Positions 1-64,000 of a stretch of DNA of 64,000 bases are shown here, in pieces. The notes below the pieces were generated by a model, which searched no databases, was not told the origin of the DNA, and was given only the letters and a program-made list of their open reading frames with translations. The position numbers and the translations under genes are program-made. Source of the stretch: an uncultured Planctomycetota bacterium (GTDB lineage: Bacteria; Planctomycetota; Planctomycetia; Isosphaerales; Isosphaeraceae); contig CAWJTV010000039.1 of the NCBI GenBank assembly GCA_963845755.1, positions 128,001 through 192,000 on the forward strand, given 5' to 3'. Position 1 is the stretch's first letter. Every line of letters starts with the position of its first letter.

Positions 1-705
1 GAGTATGCCCTGCAATCCATCCGCGAAATCGTGGAAGACCTGGGCGAACAGCAGGCCGGCGCGGCACACGACAGCCCGGAGGGGGAATCGGCGCGGCCGG
101 TCACCGAGCCCCCGGTCCGGGTCTTCGGCTGCCCGGCGCACGACGCCGAGGATCAGTTGGCGCTGGAGATGCTCCAGCAACTGCTCGATCCGGCACGATG
201 GCATCTCGATCTGATCCCCACGGGAACCCTGACCGGCGAGCTCCTCGACCAGGTGGCGGATCGAAAGCCGGTCGCCGTCTGCATCGCGGCGACCCCGCCC
301 GGCGGCCTGGCCCACACCCGATATCTTTGCAAGCGCCTGCGGTCCCAGTTCCCGGACCTGCGCATCGTCGTGGGCCGTTGGGGAGTCAGGAGTCCTGGCA
401 GCGCGCCCGACCTCCTCCAGAAGCCGGGAGCCGAGCCCGATGAAGCCACGCCCTCCAAGGGCGGCACCGCCGTCGTGACCGCGACCCTCCAGGCAGCCGG
501 CGCCGACTTCGTGGCGCCGACGCTGCTGGAGACCCGACAGCAACTCTGCACCCTGCTCCCGGTCCTCCTGGGAAACCAGCGCGATGCGGAGCCGGACGGC
601 GCCCACTCCGCGCGCGACGATGGCGCGTCCTACGTCGAAGCGGGGAGCACGCCGTCGCGGCGTCGTCAAGGAGACGGCGGCCGCAAGGCGGTCCCGAGCC
701 TCTAA
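1..705 (+). CDS. C-terminal part of a probable AI-2E family transporter (B12-binding-like Rossmann tail); 5' truncated by the window edge
   Basis: Frame open from base 1. GCPAHDAEDQLALEML...VCIAATPPGGLAHTRYLCKRLRSQFPDLRIVVGRWG resembles the C-terminal domain of planctomycete AI-2E proteins. Confidence 0.6.
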   Translation, partial: EYALQSIREIVEDLGEQQAGAAHDSPEGESARPVTEPPVRVFGCPAHDAEDQLALEMLQQLLDPARWHLDLIPTGTLTGELLDQVADRKPVAVCIAATPPGGLAHTRYLCKRLRSQFPDLRIVVGRWGVRSPGSAPDLLQKPGAEPDEATPSKGGTAVVTATLQAAGADFVAPTLLETRQQLCTLLPVLLGNQRDAEPDGAHSARDDGASYVEAGSTPSRRRQGDGGRKAVPSL

Positions 706-964
706 GTTGAGCGGCGGTTCCGAACGGCGGTCGTTGGCCCCAGGGCAAGGGATTTCTCTCGGCGACCACGGGCATGAGCCCATGGGTTAGCCGGCGAAAG
801 AATGGGCCGATCGGCGGGCCAATCAAGCCGCGTCGGAAGGTGGCTGAATCTTGCGAAGAATTATCGGGCGCGATACGCTTGATGAACTGACGTCAGTCGC
901 CGAGGGCTCACGGCACGAAACAAAGATGACCTCAGGTGAGTTCGTTGTTATTGAAACCTAGGTT

Positions 965-1450
965 ATGATAAGTGAACTCAGAGAAGTGACTGGATTTCGG
1001 GGAGAGAAAATTCTTGAACTATCTCTGACCGATTATCAGGCTTTTCCAAAGCCGCTCTTCAAACCGGGATTTCTCGGAGATAAATGGCCCGCGATTGATT
1101 ATTACGTCGAACTGACATCCGTGCGAGGGAAGCGGCTCTACTTCTTCGCCCAGGCCAAAGCGACGCGAACGTCCTTGGTTCCATCGCAGACTGATCTGAC
1201 TATCTCAACCAAGAAGAAAGACATCGAACGACTCCTTCAGATTCCAGGCCCTACTTATATCTTTGGGATCCACGAACCATCGAAACGAGTCTTTGTGCGT
1301 TCGGTACATGCAGGCGTCCCGGTAAAAGCTATTACTCGCATACCTTTTATTTATGAACTTACTAGCAATAACCTGCGTATTTTGTACGACGAAGTCCGCG
1401 GTTATTGGGCGAACAACAGCCATAAACCTGAGTCGTCGAATTTCGCATGA
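965..1450 (+). CDS. PD-(D/E)XK-fold nuclease-like protein (DUF4365-like)
   Basis: GFRGE helix, IDYYVE and FFAQAKAT (QxK) motifs; AT-richer than the flanks. Confidence 0.65.
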   Translation: MISELREVTGFRGEKILELSLTDYQAFPKPLFKPGFLGDKWPAIDYYVELTSVRGKRLYFFAQAKATRTSLVPSQTDLTISTKKKDIERLLQIPGPTYIFGIHEPSKRVFVRSVHAGVPVKAITRIPFIYELTSNNLRILYDEVRGYWANNSHKPESSNFA

Positions 1451-1869
1451 ATCAGACCCGCTCCAAGAACGAGATCGTCGGTCGCAGGGCCGAACTACTC
1501 GCTGAGCTCTTTCTTCAAGAGCTTGAACCCGAGTTCGTCGCCAGGCCATCGGCCGATTTCGAGTACGACTTCCTGGTGGGATTCCGAAATCCCAGAGGCG
1601 GTATCAACAATATCGCGATCGAGGTCAAGTCGACCGAGCAACTAGCCAGGAAACAATACTCGGTTTCGAGGCGAAAATATGTTCGATGGGCATATTCGAA
1701 CATACCAATTTTACTATTGATTGTAGATGTTAAGGAAAATCGGTTCTATTATGCCTGGGCCTCACCGGAGGTCTCAAGCAATACGGGCGATTCCGAGACC
1801 CTTCGAGTCGAACTGACGGAGATCACGGACTCAACGAAGGCGGACCTCCTGAAGAAACTTCGAAGCTGA
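1447..1869 (+). CDS. PD-(D/E)XK-fold nuclease (DUF4365-like)
   Basis: GRRAE, YDFLV and IAIEVKST motifs; ATGA overlap with the upstream gene. Confidence 0.7.
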   Translation: MNQTRSKNEIVGRRAELLAELFLQELEPEFVARPSADFEYDFLVGFRNPRGGINNIAIEVKSTEQLARKQYSVSRRKYVRWAYSNIPILLLIVDVKENRFYYAWASPEVSSNTGDSETLRVELTEITDSTKADLLKKLRS

Positions 1870-2028
1870 AGGTTTGTTGCACCTCACTGTCGTTGAGCCG
1901 ACCGTCGCCGGTCCGAGGTCTTGCGTCCGCTCGACGCCACGGTTACGCTCCGCCGTCGGCCGATCTCGATCGAGCGCGGTCACGATGCGTTGCGCCACTC
2001 CTCCCGCCACCTGAGGCGCACTCCGCGC

Positions 2029-3473
2029 TCACCGCCCCGCACCGCCCGGCCCGACGGGGACCGGTGGCGGCATTCCCCCGCGTTCGGCCAGTTTCCTCGA
2101 CAGCAGCAAGAACACTCGCCGGCCCACCGCCTCGGCCCAGACGACGCAGCCCTGTGGCGAGAAATGGCCGTCGCCGATCTTCCCCATGAACAGCGGGTCG
2201 CCGGACGGCGGCTCTCCGCGCCGGAGTCCCTCGACCTCGATCGCCAGCAGGGCATTGGCGAACTCATTCATCGGATCGAGATAAAGGAACGCCGCGGTTT
2301 CCAGGATGTTGGAGACGCGGCCCGGGTAATAGCCGGCCATCTGGGGGCCGCTCAACTGGTTGACCCAGGGCGCCGGGACGAACAAGCAGGTGAGCCCGCG
2401 CGGAGCAGAAATCGCGGATCCGGCCCAGCCAGTATTTGCCCTCGTCCCAGTCGCCGCCCCGGCCTTCGAGGACGTCGTTGACCTCGCCGGCAAAATCGTT
2501 GGCGAAGATGCTGACCACGACGAACTGCGGCGGGAATCGCCCGGCATACTCGACGAGCGAAAAATAGTACTGCTCGACGGAATAACCGAGGTGTCCCGTA
2601 TTGAGCAGCTCGACGGGGGCGCCGAGGCGTTTGCTGAGGTCGCGTTTCAGGCATTCGACCGGCGTCTGGTCATCGCCGACGAACAGGCCCTGCATGTAAG
2701 AGTCGCCCAGGACGATGCCGCGAAACGGGGCGTTGGTGTCGGGCTCCGGCCCGCGCAGGCCCCACGAGTTGGTGAGTTGGGACGAGCCCTCGACGATCGT
2801 CGCACCGGTCCCCTTGACGATCGCGGCGGCTTCGGGGGTATCGGGGATCTGGAAATAGGCCTTCACATTCCCGCGCCGGGAAGTTCCGGACCCAGATCGA
2901 GCGGACCCGCGGCCGGAATCGATACGAGCGGCCGGAGTCATCGGCTTCGAAGACCGTCGCGGGCAGCATCACGGTCCGATCGAAGTTCCCCCAGCGGAGC
3001 AGGACGTGGTCGGGGTCCATCCCGGCGAATCGGAGGAGCCGCTGCCGGGCCTCGTTGTACTCGGCGAAGGTCAACGCGAGCTTGGAGCGGGCGCTGGCCA
3101 TGTCGAATTCCCGCTTCCGCCGCCAGTCGGCGTCGATCTCGGCGCGATCCGGCTGGAGCCCGACGGTGCTCATGGCCAGCCATCGCCCGCGCACGGTCAA
3201 CCATTCGGCCAGGTATCGGCCCGCCGGGAGGACCGACAGCAGGATGGCGACCGTGCCGAGCGTCAGCGCGGCCGTCGCGATCTTGAAGATCCGCTGGAGG
3301 CGCCGACTCCGCTCCACGAACGCGAAGACGCGCTGCCGGGCCGGCCGCGGCCGGACGAGCTGCCGGAAGGCCCGTTCCCAGCCCGAGCGCCGGCGCACCG
3401 TCGGAGTCGTCAACCACAATGGGAGTGTGTCGCTGCCCTTGCTCACCGGGATCGATCCCCCTTTCTCGCCCAC
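2029..3473 (-). CDS. SGNH/GDSL hydrolase-family protein, paralog 3 (split by frameshifts near 2875 and 2400)
   Basis: Three ORF pieces together align with the two neighbouring paralogs: TM segment, LRWGN, TNSWGLRG, GDSYMQG, NDF, GDGHFS. Confidence 0.75.
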
Positions 3474-4882
3474 GACTCATGGCCCTTGATCGGCTTCGGC
3501 TTCCGCCGCGAGGTCCGGTCTTTTTTCAGCAGGAGCACCAGGCGACGTCCCACCGCGCTGGCCCAGACCTGTGAGCCCAGCGCCGAGAAGTGGCCATCGC
3601 CGATCTGGCTATTGAACAGCGACCGCGCCGGTGCGGCGTCGCCATCCTGCTCGCGTTCGACGGCCAGCTCCAGGTGTGCGTTGATGAAGTCCTCGGCCGG
3701 GTTGAGGAACATCAGGCTACTGACCTCGAGGATATTGGTGAGGGTCCCCGGGTAGTAGCCGGCCTTGCGTTGACTGAAGAGGTTCGGGGCATACGGGACC
3801 GGCACGATCAGGTGCGGCCATTGCCGCGACCGGCAGAGTTGCGTGATCCGATCTAGCCAGTATTTCCCTTCCTCCCAGTCGCCCTGGCCCTTGGTGGGCA
3901 CCTCGACGTCCTCGCCGAAGTCATTGGTGAAGACGCTCACGACCACGGCATGGGGGCGGAAGCGATCGGCGAAGGCCCGCAAGGAATAGTAATACTGTTC
4001 GGGCGAATGACCCAGCACCCCGGTATTCAGCACCGAGACCTTGGTCCGGAGGTGCTCCTCGAGATAGCGACGCAGGCACTCGGGGGGCGTCTCGTCATCG
4101 CCGATGAACAGGCCCTGCATGAAGGAATCGCCCAGGACGATCACCCGGAGTGGGGCTCGCTGATCGGGTTCGGGCCCGCGCAGGCCCCACGAGTTGGTGG
4201 TCTGCCGCGAGGATTCCACCGGGATCGCGGGCGTCCCACGAAGGGCTTCGGCCAGTCTGGGCCCATCAGGGACCAGGAAGAACATGGGAATGCTGCTCTT
4301 GGGTGAGACGTTCCGCAGCCAGATCGAATGCAAGTTCGGCCGGAGCCGGTAAGAACGGCCCGTCTCGTCGGCTTCGATGACCTTCGAGGGCAGCAGCAGC
4401 GTCCGGTTGTAATTCCCCCAGCGCAGCAGGCCGCACTCGGGGTCGAGCCCGGCATATCGCATCAGGCACTGGGTCTCGGGGCTCGCTTCGTCGAAGATGT
4501 CGTCGAGCCGCGCGCTCGCGTCGGCGATCCCCTGGCGGCGGTACCGCCGCCAGGAGTCGTCGATTTCCTCGCGGGGCGTGGGGAGGCCGACCGCATATCG
4601 CCCCGCCCGCCGCGCCCGCGACGACAGCGCGGCCCGGAGATAACGGCCCCGCGGCATGGCACCCAGCACGGCGACGACCAGGCAGGTCGCTATCAGGATC
4701 AGTCCCTTGAACCAACGTTCGTGACGGCGGGACCGCCGGACGAATTCGAAAACCTGTTGGCGCCCGGGACGCGCCGATCGAGTGCGAGTACGAATCTCAT
4801 GGATACCTCTCATCTGGAGGCAGTCGAGGTTTTCTCCGTAGGATCCCCGCCGTGCGCGCATCCGAGGAAAACTCCGATTCAA
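3443..4882 (-). CDS. SGNH/GDSL hydrolase-family protein, paralog 2 (start uncertain)
   Basis: N-terminal TM; GDSFMQG, NTGVLG, TNDF and DGHFS blocks. Confidence 0.8.
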   Translation of the reverse strand: MNRSFPRMRARRGSYGENLDCLQMRGIHEIRTRTRSARPGRQQVFEFVRRSRRHERWFKGLILIATCLVVAVLGAMPRGRYLRAALSSRARRAGRYAVGLPTPREEIDDSWRRYRRQGIADASARLDDIFDEASPETQCLMRYAGLDPECGLLRWGNYNRTLLLPSKVIEADETGRSYRLRPNLHSIWLRNVSPKSSIPMFFLVPDGPRLAEALRGTPAIPVESSRQTTNSWGLRGPEPDQRAPLRVIVLGDSFMQGLFIGDDETPPECLRRYLEEHLRTKVSVLNTGVLGHSPEQYYYSLRAFADRFRPHAVVVSVFTNDFGEDVEVPTKGQGDWEEGKYWLDRITQLCRSRQWPHLIVPVPYAPNLFSQRKAGYYPGTLTNILEVSSLMFLNPAEDFINAHLELAVEREQDGDAAPARSLFNSQIGDGHFSALGSQVWASAVGRRLVLLLKKDRTSRRKPKPIKGHESWARKGDRSR

Positions 4883-4993
4883 GATTCAAACGGAGGAAAA
4901 ATCGTTGAGTTCAGCGGGTTCCACGTTACCACGAGGGAGCGTGGTAACGAGATCACCCGACGTCGTTGCGACAGTCTCGATCATTCCGGTTTT

Positions 4994-5182
4994 TCGCATC
5001 TCGCATCTCGCGTCTTGAATCTCGAATCTCGAATCTCGAATCTCGAATCTCGAATCTCGAATCTCGAATCTCGAATCTCGAATCTCGAATCCCGAATCCC
5101 GAATCCCGAATCCCGAATCCCGAATCCCGAATCCCGAATCCCGAATCCCGAATCTCGAATCTCGAATCTCGAATCTCGAATT
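4994..5182. repeat. Tandem heptamer array, 27 units of (T/C)CGAATC
   Basis: 4 degenerate units, 10x TCGAATC, 9x CCGAATC, 3x TCGAATC, then TCGAATT. Confidence 0.95.
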
Positions 5183-5217
5183 CCCCCTGGGTTCCAGCCG
5201 AAGGCCCCATCCGGAAC

Positions 5218-6660
5218 TCAAGGACTGGAGGCCTTCACCCGCTCGCGCGCCAGCCGGTCCTTCTCCAGCAGGAGGACGAGCCGGCGGCCGACGGCGGCGG
5301 CCCAGGTCTCCGCGCCGATCGCCGAGAAGTGGCCATCGCCGATCTGGACGTTGAACAGGGGGCAGCCCATGGGCCGTTGTCCCTTTCGCTCGCCCTCGAC
5401 CACCAGGGCCAGGTAGGCATTGATGAAGTCGTCGGTCGGGTCGACGAACAGCGTGCTGTTGACTTCCAGGATATTGGAAAGGGTCCCCGGGTAATAGCCG
5501 GCTCTGCGGTTGCCGAGCATGTGCGGTTCGAACGGGACCGGGACGACCAGGTGCGGCCATTCCCGCGACCGGCAGAACGCCGCGATCTGGTCCAGCCAGT
5601 ACTTCCCTTCCGCCCAGTCGCCGCGGCCCTTGGTCGCGACTTCGAAAATATCCCCGAAGTCGTTCGTGAAGACGCTCACGACCACGAAGTGGGGCCGGAA
5701 CCGGTCCACGAACGCCAGCAGAGAATGATAGTATTGCTCGGGGGAATAACCCAGGACGCCGGTATTCAGGATCGAGACCTTCGTCTTCAGATGCATCTGG
5801 AGATAGCGTCTGAGGCATTCCGGGGGCGTCTCGTCGTCGCCGATGAACATCCCCTCCATGTAGGAGTCGCCCAGGACGATGCCGCGCAGGGGTGCTTCGG
5901 GTTCGGGCTCGGGCCCGCGCAGGCCCCACGAGTTCGTCGATTGCCGCGAGGTCTCCACCGGGATCGCCCGGGTGCCCGGGATGGCCTCGGCCAGCCGCGG
6001 CCCGTCGGGGACCAGGAAGAACATCAGGATGCCGCTCTTCAGGGTCACGTTCCGGAGCCAGATCGAGCGCGTGTTCGGCCGGAGCCGGTACGAGCGGCCC
6101 GAGTCGTCGGCCTCGAAGATCGTCGAGGGCAGCAGGAGGGTGGCGTCATAGTTACCCCAGCGCAGCAGGCCGGCTTCGGGATCGAGTCCCGCGTAGCGCA
6201 TCAAACGCTGCATGGCGGGCTCGGCCTCCGCAAAGATGCCCGTGAGGCCCTTGCGCGCATCGGCAATCCCCTGGAGTCGATCCCGCCGCCATCGGTCGTC
6301 GATCTCGGAGCGGGGCGTCGGCAGGCCGATCGCGGATCGCGCCGCGGTTCGGACCCGACCCGCCGTCGAGGCCACGAGATAACGGCCCCGCGGCGACCGG
6401 CCCAGGATCAGCAGGACCGTCAAGCCAGTCGTGACCAGGATCAGGCCCTTGAACCACCGCTGACGCCGTCGCGCGCGACTGACGAAGTCGAAGACACGCT
6501 GTCGCGGCAGCGGGGCGCGTTTCCATCGGACAAAAGTTCGCATGAAGGCATCGGCTGCTGAGGATTCGTTCGAGGCGTACCGCCACCTGCGGCGATCGCC
6601 ATGCCCTCCGGTGGGTGCGTCATTCGGCGCGGCGCGATCGATCGCGTGATTCGGGATCAC
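5218..6660 (-). CDS. SGNH/GDSL hydrolase-family protein, paralog 1 (true start may be 6543)
   Basis: GDSYMEG, NTGVLG, TNDF and DGHFS blocks; N-terminal TM; clearly homologous to 3443-4882. Confidence 0.8.
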   Translation of the reverse strand: MIPNHAIDRAAPNDAPTGGHGDRRRWRYASNESSAADAFMRTFVRWKRAPLPRQRVFDFVSRARRRQRWFKGLILVTTGLTVLLILGRSPRGRYLVASTAGRVRTAARSAIGLPTPRSEIDDRWRRDRLQGIADARKGLTGIFAEAEPAMQRLMRYAGLDPEAGLLRWGNYDATLLLPSTIFEADDSGRSYRLRPNTRSIWLRNVTLKSGILMFFLVPDGPRLAEAIPGTRAIPVETSRQSTNSWGLRGPEPEPEAPLRGIVLGDSYMEGMFIGDDETPPECLRRYLQMHLKTKVSILNTGVLGYSPEQYYHSLLAFVDRFRPHFVVVSVFTNDFGDIFEVATKGRGDWAEGKYWLDQIAAFCRSREWPHLVVPVPFEPHMLGNRRAGYYPGTLSNILEVNSTLFVDPTDDFINAYLALVVEGERKGQRPMGCPLFNVQIGDGHFSAIGAETWAAAVGRRLVLLLEKDRLARERVKASSP

Positions 6661-7390
6661 CGTCGGGATCGGGGCGTCGCCACCAGGCTGGGCCCATCCA
6701 TCCTACGCCCTTTCCGGCCAGCTTTCGACCCGAGACCCTCGGCGCGGCGAAGACCACAACTCGGGGATGCCCGGCGGGATGCGAAGACTCCCGCTTCCGG
6801 GCGGTTCCCGCAGGACGCGAGAAGTCGCGTCGTCACTCCACACCCTGAGCCGAGCAACCAATCGTTCGACGCGATGGCCCACGCCCGGCCGGGCGGAGAG
6901 GCACGGAGGAAACGGACGTCGGCTTCGCGTGAATCCTTGATGCGAACCCAGGGACAGCCGGCCGGGTTGACTCGGCCCGCGCTTTACCATCCAAATCGGT
7001 CGAAAATCCGATGAATCCTAACTAGACTCAATCGAGTGACGATGGACTGTTGTAATGCAAAAAAGGAGGCGAACTGCCTTTAGTTTGACAAGGGTCAGGG
7101 GTCAGGACGACCTTTCATCAATTCTCTAGGGACGGGCTCAGGTCGTAATTAAACTTCACCAAGAGAGCATATCAATGGATTGCGAAGAGATCTGCTTGAT
7201 AACCGTCGGCGACGGTGATAGGCTCCCGGGAAGCGAGTCGGGACGTGTCCTGTAGAGGCACGGACCTTCCATCCGTGATGGATGGGTTCGCGTTGGCTGG
7301 ATTGTAGGCACGGGAACGTGCGACGAAATCAATCCTGAACTCCCGGATCGCTGTGCGGATCCAACCCATCCTACGGGAGAGCATGAAACC

Positions 7391-8296
7391 ATGCCGGGAT
7401 CCCCCATGGTGAGCATTGTCATCGTCAACTGGAATCGCCTCGAGGATGTGCTGAAGACGCTTCATTATCTGGATTGCCAGCGCGGGGTGTGTTACGAGGT
7501 CATCGTGGTGGATAACGGTTCGACGGACGAGTCCACCGAGCGGTTATCGCACATCCCTTCGATCCGGTTCGTGCCCCTGGACTCGAACGAGGGCCCGGCC
7601 AAGGCGAGGAATGTCGGGCTCGAGTACGCGTCGGGAAAATACATCCTGTTCCTCGACAGCGACGCGGTGATCTCGAAGGTGGGGCTGGCCAGGCTGGTGG
7701 CACGCCTGGAGCGCGATCCGACGATCGGCATCGCGGGCTGCCGGATCATCAACAGCTACACGCGCAAGCTGGACCAGTGGTTGTACCAGCACCCGGCCGC
7801 GACCCACCAGCGGACCGAGTTCGAGACCTACGCGTTCTCGGCCGCGGGCGCCGTCATCCGCGCCGACGCGATCCGGGCCGCCGGCTCCTTCTGGGACGAC
7901 CTGTTCATCTACAACGAGGAGATCGACCTCTCGATCCGCGTCCTCCGGTCCGGCTATCGGATCATCTACTACCCCGGGGCGCGCGTCTTCCACGCCAACT
8001 CGGACCGCGGCCGCGAAGGCCCCGCCCTCTACTGGTACCAGCAGATCCGCAACTGGATCTGGATCTATTACCGCTATTATGATTCCTTGTCTTGTTTCAA
8101 GAAAATCTCGATGTATATCGTCGCTTACGTGATAAAATGTATCTATAACGGCCATCTCCGGGCGTGCCTCTCGGGGATCCGGGACGGCCTGGCGCGGACG
8201 GGGATCCGCCGGGAGTATCCGGACAAGCTCACGGGCGACGAGATGCGTCGCATCGAGGCGCTGGGGCGTCGGCGATTCCGGCTCGGTCGAGGCTGA
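7391..8296 (+). CDS. Glycosyltransferase family 2
   Basis: VSIVIVNWN, VVDNGSTD, ARNVG, FLDSD (DxD) and EEIDL motifs. Confidence 0.9.
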   Translation: MPGSPMVSIVIVNWNRLEDVLKTLHYLDCQRGVCYEVIVVDNGSTDESTERLSHIPSIRFVPLDSNEGPAKARNVGLEYASGKYILFLDSDAVISKVGLARLVARLERDPTIGIAGCRIINSYTRKLDQWLYQHPAATHQRTEFETYAFSAAGAVIRADAIRAAGSFWDDLFIYNEEIDLSIRVLRSGYRIIYYPGARVFHANSDRGREGPALYWYQQIRNWIWIYYRYYDSLSCFKKISMYIVAYVIKCIYNGHLRACLSGIRDGLARTGIRREYPDKLTGDEMRRIEALGRRRFRLGRG

Positions 8297-8394
8297 GGCG
8301 GGGCCCGGTGGGGTGGCCGCCACCGGGCCGGCGCCGCTATGATGGGCGGTAACCGAACCACCGACCCAACCCCGGCGTGAGGTGCTCCAGCCCG

Positions 8395-9918
8395 ATGTTC
8401 GACGACCTGTTCGGCCGATTGCGGATCGGCGCGCTCAATCGCGGCGTGTCGCTCGACGATGCGCAGGGGCCGGGCCTTCCCGGCGGGCCGGTGATCGAGT
8501 CGACCAACCCGGCGACCGGCCGGCCGCTCTCCCCGGTGCAAGCCGCCTCGGTCGAGCAATACGACCGCATGGTGGACCGAGCATCTGAGCGGTTCCGGAC
8601 CTGGCGGTTGATCCCGCCGCCACGGCGGGGCGAGGTGGTCCGCCAGATCGGCTCGGCCCTCCGCGCCCACAAGGCCGATCTCGGCCTGCTAGTGACCCTC
8701 GAGACCGGCAAGATTCGCACCGAGGGCGAGGGCGAGGTCCAGGAAATGATCGACATGTGCGACTTCGCCGTCGGTCTCTCGCGTCAGCTCTACGGCCTGA
8801 CCATCGCCAGCGAACGCGCCGCGCATCGGATGATCGAGCAATGGCACCCGCTCGGCCCGGTGGGGATCATCACCGCGTTCAACTTCCCGGTCGCGGTCTG
8901 GGCGTGGAACGCCATGATCGCGGCGGTTTGCGGCGACACAATGATCTGGAAGCCATCGCCCCGGACGCCCCTGACGGCCGTCGCGGTCCAGCGGATCGTC
9001 AACGACGTCGCCCGCGAAAACGGCTGCGACGGCGTGTTCCAGCTCTGCGTCGGAGGGGCCGACGACATCGGCGAGCGGATGCTCCAGGATCCCCGCTTGC
9101 CCTTGATCTCGGCGACCGGCAGTTGCCGGCTGGGCCGGCGCGTGGCTGAAGTGGTGGGCCGCCGCCTCGGCCGGACGATCCTCGAGCTGGGCGGCAACAA
9201 TGCGATCCTCATCGCGCCCTCGGCCGACCTGGAGCTGGCGATCCGGGCCACGGTCTTCGCCGCGGTCGGCACCGCCGGCCAGCGATGCACGACCGCCCGC
9301 CGGCTCCTGGTCCACGAATCGATCCACGACCGAGTCCTCGACCGCCTGGTGGCGATCTACCGGCGCATCCGCATCGGCGACCCGTGGGACGACTCGGTCC
9401 TGATGGGGCCGCTGATCAGCGAAGGCGCCGTGGAGTCGATGACGGCGGCGCTCGAGGCCGCGCGACAGCAAGGTGGTGAGGTCGTTCAGGGTGGGAATCG
9501 CATCGACCGGCCGGGCTACTTCGTCGAGCCGGCGCTGGTCAAGGCTCGAGCGGCGATGCCGATCGTCGGCGAGGAAACGTTCGCTCCGATCCTCTACGTC
9601 ATGAGCTATCGCACGATCGACGAGGCCATCGCCATGCAGAACGCGGTCGAGCAGGGCCTGACGTCGGCGATCTTCACCAACGACCTCCGCGAGGCCGAAC
9701 AGTTCCTCTCGCCGGAGGGTTCCGACTGCGGGATCGCCAACGTCAACATCGGCACCTCGGGCGCCGAGATCGGCGGCGCCTTCGGCGGCGAGAAGGCCAC
9801 AGGCGGCGGCCGCGAGGCCGGGTCGGACGCCTGGAAGGCGTACATGCGCCGCCAGACCTGCACGATCAACTACGGCCGCGACCTGCCGCTGGCCCAGGCC
9901 GTGCGGTTCGAGGTTTAA
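8395..9918 (+). CDS. Aldehyde dehydrogenase, ALDH7/antiquitin-like (piperideine-6-carboxylate dehydrogenase type)
   Basis: AFNFPVAVWAWN, ELGGNNA, GTAGQRCTT, EETFAPILY and GAEIGGAFGGEK motifs. Confidence 0.9.
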   Translation: MFDDLFGRLRIGALNRGVSLDDAQGPGLPGGPVIESTNPATGRPLSPVQAASVEQYDRMVDRASERFRTWRLIPPPRRGEVVRQIGSALRAHKADLGLLVTLETGKIRTEGEGEVQEMIDMCDFAVGLSRQLYGLTIASERAAHRMIEQWHPLGPVGIITAFNFPVAVWAWNAMIAAVCGDTMIWKPSPRTPLTAVAVQRIVNDVARENGCDGVFQLCVGGADDIGERMLQDPRLPLISATGSCRLGRRVAEVVGRRLGRTILELGGNNAILIAPSADLELAIRATVFAAVGTAGQRCTTARRLLVHESIHDRVLDRLVAIYRRIRIGDPWDDSVLMGPLISEGAVESMTAALEAARQQGGEVVQGGNRIDRPGYFVEPALVKARAAMPIVGEETFAPILYVMSYRTIDEAIAMQNAVEQGLTSAIFTNDLREAEQFLSPEGSDCGIANVNIGTSGAEIGGAFGGEKATGGGREAGSDAWKAYMRRQTCTINYGRDLPLAQAVRFEV

Positions 9919-10165
9919 AGTCGATCCAACCGGTTGGGGGAGCGCGAAACCGAAGTCCGAAGCCGGCTGTGACGGCGCTGCCTCCAGATTCACCGTGGTT
10001 TCGAAGAGCATCGCCGCCCTGGGCTGAAGACCTGATACGGCCCGAAGCGCTCCTCGGCCGACCTTCGGAACCAACCCGGTCGCTGGAATCTCATCGACGT
10101 AATCGAACGTTACGTTTCCGGCTATATTGGCCGTGGGAACCGATCCCCTTTTCCAAGGGCAAGCC

Positions 10166-10510
10166 ATGACGACCGCAACGCAGCTCACGACCACCCTCCC
10201 ATCTGCCCAGGAGTGGAAAGACCTGCTCGAGGACCTCCTTCCGCCCCAGGGTGCGTGGAGCGAGAACAAGTATCGCGTTCTGACCGACCACCGCAACCGG
10301 CTGGTCGAGTTCACCGAGGCCGCCGGGACGACTGATCTCGAGAAGTGGCAGGGAACCTGGGTCGAGACTGCCTGCGAATGGAAAGAGGAGGGCGTGTTTC
10401 TTAACGATCAACGCCCGAGATGGACCAGGACCTTCGAAGGAAATCGGTCCTTCGTGAGACCGGATGCCCCGACCGGCGGCATCAAGGACCGACACCAGTT
10501 CGCCCTCTGA
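10166..10510 (+). pseudogene. Chimeric remnant: Uma2-nuclease N-terminus fused to a TIGR03067-like fragment
   Basis: LLPPQGAWSE...NRLVEFT (Uma2 start) is followed abruptly by DLEKWQGTWVETACE (TIGR03067-like); both parts are truncated. Confidence 0.5.
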
Positions 10511-13077
10511 TCCAGGGCTTGCTTCAGGGTGTCGATCGCTTCGGGCGAGCCGACGAAGGTCTGATCGGGGAAGCGGTAGTCCATGAGGATGCCGCACAGG
10601 ATCCGCTCGCCCATATAGGAATTCAACGACATGCCGGCCAGATACTGGAGCCGCAGGTTGCGGTCGGTGTTGATCTGGGCGCCACCCGTCCACTCCTTCA
10701 GCAAGGACGCCTGCCCGGCGTAGGTGGTGAGCAGGTCGATCCCCTCCTCCGGGACCAGGGCCACCTCGTCGGTCCTCGACTGGATCTCCCCGAACCCCAC
10801 GTCGCGGAGCGACTGCTTCACGAGCTGATGGTCCGGACGGTCCAGCCGCCGTTGTAGTTCGTCGACGTCGATCACCGTCGGCTCGACCTGGCCGAACAGG
10901 AGGACGTCGTAGCCGGCGCCGTCGCGCTCATTGCTCCACACGCTGCCGTGCGGGAAGACCTGGAAGAAGGTGGCGATCGCGCTCTTGGTCGAGTCCAGGC
11001 TGTTCTCGTGGAGAGGGAACCAGATGCTCACACTCCCGCCCGGATTGAGGTGATCGCGGCACGTCTGATAGTATTCCACCGTACTCAGCGCGGCGCAGCC
11101 CTTGACCCACGGGTCGATCGGGTCGGAGGTGATAATGTCGAACTTCTCCTGGGTGGTGCGGAGGAAATGCCGGCCGTCGTCGTAGACCACCTCGACTTGC
11201 TTGCCATTGACCATGTGGGGGTTCTCCCGGCCGATGCCGTTGACCACGTGGTAATTCTCCCTGCCGAACATCGGCGCCACGACGGTCGGCACCAACGGCT
11301 CGATGTCGCAGATGACGACGCGCTTGACGTCGGGGTGCAGGACGAGGGTGCCGGCGGTGATGCCCGCGCCGCAGGCCACGACCAGCACCGATTCGGGCTT
11401 CTTGTGCACCAGTGCCGGGAAGTGTCCGAGCATGCGCTCGATCCGCATGTCGATGGGCAGGGTCGACGCCTGGACCTTGCCGGCGCTGTGGAACTTCTTC
11501 AGGCCCTCCCTCGTCGTGGTGACGGCGACCGAGGCGTTGGTTCCCTCGCCGACGTAGGTGCAGAAGAGGTCCGGCTCGCCGGGCGCGTCGGACTCGCTGG
11601 GGATATCCTTGACGATATTCGGGGCCGACCGTGCGAGCCAGCTTGCCGTCTGCCGGCCGAACGCCACGGTCACCCACGGCACCGGCGTCACGCTCCAGGC
11701 GAGCCAGCCGGTCAATCCCATCGCGGCCGCCAGCGCCGCCGCGCCGCCGCGCCGCACCCTCACGGAGGCCGTCGGGAGCAGGGGCACCAGGGACACCATC
11801 GCGGCCGCCGCGGTCAGCCCGATCAGCGCCCGCTGGGCGCCGAGGGTACCGATGGCGGGGACGAGCACCAGGCTGAACACCAGGGCTCCGGTGATGGCGC
11901 CGATCGTGTTGGCCGCGTACACCCCTCCGACCATTCGACCATGGTCCTGGCCTCGGGCGGCAATCGCCGTCAACGCCAGTGGGAAGCTCGCCCCCCACAG
12001 GCACGCCGGCGGCAGGACCGCCCAGAGGCAGCGCAACAGGTCGAGCTGGAAGGTGTACCAGGGGCTCGGCGACAGCGAGGGGACGATCGGCCAGTAGGGG
12101 AGTGACTCCGCGATCATGATCGCCGTCCAGGCGATGGCCGCGGTCAGGAGCCACTGGCAGGCGCCGAGCGCGACCCGCGCCGGCGCGGCCCGCCGCGCCA
12201 GGTAGGCGCCGAGGCTGCTGCCCAGGCCCAGGCCGACCAGGAACACGGCCAGGATCAAGGAGAAGGTGTACACGGTGCCGCCGAGGATCAGCGAGAGCAG
12301 ACGGGTCCAGATCACCTCCGCCCCCAGCGCCGACATCCCGGAGAGGGCGATCGCCAGATACACGGCCCGCGTGCCCGTCGCGCGTCCCGCGTCCCCCTTC
12401 GTCGCGACGTGGGCCGTCGCCTGGTACCGGCCCGAGGCGGCCGCCAGTGCCAGGGCGATCGCGGCCACGCTCACATTCAGGGCAACGGCGACGTAGGTGG
12501 CCGTGGCCACATCATGGACGCGCAGCAGGTAGAAGCCGGCCAGCAGGCAGCCGAACACGGCCCCGGCGAGATTGCCGCCGTAGAAGAACCCCAGCCACGA
12601 CACCCCCTCAGGGCCGGCCTCCACCCAGCGCGCCATCGCCGGCAGGGTCGCGCCCATCAGCAAGGTGGGCGGCAACAAGCATACCCCGGCCACGGCCCCG
12701 CGCAGCAGGATGCCCGACGGCCCGTGTCCGGCGTAACGTGTGTACACATATTCGGCATACGTCAAACCGAACCAGACCGCCAGCCCGATGGCACCGATGC
12801 CCAGTTCGAGGAGCGCGTAGACCCGCAGGGGGTGCCACCGTTCCGAGACGAGTCGCGGCAGTAGCAGGCTGCCCGCGCCCATCCCGCCCATGAACGTCCC
12901 CAGCAGCACGCCCAGGGAGATGGCGGTCGAGCCGATCACCAATTGAAGGAGCTGGAGCCAGACCACCTCGTAGATCAGCGCCGCACAGCCGCCGCCGACG
13001 AACAGCACGAGCAGCACAGGTAAAAACCGGCGTGGCGCGGGCGGGCCGGTCGGAGAGGTCGGTTCGTGTGGGAGCAT
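10408..13077 (-). CDS. Fused membrane domain / spermidine synthase-like SAM-dependent transferase
   Basis: Many TM helices (ALIYEVVW, LMGATLP, YAANTIGA), then VLVVACGAGITAG, DIEP, DDGRHFL and DIITSDPIDP. Confidence 0.85.
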   Translation of the reverse strand: MLPHEPTSPTGPPAPRRFLPVLLVLFVGGGCAALIYEVVWLQLLQLVIGSTAISLGVLLGTFMGGMGAGSLLLPRLVSERWHPLRVYALLELGIGAIGLAVWFGLTYAEYVYTRYAGHGPSGILLRGAVAGVCLLPPTLLMGATLPAMARWVEAGPEGVSWLGFFYGGNLAGAVFGCLLAGFYLLRVHDVATATYVAVALNVSVAAIALALAAASGRYQATAHVATKGDAGRATGTRAVYLAIALSGMSALGAEVIWTRLLSLILGGTVYTFSLILAVFLVGLGLGSSLGAYLARRAAPARVALGACQWLLTAAIAWTAIMIAESLPYWPIVPSLSPSPWYTFQLDLLRCLWAVLPPACLWGASFPLALTAIAARGQDHGRMVGGVYAANTIGAITGALVFSLVLVPAIGTLGAQRALIGLTAAAAMVSLVPLLPTASVRVRRGGAAALAAAMGLTGWLAWSVTPVPWVTVAFGRQTASWLARSAPNIVKDIPSESDAPGEPDLFCTYVGEGTNASVAVTTTREGLKKFHSAGKVQASTLPIDMRIERMLGHFPALVHKKPESVLVVACGAGITAGTLVLHPDVKRVVICDIEPLVPTVVAPMFGRENYHVVNGIGRENPHMVNGKQVEVVYDDGRHFLRTTQEKFDIITSDPIDPWVKGCAALSTVEYYQTCRDHLNPGGSVSIWFPLHENSLDSTKSAIATFFQVFPHGSVWSNERDGAGYDVLLFGQVEPTVIDVDELQRRLDRPDHQLVKQSLRDVGFGEIQSRTDEVALVPEEGIDLLTTYAGQASLLKEWTGGAQINTDRNLRLQYLAGMSLNSYMGERILCGILMDYRFPDQTFVGSPEAIDTLKQALDQRANWCRSLMPPVGASGLTKDRFPSKVLVHLGR

Positions 13078-13329
13078 CGCGCGGTTGTCTCCGCGAAGGA
13101 TGTGTGACTCGACTTCAAAACGTGGCCGTTCGCCCGGCCCGGAGGGCGGAAGTCCTCCCCGCCTTGACCGGGGACGGGGAACGACGACCCGGCCATGAGA
13201 GCGGTGCTCGCCTTCGTGGCAGACGGACCGAACCGCTTGGCCCTCATTTTCCGAACGGATCTCGGGAGTTCAGCTTGAGAGAAACGCAGCCTTCATCGAG
13301 GGTCCGGGAGAAGCCTTCTTCCGCACTCA

Positions 13330-13448
13330 GAGTCTGTCCCCGAAGGGGCCGGCCCGTGCGAGGGGGGGCGTCAGCCCCCTGTCTTGGACGTCCGTCGCTC
13401 ACCGGACAGGGGGCTGACGCCCCCCGCTCGCCCTTCTGGGACAGACTC
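13330..13448. mobile_element. 119-bp MITE with IS5/IS1031-like ends
   Basis: TIRs GAGTCTGTCCC(C/A)GAAGGG (17/18 match), TCA on both sides (13327-29 and 13449-51), long internal hairpin. Confidence 0.75.
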
Positions 13449-13477
13449 TCAGTTCCCCACCGCCGATGGCGCCAGAC

Positions 13478-14104
13478 CTAAGCCCCCAGCGGTTGAATTC
13501 GGCCGATGGAGATCGGCCGACTGAAATAATGGTCGCCCGGCCCGAACTTGAACTCGATCGGACTGCCATCGGCGTCAACGCGAATATGGATCGTTCCGAT
13601 CCCAACTCCCGTCGCCGGCGAATTCCCTCCTTGGCGCCTCGTATCGTCGTAGTGAATCACGTCGCTGGAATCGTAGACGCGCACGGATAGGGCCTCTCCG
13701 TCGAGCTCCATCGGATCGTCGGCGACGATCATCACATGACCGGTATTCTCATCCAGCTCAGGTTCCTTGGTCAGGCTCCAGGCGATGATATCGCCGGGGC
13801 TCGCGTCGGCGAGACGCCGGACCTGGATCCAATCGCCGGACCCGTCGACGGGCAGCTTGGCGAAATACCGCTGATAGATATACGCGCGGGGCAGCGTATG
13901 ACCTGATTCCGGTTTGATCTGGTCGAGATGTTCCGGGGCGGCCTCCTGGAGGACGAATCCCACGAAGCCGTTGCAATCGACATCATAGGTGCCGGTTTCT
14001 ACGTCGATGGAGTTCTTGTGCGAATACGTCGTGTGGACCACATCGTTTTCGACGTTCAGGGCTTCGTCGGCGACCTGCTGACCACCGGTGGCTTCGCCGG
14101 CCAT
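13478..14104 (-). CDS. Hypothetical protein with NlpC/P60/CHAP-like Cys-His motifs
   Basis: YDVDCNGFV, PGDIIAW, TGHVMIV and VYDSS motifs. Confidence 0.55.
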   Translation of the reverse strand: MAGEATGGQQVADEALNVENDVVHTTYSHKNSIDVETGTYDVDCNGFVGFVLQEAAPEHLDQIKPESGHTLPRAYIYQRYFAKLPVDGSGDWIQVRRLADASPGDIIAWSLTKEPELDENTGHVMIVADDPMELDGEALSVRVYDSSDVIHYDDTRRQGGNSPATGVGIGTIHIRVDADGSPIEFKFGPGDHYFSRPISIGRIQPLGA

Positions 14105-14969
14105 GGGCGTTCCTCCTCCGCCGATCGGCTGACCGGGTCCTCGCGAAATGCCGGGCTTGCCGTGCGGCCCTGGGTCGGCGGTCGTTGTCGATGATACCTC
14201 GACGGTGGCCGCAGAGCATCAGGCCGTCGAACTTTTCGCTCGCACCCCGCTCGATCTGACAAGGTCCGCGTGGAGTCGAAACGGGGACGGAGTCTGACAC
14301 GACAGTGGGCCCGAGCTAGCGCGACTGACGATCGCGTTGCCTACACCCCAGGGCCGACGCGAAGACACCTTCTGGCCCCTCGGTGTGGTCGGTTTTCGAA
14401 TTCGTGTCGATTCAACCCCTGCGGGCTCGCCCGGCACGTGAAGCCGTTCGACAGCCAGACCACCTCCTTCCGCGACGGCTGCGAATCGCGCCGGGTGACC
14501 AACGGTTCTCGGGAAGCCCTTGATGAGTGAGTCGTTAATCACCCGGCCTCTCGATTTTCCAGATTTTTTCATCTCTTGTAGCTGTAAGAGTTTGCGATGA
14601 TGTTTTTCACGAAAACGCGCGCATTGCGTTAACGAGATTCCAAACCTGCGGCATACTGAAAGTAAGGGGAATCGGGGTCAACCGCGATGCGGTCCTGGTC
14701 TTCCCCAGACGTCCGTGCACCAGGCCGCTCATGTCAACTGCTCCCACCGGTCTACGTCCTCGTTTCCAAATCATTCGTGGTCAAGGGGATCGGCGGCGGC
14801 GCCGCGTCGAAAATCTGCCACCAAGTGCCACCACACACCATGATCCCGCGCCGACGTATCTCGATCCATCGATGCATGTATGCTGGCAGGCTGCCCGGCC
14901 GCCCGCTCACCTGAGGCGTGCGGTGAGGATTCGTGTGGCGTCCCACCGGGGTTCGACAGCGAAACCGCC

Positions 14970-15155
14970 CGAACGAACCCAAGAAGATGCGACCGGGAAA
15001 CCGCGAAATCGAAGCCACGATTATGCCGAGAACATCGATTGTGCGGGCTGTCCGGACCTCCGAGTCGCAACCGAGCGAACGAACCCAAGGTGTCGCGACC
15101 GCGGAACGGCGAAATCGAAGCCACGATTATGCGGAAAGTGTCGATTGCGCCGGCT
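14970..15155. repeat. Imperfect direct repeat with a period of about 106 bp
   Basis: CGAACGAACCCAAG at 14970 and 15076; GCGAAATCGAAGCCACGATTATGC in both copies. Confidence 0.8.
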
Positions 15156-15255
15156 CTTCCGCGGCACAGGGTCGAATAATCGCGAGAAACGGCAAAATCG
15201 GCGAGCAATTCATAATCAGCCAATCCGGAGCCTTCGCGATCCCTGAGCGTCGGGC

Positions 15256-15981
15256 TCAACCCGCCTCATTCGCCGCCTCGACCAGACGGGCTACCTGGTC
15301 CCGATCGACCGCGGCGCGGCGATCTCCGCCCCGGCAGGCCGCACCACGGACGGCGAAGACGTCGGGCTTCCGATCTCTGAGCCTGCGGATCGCCGCGATG
15401 TCCAGCGAGCCGGCCAGCGCCAGGAAGCGGCCCAGGACCCGGACCCGGTCGAACCGTCGTTCCCAGGACCGATCGATGCGTACTCGATGCGATTTGTCCC
15501 AGGTGTCGAAGAGGATGCCCGAGCACTCATCGCAATCCCCGGCGGTCTGGATGACCGAGTCCGGCTCCGGCGCCTGGGCCGCCTCCCAGTCCAGGTACAC
15601 CACGGCCACCCAGGATGGACGTTCCCGAAATCGTCCCGGTCGGCCCACCGCAAGGGGGGTCAGTTCATTCCGGAGGTCCCGCCAGTGTTTGCACCAGTCC
15701 GGACCGGCGTTCGCGAGGCCCACCTTGCCGAAGGCGATCCCCGGCCAGGCATCCGGAGGGATCTCGGCCCGGTCCGGCGCGTGCCACTCGTTCAGCTCGC
15801 CGAGTGCGACGCTCACCGGGATCGGTCCGGGCACGGCCCGGCGTACCTCGCGCCAGACGGAGCAATCCGCCCGCCCCAGCGCACCGCGGGACGGCTCCTT
15901 CACATCGATGATCGATGCGCCGCCGGCCACCGCCTCGGCCGCCTCGATCGCCGATCGGACGCTGACGAGCAATCTCGCCAA
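15256..15981 (-). CDS. mfnB: (5-formylfuran-3-yl)methyl phosphate synthase (methanofuran-type cofactor synthesis)
   Basis: LLVSVRS..EA..A..GGA.IIDVKEP.RG.LG, KVGL, LFDTWDK, LAGSL and AVRGAAC motifs. Confidence 0.85.
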   Translation of the reverse strand: MARLLVSVRSAIEAAEAVAGGASIIDVKEPSRGALGRADCSVWREVRRAVPGPIPVSVALGELNEWHAPDRAEIPPDAWPGIAFGKVGLANAGPDWCKHWRDLRNELTPLAVGRPGRFRERPSWVAVVYLDWEAAQAPEPDSVIQTAGDCDECSGILFDTWDKSHRVRIDRSWERRFDRVRVLGRFLALAGSLDIAAIRRLRDRKPDVFAVRGAACRGGDRRAAVDRDQVARLVEAANEAG

Positions 15982-15999
15982 ATGAGGTCCTCGATGAGA

Positions 16000-16581
16000 T
16001 CAGGCGACTTCGCGGGACGGGATCGCGTCCGGCACAGGACGCGGCTTGCTCGACCAGAGGCGCGCCATCCCACCGGCAACCCTCTCGACGACCGGACCCA
16101 GGCCGAAGAGCAGGGCGGTCCCGAGCAGATCGGCCAGGACCGTGTTCTTGTAGAAGGGCCAGGCCCTATCGAAGCATTCAGCCAGGCCGGCAAGAGTCAA
16201 CGGATAGAGTTCGCCCTGTGCCCAGCTCGCCAGGTTGGTCGTGATATGGAAGATCGTGGCACCACTCACCGCCAGGACCGGCAGCAGCCAGCGACCGACT
16301 TTCGGCCGGTTGGCGAGCCGCCCAAGCCAGGGCATCGCGGCCAGCGTGAGATAGATGGTCCAGCGCGTCAGCTCGAAGATCGGTCGGTGGGTCCCGTAGT
16401 CCAGGACGATGTCGGAGAGGACCATCGCCGCAACCGGCACCGCCCAGGCCCAGCGTCGCGGGAGCCGCGACCCGGCGTACAGGGCCACCGCCCCGATCGG
16501 AATGAAGTTCCAGATATGATAGGTCGGGAACAGCAACCGGGGGATGACGGCCAGGACAACGAGCGTGATGGCGGTGAGCAT
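16000..16581 (-). CDS. DUF6580-like putative vitamin/cofactor transport membrane protein
   Basis: WNFIPIGAVALYAG, MVLSD, FHITTN and PFYKNTVLADL motifs; hydrophobic. Confidence 0.7.
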   Translation of the reverse strand: MLTAITLVVLAVIPRLLFPTYHIWNFIPIGAVALYAGSRLPRRWAWAVPVAAMVLSDIVLDYGTHRPIFELTRWTIYLTLAAMPWLGRLANRPKVGRWLLPVLAVSGATIFHITTNLASWAQGELYPLTLAGLAECFDRAWPFYKNTVLADLLGTALLFGLGPVVERVAGGMARLWSSKPRPVPDAIPSREVA

Positions 16582-16669
16582 GAATCGGACCTCGCAAGAT
16601 CGAGTTTGTATCGAGGGTCTTAATTTAACCTCTGGGCCGCCAGCCAGCAACCGGGAGGTCCCGGTCCGG

Positions 16670-18409
16670 GGGTGGAAGACGCGGTTCGCGCGGCGTTCGA
16701 TCCCTGGTAAGCTGTCAAGGTGAGTTTCCCAGATTGTCTATCACCCGAAGTCCAAGGAGGGATCTCCGATGCCTTTCCAGAAGTCACCATCGATGGATCG
16801 AGACGGCGTCGAGCGGCTCGCCGAAGGGTGGGGGAAAGTCGTGGCCCGGCGCGTCCACGATGAGGTCGGGCCCGAGTTGGATCTCGACGCCGACGACATC
16901 GAGCAGATGGCCATCACCGCCGCCCGCGCCGTCGCTCGGGGCACCATCGCCGATCTGCTGGAGCGGAAGGCCGCGCTGCTGGGGCCCGAGCAACCCTGCC
17001 CGACGTGTCAGCGGCCTTGCGCCGTACAGCGCGAGCCGCGGGCCATCGACTTCTGGGGCGGCGCGGTCACCTACGCCGAGCCCCAGTGCCACTGCCCGGC
17101 CTGCCGCCGGGATTTTTTTCCCTCGGCGCCCGGCGCTACGGCTGACGTCCCATGACTACAGCCCCTCGGTAGTCCGCAAGATCGTCCGTTCCGCCACCCG
17201 CGAGCCCTCCTTCCGCGAGGCAGCCGAGGCCGTCGCCGAATTGGCCGAGGTGGACATCAGCGGCCGGCAACTCGACCGCATCGCCCGCGAACTCGGCGAG
17301 CAGTTGCGGTCCCAGCGGGATGAGCAGGTGGACCGCTTCCAGGCCGGCACGCTCGAGCCGCGCGTCGCGACACGGCCAGCCCTGGCGGTCGTCGAGGTCG
17401 ATGGCGGCCGGCTCCAGATCCGCGGCGCGGGCCAGGGGCCGGGAGCCCACCAGGCCGCCTGGCACGAGGACAAGATCGCGATCCTGGCGACGATGGCCCC
17501 TGTCGTCTCCGAGTGCGACCCCGAGCCGGAATTGCCCGCCTGTTTCCGCGATCGGGCCTACGTCGAGAAGGTCATCGGGGCCATCGGCGGGACCGGACCG
17601 ATGGGCCCGCCGGCCCCCGAGATCCAGGAGCCCGCCGTGCTGCCGATCCCGGCCGTCGCCGAGGCCGCCGAGCCGCGCGGTACGCCGGAGCTATCGGTGC
17701 GCACCTACGTGGCCACGACCGCCCCGGTCGATCGCTTCGGGCCGATGGTCGCCGCCGAGGCCCGACGGCGGAACTTCGCCGCGGCCGCCGCCCGGGCGTT
17801 CTTGGGGGACGGCTCGGCCTGGATCTGGGGGCTGCACCGCCGCTCTTTCCCGACCTTCGTGGCGATCGTCGACTTCCTCCACGCCCTGGCCCACCTCTTC
17901 ACGGCGGCCCGGGTCATGGTCGCCGACACCGAGGGCCGCTGGGAGTCATTCCAGGCCTGGGCGGAGGCCTGCTGGAACGGGCGGGTCGATCGGGTGATCG
18001 CGGAGCTTCGCACCTGGTGTGATACCCAGATCGCCTTGTGCGGGTGCCCGCTGGAAAGGCTAGCCGACGACGACCCCCGGAGGATCGTCGCGCGGGTGCT
18101 GGGCTACCTGGAAGACAACCGGGAGCGGATGGACTATCCGCGCTATCGTCGCGAGGGCCTCCCGTGGACGACCAGCCACGTGGAGTCAACGGTGAAGATA
18201 TTCAACCGCCGGGTGAAGGGGTCGGAGAAGTTCTGGAGCGAGGCCGGTGCCGAAGCGATCCTCCAACTCCGTGCGGCCTTCCTTTCCGAAGATGGCCGCC
18301 TGGACCGCCACCTCAAGGAGCGGCCCAGCAGCCCGTTCCGCAGCTACAAAGCCAGGAAGACTGGGGAAGCCGCGTAACTCGTCAGAAAAACGAACCGCGT
18401 CTTCCACCC
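16670..18409 (+). mobile_element. Complete ISKra4-family insertion sequence (1740 bp)
   Basis: Perfect 19-bp TIRs GGGTGGAAGACGCGGTTCG / CGAACCGCGTCTTCCACCC; 9-bp direct repeat CCGGTCCGG at 16661-16669 and 18410-18418. Confidence 0.9.
16769..18377 (+). CDS. ISKra4-type DDE transposase in two frames joined at a T7 run (17113-17119)
   Basis: ORF1 has a CPTC...CPAC zinc ribbon ending RRDFFP. ORF2 has VDGG, GDGSAWIW, DFLHA, YPRYR..G and S.VES motifs. Confidence 0.85.
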
Positions 18410-18528
18410 CCGGTCCGGTTTTCCATCCTTCACCGTCGGGATTCCCGATATGATAAAGAATCACGCACTCTACCGGGTTGTCGGCAGTCGGCCGGCCCGG
18501 CGTGGTCCTCCCGCCAGGATCTTCACTC

Positions 18529-19077
18529 ATGAACGCGTTCGCGAAGCAGGTGCGGGGATTGCCGATCCTGGCCGCGTGGGCGGTCGTGGTGGCCGGCTGC
18601 GCCTCGGCGTCGATCCGTTCCGATCCCGTTGCGTACGCCGATCCCCAGGAGAAACCGCCTGCCAAGGCGAGTCCTGCGCCGGATCTCGAGGAACTCCGCG
18701 ACCAGATCGTCGAGGCCCATAATGAGATCCGGATCGCGGCCAAGCTCAACTCGCTTTCGTTTAGCAAGAAGCTCAACGCGGCGGCTCAGGCGCATGCCCT
18801 GGACATGGCCGAGCAGCACAAGATGAGCCATCGGGGGAGTAAAGGGTCCACCTTGACGGATCGGGTCAAAGCTCAGGGCTATCGATTCCGTCGGGCCGGA
18901 GAAAATGTGGCGACCGGGCGGTACTCGGTCGAGCGACTCATGAAAGGTTGGATGGATAGTCCACCCCACAAACGGAACATCCTCGGTGGTTTTTCCCAAA
19001 TCGGCGTGGGCTGCGCGATTGATGAAAACGGCAAACGCTATTGGTGCGTCAACTTCGGACTTCCCACCGGCCAGTAA
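18529..19077 (+). CDS. CAP/SCP domain lipoprotein
   Basis: Lipobox VAGC; HN..R, AQAHALDMA, GENVA and WMDSPPHKRNIL motifs. Confidence 0.85.
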   Translation: MNAFAKQVRGLPILAAWAVVVAGCASASIRSDPVAYADPQEKPPAKASPAPDLEELRDQIVEAHNEIRIAAKLNSLSFSKKLNAAAQAHALDMAEQHKMSHRGSKGSTLTDRVKAQGYRFRRAGENVATGRYSVERLMKGWMDSPPHKRNILGGFSQIGVGCAIDENGKRYWCVNFGLPTGQ

Positions 19078-19202
19078 TCCATCGCCGAGGGCCGGTTCGT
19101 GGGGTAAGGTTGAAAGCCCGAAGGTTGAAGGCTGGATAAAAGCCGGCCCGGTTGTGACTCATCCTTCATCCTTCATCCTTCAGCCTTCCGAAAGAGGGGC
19201 CG

Positions 19203-19553
19203 ATGCGTGGATTTCGATGGCTCGCAATCAGTGTCCTGGCCATCGCGGCGGGGTTCGGGTCCGGCTGCCAGACCGCCGGCACCCCGCGGACGGCGACGGT
19301 CGTCTCGCCGGAGCCGGCCCTGGCCGATGCCGATGGGAAGCTCTCCGAGAAAACGATCGAGGCCCCGCCGGAGAAGGCCGTGACTATCGCCGACCGTCAT
19401 CCCCTGTTCACCAAGCCTCGCGAGTACTGGGAGACCTCCGGTAACAACAAGATCGTGAAGGCGGCCGCGGCCACCTTCATCGGCGTCCCGGCCGGGCTGG
19501 TCGGCGAGGTCAAGCAGATCTTCGTCGGGGCGCCGCCGGAGACGCGTTTCTGA
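19203..19553 (+). CDS. Small hypothetical lipoprotein
   Basis: Signal peptide with GSGC lipobox; GAGGGG ribosome-binding site upstream. Confidence 0.7.
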   Translation: MRGFRWLAISVLAIAAGFGSGCQTAGTPRTATVVSPEPALADADGKLSEKTIEAPPEKAVTIADRHPLFTKPREYWETSGNNKIVKAAAATFIGVPAGLVGEVKQIFVGAPPETRF

Positions 19554-19564
19554 GCCGAGTGCGC

Positions 19565-20757
19565 TCAACTTCGATCCGGGATGACCTTCAGCGAGTTGAA
19601 CGATTTGCCCTCGAGCGATTCGAGGAACGCACCGCCGCCGGTGGAGACGTGGCTGACCCGATCGGCCAGGCCGAACTTCTCGATCGCCTCGGCCGACTCG
19701 CCCCCGCCCACGGCGGTCACGGCCGGAGAGGCGGCCATGGCTTCGGCGATCGCCCGGGTGCCGTGTCCGAACGCCACGACTTCGAATTTCCCCATCGGAC
19801 CATTCCAGACGACGGTCCCCGCCTGCTTGATGATCGCACCATACTCCGCGCATGCGGCCGGGCCGATGTCCATCCCGAACCAACCTTCGGGGATCTCCTC
19901 GCGCCCTACGACCCGGGTCTCGGCGCCCGCTTCCGGCTGGCTGGCCACCAGGTGATCGATGGGCAGGACCAGCTTCTCGCCGGCCAGGTCGAGGACGTGG
20001 CGGGCCAGGTCCAGCTTGTCCGCCTCAACCTTGCTCCGGCCGATGGCGATCCCCTGGGCTTTCAAGAACGTGTAGGTCATCGCGCCGCCGATCAGCAGGC
20101 GGTCAACCTTGTGGAGGAGTTGCTCGATCACGGTGATCTTGTCCGACACCTTCGCCCCGCCCATCACGGCGACATACGGGTGTTCGGGGAAGCGGAGCAA
20201 AGTGTCGAGGATCTGGAGCTCCTTCTCGACGAGGAAGCCGATGGCCCGACGCTCGGGCGGGAACTGCTCGGGTACGGCGACCATCGAGGCTTCATCGCGA
20301 TGGCAGGTGCCGAAGGCATCGTTGACGTAGCACTCGGCCAGGGCCGCCAGTCGTCGGGCGAAGTCGGGATCGCCTTTCTTCTCCCCCTTGTTGAACCGGA
20401 CGTTTTCCACCACGACGATGCCGCCGGGCTGGAGGCGGTCGCAAGCGGCCTGGGCTTCCGGGCCCACCGTGTCCCCGACTTTCGTCACCGGCCGGCCGAT
20501 CAGTTCTTGCAGCCGGGCCGCCACGCTGTCCAGCCGGAAGGGAGCATCCGCCGCCGGGTCGCCGCTGGGCCGGCCCAGATGACTGACCAGGATCAGGCTG
20601 CCGCCGCGCTCGAGGATGGCATTCAAGGTCGTCAGCGCCCGCGGATCCGCCGATCGTCGGCCACCTGGCCGTCGTCGGTCTGGGGCACGTTGAAGTCGAC
20701 GCGGACCAGCACTTTCTTGCCGGCCACATCGAGGTCGCGAACCGTCTGCTTGGGCAT
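19565..20757 (-). CDS. pgk: Phosphoglycerate kinase (frameshift near 20640)
   Basis: [36 protein letters not shown] and STGGGA motifs. Confidence 0.92.
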
Positions 20758-20862
20758 CGGTCTTCCCCCGGAATGGGACGCGCGTACAACGGATGGACCG
20801 GCATCAGGACCGGACGCCCCGACGCGATCCATCCGGACTCAGGCACACGACGCGGACCTCGT

Positions 20863-21864
20863 TCAGAGGGCTCCCAGCCTGGTCAGGAGCTCCGCGGTCC
20901 GGTTGGAATAACCCCACTCATTGTCGTACCAGCCGATGACTTTGACCAGGTTGTCGATCACCAGCGTCTGGTCGGGCGCGAAGATGCACGAATGCGGGTT
21001 GCCGATGATGTCACTGGAGACCAGCGGATCGGTGGAATACTCGATGATGCCTTTGAGCGGCCCCTCGGCGGCGGTCCGGATCGCCTCGTTGACCTGGTCC
21101 CTCGTCACATTCGCTTTCATCTCGGCCGTGAGGTCGGTCACCGAGCCGTCCGGCACCGGGACGCGGAGCGAGAAGCCCGTCAGCTTCCCCTTCAACTCGG
21201 GGATCACCTCACCGACGGCCTTCGCCGCCCCCGTCTTCGACGGGATGATGTTCACCGCCGCGGCCCGGGCGCGATACGGATCCTCGTGGACCTGGTCCGC
21301 AACCCTCTGGTCATTGGTATAGGCGTGGATGGTTGTCATGAGTCCCTTGACGATCCCGAAGGACTCATGCAGGACCTTGGCCATGGGCGCCAGGCAGTTA
21401 GTGGTGCACGACGCGTTCGAGATGATCCGGTGATCCTTGTTCAGGATGTGATCGTTCACGCCCAGCACGATCGTGGCGTCGAGTTGGTCCTTGGCCGGGG
21501 CGCTGAGCACGACCCGCTCGGCGCCGGCGCCGATGTGTTTCTGGAGGCTAGCCTTGTCGGTGAATCGTCCGGTGGACTCCAGCGCGACCTGGCAACCCAG
21601 CGTCTTCCACGGGAGGGAGCCGGGATCCGTCACCCTGGTGATCGGGATCTCCCGGCCGTTGACCACGAGGCTCTGCTCGCGCGCCTCGACGGTCCCCTTG
21701 AACCGCCCTTGCGTGCTGTCATACTTCAAGAGAAACCCAAGGTGTTTGGGGTCGGACAGGTCGTTGATCGCCACGACCTCGAAATCCGCGGGCCGCTCGG
21801 CCAGGACCCGGAAAACCAGCCGGCCGATCCGTCCGAACCCATTGATGCCCACACGTAATCCCAC
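20863..21864 (-). CDS. gap: Type I glyceraldehyde-3-phosphate dehydrogenase
   Basis: [18 protein letters not shown] and WYDNEWGYS motifs. Confidence 0.97.
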
Positions 21865-22212
21865 GACTGACCTCCTCGTTCGACACCACGGAACCCGAAT
21901 GATTGTGTTGGGGTGGTCCTTCGACCTCGCCCGAGCCTACCAGATCGGTAGGGCTTTTCGTAGGACTCACCGGCTGTCGGGGAGACAACCCGGCGTCCGA
22001 ACCGTCGACGGCGATCGGGGAGAGCGGAACGCCTGCCCTGATGGTGCGTCATCGAGATCGTCGTCGCGGCGGCATTGCGGTTGATGACACCGCATTCTAC
22101 CGCCATCGGCAAGGACCGCCCGGGGCGGTGTACCGGAGAAAGGGGGTGAGGCACGACCCGGGGGGATGCGTTATTCGTCTGGGTGGCCGGCCGGCGCGAT
22201 GCCTGGCGGAGG

Positions 22213-23445
22213 TCAGGTCAAGATGTCGGCTCGCGACTGCGATTCCCGGGATGTCCGCACCCATTCCTTGGGCCGGCCCTGGAGCGAGATCAACACTTTC
22301 CAGACGAGATACACGGGGAACTTCACGAGAACCCAGAAGTACCGCCACGGTAGCCCCATCGCCAGGAACGGCGACAGCGCATACACGCCGACTGCAACGG
22401 TCATGAAGAGATTGCAAGACAGGAATACCCAGGTCTCGGTCATCCCACCGGCCGCCAGCCTCGGCCAGCACATCAGGAAGTTCAAGACCATGAGGACGGC
22501 GTACACCGCCAGAAAGGTACCCATCGTGGGGAGGCTCAACTCGAAGAACGCCAGCAGTTTGTCCCACCACCCGAGCTGGGGAGTTCGCAGTACGGGGAGC
22601 AGGTATTTCCAGCGGATCTCCTGGCGGCCGAACTCCCAGCGCCGGCGCTGGCTGGCCGCCGCCGTCCCGCCGGAGGTCGGCATCACTCCGTACACGCGGG
22701 CCGACGGCTCGAAGGCGATCGTCTCGCCGGCGATCCGGAGCTTCCAGGTAAACTCCAGGTCTTCGACCAGGCCGTGCGAGGCCCAGGACCTCCGACGCAA
22801 CCCACGGGTCGAGAAGCACATGCCGTTGCCGCGCAGGCTCGCACTGGTCCCCAGGGCGTGCTGGCCCCGCAGTAAGGCGCCGTTGAACAGGCTGAAGGAG
22901 TAGGTCATCAACCGGGTCCGCCAGCTCTGGTCGGTATTGGCCACCGTGTAGTAGCTCTGGATCCAGTCCTGGCCCGACCGCAGTCCCGTATCGAAGCGAC
23001 GGAGCAAGTGCGGGTCGATCGTGGTATCCGCATCGATGACGACCAGGGCGTCCAGGGAATCGAGCTCCCCGGACCGGTCGAGGTTTTCGATCAGGTATTC
23101 GATCGCATATCCCTTGCTCTTCTTGACGGAATCAACCCGCTCGACGACGCAGGCGCCGGCCTCCTCCGCCGCGGCCGCGGTCCGATCCGAGCAATTGTCG
23201 GCGATCACCACGACGCGAAAGAGCGATTCGGGATAGTCCGCGGCCCGACAACTGTTCACCGTCGCGGCGATCCCCGACTCTTCGTTGTGTGCCGGAATGA
23301 CGATCAAGAGCCGCGATTGGGGCTCCTGGGTCGGCTTGGGGCCGCTCCGAGACAGAATCGCAGCCAGTCCGACCGCGACCAGAAAGACGAAGTAGGGAAG
23401 AATCGCGAGATTCAGGATGAGGATGAGCCAATCGGGCAACAGCAT
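22213..23445 (-). CDS. Processive-type membrane glycosyltransferase family 2
   Basis: IPAHNEE, ADNCSD, IDAD, VEDLE and QRRRW motifs; TM segments at both ends. Confidence 0.88.
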   Translation of the reverse strand: MLLPDWLILILNLAILPYFVFLVAVGLAAILSRSGPKPTQEPQSRLLIVIPAHNEESGIAATVNSCRAADYPESLFRVVVIADNCSDRTAAAAEEAGACVVERVDSVKKSKGYAIEYLIENLDRSGELDSLDALVVIDADTTIDPHLLRRFDTGLRSGQDWIQSYYTVANTDQSWRTRLMTYSFSLFNGALLRGQHALGTSASLRGNGMCFSTRGLRRRSWASHGLVEDLEFTWKLRIAGETIAFEPSARVYGVMPTSGGTAAASQRRRWEFGRQEIRWKYLLPVLRTPQLGWWDKLLAFFELSLPTMGTFLAVYAVLMVLNFLMCWPRLAAGGMTETWVFLSCNLFMTVAVGVYALSPFLAMGLPWRYFWVLVKFPVYLVWKVLISLQGRPKEWVRTSRESQSRADILT

Positions 23446-24010
23446 AACTGCGGGATCCCCTCGACCTTCAGAGCGGGACTTTGAATTCGCATTGGGAACC
23501 GAGAGGAAAACGCTTATCGAAGAGGACGATGCCGAGGCTCTTGGTTCCTATCGTTGTCCCCAACACGAGCATAGCAAACCTCACTGAGAATGACCAACAC
23601 GCGGATTTACTCCCTGGCTTTGTTGAGTAATCGGGTGACCCTCAAGTCACAACTTCTATCTGGATTGGGATTTGTGATTTGTGGCCGGGTCGATAAACGC
23701 TCGGTCCGGGACGAGTTCCTAGGGTGACTGAAGTGGAGGATGGCTCGGCACAACTCCAAAAGAGATTGCCACTTGCGAATGAGAAACCGGCCCGGAGCAG
23801 TAACGGACCAGGTCACGCCGGTCCCGACGCAGATGTTTACTAAAACCAACGGTCCGTTTCGGAGATCGCTCACCAGGACGGCCCGGGGAGCTTGCCGGGA
23901 AAGTAGATAGGAAAAAGGGGCAATATATGCTGAAAACTGCGGGAGGTGAGGAACCATCCTCCGCCGGGTTCGTGGGGGAACGTGACATTCCAAGTCGCTC
24001 CGACCCGCGC

Positions 24011-25165
24011 TCATGCGACCGCCGCGGTGATCTCGGCCAGGGCTTGGAGAAACGCCGCGATCTCCTCGGCCGTCGTGAACGGTCCGGGGCTGAGGCGGAG
24101 CGTGCCATCGGGGAAGGTGCCCAGGGTCCGGTGGATGTAGGGGGCGCAGTGGAGTCCCGGGCGGACCGCGATCTCGAAGCTGGTATCCAGGATGGCACCG
24201 ATGTCCTGGGGCGAGAGCGACTCCGGGACGATCAACGAGAGGGCGCCGACATGAGTCGCCGGGTCCCATCGGCCCGCGACGAGCCAGCCGTCGGAGTCCT
24301 CAACCCAGTCGACCACGCGTTGGAGAAGTTCGACCTCATGACGACGCAGGTTGTCCGGCCCGTGTTCGACGACCCAGGCGATACCGGCCAACAGGCCGGC
24401 AACGCCCAGGACATTGGGCGTGCCGCCTTCGAGGTGGTACGGAAGGAGGGCCGGCTGGGTCGGGCTCGAGGAATCGCCGCCGGTGCCCCCCTCTCGCCAG
24501 GGGCGGATCCGTCCGTCGGTCCGGGGCCCGACGTAGACGGCCCCGGTCCCGGTCGGGCCATAGAGAGCCTTGTGACCGGGAAAGGCCAGGATGTCGATTG
24601 CCGTCGCGCGCAGGTCGATCGGGATGACACCGGCCGACTGGGCCGCGTCGACCAGGAACAGCGCGCCGGACTCGCGCACGATCGTCGCGATCGCCTCGAC
24701 CGGCTGCACGGTCCCCAGGACGTTCGAAGCCTGGGTCATCGCGACCAGCGCGGTCCGGGGCGTGATCGCCCGCAGGATCGCATCGGGGTCCACATAACCG
24801 GCCTCGGAGGCGACTCGCGTCAGGGCGATCACGCCGGCCTTCTCCAGGGCTCGCAGTGGCCGGCTGATCGAGTTGTGCTCCAGGTCGGTCGTGACCACGT
24901 GATCGCCGGGCTGGACGATCCCCTTGATCGCGAGGTTCAGTCCGTCCGTGCAATTCATCGTGAAGATCCAGCGCTCCGGCGCCTCGCCCCGGAAGAGCTG
25001 GTTGAGGGCGTGGCGCGCGGCGTCGAGCGATTGCTCGGCGCCGATGGCCATGCGATGCCCGGCCCGGCCCGGATTCGCCAGACTCGTCCGGGCGAAGCGG
25101 TCGAGGGCCTGGTAGACCGGTTCGGGCTTCGGGAAGCTGGTTGCGGCGTTGTCGAGGTAGATCAT
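24011..25165 (-). CDS. Cysteine desulfurase family PLP enzyme (class V)
   Basis: YLDNAATS, EHNS, DAAQSAG, PGHK, GGTPN and RPGLHCAP motifs. Confidence 0.9.
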   Translation of the reverse strand: MIYLDNAATSFPKPEPVYQALDRFARTSLANPGRAGHRMAIGAEQSLDAARHALNQLFRGEAPERWIFTMNCTDGLNLAIKGIVQPGDHVVTTDLEHNSISRPLRALEKAGVIALTRVASEAGYVDPDAILRAITPRTALVAMTQASNVLGTVQPVEAIATIVRESGALFLVDAAQSAGVIPIDLRATAIDILAFPGHKALYGPTGTGAVYVGPRTDGRIRPWREGGTGGDSSSPTQPALLPYHLEGGTPNVLGVAGLLAGIAWVVEHGPDNLRRHEVELLQRVVDWVEDSDGWLVAGRWDPATHVGALSLIVPESLSPQDIGAILDTSFEIAVRPGLHCAPYIHRTLGTFPDGTLRLSPGPFTTAEEIAAFLQALAEITAAVA

Positions 25166-25257
25166 GGGTCGTATTCTTCAGTGCTCAGTGGTCAGTTAAT
25201 ATAAGATAGCCATAAATTAATGAGAATAGAATACTGAACGCCAGGGCGAAGCATTTA

Positions 25258-26298
25258 TTATGAACCGACGAACTGAGCATAAAGCGTCCGCGCCTTGGCG
25301 ATGTCATTGGTCCCCTTGATGATCGCGCGGCCGTCGGGGAAGACGGTGAACTCATAACCCTCGGTCGCGAACCGGAGCATGAAGGCGTTGTGGCGAACCT
25401 CGCCGAGCGGTCCCAGGCGCCGCGCCATCTCGGGGAAGTCGAGCGGTTCGGGACGGCGCGCGGCGACCTGGACCGCGTTGCGTCCGCAGAGGGAGGTCGT
25501 GTGCGAGCCCATCGTCCCGTCGAGCCATTCGAATCGCCTCTGCCCGCAACAGGGGCAGTCCACCTTGCCGAGCAGCCCGGCCACCTTGAGCTGCCGGAAG
25601 CTCCAGTCCCAGAGGTCGACCATGATCAAGTGGTCGTTGAGGGCTTCGAACCGGCCGGCCAGCAGCTTGATGGCCTCGATCGCCTCGAACGAGGCGATGA
25701 CCGCCACGGCCGGGCCGAGCACCCCGGCGGTCTCGCATGTCGGGGTCATGCCGGGCGGGGGCGCGGTCTCGATCAGGCACCGCAAGCACGGCGTCTTCCC
25801 CGGGATGATCGTCATCGTCTGGCCTTCGCTGCCAATCACCCCGCCGAAGATCCACGGTTTGCCCAGCTTGACTGCCGCGTCGTTGATCAGATAGCGGGTC
25901 TCGAAGTTGTCGGTCCCGTCCAGGATCAAGTCGGCGTCCCCGACCAGATCGAGGATATTGGTGTGATCGAGATCCGTCACGACCGGCTCGACCGCGATCG
26001 TGCTGTTGATCGCCCGGATCTTCCGCGCGGCGGCCTCGGCCTTGGGCAGGTTCTCGGCGACGTCGGCCTCGTCGAACAGGATCTGGCGTTGCAGGTTGTG
26101 CGTCTCGATGAAGTCGCGGTCGATGATGCGGATCATCCCGACGCCGGCCCGTGCGAGGTGATTGGCCAGCACGGTCCCCAGCGCCCCGCAGCCGCACAGG
26201 GTGACGCGGCTCTTCAACAACGCGCGCTGGCCCGATTCTCCGAGCTGCGGGAACCGGACCTGGCGGCTGTAGCGGTCGAGCGGCTCTTCTTCGGTCAT
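25258..26298 (-). CDS. ThiF/MoeB family adenylyltransferase
   Basis: RYSRQ, GCGALG, NLQRQ, DGTDNF, CLRC and CPCC motifs. Confidence 0.9.
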   Translation of the reverse strand: MTEEEPLDRYSRQVRFPQLGESGQRALLKSRVTLCGCGALGTVLANHLARAGVGMIRIIDRDFIETHNLQRQILFDEADVAENLPKAEAAARKIRAINSTIAVEPVVTDLDHTNILDLVGDADLILDGTDNFETRYLINDAAVKLGKPWIFGGVIGSEGQTMTIIPGKTPCLRCLIETAPPPGMTPTCETAGVLGPAVAVIASFEAIEAIKLLAGRFEALNDHLIMVDLWDWSFRQLKVAGLLGKVDCPCCGQRRFEWLDGTMGSHTTSLCGRNAVQVAARRPEPLDFPEMARRLGPLGEVRHNAFMLRFATEGYEFTVFPDGRAIIKGTNDIAKARTLYAQFVGS

Positions 26299-26311
26299 CG
26301 GTCCTTCCTCT

Positions 26312-26581
26312 TCAGCCGCCCGCGACGGCGGGGATGATGCTGATCTCGTCGGCCTCGGCGACCGGCGTGGCCAGATCGTCCAGATAACGGATATCTTCGT
26401 TGTTCACGTAAACATTGACGAACCGCCGCAACTCCTCGCCGTCGAAGAGCCGCTCGCGGAGCGCCGGATGCCGGGACGCCAGGTCGGCCAGGAGTTCGCC
26501 GACCGTAGACCCTGCGGCCTCCACGCGATCGAGGCCCCCGGCGTGAGGACGGAGCGGCGTCGGGATACGGACGACTGCCAT
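26312..26581 (-). CDS. MoaD/ThiS/CysO ubiquitin-like sulfur carrier
   Basis: VRIPTPLR...RRFVNVYVNNEDIR...IIPAVAGG with C-terminal GG. Confidence 0.9.
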   Translation of the reverse strand: MAVVRIPTPLRPHAGGLDRVEAAGSTVGELLADLASRHPALRERLFDGEELRRFVNVYVNNEDIRYLDDLATPVAEADEISIIPAVAGG

Positions 26582-26600
26582 GGGTGTGATCCTTGTAGAA

Positions 26601-26664
26601 GTAGGGTGCTCTGTGAGCACCGATTCTCGTCCGGAGCCATATGGGTGCTCGCAGAGCACCCTAC
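26601..26664. repeat. GTAG-type REP doublet
   Basis: GTAGGGTGCTCTGTGAGCACC ... GGTGCTCGCAGAGCACCCTAC. Confidence 0.75.
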
Positions 26665-26669
26665 GGGCG

Positions 26670-27940
26670 TTACACCGCGCCGGCAGCCATCAGGTCGGGC
26701 GAGAGGGTTTCGAGGAGCGATTCGAACTCCTCCATGGTCGGCTTGATGACGACGGGCCTGGGCATCCGTTCGAGCAGGGGTTCCTGGGTCTTGAGGCCGT
26801 TGCCGGTGATGCAGACGACGATCGAGTCATCCCGGCCGATCCGGCCCTGTTCGATGAGCTTCTGGGCGACGGCAAGGGTGACGCCCCCGGCGGTCTCGGC
26901 CCAGATGCCTTCGGTCTCGGCGAGGAGCCTCATCGCGTCGATGATGGCATCGTCGTCGACATCCTCGCTCCAGCCGCCGGTCTCCTGGATCAGTTTGGAG
27001 GCGAAGAAGCCGTCGGCCGGGTCGCCGATGGCCAGGCTCTTGGCGATCGTCTGGGGATTGCGGACCGGCTTGACCTTGGTGGCGCCGGTCTTGACCATGG
27101 CGGAGATCGGGTTGCAGCCCGTGGCCTGGGCGCCGTGCAGCCGGGTGTTGACCGGGCCGTCGAGCAGGCCGAGCAACTCGAATTCCTTGAAAGCCTTGTG
27201 GATCTTGCCGATCAGGCTGCCGCCGGCCATCGGGGCGACGACGTGATCGGGCACCCGCCAGCCCAGGTCCTCGGCGATCTCGAAGCCGACCGACTTGGAC
27301 CCCTCGGCGTAGAACGGCCGGAGATTCACGTTGACGAACCCCCAGCCGAAGCGGAACGCGATCTGGGAGCAGAGCCGGTTGACGTGGTCGTAGTTGCCAT
27401 CGATGGCGATGACCTTGGCGCCGTAGATGGTCGCGCCCAGGACCTTGCCCTGCTCGAGCCCGTCCGGGATCAGGACATAAGCCTCCAACCCGGCCGCGGC
27501 GGCGTTGGCGGCCACGCTGTTGGCCAGGTTGCCGGTCGAGGCGCAGCCCACGGTCTGGAAGCCCAGTTCGACGGCCTTGGACAAGGCCACGGCCACGACC
27601 CGGTCCTTGAACGAGAGGGTCGGATAGTTCACGGCGTCGTTCTTGATGTACAGCTCGGCGACGCCCAGCACCGGGCCAGCCGGTCGGCGCGGACCAGTGG
27701 CGTACCGCCGACATGCTGCCCCACGGTGGGCTCGCCGTCGATCGGCAGCAGCTCGCGGTAGCGCCACATCGTCCGGGGCCGCGACGCGATCGCCGCCCGG
27801 GTCATCGTCCGCGACACCTCGGCGTAGTCGTAGGTGACTTCCAGCGGACCGAAATCCTCCGTGCAGAAGTTCAGGGCTTCCTTGGGATAAATCTTGCCGC
27901 ACAGGCGGCACTTCAAACCACTCGCAGTTTCCACGGACAC
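26670..27940 (-). CDS. Threonine synthase-like PLP enzyme (frameshift near 27670)
   Basis: N-terminal CRLC/C zinc motif; YPTLSFKDR, CASTGNLA and ITGNGLK motifs. Confidence 0.88.
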
Positions 27941-27980
27941 CGGTATCACTCCCTCATTGAGGAGACGATCCGAGAACTCA

Positions 27981-28040
27981 GTAGGGTGGGTGAAACCCAC
28001 CGAGAAGTGGCCCGAGCCTGGTGGGTTTCACCCACCCGAC
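27981..28040. repeat. GTAG-type REP doublet
   Basis: GTAGGGTGGGTGAAACCCACC ... GGTGGGTTTCACCCACCCGAC; a half copy also lies at 39389-39409. Confidence 0.75.
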
Positions 28041-28182
28041 AAAGGCCGGACGCTGTCCTCGGACCGTTTCCGCGTGTGGCGCGAATCCCGATCCAGAGGC
28101 GAGTTCTCGGCTCGACGCCCGGGAGGAGGGGGAAGATGAGGAGGGTTGACGGCGGCCTCCGAATCGGCGGCACACCGTTGAC

Positions 28183-28351
28183 CATCTTATCTGCCCCATC
28201 GGCGTCATCCTTCGGGGTTGGAGGTCGGCTTCAGCCGATCGTCATCCCGGAAAAAGACGCTGGGCGGGAGTTAGCACCAGCATTCGCCATGTTGGCGAAC
28301 CGGTTGCTGTGGCGTCGTCGGGCCCGTCCCTCAGCCACTCTGGATAAGATG
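28183..28351 (-). promoter_or_regulatory. SAM-I (S-box) riboswitch with extended P4
   Basis: Minus strand reads CATCTTATCCAGAGTGGCTGAGGGACGGGCCCGACGACGCCACAGCAACC...GGTGCTAACTCC...AGATAAGATG. P1 is a perfect 9-bp stem. Confidence 0.93.
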
Positions 28352-28427
28352 CGCACCAAATTGTAAGTCCCCCGAATGTAATCGCGGCGGACGGACCGCG
28401 TCAAGTCCCGAGTGAGCGGCTCTTCGG

Positions 28428-29792
28428 TCAGCCTCTGAGCCACTCGAGCGTCTGATGGGGTGCCGGGTCGGTTTCGAGGTGGGAGACCCGCTCCCGGATC
28501 CGGTCGGCGGTCTTGCGTCCCAGGACGGGATCGACCAGCCCGTGGAACTTGTCGGCGAGCTGGTCGTCGGTGAGCGGGTTCTTGTCGTGGCCGGGTGGGA
28601 AGGCGATCTCGGAAACCAGCGTGTTGCCATCGTCGAGAGTGACCGTCACGCGGTTGGGCGTGCCGGCCGGGTAACCGGCGGTGAGCTGCGGGTCCTCGAC
28701 GATGCGGGTGCGGGCGACCAGGTCGAGCAGGGCGGGGTCGGCCAGCCGCTGGGAGGTGAATTGTTCCGCCGTGATCTGGCCATCCACCAGGGCGACGGCC
28801 GTGCAGTAGGGCAGGCTATGGTCGGCCGTCTCGCGGGTCTGGGGCCGCCACTTCTCGGGATCCTTGCCGATGATCTCGACGGCCACGCGGAAGGTGGCGA
28901 TCTCGATCGAGCGGATCCGCGCCGGGTCGCCGATCCGGGGCCGCAGCTCGAAGGCCGCGGCGATGGCCGACTGGCTGTGATACTCGGCCGGCACGAACTT
29001 GATGGAGGTCTTGGGGAGCATCCAGTCCTCGGCGCCGGGACCGCCCAGCTTCGGCAGGGAGAACGGGCCGGAGACCTGCTGGAAGAAACCCATGTCGCCC
29101 TCGAACAGGGGGGCCGGGCCGGTCATGCCGTCGGCGGCGAGCATCGCGGCGAACAGGCCATTCCGCGCGGCGAAGGCGAACGCGCATCCCTTCCACATCG
29201 ACAGCTCGCCGGCGCAGGTGAGGCGCAAGGCGGTCCCGGTGGTCCCGGCAATCCCCAGCGCGTGGACCGTCTGCTCGTGCGAGAGCCCCAGCAGCCGGGC
29301 CGCGGCCAGCGTCGCGGAGAGCGAGCCGTACGTGGTGTGATCCCAGCCGCGGGCGCGGATGCTGGCGGCGTCGCAGAGGCGGCACTGGACCTCGTAGGCG
29401 ACCGCCGCGGCGGTGATCCAGGCTTTCCCGTCGGCTCCCGCGGCCTCGCCCGCGGCCATGACGGCCGCCCAGTTGTCGCTCGGATGCGCCGGCTCGAGCG
29501 AGAGATACGTATCATTGCAATCGAGGTAACGGATATGGACGCCGTTGGCGAACGCGGCCCAGTCGGGCGTGGACCGGCCGCCGCCGATCAAGGAGACCGA
29601 CGGGCGTCCCCGCGAACCGGCCGGCCACCCGGCGCCGCGATCGTCGAGGCAGGGCTCCGCCAGGGCTCCGACGGCGCAGGCCATCGAATCCAGCAGCCGG
29701 CGACGGGCTTCGACGATCACGTTCGAAGGCAGATCCTCGAACCGGGTTTCCAGGGCAAATGCGGCCAGCCGTTCGGCAAGGGTGTTGGACAT
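28428..29792 (-). CDS. prpD: MmgE/PrpD family protein (2-methylcitrate dehydratase-like)
   Basis: RYLDCNDTY, HPSDN, GWDH, GELSMWKG and ETADHSLPY motifs. Confidence 0.85.
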   Translation of the reverse strand: MSNTLAERLAAFALETRFEDLPSNVIVEARRRLLDSMACAVGALAEPCLDDRGAGWPAGSRGRPSVSLIGGGRSTPDWAAFANGVHIRYLDCNDTYLSLEPAHPSDNWAAVMAAGEAAGADGKAWITAAAVAYEVQCRLCDAASIRARGWDHTTYGSLSATLAAARLLGLSHEQTVHALGIAGTTGTALRLTCAGELSMWKGCAFAFAARNGLFAAMLAADGMTGPAPLFEGDMGFFQQVSGPFSLPKLGGPGAEDWMLPKTSIKFVPAEYHSQSAIAAAFELRPRIGDPARIRSIEIATFRVAVEIIGKDPEKWRPQTRETADHSLPYCTAVALVDGQITAEQFTSQRLADPALLDLVARTRIVEDPQLTAGYPAGTPNRVTVTLDDGNTLVSEIAFPPGHDKNPLTDDQLADKFHGLVDPVLGRKTADRIRERVSHLETDPAPHQTLEWLRG

Positions 29793-29832
29793 CGTTCGGC
29801 CTCACTCGGAGTTTGACTTCTCAATGCTTCCC

Positions 29833-30729
29833 TCACGAGCCCTTCTCAAGCCGCTTGACCGCCGCCTCCAGCTCGCGGATTCGCGCCTCGGCCTGGGCAC
29901 AGGCTTCGGCCTCGGCAGCGGCCTGTTTCTCGGCCCTGGCGCAGGCCTTCTCGGCCCTGGCGCGGGCCTTCTCGGCCCTGGCGCGGGCCTTCTTCTCCGC
30001 CGCCAGTGCTTGGTCAACCGCCGCGTAGTCCCCTACCTCTTCACCCGTCCCGGGGTCGAAGCAGGCTACCCGGATATAACCGCCCCGACGTTCGCGCGTC
30101 AGGCCCAGCCACAACTCAACCGCCGGCAGCCAGATGCGACCCTGCTTGTTCGGCTTGAACCGCCGATAACCCCTCGGTCCGTGGCGATACTCGATCAACT
30201 CGACGCGTCGTTGCTCTTCGTCTTCGACGGTGACGTCGGCGATGACGTACTGGGGTACGCCGGCACGGTGGTAATAGTCGACCTTGATCTCCAGATCGTT
30301 GTTCCGAGTTTCCGGCGAGGTGATCTCGATGACCAGAGCCGGCCGGGCGCCTTCCGCGGCCACGTCGAATGTCAACCAGAGGGAATACCGTCTCACGCCG
30401 AAAAAGACGGCGAGGTCGGGGCCGAGCGGTCTGACACCGGGGATGTTCCAATCCACCCGGCAGTCCGAGAGCACGACCGATGTGGGATCGTGTTCCAGTC
30501 GAGCCTCGGACACCGTTCTGAGGTAGGTCCTCTCGCGATCGTGAGGGTCGCTCTGCACGATGAAATCCCCTTCCTCGGGATGGAGCACGTCCTCCAGGGT
30601 CAGGGGGACTTGATCGAACTCCTCGGTCCCATCCGGCCCGGTGATGCGGACGTACCGCCAGCCGTAACGGAAGGGATCCGGTTCGTCGGAAGGGGACCTG
30701 GGTGGGCGGGTCGTCGAGGCGGTACTCAT
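29833..30729 (-). CDS. Uma2 family endonuclease with C-terminal coiled coil (three 21-nt repeats at 29927-29989)
   Basis: GPDLAVF, VIEITSPET, K...Y...GV..Y motifs; EKARARA repeats. Confidence 0.85.
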   Translation of the reverse strand: MSTASTTRPPRSPSDEPDPFRYGWRYVRITGPDGTEEFDQVPLTLEDVLHPEEGDFIVQSDPHDRERTYLRTVSEARLEHDPTSVVLSDCRVDWNIPGVRPLGPDLAVFFGVRRYSLWLTFDVAAEGARPALVIEITSPETRNNDLEIKVDYYHRAGVPQYVIADVTVEDEEQRRVELIEYRHGPRGYRRFKPNKQGRIWLPAVELWLGLTRERRGGYIRVACFDPGTGEEVGDYAAVDQALAAEKKARARAEKARARAEKACARAEKQAAAEAEACAQAEARIRELEAAVKRLEKGS

Positions 30730-30824
30730 GAGCGAACCTCTCCGGTTGCGAGCCGGGGCGGGATCAAAGCATGCCCGATTCTATCACCGGAGCGGCGGCC
30801 CGTCAGCCCGGGCCATCGCCTCAG

Positions 30825-32769
30825 TCAGCGCACCGTCGCCGGCGGCTCGAGCGGGATCGACGCCGAACCTCGCGGGGCGCGCGCCTCCTGAGTCGCGGCC
30901 GTCGCGCTGATGTGCTCCAGGAGGACCCTGCGGACCTCGATGATCGCTTCGGGGGCCTTTTGCACGCCGTGGTCGGACCGCACGATCTTCTCGGGGACGC
31001 CATCGAGGTGTGAGCTGTGCCAGGTGACGACCCCGTCAGTGGACTCTTCCACGCCTGTCACGCGATTCGACCCGATGATCGAGTAGAAGGCGACCTTCTG
31101 GCTCGGCGTCATGGCGAGGAGGGCCGTCAGAATGGGCGAATTCGAGTAGAGCGTCTCGATGCTGGTCGGGAACCGCCGGAACTTTCGCGTGTCGAAGGCG
31201 TGTTGATTGTCTTTGACCAGTCCGTAGAGCAGCTTGTGAATGTGATCCGACTCGGAGATCAGGTTGGTGCCGACCCGGCCGATCACGCCGCGCGACATAT
31301 CCGAGCCGTGATGTGGCGTGGCCAGGAAGACCACCCGGTTGACAAACGGCAGCGACTTGAAGAAGAGGTATTTGTGCAGTTCGTCGAGCACCTCGTGCGG
31401 ACCGATGATTTCGTCGAACGACCGGAACGAGTAGAGCCGCCAGAGCTTATCGCCGCTGTCAACGGCCATCATGTGGCTGAGCAAGCCACCCATGCTGTGC
31501 CCCAGCAGGACCATCCGCTCGAAGGCCGGATCGCGGCCGTCCGGGTTGTACATCTGCTTGGCTTGGATCAGGTCCTCGCGCAGGCTCGCCGCGGCGATCG
31601 GGATTGGCACGCCGGTCGGGTACATGTAGAGCAAGAACTGGTATTTCTGCTGGATCGCCGCGTTGCGCTGCAGCTCGTTGAGCATCGGGATCCAGGCCAA
31701 GGGGGAGGAGATCAACCCGTGGACCATGACGACCGGGATCTTCCCGGGCTCATACGGGCGGATCAACAACAGGTTCGCCCGCTCCAGGACCTTCTCCGGG
31801 CGGAGCAAACCCGACCATCGGAACCGTTCGAGGTCGGTGCGCGACCACATGTAGGCCAGCGGAGTCGTCAGGTCGATTTCCAGCGCCAGTTGATTTTTCT
31901 CGTCGGAGCCGACGGTTCGATGCCGCACGGGGTCGATCAGCCAGAGGGTGCAGACCCGGGCCTTCTCGACGTCCACATTGGAGTCGAGGAGACGCGAGTT
32001 CGGCACGAGGAACGCCGTCAAGGGGAAGGCCATCTCGTTCGGATAGAACCGCTCTTGCGGTGCCCGGTCCTTCAGTTTATCCGACGCCTCGCGGACGCCG
32101 ATGAGTGGGATTCCCAGGCCGTACTGGTTGAAGTCACGGTTCAAGCCGCTAACCTCGAAATCCGAGGCCAGGAGGATCTTGTGGATGTCGGAGGTCTGCC
32201 AAGGTGAATCCTGGAGGACGATCTGCAACTTCTCCTCGCGGCCGTGGAACTTGAACGGGATGACCTTTCCCTCTTGCGGCTCGATGTGCCCCTTGGTCAT
32301 GGCCGCGCAGGATCAGGTGGTCAACGCTCCCGTTATAGATCTCCATCGCCTGGCGATAGCGGGGATCGGACGGACTCCGGCCCTCGACCAGCACCGGGTT
32401 GGTCTCAAAGAGGTAGTCGTGCGCGTAGGCCGCCGCGTCGAGGAACCGATCGAGGGCCTGGGGCTTGCGCCATCGGTCCAGCCGGCGACCCTCGATCCAG
32501 GAGAGCTCGGCCAGCGCATAGACCAGCTCGGCCTCGGGCCGACGCTGGGCGAGTTTCTCGATCCGCAGCAGCGTGTTGTTCACATCGCGCCGGTAGTCGC
32601 GCTCCAGGTCGTATCGCTTGAGCGTCTCGAGGGTTCGCTCGGTCGGCCGGTCCAATGACGCGACGCTCCGATAGGACGCAGTCGCGCGGTCGCCGCGGCT
32701 CGCCTGAATCTCGATGTCCGACCAGCCCAGCAGGGCCGAGACCATGACGGTGAGTTGTGCCATCGGCAT
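30825..32769 (-). CDS. Alpha/beta hydrolase, esterase/lipase family (frameshift near 32305)
   Basis: VHGL, GHSMGG nucleophile elbow, ATPHHGS, DGVV and terminal His. Confidence 0.8.
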
Positions 32770-32898
32770 GCCGGGTCGCTCCTTTGACCCCCCGACGGGG
32801 CATCGATCGGCCTCCGTGCGCGATTCGGTCACAAATCATGCCGACGAAGCCCGACGGGGTCAATCCCGATCGCGAGATCGCGACGATCGACCCGCGCG

Positions 32899-33261
32899 TT
32901 AATATCCATCCCCGCGGAGGCCCCGGGCCACGTCCCGGCGGCCGGCTTCATAGCCATCATGGTAGCCCCGATCGAACCACTGCTCGCGGATCTCTTCCTC
33001 CCAGACCTCCATGCGCACCTCATGGTCCTCCGGCGTCGTCGCGCCAGTCCAGCGGATGAGCTGGGCCAGGCGCTCCATCTGCCGGGCCAGGAATTCGCCC
33101 GTGGCCGTCCGCCGAGCGCGGAAGGCGACCGTCTCCTGAGCGATGACCTCGGCCAGGGTCAGCGTCGAGTCGTCCCGTGGCGGCGGTGCGCGATCGAGCC
33201 GGAATGCATCCGTGGTGATCGTCACGCTTTCGCAGGTCGTGGGAAGAGTCGAAGCGATCAT
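32899..33261 (-). CDS. Small hypothetical protein coupled to the SWIM gene
   Basis: ATGA overlap with the upstream stop; 120 aa ending RGYHDGYEAG. Confidence 0.6.
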   Translation of the reverse strand: MIASTLPTTCESVTITTDAFRLDRAPPPRDDSTLTLAEVIAQETVAFRARRTATGEFLARQMERLAQLIRWTGATTPEDHEVRMEVWEEEIREQWFDRGYHDGYEAGRRDVARGLRGDGY

Positions 33262-33593
33262 CGCGCCACTCCTTTGCGGTCCAGCAGGCCGAACGCGACC
33301 ATCGCCTTGATGTGCTTGCAGCCCTCGGGGTCGATGCCGTCTCGGCGAAAGATGAAGTCGGGGCAGTCGCAGGTCAGGCCGTGCACCGTGAGGGCGGCGT
33401 CGTACCCCGTCCCGTCGGTCTTGGTCAGCCGATACGCCTTCAACGCCGCGGATCCGTCCGCCCGGTTCGGATTGACCCGATAGTCCATGCCATTGATGGC
33501 AATCGTCAACCGGCAGACCGCGCGGGCCGGTCGAAGCGCCCTCGGCCGTGGCTCCGCAGAGTGAATCGTCGTCTGTGTGGCAACATCGGTCAT
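33258..33593 (-). CDS. SWIM zinc-finger protein
   Basis: CDCPDF...CKH motif; AAGGAG ribosome-binding site upstream. Confidence 0.75.
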   Translation of the reverse strand: MTDVATQTTIHSAEPRPRALRPARAVCRLTIAINGMDYRVNPNRADGSAALKAYRLTKTDGTGYDAALTVHGLTCDCPDFIFRRDGIDPEGCKHIKAMVAFGLLDRKGVAR

Positions 33594-33659
33594 GGGTGTG
33601 CTCCTTCCCCTTGCAAGGCGGTCCACCGACCTGATCCTCGTTGAGGGACGATGGTTTTC

Positions 33660-33702
33660 TGTACTTCCGTACATTATACCAGGATGGCCGCGTGGGGATC
33701 AA
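33660..33702 (-). promoter_or_regulatory. Sigma70-like promoter with overlapping palindromic operator
   Basis: TTGATC-N18-TATAAT with an extended TG; TGTAC-N4-GTACA at 33660-33673. Confidence 0.6.
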
Positions 33703-33851
33703 CCGTTTTTCGGGAATCGCGGCGACTTCGATCCGAGCCGAGAGCTCAGATCAGCTATTCATCTTCTTCACTCTCTGGATTTTTCGTGGATTTCGTGGTT
33801 GAACTCTTCCAGGGAGAAGGGTCAAGAGCTGTGAGGGTCCGGGTCGTTTAC

Positions 33852-33991
33852 AGTCGTCCTCCGTAGGATCCCTGCCGCCGTGCCGCACCTCTGGGGATTC
33901 CGAATTCCGGATTCGAGATTCCGGATTCCCGGATCATTCCCCTTCGGGAATCGGGAATCCCGATTGGGTTGCGGCCGAAGGCCGCGTTAGG
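33852..33991 (+). repeat. Heptamer-rich repeat element, copy 1
   Basis: Near-identical inverted copy at 37124-37275; ends GGTTGCGGCCGAAGGCCGCGTTAGG. Confidence 0.85.
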
Positions 33992-33996
33992 CGCTC

Positions 33997-35291
33997 TTAG
34001 ATTCTGAGCAATACCCCATTCCCGGTATTCCGCGTATTCCGCACCAGGGCGAACACCGCGATCGCCGCGAGGACAGGCGCCGCGCTCGCCCCGAGCAAGA
34101 TGGGCTCAAAAGAATACTTGTCGGTGACCACTCCGATGGTGTACGTCACCGCGATCGTCACGAAGCCCGTGACCGTCCCCGCGAGCCCACTCACCGTGGC
34201 CACGGACCCGCTCTCGAACAGATCCGACGGCAACGTCAGGAAGACGGTGGCGCAGGCCGCATAGCCGAGCGTCGCCAGCCCGAATTCGGCGATCAGCAGC
34301 CAGAGCCGCGTGGTGTAAACCGCCGGTATCATGAGCAGCATCAGTGGGCCGCAGATGAGGAAGATGATCCTTCGCGGCCCCCACACTCCACCCCCGATGA
34401 ATGAAGTAGCTGGACAGGCCACCGCCCACGAAGTTCCCCAGATCCGCGCAAAGGAACGGAATCCAGAAGCCCAGGAGCGTGTCCTCGAGGTGGAACCCGC
34501 GGCTCGCCAGAAAAAGGGCGAACCAATCGGCGACCAGAAACCAGTATGGATCGAGAATCGCTTTCGCCAGGACAACGCCCCAGGTCTGCCGGTAGCGCAC
34601 GAGACTCGACACCGGGGCGCGTCGGGCGCCAGGGTCTCAGCTCCGCCCGAGCGCCCCTGAGAATCATGGCCCGCTCGGAATCGCTGATGTGGGGATGATC
34701 CTCCGGCCGGTGATACGTCGCCATCCAGGCGAGTAGCCAGAGAAACCCCAGCGCACCCGTGATCAGAAACGCGGGACGCCAGGTGCCGAACACGTGAAAG
34801 AGCCACACCACGAGCACCGGCGCAACGGCCGCTCCGATCGCCGAGCCGCTATCGAACAGCGCCACCGCGATGCCACGTTCTCGAGCCGGAAACCATTCCG
34901 AGACGGCCTTGGTCGCGGCGGGCCAGTTCGCCGCCTCGCCGGCGCCCAACAAGAACCGGAACGTGCAAAAGCTCCCGAGGCCATTGGCCAACGATGTCAG
35001 CATGGCCATCACCGAATACCACGCCACCGCAATGCCCAAGCCGCTCCGGGTGCCCAGCACATCGACCAGGCGACCCCCGATGAGCTGCACGACGGCATAC
35101 GAGACGCGAAACGCGATCACGATCAAGGCGAAATCTCTGTTGGTCCAGTGATATTCGGCCTTCAGGTAGGGCGCCAGCACGTTGAGCGTCTGTCGATCGA
35201 TGTAATTGATGACGGTGGAGGCAAAGAGCAACCCTCCGATCCACCAGCGCAAACCCGGAACCTCGAAACGAGGAGAGCGAGAGTGCCTCAC
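33997..35291 (-). CDS. MFS transporter, ExuT/hexuronate-like (frameshifts near 34600 and 34380)
   Basis: [37 protein letters not shown] and DPYWF motifs. Confidence 0.8.
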
Positions 35292-35362
35292 AGGGGATCT
35301 CCGGGAGGGCCGGGTGGCCGGAAGGCTGGATTATCCTTCCGGGGACTCGGCGTGGCTGAAAA

Positions 35363-35424
35363 GCTGTTTCAAAACGGGGACAGGCACCTCGAAGACTCGG
35401 AGCCAGTCCCCGTTTTGAAACAGC
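35363..35424. repeat. REP/MITE-like hairpin
   Basis: GCTGTTTCAAAACGGGGAC ... GTCCCCGTTTTGAAACAGC, a perfect 19-bp inverted repeat. Confidence 0.8.
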
Positions 35425-35433
35425 CTGTTATGG

Positions 35434-36204
35434 TCACGCCGAGGCGGCGGTCTGGGCGGCCGTCCAGGCGAGGTACTGGTGAATCACGTCCTCGACGGGC
35501 CCGTCGGCGACGAGCTGGCCGTGCTGGATCCACAGGCCCCGCGTGCAGAACTCGCGCAGGGCGTTGAGGTCGTGGGAGACGAGGATCAGGGCGTGGGTTC
35601 GCTGGACGAGGTTGTGGAGCCGTGCGCGGGCCTTCTCCAGGAATGCGGCGTCGCCGACGCCCAGCGCCTCGTCGATGAGCAAGATATCCGGATTGACCTC
35701 GGTGGCGATGGCGAAGGCCAGCCGCATGTACATCCCGCTGGAGTAGTACTTCAGGGGCATCTCGGCGAACTCGCGCAACCCGGTGAACTCGTAGATCCCG
35801 GCCGCCTTTTCGAGCATCTCGCTCCGGCTGAACCCGAGCATGGCGCCGTTGAACACGATGTTGTCGGCGCCGGAGAGCTCCGGATTGAAGCCGGCGCCCA
35901 TCTCGATCAGGGGGGCGACGCTCCCGCGGATCGACACCCGTCCCGAAGTGGGCGGATAGATCCGCGCCAGCAGGCGCAGGAGCGTGCTCTTGCCGGCGCC
36001 GTTGCCGCCGATCACGCCGACCCGCTCCCCCTTGACGATATTCAAGGTGATGTGGCTCAGCGCCCAGAACTCGGACCGCGGTCCCAGCGACTCGCGGCGC
36101 AGGACCAGGTCGAGCACCGCCCGCTTGAGCGAATACTGCTTATCGGCGTAGTTCACGAAGCGGAGCGAGACATCGTTCAGCTCGATCAGCGGGGACGCGG
36201 TCGT
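35434..36204 (-). CDS. wzt: Polysaccharide ABC exporter ATPase (start codon unclear)
   Basis: GGNGAGKST, YSSGM..RLAF, LIDE and VSHD motifs. Confidence 0.85.
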   Translation of the reverse strand, partial: TTASPLIELNDVSLRFVNYADKQYSLKRAVLDLVLRRESLGPRSEFWALSHITLNIVKGERVGVIGGNGAGKSTLLRLLARIYPPTSGRVSIRGSVAPLIEMGAGFNPELSGADNIVFNGAMLGFSRSEMLEKAAGIYEFTGLREFAEMPLKYYSSGMYMRLAFAIATEVNPDILLIDEALGVGDAAFLEKARARLHNLVQRTHALILVSHDLNALREFCTRGLWIQHGQLVADGPVEDVIHQYLAWTAAQTAASA

Positions 36205-36236
36205 GGGATGCTGCTGCGCGGGTGCCCCGCCGCCGA

Positions 36237-37109
36237 TCAGAGTCGGAAGACCATCTTGTCTTCGTGCGACTTGAATATGGCATAACCGACTCCCAGGCTG
36301 GCCGCCGCGATCGCGGCCGACATCGACCACAGCCCCAAACCGGGCCATTGTCCCGCGTACAACACGTCGTGGAACAGCTCGATAAAGTAGTAGGCCGGAT
36401 TGAGCCAGAAGATCCACTGGGCATTGTCCGGAAAACGGCTCGTCGGATAGAGGATGGGCGTGAGGAAATACCAGGCCTGCAAGAACACGGAGATCAGATG
36501 GCCGCAGTCGCGATAGAACGTGTTGGCCGTCGCGACGATCAGGCTCAGGCCCAGCGTGAAGATCGCGAACAGGGCGATCACGACCGGCAACGCCAGCATC
36601 GACCACGAGGGGAGCGCCCCGAGCGGCAACAGCATCAGGAACATCGCACCCAGCGAGAAGACGAAGGTCACCAGGGCGATCAGCACCCGAGACAACGGGA
36701 AAACCAGCTTCGGGATGTAGATCTTCCGGATCAGTCCCTCGTTGGCGATGATGCACATGGCACTGTCGTTGAGGCTGACGCTCAGGAGGCTCCAGGGGAC
36801 CATCCCGGCCAGCAGGAACAGCGTAAAGTGCGGGTCGTCCGTCTTGAGCAGATGGGAGAAGACCAGGGAAAGCGTGGCCAGCATCAAGAGCGGGTTGAGC
36901 AGCGTCCAGAAGAACCCGAGGATGGACCGCTGGTAGCGGACGCGCAGCTCCTGGACGACCATGTTCTGGACGACCGGCCAGAACCGCACGAGTTGAAGGC
37001 GATCCTCGGCCAGCCGCGCCCTCCAGAGGCTCGGCCCGCGCGGCGTCGGCGGCGGCGGAAAGAACTCCGCGTGCGGCACCCTGGCACCGGGGCTCGTGCG
37101 AACATCCAT
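36237..37109 (-). CDS. wzm: Polysaccharide ABC exporter permease
   Basis: RYQRSILGFFWTLLNPL, YRD, TPILYP and LNP motifs; about 6 TM helices. Confidence 0.88.
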   Translation of the reverse strand: MDVRTSPGARVPHAEFFPPPPTPRGPSLWRARLAEDRLQLVRFWPVVQNMVVQELRVRYQRSILGFFWTLLNPLLMLATLSLVFSHLLKTDDPHFTLFLLAGMVPWSLLSVSLNDSAMCIIANEGLIRKIYIPKLVFPLSRVLIALVTFVFSLGAMFLMLLPLGALPSWSMLALPVVIALFAIFTLGLSLIVATANTFYRDCGHLISVFLQAWYFLTPILYPTSRFPDNAQWIFWLNPAYYFIELFHDVLYAGQWPGLGLWSMSAAIAAASLGVGYAIFKSHEDKMVFRL

Positions 37110-37123
37110 ATCCGAAAGGATCC

Positions 37124-37275
37124 CCTAACGCGGCCTTCGGCCGCAACCCAATCGGGATTCCCGATTCGAGATTCCGGATTCCCGAAGGGGAAGGATCCGG
37201 GAATCCGGAATCGCGAATCCGGAATTCGGAATCCCCAGATGCGCGCACGGCGCAGGGATCCTACGGAGGACGACT
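37124..37275 (-). repeat. Heptamer-rich repeat element, copy 2 (inverted)
   Basis: Reverse complement matches 33852-33991 with two extra heptamers. Confidence 0.85.
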
Positions 37276-37400
37276 CTACATCCCACCGCATCGAGCCCGA
37301 TCGGGATTCGACCCGACCCTGACCGCGCGGCGAGGCATCTTACGGACAAGGCCCGCTTCACGGAAGGTCAACCCGCGCGATCGGCGGACGCCTCTCGCGA

Positions 37401-39285
37401 TCAATCGCTATCCGGCTGCCGGGAGACGGTTCGGACGCCGATCCGGGTCGCCAACCGGATCTTCTGACGGCCGGGCAGCGCCTTGATGTACTGGGATCGC
37501 AACGCGCCCAGCCATCGCATTTCGCGCCCCTCGTAACTTACGATGACCTGGGTGAGTACGGGACCGGGGCAAGCTAGGGCGCGCTGGATACCCTGGAGTA
37601 CATCGGCATTACTGGCGATCTGGTTGAAGGTCAAGCCGACCGACTGGGCGAATGCCGCGAAGTCGATGCGGGCGATGTCGGTGGCGGTGGTGCGGCGGTA
37701 GACGGGCTCCTGGAGCATCTGCATGTAGTGATAGGCGCCATCGTCGAAGACGAAGAACTTGACCGGCAGGCCGGCCCGGGCGGCCGTGGACATCTCGATG
37801 GCCGACATCAGGAAGCAGCCGTCGCCCGTGACGCAGACGACCTGACGATCCGGGCAGACTCGCTGCGCGCCGAGGGCCGCCGGGATCGCCCAGCCCATGC
37901 TCTGGTTGTTCGCCGGGGTGAAGTAACGGCGCGGGGACTGGACCTCGATGGTTTCGGACGCCCAGTGAGTGGATGCGGTCACGTCAACGAATATCAGCTC
38001 CTCGGGACCCAGCCCGGTCCGCAAGTTCCCGAGGAAGAACAGCGGGTCCACGCACGGCTCGACCCGGACCGTGACCGCCTCACACCGGTCGAACCTGCCG
38101 CCACTTGTGGATATCCTGCCAGAGTTTAGGGCAGGGGGGGCGTCGGATCGCACCGCCGTCGGCGAGGAGCCGGTCGAGGAAGATGCGGGCATCGGCACAG
38201 AGGCATACATGCGTGGGCACGTTTCGGCCGAGGTTCTGCGGGTTGATGTCAACGTGGATCAACGTCCCCGGCTGAGGGATGGCGTAGTTGGCCGTCGAGA
38301 CCTCGCTGTAGCGGACGCCGATGGCCAGCACGAGATCGACGTCGCGGAACGCCGCCTCGGCGGCGCGGGTCCCTTGCCGGCCATATCCCCAGCCGACGGC
38401 CAGGGGATGCGCATCGGGGATGCACCCCTTGCCGCTGACCGACGTGGCCACAGGCGCCTGGAGGAGCTCGGCGACCGCGGCCAGTGCGGGGGCGGCCTCG
38501 ATGCACCCCAGGCCCGCGTAGATCCCGACTCGCCGCCGACGGTCGGCCAGATGGGCGAGGGCCTGGCTATAGGCGGCCTCGTCGAAGGGCACGGGATAGG
38601 GCGGGGGAACCGGCTGGTCGTAGTCCCAAACCTCTTGATACAGGGGATACGGAATGATCACCGCGGCCGGTCCCGGCTCGCCCGATCGGGCCAGCCGGAA
38701 CGCCTGGAAGAGGGCGCCGGGGATCTCGGCCTGGTGCCGGACCTCGATCAGACCCTTGACGACCGGTCGCACGATGGCGGCATTGGCCAGCCCGTGCACC
38801 TGGCCGACGGGCGCGTGGGCCGAGCGATCGATGTCGGTAATGATGCCGACGACCGGGATGCTATCGTAGAGCGCCTCGCCGAGGCCGGTCATGGCGTTGG
38901 TCAGTCCGGGGCCGGGCACGACGGCGAAGGCACCCACTGCGCCGGTGGCGCGCGAGGCGGCGTCGGCCATCACGCTGGCCGAGAATTCGTGCGCGACCAG
39001 CAGATAGGGGACCCGGCGGGCCTTCAGGGCATCCCACAGCTCGTTGTTCTGGGCGCCGGGGATGCCGAAGACGCAGGGGACACACTCGCAGGCCAGTGCG
39101 GCGGCGACCGCCTGGGCACCGGTCATCTTGCCCTGTACGCCCGAGCGTTTTACGAATCGGCCCAGCTCGACCGGGCCGGCCCGCGCCGTCGCGGGCGGTC
39201 CCCCGGCGAGCGCCGCCACGGTCGCGATCGCCCCCGCCGCGCCGCCTGCGCCCAGGATTTCCCGCCGGTTGACCTGCGGTGACAC
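37401..39285 (-). CDS. ThDP-binding enzyme (acetolactate synthase-like) with twin-arginine signal (frameshift near 38085)
   Basis: VFGIPG, HE, GPGLTN, SMGWAIPAALG and GDGCFLM motifs; N-terminal NRREIL...ARA. Confidence 0.85.
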
Positions 39286-39442
39286 GGGGTGATGCCTCCT
39301 TGCCGGCTCGGGTCAGCCTCTCCGTCCTGCGCCGGCCGGTTCCGTCGCGAGAATGCTGTCTCTTTAACCGTCCCCATCGGCCGTGTCTGGTAGGTTTCAC
39401 CCACCCGACAAGGCTCGGATGCCATCCTCGGCCCGTCTCTTA

Positions 39443-39722
39443 GAGCGCTTTACCGATGGGTTGCGCACGCAAACAGCGGATCTTCTGCGGCCTGAAGGGC
39501 CGCCGGAGCCCAGCCCGGGGTGGAAACCCCGGGACTCGGTCGCACCGCCCCGACGGGTGCACCCTGAAGGGGTGCTGGCGGGGGTCTCCTGCGGCCCTAC
39601 AGGCCGCTCGGATGCGGGTTTGCTGTCGGACCCCGGGTTTCACCCGGGGCTGGGCTCCGGCGGCCTTTCAGGCCGCAGATGATCGGCTAGCCTCGTGTGC
39701 GCAACGCAAGCGTGATGCGCTC
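39443..39722. mobile_element. 280-bp palindromic MITE flanked by TA
   Basis: TA|GAGCGC...GCGCTC|TA, imperfect TIRs of about 30 bp, long inner inverted repeat (about 39484-39679). Confidence 0.65.
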
Positions 39723-39926
39723 TAACCGTCTCGATCGGTCGGTCGGTTCGCAAGGCTGCCGTGAGGATATCGGCGGGCCGACGGCGACTCCTTCGCCCGG
39801 GGACGCCCCCTTTCGAGCCGGATCGCCCGGCGACGACCGGATCATCCGCACAATTGGCCTCAACCGGCAGGATCCCAGCCGCCGGGTCGGTGGCGCAGAA
39901 TCGGATATTCCGGGATCCGGGATCGT

Positions 39927-40817
39927 TCAGGCGACGACGCAATCGCGGCCGTCGCGCTTGGCTTGATAGAGCCGCTCGTCGGCCCGCTTGATCAACTCCA
40001 GGGGGGACACGACATCGTTCCCCTGGATCGAGGCCACCCCCAGGCTGATCGTGACCTCGTACTCGCGACCCTCGAAGATGAACGGCTGTCTCTTCACGGT
40101 CCGTCGGAGTTGATCGGACAGTGCGGCTGCCGTGGCCTGGTCCGCTTCGGTCAGGACCGCCACGAATTCCTCGCCGCCGTAGCGGGCCAGCAGATCGTCC
40201 TTGCAGATCTCCGACCGGAGGCGGCCTGCCAGTTCGCGCAACGTCAGGTCTCCGGCCAGGTGGCCCATCGTGTCGTTGATCGACTTGAAGTGATCGATAT
40301 CGAAGAGGATCAGGGCCAGCGGTCGGCTGTACCGCGCCGAGCGGTCGATCTCCCGCTGGAGGTAGTCCAACAAGTAGCGCTTGTTGTACAGGCCGGTCAG
40401 GGCGTCGAGGATCGCCAGCCGGTACAGCTCCTCGTGGTATTCGGCCTCAACATTGCCGCCGGCCAGGAAACGATACAGGCAGTTGCCGACGCGGACGTAG
40501 TCGCCATCGGCCAGGGGAGTCCGACGCGCGGGCGTGTCGTTGACGAAGGACCCGTTGGTGCTGTCCAGGTCCGTGACGAGATAACCGTCGATGTCCAGGT
40601 CGAACCGCACATGGCGGCGCGAGACCGAGTGATCGACCACGGTGATATCACAGTCATCGCCGCGGCCCAGGACGATCGTTTCGTTCCCCAGGAGGTGGCG
40701 GGTGCCCATGGCCAACCCGGTCGGGTAAATATGGACCAGGCAGGCATTCCTGCAGGTTCGGGATAGAGGTCGCTTCGACTCGACCTGCTGCGTCACAGGC
40801 TGGATTCTCATGGCCAT
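39927..40817 (-). CDS. FHA-domain diguanylate cyclase
   Basis: FHA: LGRG, SVSRRH, STNG. GGDEF: DALTGLYN, DIDHFK.IND, RYGGEEF. Confidence 0.92.
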   Translation of the reverse strand: MAMRIQPVTQQVESKRPLSRTCRNACLVHIYPTGLAMGTRHLLGNETIVLGRGDDCDITVVDHSVSRRHVRFDLDIDGYLVTDLDSTNGSFVNDTPARRTPLADGDYVRVGNCLYRFLAGGNVEAEYHEELYRLAILDALTGLYNKRYLLDYLQREIDRSARYSRPLALILFDIDHFKSINDTMGHLAGDLTLRELAGRLRSEICKDDLLARYGGEEFVAVLTEADQATAAALSDQLRRTVKRQPFIFEGREYEVTISLGVASIQGNDVVSPLELIKRADERLYQAKRDGRDCVVA

Positions 40818-40921
40818 CCCTCACACCCAACGGCCGATGCGGAACGCTTCCCTCCGGATGACCGACCGATCGAGCCCAGTGATTGTGGTGTCCCCACCCA
40901 AGTCTAGATCATGAGTGGCGA

Positions 40922-42607
40922 TCAACGGCGGGGATAATGGGGAGAGTAACCACTTTCCGGGGCGTGGAGGGCGAACCAGACCGATTCCCCAACCCCGCGC
41001 GCCTCGATGGAATAGATCCGTTCTCGGGTGCGGAAGAAGGCGTCGATGACGGCCCGATCCCACTGGCGATCCCGGCCGAGGGCCAGGTTCTGTTCAATCT
41101 GCTCGCGTGCCAGCGGGGCCCGGTAGGGACGGGCCGTGCTCATGGCATCATAGCTGTCCGCGACCGCCAGGATCCGCGCCAGCAGGGGGATCGATTCCCC
41201 TTTCAGGCCGTGGGGATATCCCGTGCCGTCATAGCGCTCGTGGTGAGAAAGGACCGAAGGCAACAGGTGGGAAATCCCGCCGAAACCCTCGAGGATCCGG
41301 CATCCGATCAGGACGTGCTGGGTGATCTGCAAGAATTCCTCGGACGTGAGCGACCCGCGCTTGCCGAGGACGGAATCGGCGACGCCGATCTTGCCGATGT
41401 CGTGGAGCAGGCCGGCGAGGTAGACGTCCCCCAACTCCGCCTCGGGCAGACCCAGCTCGCGAGCCAGCTCGACGGCGACCCGCGCCACGCGTTCGCTGTG
41501 GCCGCACGTGTACGGATCCTTGGCGTCGATGGCCGCGGTCAGGGAGCGGACCAGCCCCGCGAAGAGGTCCTGGACCTGGGATTGACGGCGCGCGCTGCGC
41601 GCGTGCAGTCCCAGCAGCGACGCGAAGGGCCTCAGGAGGGCCAGGTCGATGCGACGGAAGGGGACGATGGCCGGGCCATTGCTGCGAGGCGGATAAGGCG
41701 CGGTGGCGGGTCGTTCGGCTCCCGCGGCCGGCCCGTCCCGTTCCGGCGATCGATCCGAGGGGGCTTCTTCGTTCTTGTTCAGGGCGATCAGCCAGCCGCC
41801 GGCGTTCTTGTCAACGACGGACAGGGCCATCAGGCTGATGATCCCCGGGAACCGATCTCCCAGTCCGCTCAGCGGGGCCTCGTTGAGGATCAGGTATCCC
41901 GAGGGATCCCACTCGGGGTTTCGCGCGATCCATCGAGCCAGCTCGCGGCTATCCCGGGCGGAGGGACGGCGGGCTCCCTGGATGACGACCGTTTCGCTCT
42001 CCTGCGATGGCACCCAGATCAGAGTCTCCGCGCGAAGCAGGGCCGCGGCTCGCCGAAGGATGCGGTCCGGATCGGTGCTCGATATCCCGGGGCTTCCCAG
42101 GCTGGTCAGGAGGTCGGTCAGCTCCCGAGACCCCTCCAGGAGGGTCTTGAGCTGCTGAGCGTGGAGCGGGTCGCTCCGGTGCGGCATCATCGAGCCGCCC
42201 GTGAACGATAACCGGGAGTGGACCGCCTGGAGCCATTTCTGGATGCGTGCCTGCTCCAGACGAGCGGCCTGAGCGGTTCGGGCCAGGGCGGGGAGGTCGC
42301 CGATCGCAACCAGCGTCGTCCCATCGGCCTCCTGGATCGGCAGCACCAGCCGAAAGCACTCGACGCTCCTGAGGCTGACATGGGGTCGTCCCTCGGCGGC
42401 GATCGCCAGGATTTCCGGCGAGACGCCTGGCTGGGGCGCGGCCGGCGATCCGCTCGCATCCCCGTCGCCGAGTGGCTCTCCGGTCGAGCCATCGTAGAAC
42501 GAGAAGGGCGTGGAGAACTCTTCATGCAGGGCCAGGGATAGCGCCTTGACGCGATCGTCCGTGATCGTGCGGCGGTCCCGGACAACGGGGTTACGGAGCC
42601 CTAACAT
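40922..42607 (-). CDS. HD-GYP c-di-GMP phosphodiesterase with N-terminal sensor (GAF-like) region
   Basis: DAKDPYT.GHS.RV, LHDIGKIG, HHERYDGTGYP and AVADSYDAM motifs. Confidence 0.9.
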   Translation of the reverse strand: MLGLRNPVVRDRRTITDDRVKALSLALHEEFSTPFSFYDGSTGEPLGDGDASGSPAAPQPGVSPEILAIAAEGRPHVSLRSVECFRLVLPIQEADGTTLVAIGDLPALARTAQAARLEQARIQKWLQAVHSRLSFTGGSMMPHRSDPLHAQQLKTLLEGSRELTDLLTSLGSPGISSTDPDRILRRAAALLRAETLIWVPSQESETVVIQGARRPSARDSRELARWIARNPEWDPSGYLILNEAPLSGLGDRFPGIISLMALSVVDKNAGGWLIALNKNEEAPSDRSPERDGPAAGAERPATAPYPPRSNGPAIVPFRRIDLALLRPFASLLGLHARSARRQSQVQDLFAGLVRSLTAAIDAKDPYTCGHSERVARVAVELARELGLPEAELGDVYLAGLLHDIGKIGVADSVLGKRGSLTSEEFLQITQHVLIGCRILEGFGGISHLLPSVLSHHERYDGTGYPHGLKGESIPLLARILAVADSYDAMSTARPYRAPLAREQIEQNLALGRDRQWDRAVIDAFFRTRERIYSIEARGVGESVWFALHAPESGYSPHYPRR

Positions 42608-42638
42608 CTTGATTTCCCGAACAGATTGGTCGCCGGTG

Positions 42639-45600
42639 TCACGGCTGGGGTGGAGAAGGGGTTGAGGCTCCGGCCACATCCTCGGAGTCCGTCCCGAGCG
42701 ATTTCGCCTTTGCCATCCGTCGCGAAAACCGGGGATCCCGCCGGAGCACGGCCAGGTCGGGATCTTCATCGGCCCTCGGCCCGGAGCCGAGGGACCAGGC
42801 CCGTTCCAGGAGATCGAACGCCTGGTCGAGGGCACGAGGAGACGGGGCGGCTTCCGCCGCCCGGGCCGCGACGCACGCGGCCGCATAGAGCGTCTCGCCG
42901 GACCCGGGCTCGCGGTCCAGGCACCAGTTGATATCCCGGGTGGCACGGTCCCAATGGCCCTGTCGGGACAAGACCACCGCCCGATAGCGCCGGGCCTCGA
43001 TGAAACCCGGGTTCGCCGCCAGGGCCTGGTCGAAGGATCGACTGGCCGAGGCCAGTTCCCCGCGATTCATGGCCAGCATCGCGCGGCCATAGTGGGCCTG
43101 GGGCTGTTGAGGATCCTTGCGGAGCACTTCGTCGAAGGCGGCCTGCGCCCGCTCGGGCAGGCGAGCGGACACGGCGAAGCCGTAAGTCCAGTTGATGCGG
43201 ATGCGCCGGGTCGGATTCCGGCACCATCGCGAACGCCTGGCGGAACGCCGCGTCGGCCTCGGCGTGTCGCCCCACCCCCTCCAGGGCGAGGCCCCGGCCG
43301 GCGACGATCGCGGCGTCAGCCGGCCCGTCGAGGGCGAGGGCCCGGTCGAAATCGATCAGCGCCGGCCCATACTGCCGGAGCTCCACCCGGGCGAGGGCGC
43401 GATTCGCCAGGGCGGCCACGAACCCGGGGTCGCATTTCAGGGCAGCCGTGTAGTCGTTGATGGCGTCGCCCTTCATCCCCATGCGGTCCAGGACGGCGCC
43501 CCGATTGAAATGACCCCAGGGGTGCTCCGGCCACAGGCCAGTGCAGGTGCCGAAATCGCCGAGTGCCTGGGCATACTCGCCCAGTTCCAGGTGGCAGATC
43601 CCTCTCTGGAGGGCGGACCAGTAATGCCGCGGTTGGAGGTTCAGGGCCTCGTCCAGCTCAGCGATGGCCCTGCGGTATCCGTCGCCGCCTCCCCGCCGTG
43701 CGTAGGAGATCGCCAGGAGATAATGGTCCTGGGCGCTCGTGGCCGGGATCGTGTCGGCCCGGTCCCGGGCGGCCCTGGCTGGCTCGGTCTTGCCGAGCTG
43801 GCTCCAGTAACTGGCGCGGTCGACCCAGAGCGCCTTGGAGGGTTCCAGGCCGTGGATCGCCTCGGCCTCGTCGAGCAGTGCGAGCGAGCGGACCAGCGTT
43901 GGCCGATCGCCCGGGGCCAGGCGGACGCGGGCCCCCGCCAGGAGCAGGAGCAACTCGCGATGGTCCTCGGCGACCTGTCGGCGATCCTCCGGCGCCAGCC
44001 GCCCCCAGTCCGGATGCGCCTCGTCGAGCCGGCCGTCCGGGGACCGGTACAGGGCCAGCGTCTGCTCGCAGACGGCGATCCCCTGATGCAGGTGATTGCG
44101 ATGTCCCAGGATCGTGTTGACCAGGCATAAGGCGCGGATCGTGCCGGCGTCGTGGGCGCGCTTCCGTCCCTCGGCCTGGGCCTGCCCCAGTCGCGTGCTG
44201 GCCTCGGCCAGGTGCGATTGGGCGCCGATCAGCGCCACGCCGGCGACCAGGAGGGCCGCCAGCGCCGCCCCGAAGACGGAACCCGATGTCATCAGCCGCG
44301 GATGGCGACGGAAGAACTTTCGAATCCGATCCACCCGGCTCAATTCCGGGGCATATCTCAGCGGGCGGTCGTCCAGGAAGCGGCGCAGGTCGTCGGCCAG
44401 ATGGTCGCCCTGCTGATAGCGCCGCGCGGGATCGGGGTCGAGGCATTTACGGACGATGCTCTCCAGGCTCCAGGGGACATCCCGCCGGACCTGCCGCAAG
44501 GAGGGGGCTTTCTTGTTGCGCTCGACGGCCATCGTCTCGATCTGGGTGGTGAGGGCCGAATAGCTGGCACCCTGTTCGAACAGGCGCTCGCCGGTCACCA
44601 TCTCGGCCAGGACCAGGCCGAACGAGTACAGGTCCGACCGCCGATCGACGCTCCGGATCAGTTCCGAGGTGCGGTGCAGGAGGGCGGCGAGATGTTCGGG
44701 GGCCGCGTAGGCCACCGTCCCGCCGAGGATGGCGACGGTGTTGTCGGATGCCATCTCCTGGGCCACGTTGAAGTCCAGCAGGAATGGCTGCCCCTCGGCG
44801 CTGAGCAAGATGTTCGACGGCTTGATGTCCCGGTGGAGGATCCCCCGCTGATGGGCGTGATGGAGTCCCTCGGCCAGTTGGGCCGCGATCCACGCGACCG
44901 CCTTGTAGTAGCTTAGCCCGCGCAGGAAGGCCAGGAGGGCTTGCGCCTCCGGCGGCGGCTCCTGGGCGGACGGTCCGGACCGATCGACGCTCCCCGGCTG
45001 TTGGCTCACCGCCGTCGGCAACATCGGGGAGCCGATCGACTCGAGGGCCTCGACCAGTTGCGCGCCGTGGATCGGCGGCACCTGCCCATCCCAGAGCCGT
45101 TCCAGGACGCTGGAGAGGGTCGCGCCGCCGAAATAGGGCATGCAGACCGCCCGGAGGCCGGCTTCCTGATCCTCGTGGACCGAGAAGATCGGTACGATGT
45201 TGGTGTGCTGCAACCGGGCCAGGGTCTGGTGCTCGGTCCCTTCGGTGGCGGAGATCTTCAGGACCACGGGGCGACAGGCCAGGTCGCACTGCTCGGCGAG
45301 GTACACGCTGGCGAAGGCGCCGCGGCCCAGTTGATGGCGGAGGCGGAAGCCGAAGAGTTCCTCCCCCTCGGCGACGAGCCGCATCAGTCGTTCCTGGGTC
45401 CGTCTCCTCGCGCCCATCGTGCGGATGAGGTCCTGGTGCCGCACCAGGGTGCCCAGCATGCGGGCGTCCTCGGGTACGCGGTCCTGGCCGTCGTCCGGGC
45501 GAGGCGCCTGCCCCGGCTTCCGACGCAGGAAGACCTCCGCGACGAGCTGGCTGGCGACCCCCGTGTCGGTCGCGGGGTCGACCGGCCTGGGCTCGAGGTC

Positions 45601-45696
45601 ATGTTCTGGCGGAGGCGTGGCCTCCGCGGCGTCGGGCTCGGAGGACCGCATCCTCCAGGTCTGCGTGTGATCCGCCCGTGCCGATCGTTCGCTCAT
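42639..45696 (-). CDS. Hanks-type Ser/Thr kinase with TM helix and C-terminal TPR repeats (frameshift near 43200)
   Basis: LGRGAFASVY, VVLK, HRDIKPSN, LDFN and GTVAYAAPE motifs; TM helix; many TPRs. Confidence 0.9.
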
Positions 45697-48600
45697 GCCT
45701 CGACCCTCCTCATCGCCGCGGGCCGGTGCCGTCGCAGGATCATGCCCGGCCTGGCACAACTCCGCCTCTCCACGCGGCGTCCATCCCGGTGGACGAGCCC
45801 GCGACATCGCGCGTATACCGCCAGGGCGACACCGGTGAATGCGAGGATCAAGCCCCGGGTCCGCTCCCCATCGGACTCGCTCGGCGGCTCGGATTGGGCG
45901 TCGCTCGGCTTCGCGTCACTCGGGGGCGTGCTCGACTGCGCCTCGCCTCGGGGTTCAGGGATCGGGAACGGCTGTCCTTCGACCTCCCCGATCCCGGCGG
46001 CGAGCCGCCATCGAGAGCTCCCCGATCCCGGCGGCGAGCGCCATCGAGCGCTTCCCCAGGCGAGCCAACAGCACTCCACAATCCGGAACCGCGATCGTCG
46101 GGTACTTGACCGGCCCGGGTTCGCTGGGAGTCGCAGCGACCTCCTGGCCCGGTTCGAGCCAGCTCAACGAGGTGCTCACGACGATCAGTCCGGCCATCGC
46201 GGCAGACTGCGAGGCGGACGTGTTCGACAGGGCGAGTTGAGCCGTGGCCGTCGAGGCGAAGCTCGGGGCGACCACGCCGCCCATCGGGCTGGCGGCCAGG
46301 GCGACCACGTCCGTGGAGGTCACGCCGTAGGTAAGCGGGTCACCCTGGAGCTGGGGCGGGATCGCGATCGCGAGAACGGCCGAACTCGGCGCGATCGTCG
46401 AGGGATCGGTGCCGGTGGACGGGGGATCGACGGGGGACGGGCCCGTCACCGGCGGCGGAATCACCGGCGGCGGAATCACCGGCGGCGGCGGGGTCGGAGA
46501 CGTGGGAGGCGCGACGCTACTGAGCTGGATCGCGACCGCGGGTGCCGAGCCCGAGACCAAGGGCGGCGCGTTGTCGTTCTCCGAGCTGAAGGTCAGGCTG
46601 ACCTGGTAGGAGATGTTGGCCGCCTGCTGCTGGTTCCAACCGGATACCGTGAGTTGATAGGTCCCGGGGGCGAGATCGCCATACATCAGCGTCCCGCCGA
46701 ACGAGTTCATCACCACGCTCTGCCCCGAAGCATCGGTCAACGACAAAGCGGCCACCGCGGGCAGGTTATCGCCCGAAAGCGTGAACGTGTAATTCTCGCT
46801 CATGAGGACCTGGAACTGGTACGCGTCCTGCGTATCCAGAGGTGCCTGGCTGGGGTCCTGGCTGAAATCGCGCGTGATGGTGACCCCGGCCGCGAGCTCG
46901 TTCGGGAAGAGGACACCAAGGTCCTGGGGCTGGCCGTTGTCGTCGTTGAACGGCTGGGCGCTCCACTCCAGGGGGTTCCCGTCGGTCCCGCGCGGGGGCG
47001 CGTTGACGGTGAACGGGACCACGTAGTCGCCGCTCGGGTCGTTGCCGACGAGCGGATTCCCGCCCAGGTCGGTCAGCCCGGCGGCTCCGGAGAGGTGGAG
47101 CTGGTAATCGCCGTTGGGCAACGCGTCGAGCATGACGAACGTGGCCTGATTGGTCGCGGAGTCGTAGGACTCGAAGCGCGGGAGGTACTTGGTCCCGTCG
47201 GCCGCCTCGACGTAGATTCCCGAGATGTTGTCCTGGGAGGTCACCTGGTATGTCTCGTAGGCCAGTTGCGCGATGTTCATCGGCTCGTCGAACGTGACGG
47301 TCAGTTGCGACGGGGGCTGGGTGAGGGTCGCCCCGGGGCTCGGGGTGGTCGTGACGACATGGGGGGGATTGGGGGCCGGTTGGACAAGCAGATTCAGGAC
47401 GTAAGGGCCCGTGCTCGAACCGAGCGAACCGCTGTGCGAGACGGTGGGGTCGAACAGGCCGGGGGTCCCGGGAGGGAGGCCCTCCAGGGGCGAAGGTGTG
47501 TTCGAGCCGCTGGCGACGGCGACGTAATAATCGCCCGCCGTCAGGCTCGCGAACAGGGCGGAGTCGGTGTACAGCGGCGTCGAGAACCCGTCGGTCGTCG
47601 TCGCGGGATCGTAGGTATTGTTATCGCCCGCGACGAACTGGAGGCTGTTATCAACGGGATCGAGTTTGAACAGGCTGACTCCGGGATCCAGCGGCGAGCC
47701 GATGCGACCGGCGAAGACCTCCGCCACCATCGCGTAATTCCCGGTCCCGGTAATGGTGAAATGATACATGTCCACCTGGTTGCCGGGGTTGCTGGGATCG
47801 TAGGGCCAGTTGAAACTTGACGGATCGGGGAAATTGGCGGGGTTGTAGAACGGGTCGTCGCCGATCGTGCCGGCGACCTGCACCAGTCGGCCCGAGGTCA
47901 GGTTGCCCAGGTCCTGGGCGGTGGCCGCGGTGTCGTCGACCGGGGCGTCGGCGCCGGTGCGGCCCTCGATCCCGTCGACCTGGAACGGGATCGTGATGTC
48001 CTGGCCCTGGGGATGGGCGGCATCGGCCCCGAGGTCGTTCCCCGAGGGGTCGGCAAGTGCCGGCGAGCCGTTCGACGCTCTGGCCGGTGAGGAGCACCTC
48101 GTAATAGCCGGGGGCCAGGGGGCTGGCCGGGAAGAGTTGCAGCTCGTTGACGCCCTCGTAGTGCAGGATGACTCCGGAAGAATCGCCGCCCCACGGGGGC
48201 AAATCCTCGACCGCCGAGGGGAAGTTGACCGACCCCAGGGAGACCTGCTGACCGTCCTGGTCGAAGGCTCCATCAGGGCTGTAGACCAACTGCACCGTCT
48301 GGCCGTTGAGTACGGTCCAGGGATCGAGTGGACCGCTCATTTCGATCCGGATCGCCAGCGGCGATGCGCTCAGGATGGCGCCGGGTGCCGGATCGCTGGT
48401 CAACACCTGCGGGCCGGTGGCCGGCGCGAGCCCGGCATCGGAGACGAGGAGGCTGAGGACGAAATCGCCAGTGCTCCCCGGGAGGCCGCTGCCGGCCAGG
48501 AGTGGGTTGAAATGAAGGTTGCCGTCGCCGCTGACGGCCAGATAGTACGTCCCGATGCCCAGCAGTTCATTGAACGAGGCGACGCCGCCATCGGTCTTGC

Positions 48601-49033
48601 CATCGACCTGCGCCAGCAGGCGATGGCCGTCCGGGTCGTAGGGGTCCCCGAAATCGTAGGGGTCGTTGTTGAACAGGCTGATGACCCCGTTGAACGACGA
48701 GGACGGCTGCTGTCGCATGAGCTCGAAGTTGACGCGGGCGGGGCCATCGAGCGTGAAACTGTACCATTCCACGTCGACGGCGCCCTGGGGACCGTTGCCG
48801 ATGGAGCCGTACTCCTGAAGCCCCGTGCCGGTGCTGAGATGCCCCAGGTCGATGGCCTGGTCCAGGGTCTCGTTGGGCAGTTCGGCCGGTCCGATGAGGG
48901 GGCTTGTTCCGAGGGGCGCCGCCATCAGGCTCCTCGACTCGAGCCGCTCGAATCGCAGCCGCGCGGCGTTCCGGCGCGATGGCCACGGCCTCGATGAGAG
49001 TCGAAATCCTCGCAGACCGCCCGGTTTTGACAC
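45693..49033 (-). CDS. Large membrane-anchored surface protein with PPC-like and Ig-like domains (frameshifts near 48075 and 46040; start uncertain)
   Basis: ERLESRSLMA export motif; repeated D.D.Y.FT...G.YY.AV blocks; Pro-rich linker; C-terminal TM GLILAFTGVALAVYA plus basic tail. Confidence 0.75.
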
Positions 49034-49063
49034 TCCTCGCTCAACACCACCGCCGGTTGCCTC

Positions 49064-49186
49064 CTCGTTCCCACGCTCCGCGTGGGAATGCCGTCTGGGA
49101 CGCTCCGCGTCCTCTTCCCGGACGGAGACCAACGACGCGACGCGGAGCGTCGAACCCGGCATTCCCACGCTCCGCGTGGGAACGAG
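49064..49186. repeat. REP-like nested palindrome
   Basis: CTCGTTCCCACGCTCCGCGTGGGAATGCC ... GGCATTCCCACGCTCCGCGTGGGAACGAG. Confidence 0.8.
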
Positions 49187-49415
49187 AGTGGGCCGCCTTC
49201 TTCCCGTGGTGGTGTTCGGCGAGGAGTGTCCCGGTTTTCGCTCGATTGCAACCACCGGTGATGGCCTCATAATCGGCTGCCTTTAACTCGGATTCCTGGC
49301 GAGAAGACCGGGAGAATTCGGTGCGATCGGGGCATCGCGTTGGGGTCGGATCGGGATGTTAATCCGCGGCCTCGCGACCGGGGACCACCCCGAGCGGTCC
49401 CCGTCCGTCGCCGCT

Positions 49416-51512
49416 TTAGACCTGGATCGTGATCGGGTCGACCGCGATGCTGAAGACGCCGGCCTGGTTGACGGCCTCGAAGGAGAGCCGATGGCGACCC
49501 GGCGTGAGTGCGGGGCTGCTGAACGACCAATTCCCCGCGGAATTGACCGAGGCGATCCCGATGATCAGGCCGTCCTCGATCACCACCACCTGGGAGTTCG
49601 CCGTCGCGGTCCCGCTCAAGCTGGGCGTGGCGACGGTATTGAAGGACCCATCGGGGTTGGTGCTGAGGATGCTGGCGGCCGTGAGGCTCGCGCTCGAGAC
49701 GGTCGCGGCCGGCGCCGACCAGGGCGGCGGGAGCAGGCTCACGGAGTAAGTCGCCGAGGGGCCGCTCACGCTGCCGGCGACGTCGGTCGCCTGGGCCGTG
49801 ATGGCGTAGGTGCCGCCGATGCCGAGGCTGGCCAGGGGGGTAGAGAAGTTCCAATCCCCATCCGCATTGGTCGTGGTGCTGCCGATCGCCGTCGATCCCC
49901 AGTAGAACGTGACCTGACTATAGGGTTGTGCGGTGCCGAACGCGAACGGATTGGCCGAGGTGGTGGTGATCGTGGTGCCCGTCATCGTGCCGGGGCTGAT
50001 GCCCGTGACAATCGGCGCCGGCGTCGGCGCGGTGTCGATCATCACCGCATAGGGAAGCGAGAAGGGGCTGACATTGCCGTACGGGTCGGTCGCCGTGGCG
50101 GTGATGGCGTAGGTGCCGTCGGGGAGGGCCGTCCCCGTGTTGTTGAACGTCCAGGTGTTGCTGCTGTTGGCCGTCGTCGTGCCGATGGGGGACCCGTTGT
50201 CGTACACCGTGACGGTCTCGCCGCTGAGCGCGGTGCCCGAGATGGAGATCCGGTTGACGTCGGTGATGCCGTCGCTGTTGCTGAGGCCATTGTCGGGGCC
50301 GATGCCCGTGATGGCCGGCGTCGAGCCGGACAGGCCGAATCCGTACTGCGCCTGCCCGCCCCCCGCGTGCAGCGGGGTGCCGTTCGGATAGGCGATGATC
50401 GGCGAGGCCTCCGTGGGCGGGGTCGTGCCGTTGAAGCTCAGGCCCAGGGCATAATCGCCCGTGCTGAAGACGGACGTGTCGGCGCCCTGCACCTCGATGT
50501 AGTATCGCTGGCCGGCGACGGCATTGGGGAGGGTCACGTTGAGCGTCGTGCCGTACTGGCCGAGGCCATTGGCCGAGCCGACGATCGTCTGCATGTCGGA
50601 GGCGTAGACCGTTACCTTCGGCGACAGCAGGCTCAGGCCCTGGCTCTGCACCGAGACCTCCATCGGGCCGGACATCCCCGCCGGCGTGTCCACGCTGAAG
50701 AATTCCGGCTGGCCGAGGTTGGCGATGTCGAGGTTGTAGGCCAGGGCGGTGAGTGTGCTCGGGTTGATCAGGCTGTCCAGGTTGGCCGCCGTGAGGACAG
50801 TGGCGTTGAGGCCGGCGTAGGCGTCCGGAGCCCGCGCCCCGCCGTAGAGGCTATCGATGCCGACGATGTCGTCGGCCGCCAGGCCCTTCTTGATGCCGTT
50901 GTAGACCGGATACATGGCGTTGCTGGCGGAGGTGCTGCTCTCGCCCAGGCCCAGCGCGTGGCCGAACTCGTGCATCGCCACGGTGGCCAGGTCGTACGTC
51001 TGACCGATGTTCCAGGCCGCGCCGGTGTTGAACTCCATGTCGCCGGCGATCGAGAAGTTGTTGATCGACGGCGGCAGGTTGGTCCAGGCCAGGGTCGAGC
51101 TCTCGAAGTTATAGCCGCCGATGCGGATGTCGCCCATGCCGGGGTCGCCCTCCTGGTAGTTGCCGCCGCCCTCCGGCGCCCCGTCGTCCGGGACGACGAC
51201 GAGGTTGATGTTGGTCTGCTTGGCCCAGACCTGCGCGGCCTGGAGGATCTGATTCTCCCAGCGTCCGGCCAGATAGGGGTTCTTGTTGAAGGTCGAGAAC
51301 AGGTTGCTGGTCGTGCCGTTGCCAAGGCTGGTCCCATCCGGCATGAAGCTGATCGTGACGACCTGGGGGTTTATCCAGGCACCGCCGGTGGCCGAGTAGA
51401 GCACGACTCGGGACTCGAGCTGCTCGAGTCCAGGCCGGCTTCTCCGAGACTGAGGGCGCTGGGCCGAGCGAGCCGCCATCCGCTTTTCGAACCAACGTTG
51501 AAGCGATTTCAC
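49416..51512 (-). CDS. Secreted matrixin (M10-like) metalloprotease with Ig-like domains
   Basis: LEQLESRVVL export motif; GDIRIG; HEFGHALGL; Met-turn AMYP; C-terminal Ig-like repeats. Confidence 0.85.
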   Translation of the reverse strand: MKSLQRWFEKRMAARSAQRPQSRRSRPGLEQLESRVVLYSATGGAWINPQVVTISFMPDGTSLGNGTTSNLFSTFNKNPYLAGRWENQILQAAQVWAKQTNINLVVVPDDGAPEGGGNYQEGDPGMGDIRIGGYNFESSTLAWTNLPPSINNFSIAGDMEFNTGAAWNIGQTYDLATVAMHEFGHALGLGESSTSASNAMYPVYNGIKKGLAADDIVGIDSLYGGARAPDAYAGLNATVLTAANLDSLINPSTLTALAYNLDIANLGQPEFFSVDTPAGMSGPMEVSVQSQGLSLLSPKVTVYASDMQTIVGSANGLGQYGTTLNVTLPNAVAGQRYYIEVQGADTSVFSTGDYALGLSFNGTTPPTEASPIIAYPNGTPLHAGGGQAQYGFGLSGSTPAITGIGPDNGLSNSDGITDVNRISISGTALSGETVTVYDNGSPIGTTTANSSNTWTFNNTGTALPDGTYAITATATDPYGNVSPFSLPYAVMIDTAPTPAPIVTGISPGTMTGTTITTTSANPFAFGTAQPYSQVTFYWGSTAIGSTTTNADGDWNFSTPLASLGIGGTYAITAQATDVAGSVSGPSATYSVSLLPPPWSAPAATVSSASLTAASILSTNPDGSFNTVATPSLSGTATANSQVVVIEDGLIIGIASVNSAGNWSFSSPALTPGRHRLSFEAVNQAGVFSIAVDPITIQV

Positions 51513-51841
51513 GACATCCCCCGATGTGATGGTGGATTCGGGCTGAGGACTTGACCGAGCTCGCAAGCGGCGACCGGGAACCATTCCTTGGCCGGGCCGA
51601 TGACAGACATCGGCGGGCGGAGGACTGCCGTCCGGCCGAGTGCGAGGCGTCCCCGTGATGGAGAACGACCGGCGTGTGATCCCCGGACCGGACTACGTCC
51701 ACACACGCGACGATCGTGATTCAGGGAGGAGACGACGGGCTTCACCGGAACAGCCTTCTGGTCTCAGGTCACCGAGCCGAGGGGTGGACGACGAACCGTT
51801 CAACCGGATTCGTCCACGAAACGCCCTTGCTTGCTGCTCAG

Positions 51842-51936
51842 TCCTTCGGCAACCTGGCAAGCCGAGAGACGTTGAAAGGCTCTCGGCCCCATGGCTTTGC
51901 GTCCCCGCCTTACGACGGGTTTGCCCGTGCGAAAGA
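51842..51936 (-). promoter_or_regulatory. c-di-GMP-I (GEMM-I) riboswitch
   Basis: Minus strand reads GGGCAAACCCGTC-GTAA-GGCGGGGACGCAAAGCC...GCCAGGTTGCCGAAGG, with a GNRA loop and P1 CTTTCG/CGAAGG. Confidence 0.9.
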
Positions 51937-53976
51937 TGTGGAGATAAGGGTAATCCTCATCCTCACTCCAACCCTAGCCCCCCAACCGGGCGCCGTCCGG
52001 CTCCGTTGAGCGGACACACCGACGCGTCGCGGTAACGCAACACGACCTTGCGCGGATCCGCCTCGAAAGGCGGCCGGGCGGGCGAAGCGAGCCTCGTCGG
52101 AGACCCGGTTCATCGGCCCGGCTTCATGGGGATTCCTCCGCGCGCGCCAGACCTCAATGTGGCCGAATCGGGCTTCGAGGCGATAGTGCTTCCGGATGAC
52201 CTCGGTCAGGCGTGCGAGGTTGAGATGCGACGGGTATTTGTGCGAGTCGGGCGCCCAAACGACGATCGCATCGCTGGACCGCTCGAGCACGGCGGCAAAC
52301 TCGGGCTCCAGGTCGATATGGACCATCAACATCCAGCAGATTCCCGACTCGGCGAGGAAGGGAGACAGCCTCGCCGCCGGCCCGTTGATCGCGGGGAAGG
52401 GCGCCTCCTTCAAGACGTTGGCCACGGGCGTCGTGGGGCTGGTCGTCGCCCGGAGATGGATCAAGACGCGCCGGTAGTCGTCCCACGAGTACCAGCGGCC
52501 GTAGAGGAGCCCGAACCAGTTGGCGCTCCCCGGCGGGCTCCAGGTCGGCAGCATCTCGCCGCGCACCAGGGACCCGAGGGCACTGCGGGTTGCGTTGACG
52601 TCGCAGTAACGGGGGAGTCCCTGGCTCATCTCGGTGATCAGCGCGAGCAGGGCGATCAGACGCAGCATCGGGGCAATCTTCGCGCGGTCCGCGATCCAGG
52701 CCATGGGTGTCGCCAAGGCGACCGTGCTGACGAGCATCTGAGGAAGGAGCAGGTAATAATGCTGGACCGGATGAATCGAGCGATAAAGCAACGCCGCCGC
52801 CAGCGCCAGCGCCCAGGTCGCGGCCCGGCGGCGAGACGCGCCTCGAGTCGAGAACAGGACCAGGATCAGCAGCCCGCTCACGATCAGGGTCGGCGGCTCT
52901 TGGAACTGGACGGCGATGACTTGCGCGAAGGTCGCGGTATCAGCCCGGTGGTACGGACCTCCGTAGGCGGCGATCCTCAGCCCGCGCACCAGGTCATCGG
53001 CGATGCCGGCGATCACCAGGGGCGAAAAGGCGAGGGCGGTGAACGTCGCGAAGGCGAGGGTCCACTCCGCGAGGGATCGGATGAAACCCGCGCGAGGGCC
53101 GGTTCCCGCCGGCTCGGTGTCCGGTCGCGCGATCCCCTCGGCGATCGCCGCGAAGAAGGCCGGCAGGAATAGCAGCACGTGGGGACGGATCGTCAGGGCG
53201 ATGGCGGCCAGCAGGGCCGAGACGATCCGGCTCGTCCGGCCCGGCCACGCCTGGAGAATCAGGAGGCCCAGGACCACGCACAGGCTCGCGTGCCAGTCGC
53301 GCTCGGCGACCGTCTGATAGTCGAGGTTCAGATAGAAGGTCAAGAACGCCAGATAGGCCGCAACGCCGGCGAAGCGACCGCCCAGGCATCGCCGGCTCCA
53401 GGCGGCCAGCGTCACGCCCAGGAGCACCAGCGCGGCGGCGTCGACGGCGTAGAGCGCCCAGGTCTGGCCCCATCCGGCCACGCGTCCCAGGAGCCAGAAC
53501 AGATAAATGGCACCCGGGAAGTTGTAGCCGCGGATGTCGCGATAGGGCAGGATGCCGGCATCCCACGACTGGGCGATGGTGGCGAAGGTGTCGGAATCGC
53601 GAAACCACGGCCAGAACAGGTAATGTGGCACCCACGTCGCCAGCAACCCCACGCAGGCCGCGACGATGGCGATCGTCAGACCGCCGGCCATCGCGGTCGC
53701 CGCCAGGCGGTCCAGCCCATCCAGCCCCCAGCGCAGGGGATCGGCCGTCGGCCGGCCGGCCTCGCGACGACCGGCCAGCAGCCGGCCGACCGCGTAGATC
53801 GCCGCCAGCCCCAGGAGGTTCCGCGCGAGCCAACGTACGCGCAGCTCCTGCGGAAAGTACCACAGGATGTCCGTGGCCGTTATCCACAGGACGACCACGA
53901 CCGTCCCCGCCAGCGCCAGCCCCGCGAACACCAGGACCCGCCGAGTGGCCGCAAGGACCCCGTCCCGACCGGCCAT
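51910..53976 (-). CDS. Polytopic membrane glycosyltransferase (GT-C/PMT-like); the true stop may be near 52124
   Basis: RDSDTFATIAQSWDAGILPYRD...NFPG loop followed by many TM helices. Confidence 0.65.
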   Translation of the reverse strand: MAGRDGVLAATRRVLVFAGLALAGTVVVVLWITATDILWYFPQELRVRWLARNLLGLAAIYAVGRLLAGRREAGRPTADPLRWGLDGLDRLAATAMAGGLTIAIVAACVGLLATWVPHYLFWPWFRDSDTFATIAQSWDAGILPYRDIRGYNFPGAIYLFWLLGRVAGWGQTWALYAVDAAALVLLGVTLAAWSRRCLGGRFAGVAAYLAFLTFYLNLDYQTVAERDWHASLCVVLGLLILQAWPGRTSRIVSALLAAIALTIRPHVLLFLPAFFAAIAEGIARPDTEPAGTGPRAGFIRSLAEWTLAFATFTALAFSPLVIAGIADDLVRGLRIAAYGGPYHRADTATFAQVIAVQFQEPPTLIVSGLLILVLFSTRGASRRRAATWALALAAALLYRSIHPVQHYYLLLPQMLVSTVALATPMAWIADRAKIAPMLRLIALLALITEMSQGLPRYCDVNATRSALGSLVRGEMLPTWSPPGSANWFGLLYGRWYSWDDYRRVLIHLRATTSPTTPVANVLKEAPFPAINGPAARLSPFLAESGICWMLMVHIDLEPEFAAVLERSSDAIVVWAPDSHKYPSHLNLARLTEVIRKHYRLEARFGHIEVWRARRNPHEAGPMNRVSDEARFARPAAFRGGSAQGRVALPRRVGVSAQRSRTAPGWGARVGVRMRITLISTSFARANPS

Positions 53977-54174
53977 GACTCCACTCCGAATCCGAGGATC
54001 GTCCGCCCTTCCACCCTTCGGCCATTCTCCCGAGGACGCAGCACACGCCCCGCGCCGGGTTTCCTGCGGGCGTTCCCAGTGTAGCATGGCTGCCCGGAAA
54101 ACGTCCGGCGTCGCCGGTCCATCCGGCGAGGTCATGGACTCGCTCGGGTCGATCCGACGATCCTCCTCAACATC

Positions 54175-54203
54175 TTGACAGCCGACCCGTGTCGCGCTAT
54201 ACT
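54175..54203 (+). promoter_or_regulatory. Near-consensus sigma70 promoter
   Basis: TTGACA-N17-TATACT upstream of the Uma2 gene. Confidence 0.65.
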
Positions 54204-54334
54204 AAACCTTTGAACACTATCCCGAGTTTGCCCCTGACGCCTTGCCACATGCCCCGCCGGGTGGATGCCGGACCGAGACGAGAGACGCTGCCTCGAGGGA
54301 GATCCCGCCAATGATGTTTGTCGGAGTGAGATCC

Positions 54335-54943
54335 ATGACCGCGCCCTCTGTCGATCCACCGAAGGTCCCGCCGAGCTCGAGCCTGGGGTCCGCCCTGTAT
54401 CGGTTGACGGTCCGTCAGTATGACCGGATGGTCGATGACGGCACGATCGGCGAGGGTGAGCGTGTCGAGTTGATCGAGGGACTGCTCGTGGCCAAGACCG
54501 GCCGGAATCGTCCCAGTATCGTGGCCGGCAACAAGGGGCTGCGGATCCTCTGGCGGATCGTCCCGCCCGGCTGGCACGTGGCCAAGGGTGTCCCGATCGT
54601 CGCCTCGGACTGGAGCAAGCCGGCGGCGGACCTGGCGGTGATCCGCGGGGTGGTCGAGGATTACGACGAGCGGGCGGTGACGGCCCAGGACGTGGCCCTG
54701 GTGGTGGAGATCGCCGATACGCGCGTGCCGGCCGATCGGACGGACCTGACCCGCGTCTTTGCCGCGGCCGGCATCCCGGTCTACTGGATCGTCAACCTGG
54801 CCGAGGGGCAAATCGAGGTCTGGTCCGACCCGCGACGGGAGGGCTATCAATCCCAGCAGGTGCTCGGGCGCGGGCAGGACGTGCCGGTCGTGGTCGCGGG
54901 GGGCGAGGCCAGTTGGATCGCCGTGGCCGACATCCTCCCCTGA
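54335..54943 (+). CDS. Uma2 family endonuclease (divergent active site)
   Basis: RLTVRQY..M, VELIEG, DLAVI, LVVEIAD and GIPVYWIVNL motifs. Confidence 0.8.
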   Translation: MTAPSVDPPKVPPSSSLGSALYRLTVRQYDRMVDDGTIGEGERVELIEGLLVAKTGRNRPSIVAGNKGLRILWRIVPPGWHVAKGVPIVASDWSKPAADLAVIRGVVEDYDERAVTAQDVALVVEIADTRVPADRTDLTRVFAAAGIPVYWIVNLAEGQIEVWSDPRREGYQSQQVLGRGQDVPVVVAGGEASWIAVADILP

Positions 54944-54974
54944 CCGGTTGCGTGAGGCGCCCTGGCGAGGCCCC

Positions 54975-55038
54975 GTTGGGCGCTCGGTGAGCACCGAATT
55001 CCCGCGTCAAATCAATGGGTGCTCACGGAGCACCCTAC
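54975..55038. repeat. GTAG-type REP doublet
   Basis: GTTGGGCGCTCGGTGAGCACC ... GGTGCTCACGGAGCACCCTAC; same family as 26601. Confidence 0.7.
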
Positions 55039-55137
55039 AACCCCACCGCGGCGGATCGTAGAATCGAGCGAGTTCGACCGGGAGGGACGCCGGCCCGCGG
55101 AGGCTGCGCGGCCGGTCGTGGCGCGAGCGAGAGGCTC

Positions 55138-56622
55138 ATGATGAGCAACAATCTGACGGACCTGGTCGATCGGTTCGCCGGGCGGGAGGTCATCGTCCTC
55201 GGCGAGGCCATGCTCGACGCGTACCTCTCGGGAACCGGCGCGCGGCTCGGTCGCGAGGCGCCCGTGCCGATCGTCACCGTCGACGAGCGCCGCGAAGCGC
55301 CCGGCGGTGCGGCGAACACGGCCGTCAATGTCCACACCCTCGGCGCCCGCGTGCGGTTCCTCTCGGTCGTGGGGGCGGATTCCGAAGGAGACCGGCTCCG
55401 CCGGCTCCTCCAGGGACGGGGGATCGCGACCGACGAGATCCGGGAAGACCCCACGCGGCGGACCCTCGTCAAGACCCGGGTGAGCATGGCATCGCAGCTC
55501 CTCCTCCGGTTCGACGAGGGGACCACAGGACCGGTCGACGCGGTCGTCGAGCAGGGGCTGATCGATCGGTTGGTCGAGCTGTTCCCGCTGAGCGACGCGG
55601 TGGTGATCTCCGACTTCCGATACGGCATCCTGACGCCGCACGTGATCGCCGCACTGGCGCGCCTCCAGCGCGACCACCGGCGGGTGGTCGTCGCCGATTC
55701 GAAGGACCTGGCGGTTTATCGCGAAGTGGGCCTGACGGTCGCGAAGGCGAACTATGAGGAGGCGGTCCGGCTGATCGGGACAGCGTCGATCGATCGCGGC
55801 GGCCCGCGCGTCGAGCGGATGGCCGCCGAGGGCTCGCGGATCCTCGAGGTGACGGGGGCACGGATTGCGGCGGTCACGCTGGACACCGAGGGCGCGCTGG
55901 TCTTCGAGCGCGATCGGCCCCCGTATCGGACGTATTCCCGCGCGGCGCAGCATTCGCGGGCCGCGGGTGCCGGCAACGCGTTCCTCGCCGCGATGGCGCT
56001 GGGCCTGGCGGCCGGCGCCGATACGACGGCCGCCGCGGAGCTCGCCTCGGCTGCCGCCGCGGTCGTCGTCGGCCGGGAAGGGACGGTTTCCTGCTCGGCC
56101 GATGACCTCCGCGACCAGGTCGCCGCCGGCGATAAGCTGGTCTCGAATCGGGCTCGCCTGGCGGAGCTGCGCGATTCTCATCGACGCGCCGGCCGGCGGG
56201 TGGTCTTCACCAACGGGTGCTTCGACATCCTCCATCGCGGCCACATCACCTACCTGAGCCGCGCCAAGGCGCTGGGCGACATCCTGATCGTCGGCGTCAA
56301 CTCGGATGAGGGCATCCGTCGCCTCAAGGGCCCCAGCCGGCCCATCAACACGCTCGAGGATCGGATCCAGGTCCTCGCCGCGTTGAGCTGCATCGACCAC
56401 GTCATCCCCTTCGACGAGGATACGCCCTGCCAGCTCGTCGAGGTCGTACGCCCGGACATCTTCGTCAAAGGGGGCGACTATACCCGCGACCGCTTGCCCG
56501 AAGCCGACCTGGTCGAGTCGGTCGGCGGCGTCGTTCAGATCCTCCCGTTCATCGCCGATCGCTCGACGACCGACATCATCGAGCGGATCCGCCGATCCGG
56601 CCACGACGCGCCGGACGAATGA
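55138..56622 (+). CDS. hldE: Bifunctional heptose 7-phosphate kinase / heptose 1-phosphate adenylyltransferase
   Basis: PfkB half with REAPVP, GGAANTA and KTR. Transferase half with FTNGCFDILHRGH and VKGGDY. Confidence 0.88.
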   Translation: MMSNNLTDLVDRFAGREVIVLGEAMLDAYLSGTGARLGREAPVPIVTVDERREAPGGAANTAVNVHTLGARVRFLSVVGADSEGDRLRRLLQGRGIATDEIREDPTRRTLVKTRVSMASQLLLRFDEGTTGPVDAVVEQGLIDRLVELFPLSDAVVISDFRYGILTPHVIAALARLQRDHRRVVVADSKDLAVYREVGLTVAKANYEEAVRLIGTASIDRGGPRVERMAAEGSRILEVTGARIAAVTLDTEGALVFERDRPPYRTYSRAAQHSRAAGAGNAFLAAMALGLAAGADTTAAAELASAAAAVVVGREGTVSCSADDLRDQVAAGDKLVSNRARLAELRDSHRRAGRRVVFTNGCFDILHRGHITYLSRAKALGDILIVGVNSDEGIRRLKGPSRPINTLEDRIQVLAALSCIDHVIPFDEDTPCQLVEVVRPDIFVKGGDYTRDRLPEADLVESVGGVVQILPFIADRSTTDIIERIRRSGHDAPDE

Positions 56623-56863
56623 CCGAATTTGAGATGCTTGATTCCCAAATGTCGCTGAATCTGGAATTCGGCTGTCGTTCGCCTCACGAGGGATGGTCTC
56701 CCTATCTCCTTGCGGGGAAATTGCTTGTCGTGACGAGGTCCGCGAGTCCAACATTTCGTGACAATTGAGCTTGCCCGCGAATCGAATTCACAACACAATA
56801 AACGTCTGGCATCGGCAACAACCACCCTCAGAGCGAAACCATGTTCAAGGAAGGACATGCTGA

Positions 56864-57482
56864 ATGCGGCGATTGACCACACTCTGGCTCCCGCTCCTAA
56901 TGACTCCTCTGATCGCCCTGAGCTTCGCACGAACGGTCAGGGCGGACCCGATCTCCTACGCGTACTCCTCATCGGGCGATGTCGGCTCCGCGGCGAGCAA
57001 CCCCGTCGGGAACTTCACCCTCAATGCGATCAATGGAAGCCTGCTCGGCCCCGGCTCTCTCGAGCTCGCGACCTTCCAGGCACCGACCGTGCCCACCGGG
57101 GCCACGCTGACGTTCACAAACATGCCTTTTTTTATCAGCGTGGATTTCCACTCGGATTCCCAGAATAGCAACACCTCGGATCTGACCATCCAGGGTGTGA
57201 TCAACGGCAGCATCACGGGAACGACCTCCGCCGATGTCGTGGCGACGGCGACGTCCATCCAGGCCACCGGAATGAATGCGCCTCCCGTTTTCCCTGGGTT
57301 CCTTCAACGTCATGACGCCTCAGACGCTCGCTCCCAGCGGGATCGACGGCGGGATGACCACCCTGATCGGACAGGTGTCAGCCATGGCGGTCCCGGAGCC
57401 GACCGCACTGGCCTTCCTCGGGATTCTCGCCGTGAGCGCCGCTCTCCGATCGGGCATTCGACGGATCCAGCGGCGGAGCTGA
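56864..57482 (+). CDS. PEP-CTERM sorting-domain protein (frameshift near 57280)
   Basis: Signal peptide ending VRA-DPI; Ser/Thr-rich body; VPEPT plus TM plus Arg-rich tail in the second frame. Confidence 0.8.
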
Positions 57483-57763
57483 CAAGCCGGATCGTGACGC
57501 ATTCCGGGGCCGCTCATCGTCCCCTGAGTCGGCCGAGAGATCGGGTCGTCGGATCGGTGTCGACCGATCCCGGTGCGGATGGCGGTGCACTGGCGATTTC
57601 CCGCCCGCGGCCGGGTGAGCCGACCGGACCAATCCGGCTGAGGCCGTCCTCGCCACGGCGCGCCGTGGCGGGCGCATGCCCGTTTTCGTCTTGTGTCGAC
57701 CACGCGGCCCGGTACACAATCCAGTTGGTTTGGCAATTGCTGAATCCTCGATGAATCGGGCCC

Positions 57764-59863
57764 GTGATGGCGTTCGAGCGATTGGGGAACTCCATGTGCC
57801 ACGCACCGGTAGTTTGCTGCATTCTGGTTGTCGCGTTCACCGCGGTCGTACCCTTTCTGACGACCGGGCGCGGCCTGTACGGAGACCTTCTCTCGGACGA
57901 CGACACCGAGAAGTCGCAGCCGCGGCAATGGGACGACGCGACGCTTCGCGGATGGCTTCGTGATGCGGTCGGTGAAGTGGTCGCGGTACAGGACAAACTT
58001 GCCGACCTGCACCGTTCCACAGCCTTCGACATGCTGGCCAACGCGCAGGCGAGCGTCGGTGATGCGGAAGGTGCGCGGGCCACGCGCGAGTTGGCCGTTA
58101 AGGCAAGTCTCTCGAAGCCAGCCGATGGTTACGAGGGTCTCAAGACCCGAGCCTTCGACCTGGCGCGTGCGAACCAGACGAGCGAGGCCGCGCGCAGCTT
58201 ACCAGGATGCCGTCCGAATCGCGCTCGACGTGAATCAGGTCGATCCGCCGCACGGAAGGCCCTTCAACCTTTACCTCCTCCTGTCAGACGGCCGGTCGTT
58301 AGCCGACATCCTCAATCGGGCCAAGGACCCGGAGGCGGCGCGGCAGGTCCTGCTACAGGCCCGTGCCGCGGCCGAGGACAAGATTCGCGGGAGGGTGGAG
58401 TGGGCCTTCAATCCCATCCGCGAGCAGGTCCGCATGGGCGACATCGCCGGCGCCCGTGCGTCGATTGATGCCGTCGCGCCGCAGATCAACGCGCTGGGCG
58501 ACCCGATCCGTCGCCTCTACGGGCTGAAGGACATGGCGGCCGTGCGCTGGCTGGTGGCCGACAAGGAGACCGCCCGCGCCCTTTGCAAGACAGCCCTCGA
58601 GTTCGGCCGCTCCCTCCCGGGCGACGTCCGCGAACGGTCCTATCCGATGCACCTGCCGATGCTGATGCTCGCGACGGTCGAGGATTACGAGGGCGCATTC
58701 CGCATTATCGGGGAGGTTCCGGAGAGCCTCAGGCTTTGGGCCCTCAGCCAGGTCGTCGAGTCGATCGGCCACAGGGCCGGGGTGGACCGCTACCAGATGG
58801 AGCCGGCGTTCGATTCGGCCATCGATCGCGAGACCGCAAAGAACGCGGCTCCGGACCGCCGCGAAGGTCAACCAGGCGCTCCTGGTCAAGGCGGAACCCG
58901 TCGTCGCGATTGAAGGAGATCGTTACCACAGCGCTGCGACGATCGTGGAGCTTCAGGCGCGGCTGAATGACTTCGAGGGCGCGCGGGCCACCATCGAAGG
59001 GCTCGCCAAGTTGCGCGATAGCAAGGCGGCGAGCGCGCGGGCCAAGGGACTGGTCGAGCTCGCCCTTGCGGAAGCCAAAGCGGGCCGGTGCGACGAGTCC
59101 AACGCCGACTTCCAGGCCGCGCTCGTCGCCGCCGACTCCCTGCCCGAGCGCGGCGAGCAATGGCGCGGCTCTCGCGAACGCCGGACAACGTATCCGCGAG
59201 ACGAGGCCATCAGCGCCGTCGTCGTGTCGCGCGCCGAGCTGGGAGACGTTGATCGGGCGATCGAGACGGCCGGGCGCATCCACGATCCGGTCCGCAAGGC
59301 CGATGCGCTCGCTTCGGCCTCGCGCAAGGAGTCGCGTGAACGACTCGGCTGGGGCGTTGGTTCTGGCCAAGACCCCCGGCCACGGGTTCCCGGCGATCCC
59401 ACGGCTCATCGAAATCGCGGACGACCAGTTTCGTACGGGTGACCTCGCCGCCGCCCGAGCAACCCTGACCTTCGCCTTGAAAGAAGCGACGGACACCATG
59501 GAAAGGCATCCCCAGGACCCGACGATTCCGCCCTACGGGGAGCCACCGTCGCTCAGGGATCGGCCGTTTGCCGAAGGACCTGAACGTGCGGTTCAACAGC
59601 ACGTCAACGCCGAATTCGAGCTGGCGAGGGTCCGAGCAAGGCTGGGTGACATCGCCGGTGCGCAACGAGCGTTCGAGAACGTCCACAACGAGCGCCGGCT
59701 GGTACAACTGCGAGACGAACTCCTGGTTGCCCAGTTCTGGGCCGGCGACGCGCCGGGCGCCTTCGCAATGGCATTCCAGCGCACCTCCCCAGGGGAGCGC
59801 GTGGTTGCCATTCAAGAGCTGTGTCGGGCGATCCGGCGCCTCAAAGAGACGCTACGACCTTGA
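57764..59863 (+). CDS. Exported TPR-like helical-repeat protein (several frameshifts)
   Basis: Recurrent GDxxGAR-type helical repeats across four ORF pieces; hydrophobic N-terminus. Confidence 0.55.
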
Positions 59864-59925
59864 AATGCACCGGCGACGCCACCACGGAGCCCGCGGTCCT
59901 CGCCGCCGTGCCGCCAGTTCATCGA

Positions 59926-62469
59926 TCACAGTCCGCCCTTGAGGGGCAGGTCGCCGAGCGCGTCGCCATTGGCCTTGAACCCACCGCCGTCGACGTCCAC
60001 GAAGATCGGGTTCGAGACGGCCACGGGCCGGTCGTTGGCGTGGTCGGGACCCATGACCTCGCCCAGCTTCGACCGTTCGCCGATGGCCGCGACGATCACG
60101 TGCGTATCCCGGTCGAGCGCCAGCGCGATCTCCCGGTCGAACTTCAACGTCGCGGCCGAGAATGGATCGGGCGTAGCACCCCGCAAGAAGTTCAGCGCCT
60201 CGGCCGGCCGGCCGTTGAGGAAGACCTGGACACGATCCACGTCGAACCAGTTGGGGCACTGGACGCGGACCCGCAAGGTTGCCTTCCCGCCTGGGACGGC
60301 CAGGTCATTGCCAGGGATTGCCAGACCTCCCGCGGCATCGGCAGAACGCAGTTCGACTTCCAGGAACGGCCCGCTCGACAGGACCATGTGCCCGCGCTCG
60401 GCGGCGTGGACCACGTCGAGCGTCCGGACCTCGGCAGGATCATCCGTCGGACTCTTCACGTAATTCCGCAGGAAGCCCGACCCGTGGAAGTTGTAGTGCG
60501 CGTCCGTATTGACCACGCCGGGGATGCGCCGGCCGAGATTGAGGAGCTGCAGCCAGTTGACGATCGTGTTATTCCGCGACCGGCCGCGGAACTCCACGGT
60601 CGGTGCGGCGAAGATCGTGTCGAGCGGGTGGACCTCGATGACGTCCATGTGGCCGAACATGCCGCTGAAGCCCGAATCCGGCTTGCCATCGCCATTGCGG
60701 TCATGGAACATCCAGCCGATGTCGGGGTGGTTGACCTGGACGAGTTTTTCGCTGCCGCCGTCCCAGAGAGCCAGCCGCGCGATCTGGATCGCGGGGTCGT
60801 CGTCGGGCGTCGGGCCGCCTCCATTTTGAGTGCGGGGCCGCAAGGCCAGCGGGAAGGCGTTCTGGTGATTCAGCGGTAGGGGTTCGTTGGTCAGTTCGAT
60901 TCCGACGCAGGTCGCCATCCGTCGCTCGGCCCCCAGCCGCTTCAGGTGCGGCTCATAGGTCGAGAGGCGGTTGTGCTCCGTGCAAGGGGCGAACTCGACG
61001 TGCTCGCAAAGGAGGTTCAACACCCGCCCGAGCTGGCTCGAGGTGTTGTCGCCCGACGGGCTGGAATGGCTGTGAAAGTCGGTGCTGATCCATCCCTCCG
61101 TCTTCACCGAGCGGACCAGCTTCGCCTCCAAAGGCGTTTCCTTACCACGCTTCACATCAATTCGCGTGAACACTGCGTCATACTCGGGCCCATAACTGAT
61201 GATCACGTCGTAAGAACCGGGGCCTAGCTCGCGCCGGAAGCGGCCGTCGTGGCTGTAGTAGACGTTGCGGACCGCGATCTCGCCGCTATCGGGCCCGAAG
61301 TCGGGGCTCTCCGTGCCGTCCCGGCCGATGAACTGGACTTTGCACGGGATGGGTCTGCCGGCGGCGTCGGTGATCCGCGCCGCGACCGCCGCGGCCTCGG
61401 GCAGCTCGACGGACAGCGCGTCCGGCGCATCGGGCCCGACCTCGACGGACTTCGTGCCTCGCCCGAGTGCCGAGACGGTCAGCGTTCCGGACGCATCACC
61501 GGCCGTCAGCGTCATCTGACCCGAGTGGTCCGTGCGGCCCCAGGAAACCCGTTGGCCGCCGCGCGCCATCGCGACGTCGGCCCCGACGACCGGCCGGCCC
61601 GCCGTATCTTTCACCGAGAGGCGAACGGGATGGTCAGCCTTCCCGGCCAGCCGGTCGGCGACCCGGCGGACGTCGAAGAGATTGGCTCCGGGAATGATCC
61701 GCCGCGTGAGCCGATAGGACTCGCCGGGCGCCAGCCGGACAACCACCTTGCCATCGTGATTCCGGTAGCGGAGCAGGAGTTGACGCGCGTTGCCACCGAG
61801 GATTTCATGCCCATCGGCGGCCACGCCGTATGCCTGGCCGAAATGCTTGTCATAGGCCCAGAACAGGCTGGCTGGCTGGTCGGGCCCGTGCTCGAAAGTA
61901 CGGTCGGCGCGGATCGCATCGAGTAACTCGGCGTCGAGCGGGGCCCCGCCGCGGTTGGCGAACATCGTGGTCACCATCAGGAAGGGTTGACCGTCCTCGA
62001 GCGTATAGGCCACCTCGACATCCGGCGTCTGATCGCGCGGGGAGGCGACCAGCTTCAGCGTGACCTTCCGAGCCCGGACGAACACGCGGTCCAGCTCGGC
62101 CGTTTCGTAGGTCGTGGGCGCCTCGACTTCGATCCCGGCGAACTTCAGGTCGCGGGAGGATGCCCCGGGGTAGAAGGCCGAAAGCTGGTCGCTCTGGACG
62201 TCGCGGCGCGTCAGGTCGATCAGGCATCCGCCGACGTTGCGGACCGTCATGTTCGCGTTCCGGCCCTGCATCGGGTGCGCGATCACGGCGACGAGCTGGT
62301 CGTTGGCCATCGCGAAGTCGCCGTAGATGCCGTCAACCTCCTTCCCTTGCGGGATGTACCGGTCCCAGGTCTGCGGGGAGAGCGCGACCAGATCGGCGGC
62401 CCTCGTCGGTGCGATCAACACGCACAACAGCAAGGGGACGTAGATTGTCTTGAGGATGATCCGGGTCAT
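59926..62469 (-). CDS. Secreted CehA/McbA family (PHP-like) metallohydrolase
   Basis: Signal peptide; DFHSHS, TEHN, NHP and NTDAH motifs. Confidence 0.8.
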   Translation of the reverse strand: MTRIILKTIYVPLLLCVLIAPTRAADLVALSPQTWDRYIPQGKEVDGIYGDFAMANDQLVAVIAHPMQGRNANMTVRNVGGCLIDLTRRDVQSDQLSAFYPGASSRDLKFAGIEVEAPTTYETAELDRVFVRARKVTLKLVASPRDQTPDVEVAYTLEDGQPFLMVTTMFANRGGAPLDAELLDAIRADRTFEHGPDQPASLFWAYDKHFGQAYGVAADGHEILGGNARQLLLRYRNHDGKVVVRLAPGESYRLTRRIIPGANLFDVRRVADRLAGKADHPVRLSVKDTAGRPVVGADVAMARGGQRVSWGRTDHSGQMTLTAGDASGTLTVSALGRGTKSVEVGPDAPDALSVELPEAAAVAARITDAAGRPIPCKVQFIGRDGTESPDFGPDSGEIAVRNVYYSHDGRFRRELGPGSYDVIISYGPEYDAVFTRIDVKRGKETPLEAKLVRSVKTEGWISTDFHSHSSPSGDNTSSQLGRVLNLLCEHVEFAPCTEHNRLSTYEPHLKRLGAERRMATCVGIELTNEPLPLNHQNAFPLALRPRTQNGGGPTPDDDPAIQIARLALWDGGSEKLVQVNHPDIGWMFHDRNGDGKPDSGFSGMFGHMDVIEVHPLDTIFAAPTVEFRGRSRNNTIVNWLQLLNLGRRIPGVVNTDAHYNFHGSGFLRNYVKSPTDDPAEVRTLDVVHAAERGHMVLSSGPFLEVELRSADAAGGLAIPGNDLAVPGGKATLRVRVQCPNWFDVDRVQVFLNGRPAEALNFLRGATPDPFSAATLKFDREIALALDRDTHVIVAAIGERSKLGEVMGPDHANDRPVAVSNPIFVDVDGGGFKANGDALGDLPLKGGL

Positions 62470-62506
62470 GAACGGTTCCTCTGGGATGAGTCTGCTGCCG
62501 GGCGGC

Positions 62507-63654
62507 TCATTGCTCAATGCGAAGCTCGTGATGAGAAAGCGTCTCGAAACCGTCGGGGGTGATCAGGTAGTTCCGCTCGAATCGCATGCCGCCCTCTCCC
62601 TCGATATAGAGACCCGGCTCGATGGCGACGACGTCGCCCGCAACGAGGGTATCGGTGCTCTCGGGGACGAAGTAGGGTGGCTCGGGGTGCCCGAGGCCCA
62701 GTCCGTGGCCCGAGTGGGTCGGGAACGCGTGGTCGAGTCCCAGGGACGCGAAATGACCACGGACGGCCGCGTCGACGTCGCGGGCGGCCGTGCCGGGCCT
62801 CAGCCGGCCCTCGCCCGCGCGCATGGCATCCAGACACGCCTCGAACAGCACGCGCTGGCGGGCCGTCGGCCCGCCGCCGACGGCGAACGTGTTGGTGAAA
62901 TCCCCCCGGTATCCATCGACGATCACCGAGAAGTCGAGCAGGAGCAGGTCGCCCGGCTCGATCGTCCGCGACGTCGGCGGCCCGCCCTTCTCGCGCTCGC
63001 ACCGCGGTCCCGAGGCGAAGTCGCCATAGACGATGACCGGCTCGCTTGCCGCCAGGGCGGCGGCTCGATGGACGATCAGGCAGGCGTCCAGCTCGGTCAT
63101 GCCCGGGCGGACCTCCGCCAGGGCCGCGGCCTGGGCCGCCTCGCCGGCGCGCATCGATCGGCGCAGGGTATCGATCTCGTCCGGGTCTTTCGCCCGTCGC
63201 AAGGGGCGGATCAGCGGGCCGATGTCGACCAGCTCGAGGTCCTTGCGAGACGCGCGAAGGCCCTCGACCAGCCCTGCCGGGACGCACGACAGCTCGACGC
63301 CCACTCTCCGCCCCCGAACCTTCGCCAACCGATCCACCGCCGTCGCGACGAGCTGGCCCCGGCGATACGGGGCCGAGTGGTTGCCGTCGTACCAGACGGG
63401 GGCCACCCGTTCCTCGACGATCGCCGTGTCGAGGAACGGCCCAAGCATCGCATCAGCGATCAGGGTCGCGCGCGCCCCGGCTCCAGCAGCAACAACGCCC
63501 CCGACTCGACCGTCCGGAACACGAACGGCGAAGGGACGTAGTTGGCGAAATAAATCAGGTGCGACGGGTCCCCGATCACCAGGGCGTCGCACTCCGACGG
63601 CAACGCCTTCCAGAGCCGCTCCCGACGCGCGGCGCATCCCTCGGCGGTCAACAT
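62507..63654 (-). CDS. M24 Xaa-Pro peptidase family protein (frameshift near 63475)
   Basis: LLDF, YRGD, HSGHGLG, AIEPGLY and RFE motifs. Confidence 0.85.
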
Positions 63655-63779
63655 CGTTTCGAATCTCCTCGTCATTCAATTTTCAGGTTTCGGTTTTCAA
63701 TTTTTATGTTCATTGTGTGAACATTGAATAAAATTAAAAACTGAAACTTTTTCCTGGCGCCGATCCACGGAGCGCGGGA

Positions 63780-64000
63780 TCATCGCTGCACGCGTGCCGA
63801 GCCGCCTTTGGCCAGCGCCTCGACCTCCTCGAGCCGGGCCATGGTGACGTCACCGGGGAAGGTGGTCAGGAGTGCGCCGTGGGCCCAGCCGAGTCGGAGC
63901 GATTCCTCGGGAGATCGACCGGAGATCAGGCCGTAGATCAACCCGGCGGCGAACCCATCGCCGCCGCCGATGCGGTCGACGACGTCGAGCTCGCAAGTCG
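63780..64000 (-). CDS. kdgK: PfkB sugar kinase (2-keto-3-deoxygluconate kinase-like), 3' end only
   Basis: Own translation: ELDVVDRIGGGDGFAAGLIYG...GWAHGALLTTFPGD...GGSARVQR*. Confidence 0.75.
   Translation of the reverse strand, partial: TCELDVVDRIGGGDGFAAGLIYGLISGRSPEESLRLGWAHGALLTTFPGDVTMARLEEVEALAKGGSARVQR

Follow-up and report, generated by a model that had tools for sequence, protein, structure and literature searches.

The locus

We analysed a window of 64,000 nucleotides of DNA from an uncultured member of the Isosphaeraceae (Planctomycetota). A preliminary description had drawn attention to a c-di-GMP riboswitch followed by five co-oriented genes. According to Rfam and Pfam, all six elements are present on the minus strand. 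We list them with their parts and the evidence for each:

51844..51934, minus strand: c-di-GMP-I riboswitch aptamer of the G20/A47/C92 type (Rfam, reading of positions, alignments)
49416..51515, minus strand: matrixin (M10)-PPC-3x Ig protein, 699 aa, GTG start (Pfam, NF033510, alignments)
51428-51399, minus strand: candidate N-terminal export motif of the matrixin, LExLExRxV, planctomycete type (alignment)
50940..50972, minus strand: zinc motif HEFGHALGLGE, with His-Glu-His intact and Glu as the third ligand
49060..49230, no strand assigned: intergenic repeat element, inverted ends (the genome has about 60-65 places that resemble it)
45693..49033, minus strand: surface protein, predicted PPC-Ig-PPC-Ig-PPC (Pfam, NF038127, VIA search)
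48961-48923, minus strand: candidate export motif of the surface protein (alignment)
45854-45804, minus strand: hydrophobic segment of the surface protein, then a basic tail (sequence)
42639..45696, minus strand: Ser/Thr kinase-TM-TPR array (Pfam Pkinase and TPR)
44277-44221, minus strand: transmembrane segment of the kinase (sequence)
40922..42607, minus strand: GAF-GAF-HD-GYP phosphodiesterase, 561 aa (Pfam HD_5, alignments, structure comparison)
39927..40817, minus strand: tail-FHA-GGDEF diguanylate cyclase, DgcB-like, 296 aa (Pfam FHA and GGDEF, PDB match)
40791..40793, minus strand: codon for Thr9 of the cyclase's tail (PVTQQV), a candidate phosphorylation site (invariant in the family's copies)

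As described earlier, the stop of the surface-protein gene overlaps the start of the kinase gene (ATGA, read directly at 45696-45693), and 31 bp separate the kinase and HD-GYP genes. The repeat element is outside the conserved system. A promoter and terminator scan gave no match above shuffled sequences, and none at all on the minus strand.

Compared to their relatives, the surface-protein gene has two breaks (an extra base at about 48072 and, near 46040-46090, a switch of frame); the kinase gene has one (two bases are absent near 43203). These three frameshifts are likely to be assembly errors, because the base at 48071 is also absent from one contig of DNA run X2 and because the corresponding ORFs are intact in relatives such as L047. 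Contigs from three DNA runs span this stretch in short pieces only.

Conservation of the cluster

The cluster is conserved in two families of Planctomycetia, as two modules rather than as one fixed operon. Of 75 distinct loci that could be assessed, 74 have the kinase gene directly after the surface-protein gene; one locus is divergent, and 19 more are at contig ends. (Given the overlapping stop, the window and L046 were counted as pairs by hand.) Among 61 assessable loci, 54 have a c-di-GMP enzyme as a neighbour: most often HD-GYP alone (30 loci), then FHA-GGDEF (13), both enzymes (8), and a short HD-GYP (3). The other 7 loci have none. The matrixin gene is adjacent in 68 of 79 loci, of which 45 are co-oriented, 22 are divergent, and 1 is convergent. 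Conserved synteny is supported, but the full five-gene form is a minority: it occurs in 8 of 94 distinct loci, and 2 of those 8 have only a remnant of the HD-GYP. Because the loci are related, these counts are not independent events.

Three Singulisphaera-type genomes have the surface protein, kinase, and cyclase without an adjacent matrixin or aptamer; elsewhere they encode only two matrixins, which are more distantly related. The linkage of kinase and cyclase extends to a cultured type strain, Singulisphaera acidiphila DSM 18658 (L054). HD-GYP appears to be the ancestral partner, with the cyclase added later in at least two lineages, often replacing the HD-GYP. The window, which has both enzymes, holds an intermediate state.

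Beyond these families, we scored only two candidates per genome in 400 other genomes of the phylum, and none matched the profile of the surface protein at 1e-30. Two records, titled Planctomyces sp. and Planctomycetaceae, did come up in the search for relatives. In the main text of open-licence papers, we found no published description of the cluster.

A kinase beside c-di-GMP enzymes

The kinase has the hallmarks of the Hanks type: a glycine loop (GxGxFA), the lysine (VVLK), the alphaC glutamate, HRD (HRDIKPSN), a DFG-like motif (DFN), and APE (GT..Y.APE). Its catalytic residues are conserved across 80 alignment rows, and the DFN variant is found in 74 of the 76 rows without a gap. The kinase tree is weak at its deep nodes.

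The phosphodiesterase has the HD, HHE, GYP, and RxY[K/R] motifs, the last as RPYR, the guanine-binding motif, and these residues are conserved in 20 rows. It shares its fold with PmGH, a GAF-HD-GYP protein (PDB 4MCW), and with V-cGAP3 (5Z7C), with Z of 23.1 and rmsd of 5.8 over 335 aligned residues. Like the PmGH-type proteins, it keeps the RxY[K/R] motif for c-di-GMP; unlike PmGH, it has two predicted GAF-like domains. Where PmGH has Glu185 (KDPET), this protein has tyrosine (KDPYT) rather than the Glu or Asp of trinuclear enzymes, so its site is likely to be binuclear, and the reaction likely stops at pGpG. The part of a preprint on these proteins that we drew on (bioRxiv 10.1101/2021.11.05.467447) describes no link between PmGH or V-cGAP3 and a kinase.

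The cyclase's FHA residues are intact, as had been noted, and read as GR, SRRH, and STNG. Its active-site motif is GGEEF. The I-site reads CKDD, while RxxD is kept in some relatives. GHLAGD aligns with GHDIGD of PleD, and all of the rows that we read have Asp rather than Ser at the position of PleD Asp344. We take serine at this position to be the determinant of Hypr GGDEF proteins (cGAMP synthases), so the cyclase is not predicted to be of that type. We considered whether loss of the I-site is tied to the presence of HD-GYP; this was suggested by 8 copies and rejected on 22. RRDD occurs alongside HD-GYP in L156 and L161, and CKDD occurs without it in L158 and L159.

The best PDB match of the cyclase is DgcB (Bd0742) of Bdellovibrio bacteriovorus (6HBZ, E 9e-50, residues 26-292), which has the same architecture, an intact FHA cleft, and a tail threonine with a hydrophobic residue at +3 (PMC6733907, in the portion that we consulted). 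DgcB is activated when its phosphorylated Thr14 binds its own FHA domain; that portion leaves the activating kinase unidentified, and only a phosphatase gene is in one operon with DgcB, whereas here a kinase gene lies next door. Taken alone, the FHA domain here best matches GarA and OdhI, which have no cyclase domain and have metabolic targets. The same paper cites these FHA proteins, which bind their own phosphorylated N-terminal tail, together with the kinase PknG. The candidate site in our cyclase is Thr9, which is present in 19 of 19 family copies, with Val (18) or Ile (1) at +3; Arg17 and Pro18, which are in the tail too, do not vary either. The distance from the threonine to the FHA arginine is 43 residues here and 47 in DgcB. 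The flanks differ: the PVTQQV tail lacks the Glu at -2 and the Ser at +1 of DgcB. DgcB's RxxD I-site has been lost from the window's copy as well. Overall, the idea that the kinase signals to the FHA protein gains support, with a DgcB-type self-peptide as the candidate site, and we lean towards Thr9 being a substrate of the cassette kinase.

The genomic context points the same way. The cyclase is found in 19 of 121 genomes of the family, in one copy each, and all 19 lie directly behind a cassette kinase or its HD-GYP. In the window's own genome, the three HD-GYP genes all adjoin the three top-scoring kinases of the cassette-kinase subfamily. Of 285 kinase-like loci, only 3 lie within 6 kb of an HD-GYP or GGDEF gene, so the adjacency exceeds chance. 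The pairing of kinase and HD-GYP is kept after an inversion in L103, and it recurs as a paralogous divergent pair (C28 in this genome, as well as G025, G026, G030, and G036). We would tentatively place the HD-GYP under the kinase's control too, with some doubt.

These genes might instead be a co-inherited surface or biofilm island without direct wiring: the enzymes would serve the global c-di-GMP pool in response to GAF ligands or other kinases, and the kinase's substrates would be unrelated. The HD-GYP does have its own predicted GAF sensors, any of the 285 kinase-like loci could act on the cyclase's tail, and the output genes are exchangeable or missing, as in the 7 loci without a c-di-GMP enzyme. 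Also, in a family that we call f5, the cyclase is near-universal (217 of 252 genomes), and 29 copies are stand-alone, with no kinase within 1.5 kb; such cyclases can evidently work with unlinked kinases. In f5, a threonine at the same offset is invariant (30 of 30) but has different flanks (ETWVT). The tail flanks have been rewritten in the cassette cyclases, which, like the linkage of all 19 of them and the durable kinase/HD-GYP pairing, argues against an unwired island. We consider it quite unlikely.

The riboswitch and the matrixin

The aptamer scores 66.2 bits against RF01051 (gathering threshold 35) and 62.8 bits against RF03167 (gathering threshold 59, clan CL00126). The RF01051 match is unique in the 14.3-Mb genome among the 150 of 637 candidates that were scored, and nhmmer agrees. 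(A loose regular expression for aptamers was too unspecific genome-wide, so we used profile searches.) In Vc2 numbering, pattern matching identifies G20 and A47, and the alignment identifies C92. The ligand-site criterion for c-di-GMP-I is G20 rather than A20, plus C92 (PMC6140456, as far as the part we consulted goes). Given G20 and A47, we assign the aptamer to the standard c-di-GMP-I type, with c-di-GMP rather than cGAMP as its predicted ligand, even though the GGC model scores best. This agrees with the original reading of the distinguishing position.

About 330 nt of leader separate the aptamer from the start of the matrixin gene. We found no intrinsic terminator on the minus strand of this leader in our terminator scan, and alignment of relatives reveals only a weakly conserved hairpin downstream of the aptamer.

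It had been proposed that c-di-GMP feeds back on the whole operon, but across the loci the aptamer tracks the matrixin. Within cluster loci, 30 of 33 aptamers are directly 5' of the matrixin gene, and the aptamer accompanies this gene even when it is inverted. None of the 11 loci without a matrixin has an aptamer, and 38 of the 68 loci with a matrixin have no detectable aptamer. A genome-wide profile search that was not anchored on the cluster found 21 aptamers in 19 of 121 family genomes, and 19 of the 21 precede this matrixin. Finally, in the 10 aptamer-bearing loci with an inverted or convergent matrixin, no aptamer lies directly before the surface-protein or kinase genes. Only in the co-oriented form could all five genes be subject to feedback. 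In f5, where 19 of 30 loci were scanned, the same class of aptamer precedes genes with attachment functions: Flp pilins (5), TadE (1), matrixins (2), and an SdrD-B protein (1).

Is the matrixin a protease? Pfam identifies Peptidase_M10 (54.9 bits, cut-off 24) and Big_13/Big_6 domains. The best solved relatives of the catalytic domain are karilysin and the matrix metalloproteinases (M10; PDB 2XS3 and 8B2Q; E 5e-25), with which it shares HExxH, the Met-turn, and helix C. Unlike karilysin, the protein has a candidate export motif of the planctomycete type as well as PPC and Ig domains. The third zinc ligand is His in karilysin but Glu here, rather than the His or Asp of the family motif (HExxHxxGxxH/D). 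Among 52 relatives, this residue is Glu in 28, His in 20, Gln in 2, Asp in 1, and Ser in 1, and in 7 of the 52 the Met-turn is replaced by Glu, so some matrixins may be inactive. Indeed, the protein could be a zinc-binding adhesin with little or no proteolytic activity, which the riboswitch merely turns on while nothing is cleaved. Its Ig repeats, at the C terminus, match a Ca2+-stabilised adhesin repeat (NF033510), and the neighbouring surface protein has no conserved cleavage site. But all 29 aligned matrixins share HExxH, Gly189, Tyr205, and the Asp-Asp of helix C, the His ligand is kept in 20 of 52, and many relatives lack Ig repeats and have just the catalytic and PPC domains. We think that the Glu-ligand matrixin is probably an active protease, and that the adhesin alternative is very unlikely.

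The surface protein

The surface protein contains repeats that match NF038127 and a Pro/Ser/Thr-rich stalk. Its Pfam matches are Big_5/CopC and a weak one to Planc_extracel (E 0.0036, below the cut-off). Planctomycete surface proteins carry an N-terminal export motif of the RRLxxExLExRxLL type (PMC8567305, in the part consulted). Here PF07595 scores 17.4, below its cut-off of 25.5, and LExR is invariant or nearly so in relatives of both the surface protein and the matrixin. The C-terminal hydrophobic segment passes a strict transmembrane test in 16 of 46 relatives and a looser cut in 36 of 46 (a hand count). From the candidate export motif and this moderate transmembrane signal, we infer that the protein is at the cell surface. 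A Foldseek search with the whole model returned only generic beta-sandwich matches; the domains came from the VIA search.

The protein's tail, which had been suggested as a kinase substrate, is a poor candidate: tails are short and variable (12-93 residues), and several have no Ser or Thr. The stalk shows no cleavage motif that is conserved in the alignment of relatives. Pro-Pro repeats, which we considered as a PPEP-1-like site, are not conserved among relatives, and we rejected them. A complex prediction for the TPR region with the first three surface-protein domains (from the relative L047) scored 0.00, which is no evidence either way.

TPR proteins chaperone export or assembly in PEP-CTERM systems. 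By analogy, the hydrophobic-plus-basic C terminus could be a sorting signal, the TPRs could chaperone export or assembly, and the kinase could report export state to c-di-GMP. The C-terminal segments are indeed short and weakly hydrophobic, followed by basic residues; the overlapping stop and start in the window hint at translational coupling; and the founding member of NF038127, DVUA0089, belongs to a sigma54 regulon for exopolysaccharide and biofilm (PMC4641369, in the part consulted). But there is no PEP or other conserved motif ahead of the segment, the weak matches of the TPRs to PrsT are far below the cut-off, and we noticed no sortase-like gene on looking through the loci. Such export control is the least probable of the alternatives.

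A proposed circuit

The gene linkage, the motifs of the kinase, cyclase, and phosphodiesterase, the invariant threonine, and the type and position of the aptamer are established at the sequence level. We favour, by a modest degree, a unit of two modules, in which a surface-protein/kinase sensor sets the level of c-di-GMP and the riboswitch turns it into expression of a matrixin-Ig protein that is predicted to be secreted. The PPC/Ig protein, with its predicted membrane anchor, and the kinase-TM-TPR protein would form the sensor pair; activation of the kinase through the surface protein is a tentative part of this. As proposed originally, the TPRs may sense the surface protein or its cleavage. 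The kinase would phosphorylate the adjacent enzymes, likely the cyclase at Thr9 and probably the GAF-GAF-HD-GYP, and so alter c-di-GMP. Once outside, the matrixin would restructure the cell surface to allow attachment or release. With the cyclase in place of HD-GYP, the circuit would raise c-di-GMP instead of lowering it. If the matrixin also cleaved the surface protein's stalk, then the loop would be closed, but we consider this step rather unlikely. It is unlikelier still that everything holds together as a new class of transmembrane signalling, with the surface PPC/Ig protein as ligand or co-receptor of a TPR kinase, the kinase phosphorylating both a phosphodiesterase and a DgcB-type cyclase, a riboswitch-run, Glu-liganded matrixin shedding the surface protein, and the sign flipping by enzyme swap.

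The cluster had been likened to LapA/LapG. In Pseudomonas, LapD, LapG, and LapA likewise tie c-di-GMP to a protease and a large surface protein with Ig repeats. The receptor there, LapD, is a protein that signals inside-out, and the protease, LapG, is of the cysteine type. Here, in contrast, an RNA would control the protease, and the protein in the membrane is a Ser/Thr kinase that is predicted to signal outside-in. None of the five genes belongs to the LapD or LapG families, and a GGDEF-level match to LapD is far below the cut-off. A closer functional analogue is ZmpI/PPEP-1 (CD2830) of C. difficile, where a class I c-di-GMP riboswitch precedes a secreted zinc metalloprotease beside an anchored surface protein, the adhesin CD2831 (PMC6366702, in the part consulted). 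Homology with our matrixin is not expected, and our surface-protein gene, unlike that of CD2831, has no second riboswitch. Also, our cluster includes a kinase and c-di-GMP enzymes. On pDV of Desulfovibrio vulgaris, DVUA0089 is likewise upstream of a co-oriented run of sensor and HD-type genes (a substrate-binding protein, a PAS protein, a response regulator, and an HD-domain protein), but the input there is two-component rather than a Ser/Thr kinase, and as a single example the link may be due to chance.

For DgcB-type cyclases, whose activating kinase is not identified in the part of PMC6733907 that we drew on, the cluster points to a likely partner: a kinase is linked to such a cyclase here in all 19 cases. 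The swap of phosphodiesterase for cyclase is a natural experiment in circuit rewiring, and glutamate as the third zinc ligand of a matrixin is of enzymological interest. If our proposal is true, a Ser/Thr receptor kinase has its own dedicated path to c-di-GMP turnover, and a small number of the hundreds of kinases in planctomycetes can be assigned a function. A term search of a 2025 review of the phylum (PMC12673574) found neither "c-di-GMP" nor "kinase". The cluster would, if we are correct, provide a first handle on how c-di-GMP controls attachment in planctomycetes.

The cluster in the window

The positions that the preliminary description assigned to an aptamer and five minus-strand genes are correct. 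With their database matches, these are:

51844-51934, minus strand: aptamer of the c-di-GMP-I clan (Rfam)
Minus strand, matrixin gene: matrixin and Ig domains with Ca2+-adhesin repeats (Pfam and NCBIfam)
Minus strand, surface-protein gene: Planc_extracel-like motif, Ig/CopC and FDP-family repeats (Pfam and NCBIfam)
Minus strand, kinase gene: kinase and TPR (Pfam and NCBIfam)
Minus strand, phosphodiesterase gene: HD_5 (Pfam and NCBIfam)
Minus strand, cyclase gene: FHA and GGDEF (Pfam and NCBIfam)

This is the sole c-di-GMP-I aptamer in the 14.3-Mb genome (150 of 637 candidates were scored, and nhmmer agrees). As described, it has G at the position that distinguishes ligands: we read G20 and A47, and G20 is indicative of c-di-GMP recognition, A20 of cGAMP recognition (PMC6140456, in part). 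The ATGA overlap between the surface-protein and kinase genes and the 31-bp gap upstream of the HD-GYP gene can also be seen directly.

Three frameshifts interrupt the surface-protein and kinase genes. These are likely assembly errors, because the extra base at about 48072 is absent from three of four aligned relatives, a contig from the sequencing run agrees with the relatives at this site, and all four relatives have two more bases near 43203 than the window does.

The window also contains repeated intergenic elements with inverted ends, at 49060-49230 (about 60-65 matches in the genome) and at 39488-39670 (which contains an Acido-Lenti-1 Rfam match), and a SAM-I riboswitch at 28238-28350, upstream of a minus-strand gene run (24014-27953). 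An identical 90-base stretch starting TTCCCATGGAGGC is on at least 15 contigs of this genome and is probably an insertion-sequence end.

Conservation of the gene order

Relatives of the surface protein are strong (E < 1e-40) in 26 of 121 Isosphaeraceae genomes and weak in 19 more. A profile search found the protein in 29 of 252 genomes from a second family of Planctomycetia, which is probably the Gemmataceae, and it is also present at 36 metagenome loci. With shallow scoring, the profile matched 0 of 400 other genomes sampled across the phylum.

We examined 104 loci, or 94 once seven duplicates and three weak fragments were removed. The arrangement had been put forward as a candidate system, and much of its order is indeed conserved: the kinase is directly 3' of the surface protein in 74 of 75 assessable loci (divergent in the other; two loci were corrected by hand), and a c-di-GMP enzyme adjoins in 54 of 61, with none in seven. 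The adjoining enzyme is HD-GYP at 30 loci, a shortened HD-GYP at 3, the FHA-GGDEF cyclase at 13, and both at 8 (2 with a remnant). The matrixin adjoins in 68 of 79 assessable loci (45 co-oriented, 22 divergent, and 1 convergent). The aptamer and all five genes are arranged as in the window at four other loci (L044, L046, L058, and L071); L045 and L048 have this form with an HD-GYP remnant, and L065 has the five genes without an aptamer. Furthermore, all three HD-GYP genes of the window's genome adjoin the three top-scoring members of the cassette kinase subfamily, while the background there is HD-GYP or GGDEF less than 6 kb away at 3 of 285 kinase-like loci. We think it unlikely that these genes are an unwired island.

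The same genome has a second cassette copy (G000:C34:548328-559142; L039), with matrixin, surface protein, kinase, and shortened HD-GYP, and with neither aptamer nor cyclase. It also has a paralogous kinase-TM-TPR that is divergent from an HD-GYP gene (G000:C28:68597-73332; L040 and L041), with an ECF sigma gene 3' of the kinase. Such divergent pairs (also L036, L037, L038, and L025) occur in at least five Isosphaeraceae genomes.

The cyclase, kinase, and phosphodiesterase

The closest solved relative of the cassette cyclase is DgcB from Bdellovibrio. The FHA domain of DgcB binds its own tail at Thr14, with a crucial +3 residue; the locked tail activates the enzyme, and the kinase acting on it was not identified (PMC6733907, in part). 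The 121 Isosphaeraceae genomes contain 19 cassette-type cyclases, each directly 3' of a cassette kinase or its HD-GYP. All 19 share the tail Thr (Thr9 in the window), followed at +3 by Val or Ile. In the second family, the cyclase family is near-universal (217 of 252 genomes) and mostly stand-alone. All 30 of 30 copies compared there have a tail Thr at the matching offset, flanked as ETWVT. The stand-alone proteins at L173-L201 have a highly conserved MEKxTETWVT tail. Compared to the stand-alone copies, the tail flanks of the cassette cyclases are rewritten, which would fit a response to a dedicated kinase.

We used a distant paralogue to root a tree of 51 cyclases; in it, the 16 full-length copies from Isosphaeraceae group as a single clade among the second family's cyclases. 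Two small cassette clades from the second family are separate from it, which suggests that the cyclase was recruited into the cassette at least twice. In a tree of 71 kinases (three near-duplicates and six low-coverage rows were excluded), deep nodes are weak. HD-GYP partners are spread throughout, including the outgroup. Kinases with a cyclase partner belong to two clades with support of 1.0 and 0.90; within the Isosphaeraceae cyclase clade, HD-GYP was lost or cut several times.

Every catalytic motif is retained in the kinase, one of them as a DFN variant, and a hydrophobic helix comes after RRHP. The phosphodiesterase is predicted to be GAF-GAF-HD-GYP, and its metal and GYP residues are invariant in 20 rows. 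Its RPYR motif, and Tyr at the position of Glu185 in PmGH (a solved GAF-HD-GYP), predict c-di-GMP specificity and a binuclear site (bioRxiv 10.1101/2021.11.05.467447, in part).

The two putatively exported proteins

Both the matrixin and the surface protein have an N-terminal LExR motif, a type proposed to direct export in planctomycetes (PMC8567305, in part). That the cluster is an export-control unit seems quite improbable. The surface protein was modelled as PPC-Ig-PPC-Ig-PPC, and the model resembles a collagen-binding PPC (Z 12.3, rmsd 1.9, 101 aligned) and CopC (Z 12.7, rmsd 2.2, 101 aligned). After these domains come a variable stalk rich in Pro, Ser, and Thr, a segment of moderate hydrophobicity (passing as transmembrane in 16 of 46 relatives at a strict cut and 36 of 46 at a loose one), and basic residues. 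DVUA0089, the namesake of its repeat family, heads a co-oriented run of sensor, response regulator, and HD-domain genes on the D. vulgaris plasmid pDV (L112:20000-26907).

The closest solved relative of the matrixin is karilysin. The third zinc ligand of the matrixin is Glu in the window (Glu in 28 and His in 20 of 52 relatives), and 7 of the 52 have Glu at the Met-turn. The weakest step of our model is that the matrixin would cleave the surface protein, and we consider it doubtful. A distant matrixin and PPC-repeat pair without a kinase is found at G000:C11:81914-84850 (L042), L043, L143-L147, and L149-L152. It is widespread (9 of 10 weak-match loci fetched), and about 8 kb separates it from a divergent kinase/HD-GYP pair in one genome (G025). 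That the matrixin and PPC-repeat pair recurs speaks for a functional connection between these two proteins. Singulisphaera keeps the surface protein, kinase, and cyclase without an adjoining matrixin, so signalling does not need the matrixin. A non-proteolytic adhesin as the output is improbable in our estimation.

The riboswitch and its regulon

The riboswitch belongs with the matrixin. Among 33 aptamers at cassette loci, 30 are at most 700 nt upstream of a matrixin gene; the others are at a contig end, 1.7 kb away, or partial and elsewhere. Cassette loci without a matrixin have no aptamer (0 of 11). At ten loci with an aptamer and an inverted or convergent matrixin, the aptamer is directly before the matrixin in eight and before the surface-protein gene in none. 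The preliminary description had c-di-GMP feeding back on the operon. In that form the data do not bear it out, as the aptamer accompanies the matrixin; feedback on all five genes would be possible only where they are co-oriented.

A search that was independent of the cluster gave 21 aptamers in 19 of 121 Isosphaeraceae genomes. As 19 of the 21 precede a cassette-type matrixin, the matrixin is nearly the entire riboswitch regulon of this family. The other two precede small ORFs (L202:975-1496 and L219:936-1325), one of which has PilZ look-alikes in the Atlas without a Pfam match. No aptamer was detectable at 38 of 68 matrixin loci, and a scan of the riboswitch leader found no intrinsic terminator. 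One cassette aptamer (L121:4630-4712) has A at position 20 and is a cGAMP-type variant.

Relation to known systems and a proposed circuit

The cluster has a tail-FHA cyclase in common with DgcB; in C. difficile ZmpI/PPEP-1, a class I riboswitch and a zinc protease have an adhesin next door (PMC6366702, in part). By analogy, the cluster would work like a union of DgcB, ZmpI/PPEP-1 and, loosely, LapA/LapG, and it is a member of neither of the latter two, the release systems. We found no description of it in the main text of open-licence papers. The portion of PMC7159879 consulted treats other systems, and the terms c-di-GMP and kinase do not occur in PMC12673574. So far as this goes, the cluster is a real, conserved system made from known parts, and it is apparently undescribed.

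From the gene linkage and motifs, which are evident in the sequences, we infer a circuit with surface location, binding, phosphorylation, proteolysis, and feedback. Signalling would run from outside to inside: the surface protein and the TPR kinase would sense the state of the surface, and the kinase would phosphorylate the adjoining c-di-GMP enzyme, with Thr9 of the cyclase as its best-supported target. The riboswitch would then convert the c-di-GMP level into matrixin expression. In the second family, c-di-GMP-I aptamers are present in 112 of 151 genomes and precede genes for Flp pilins, TadE, ClpS, a di-haem peroxidase-like protein, and uncharacterised secreted proteins (L223-L252). This regulon is apparently undescribed as well, and its Flp pilins and other surface genes point to a role in attachment.
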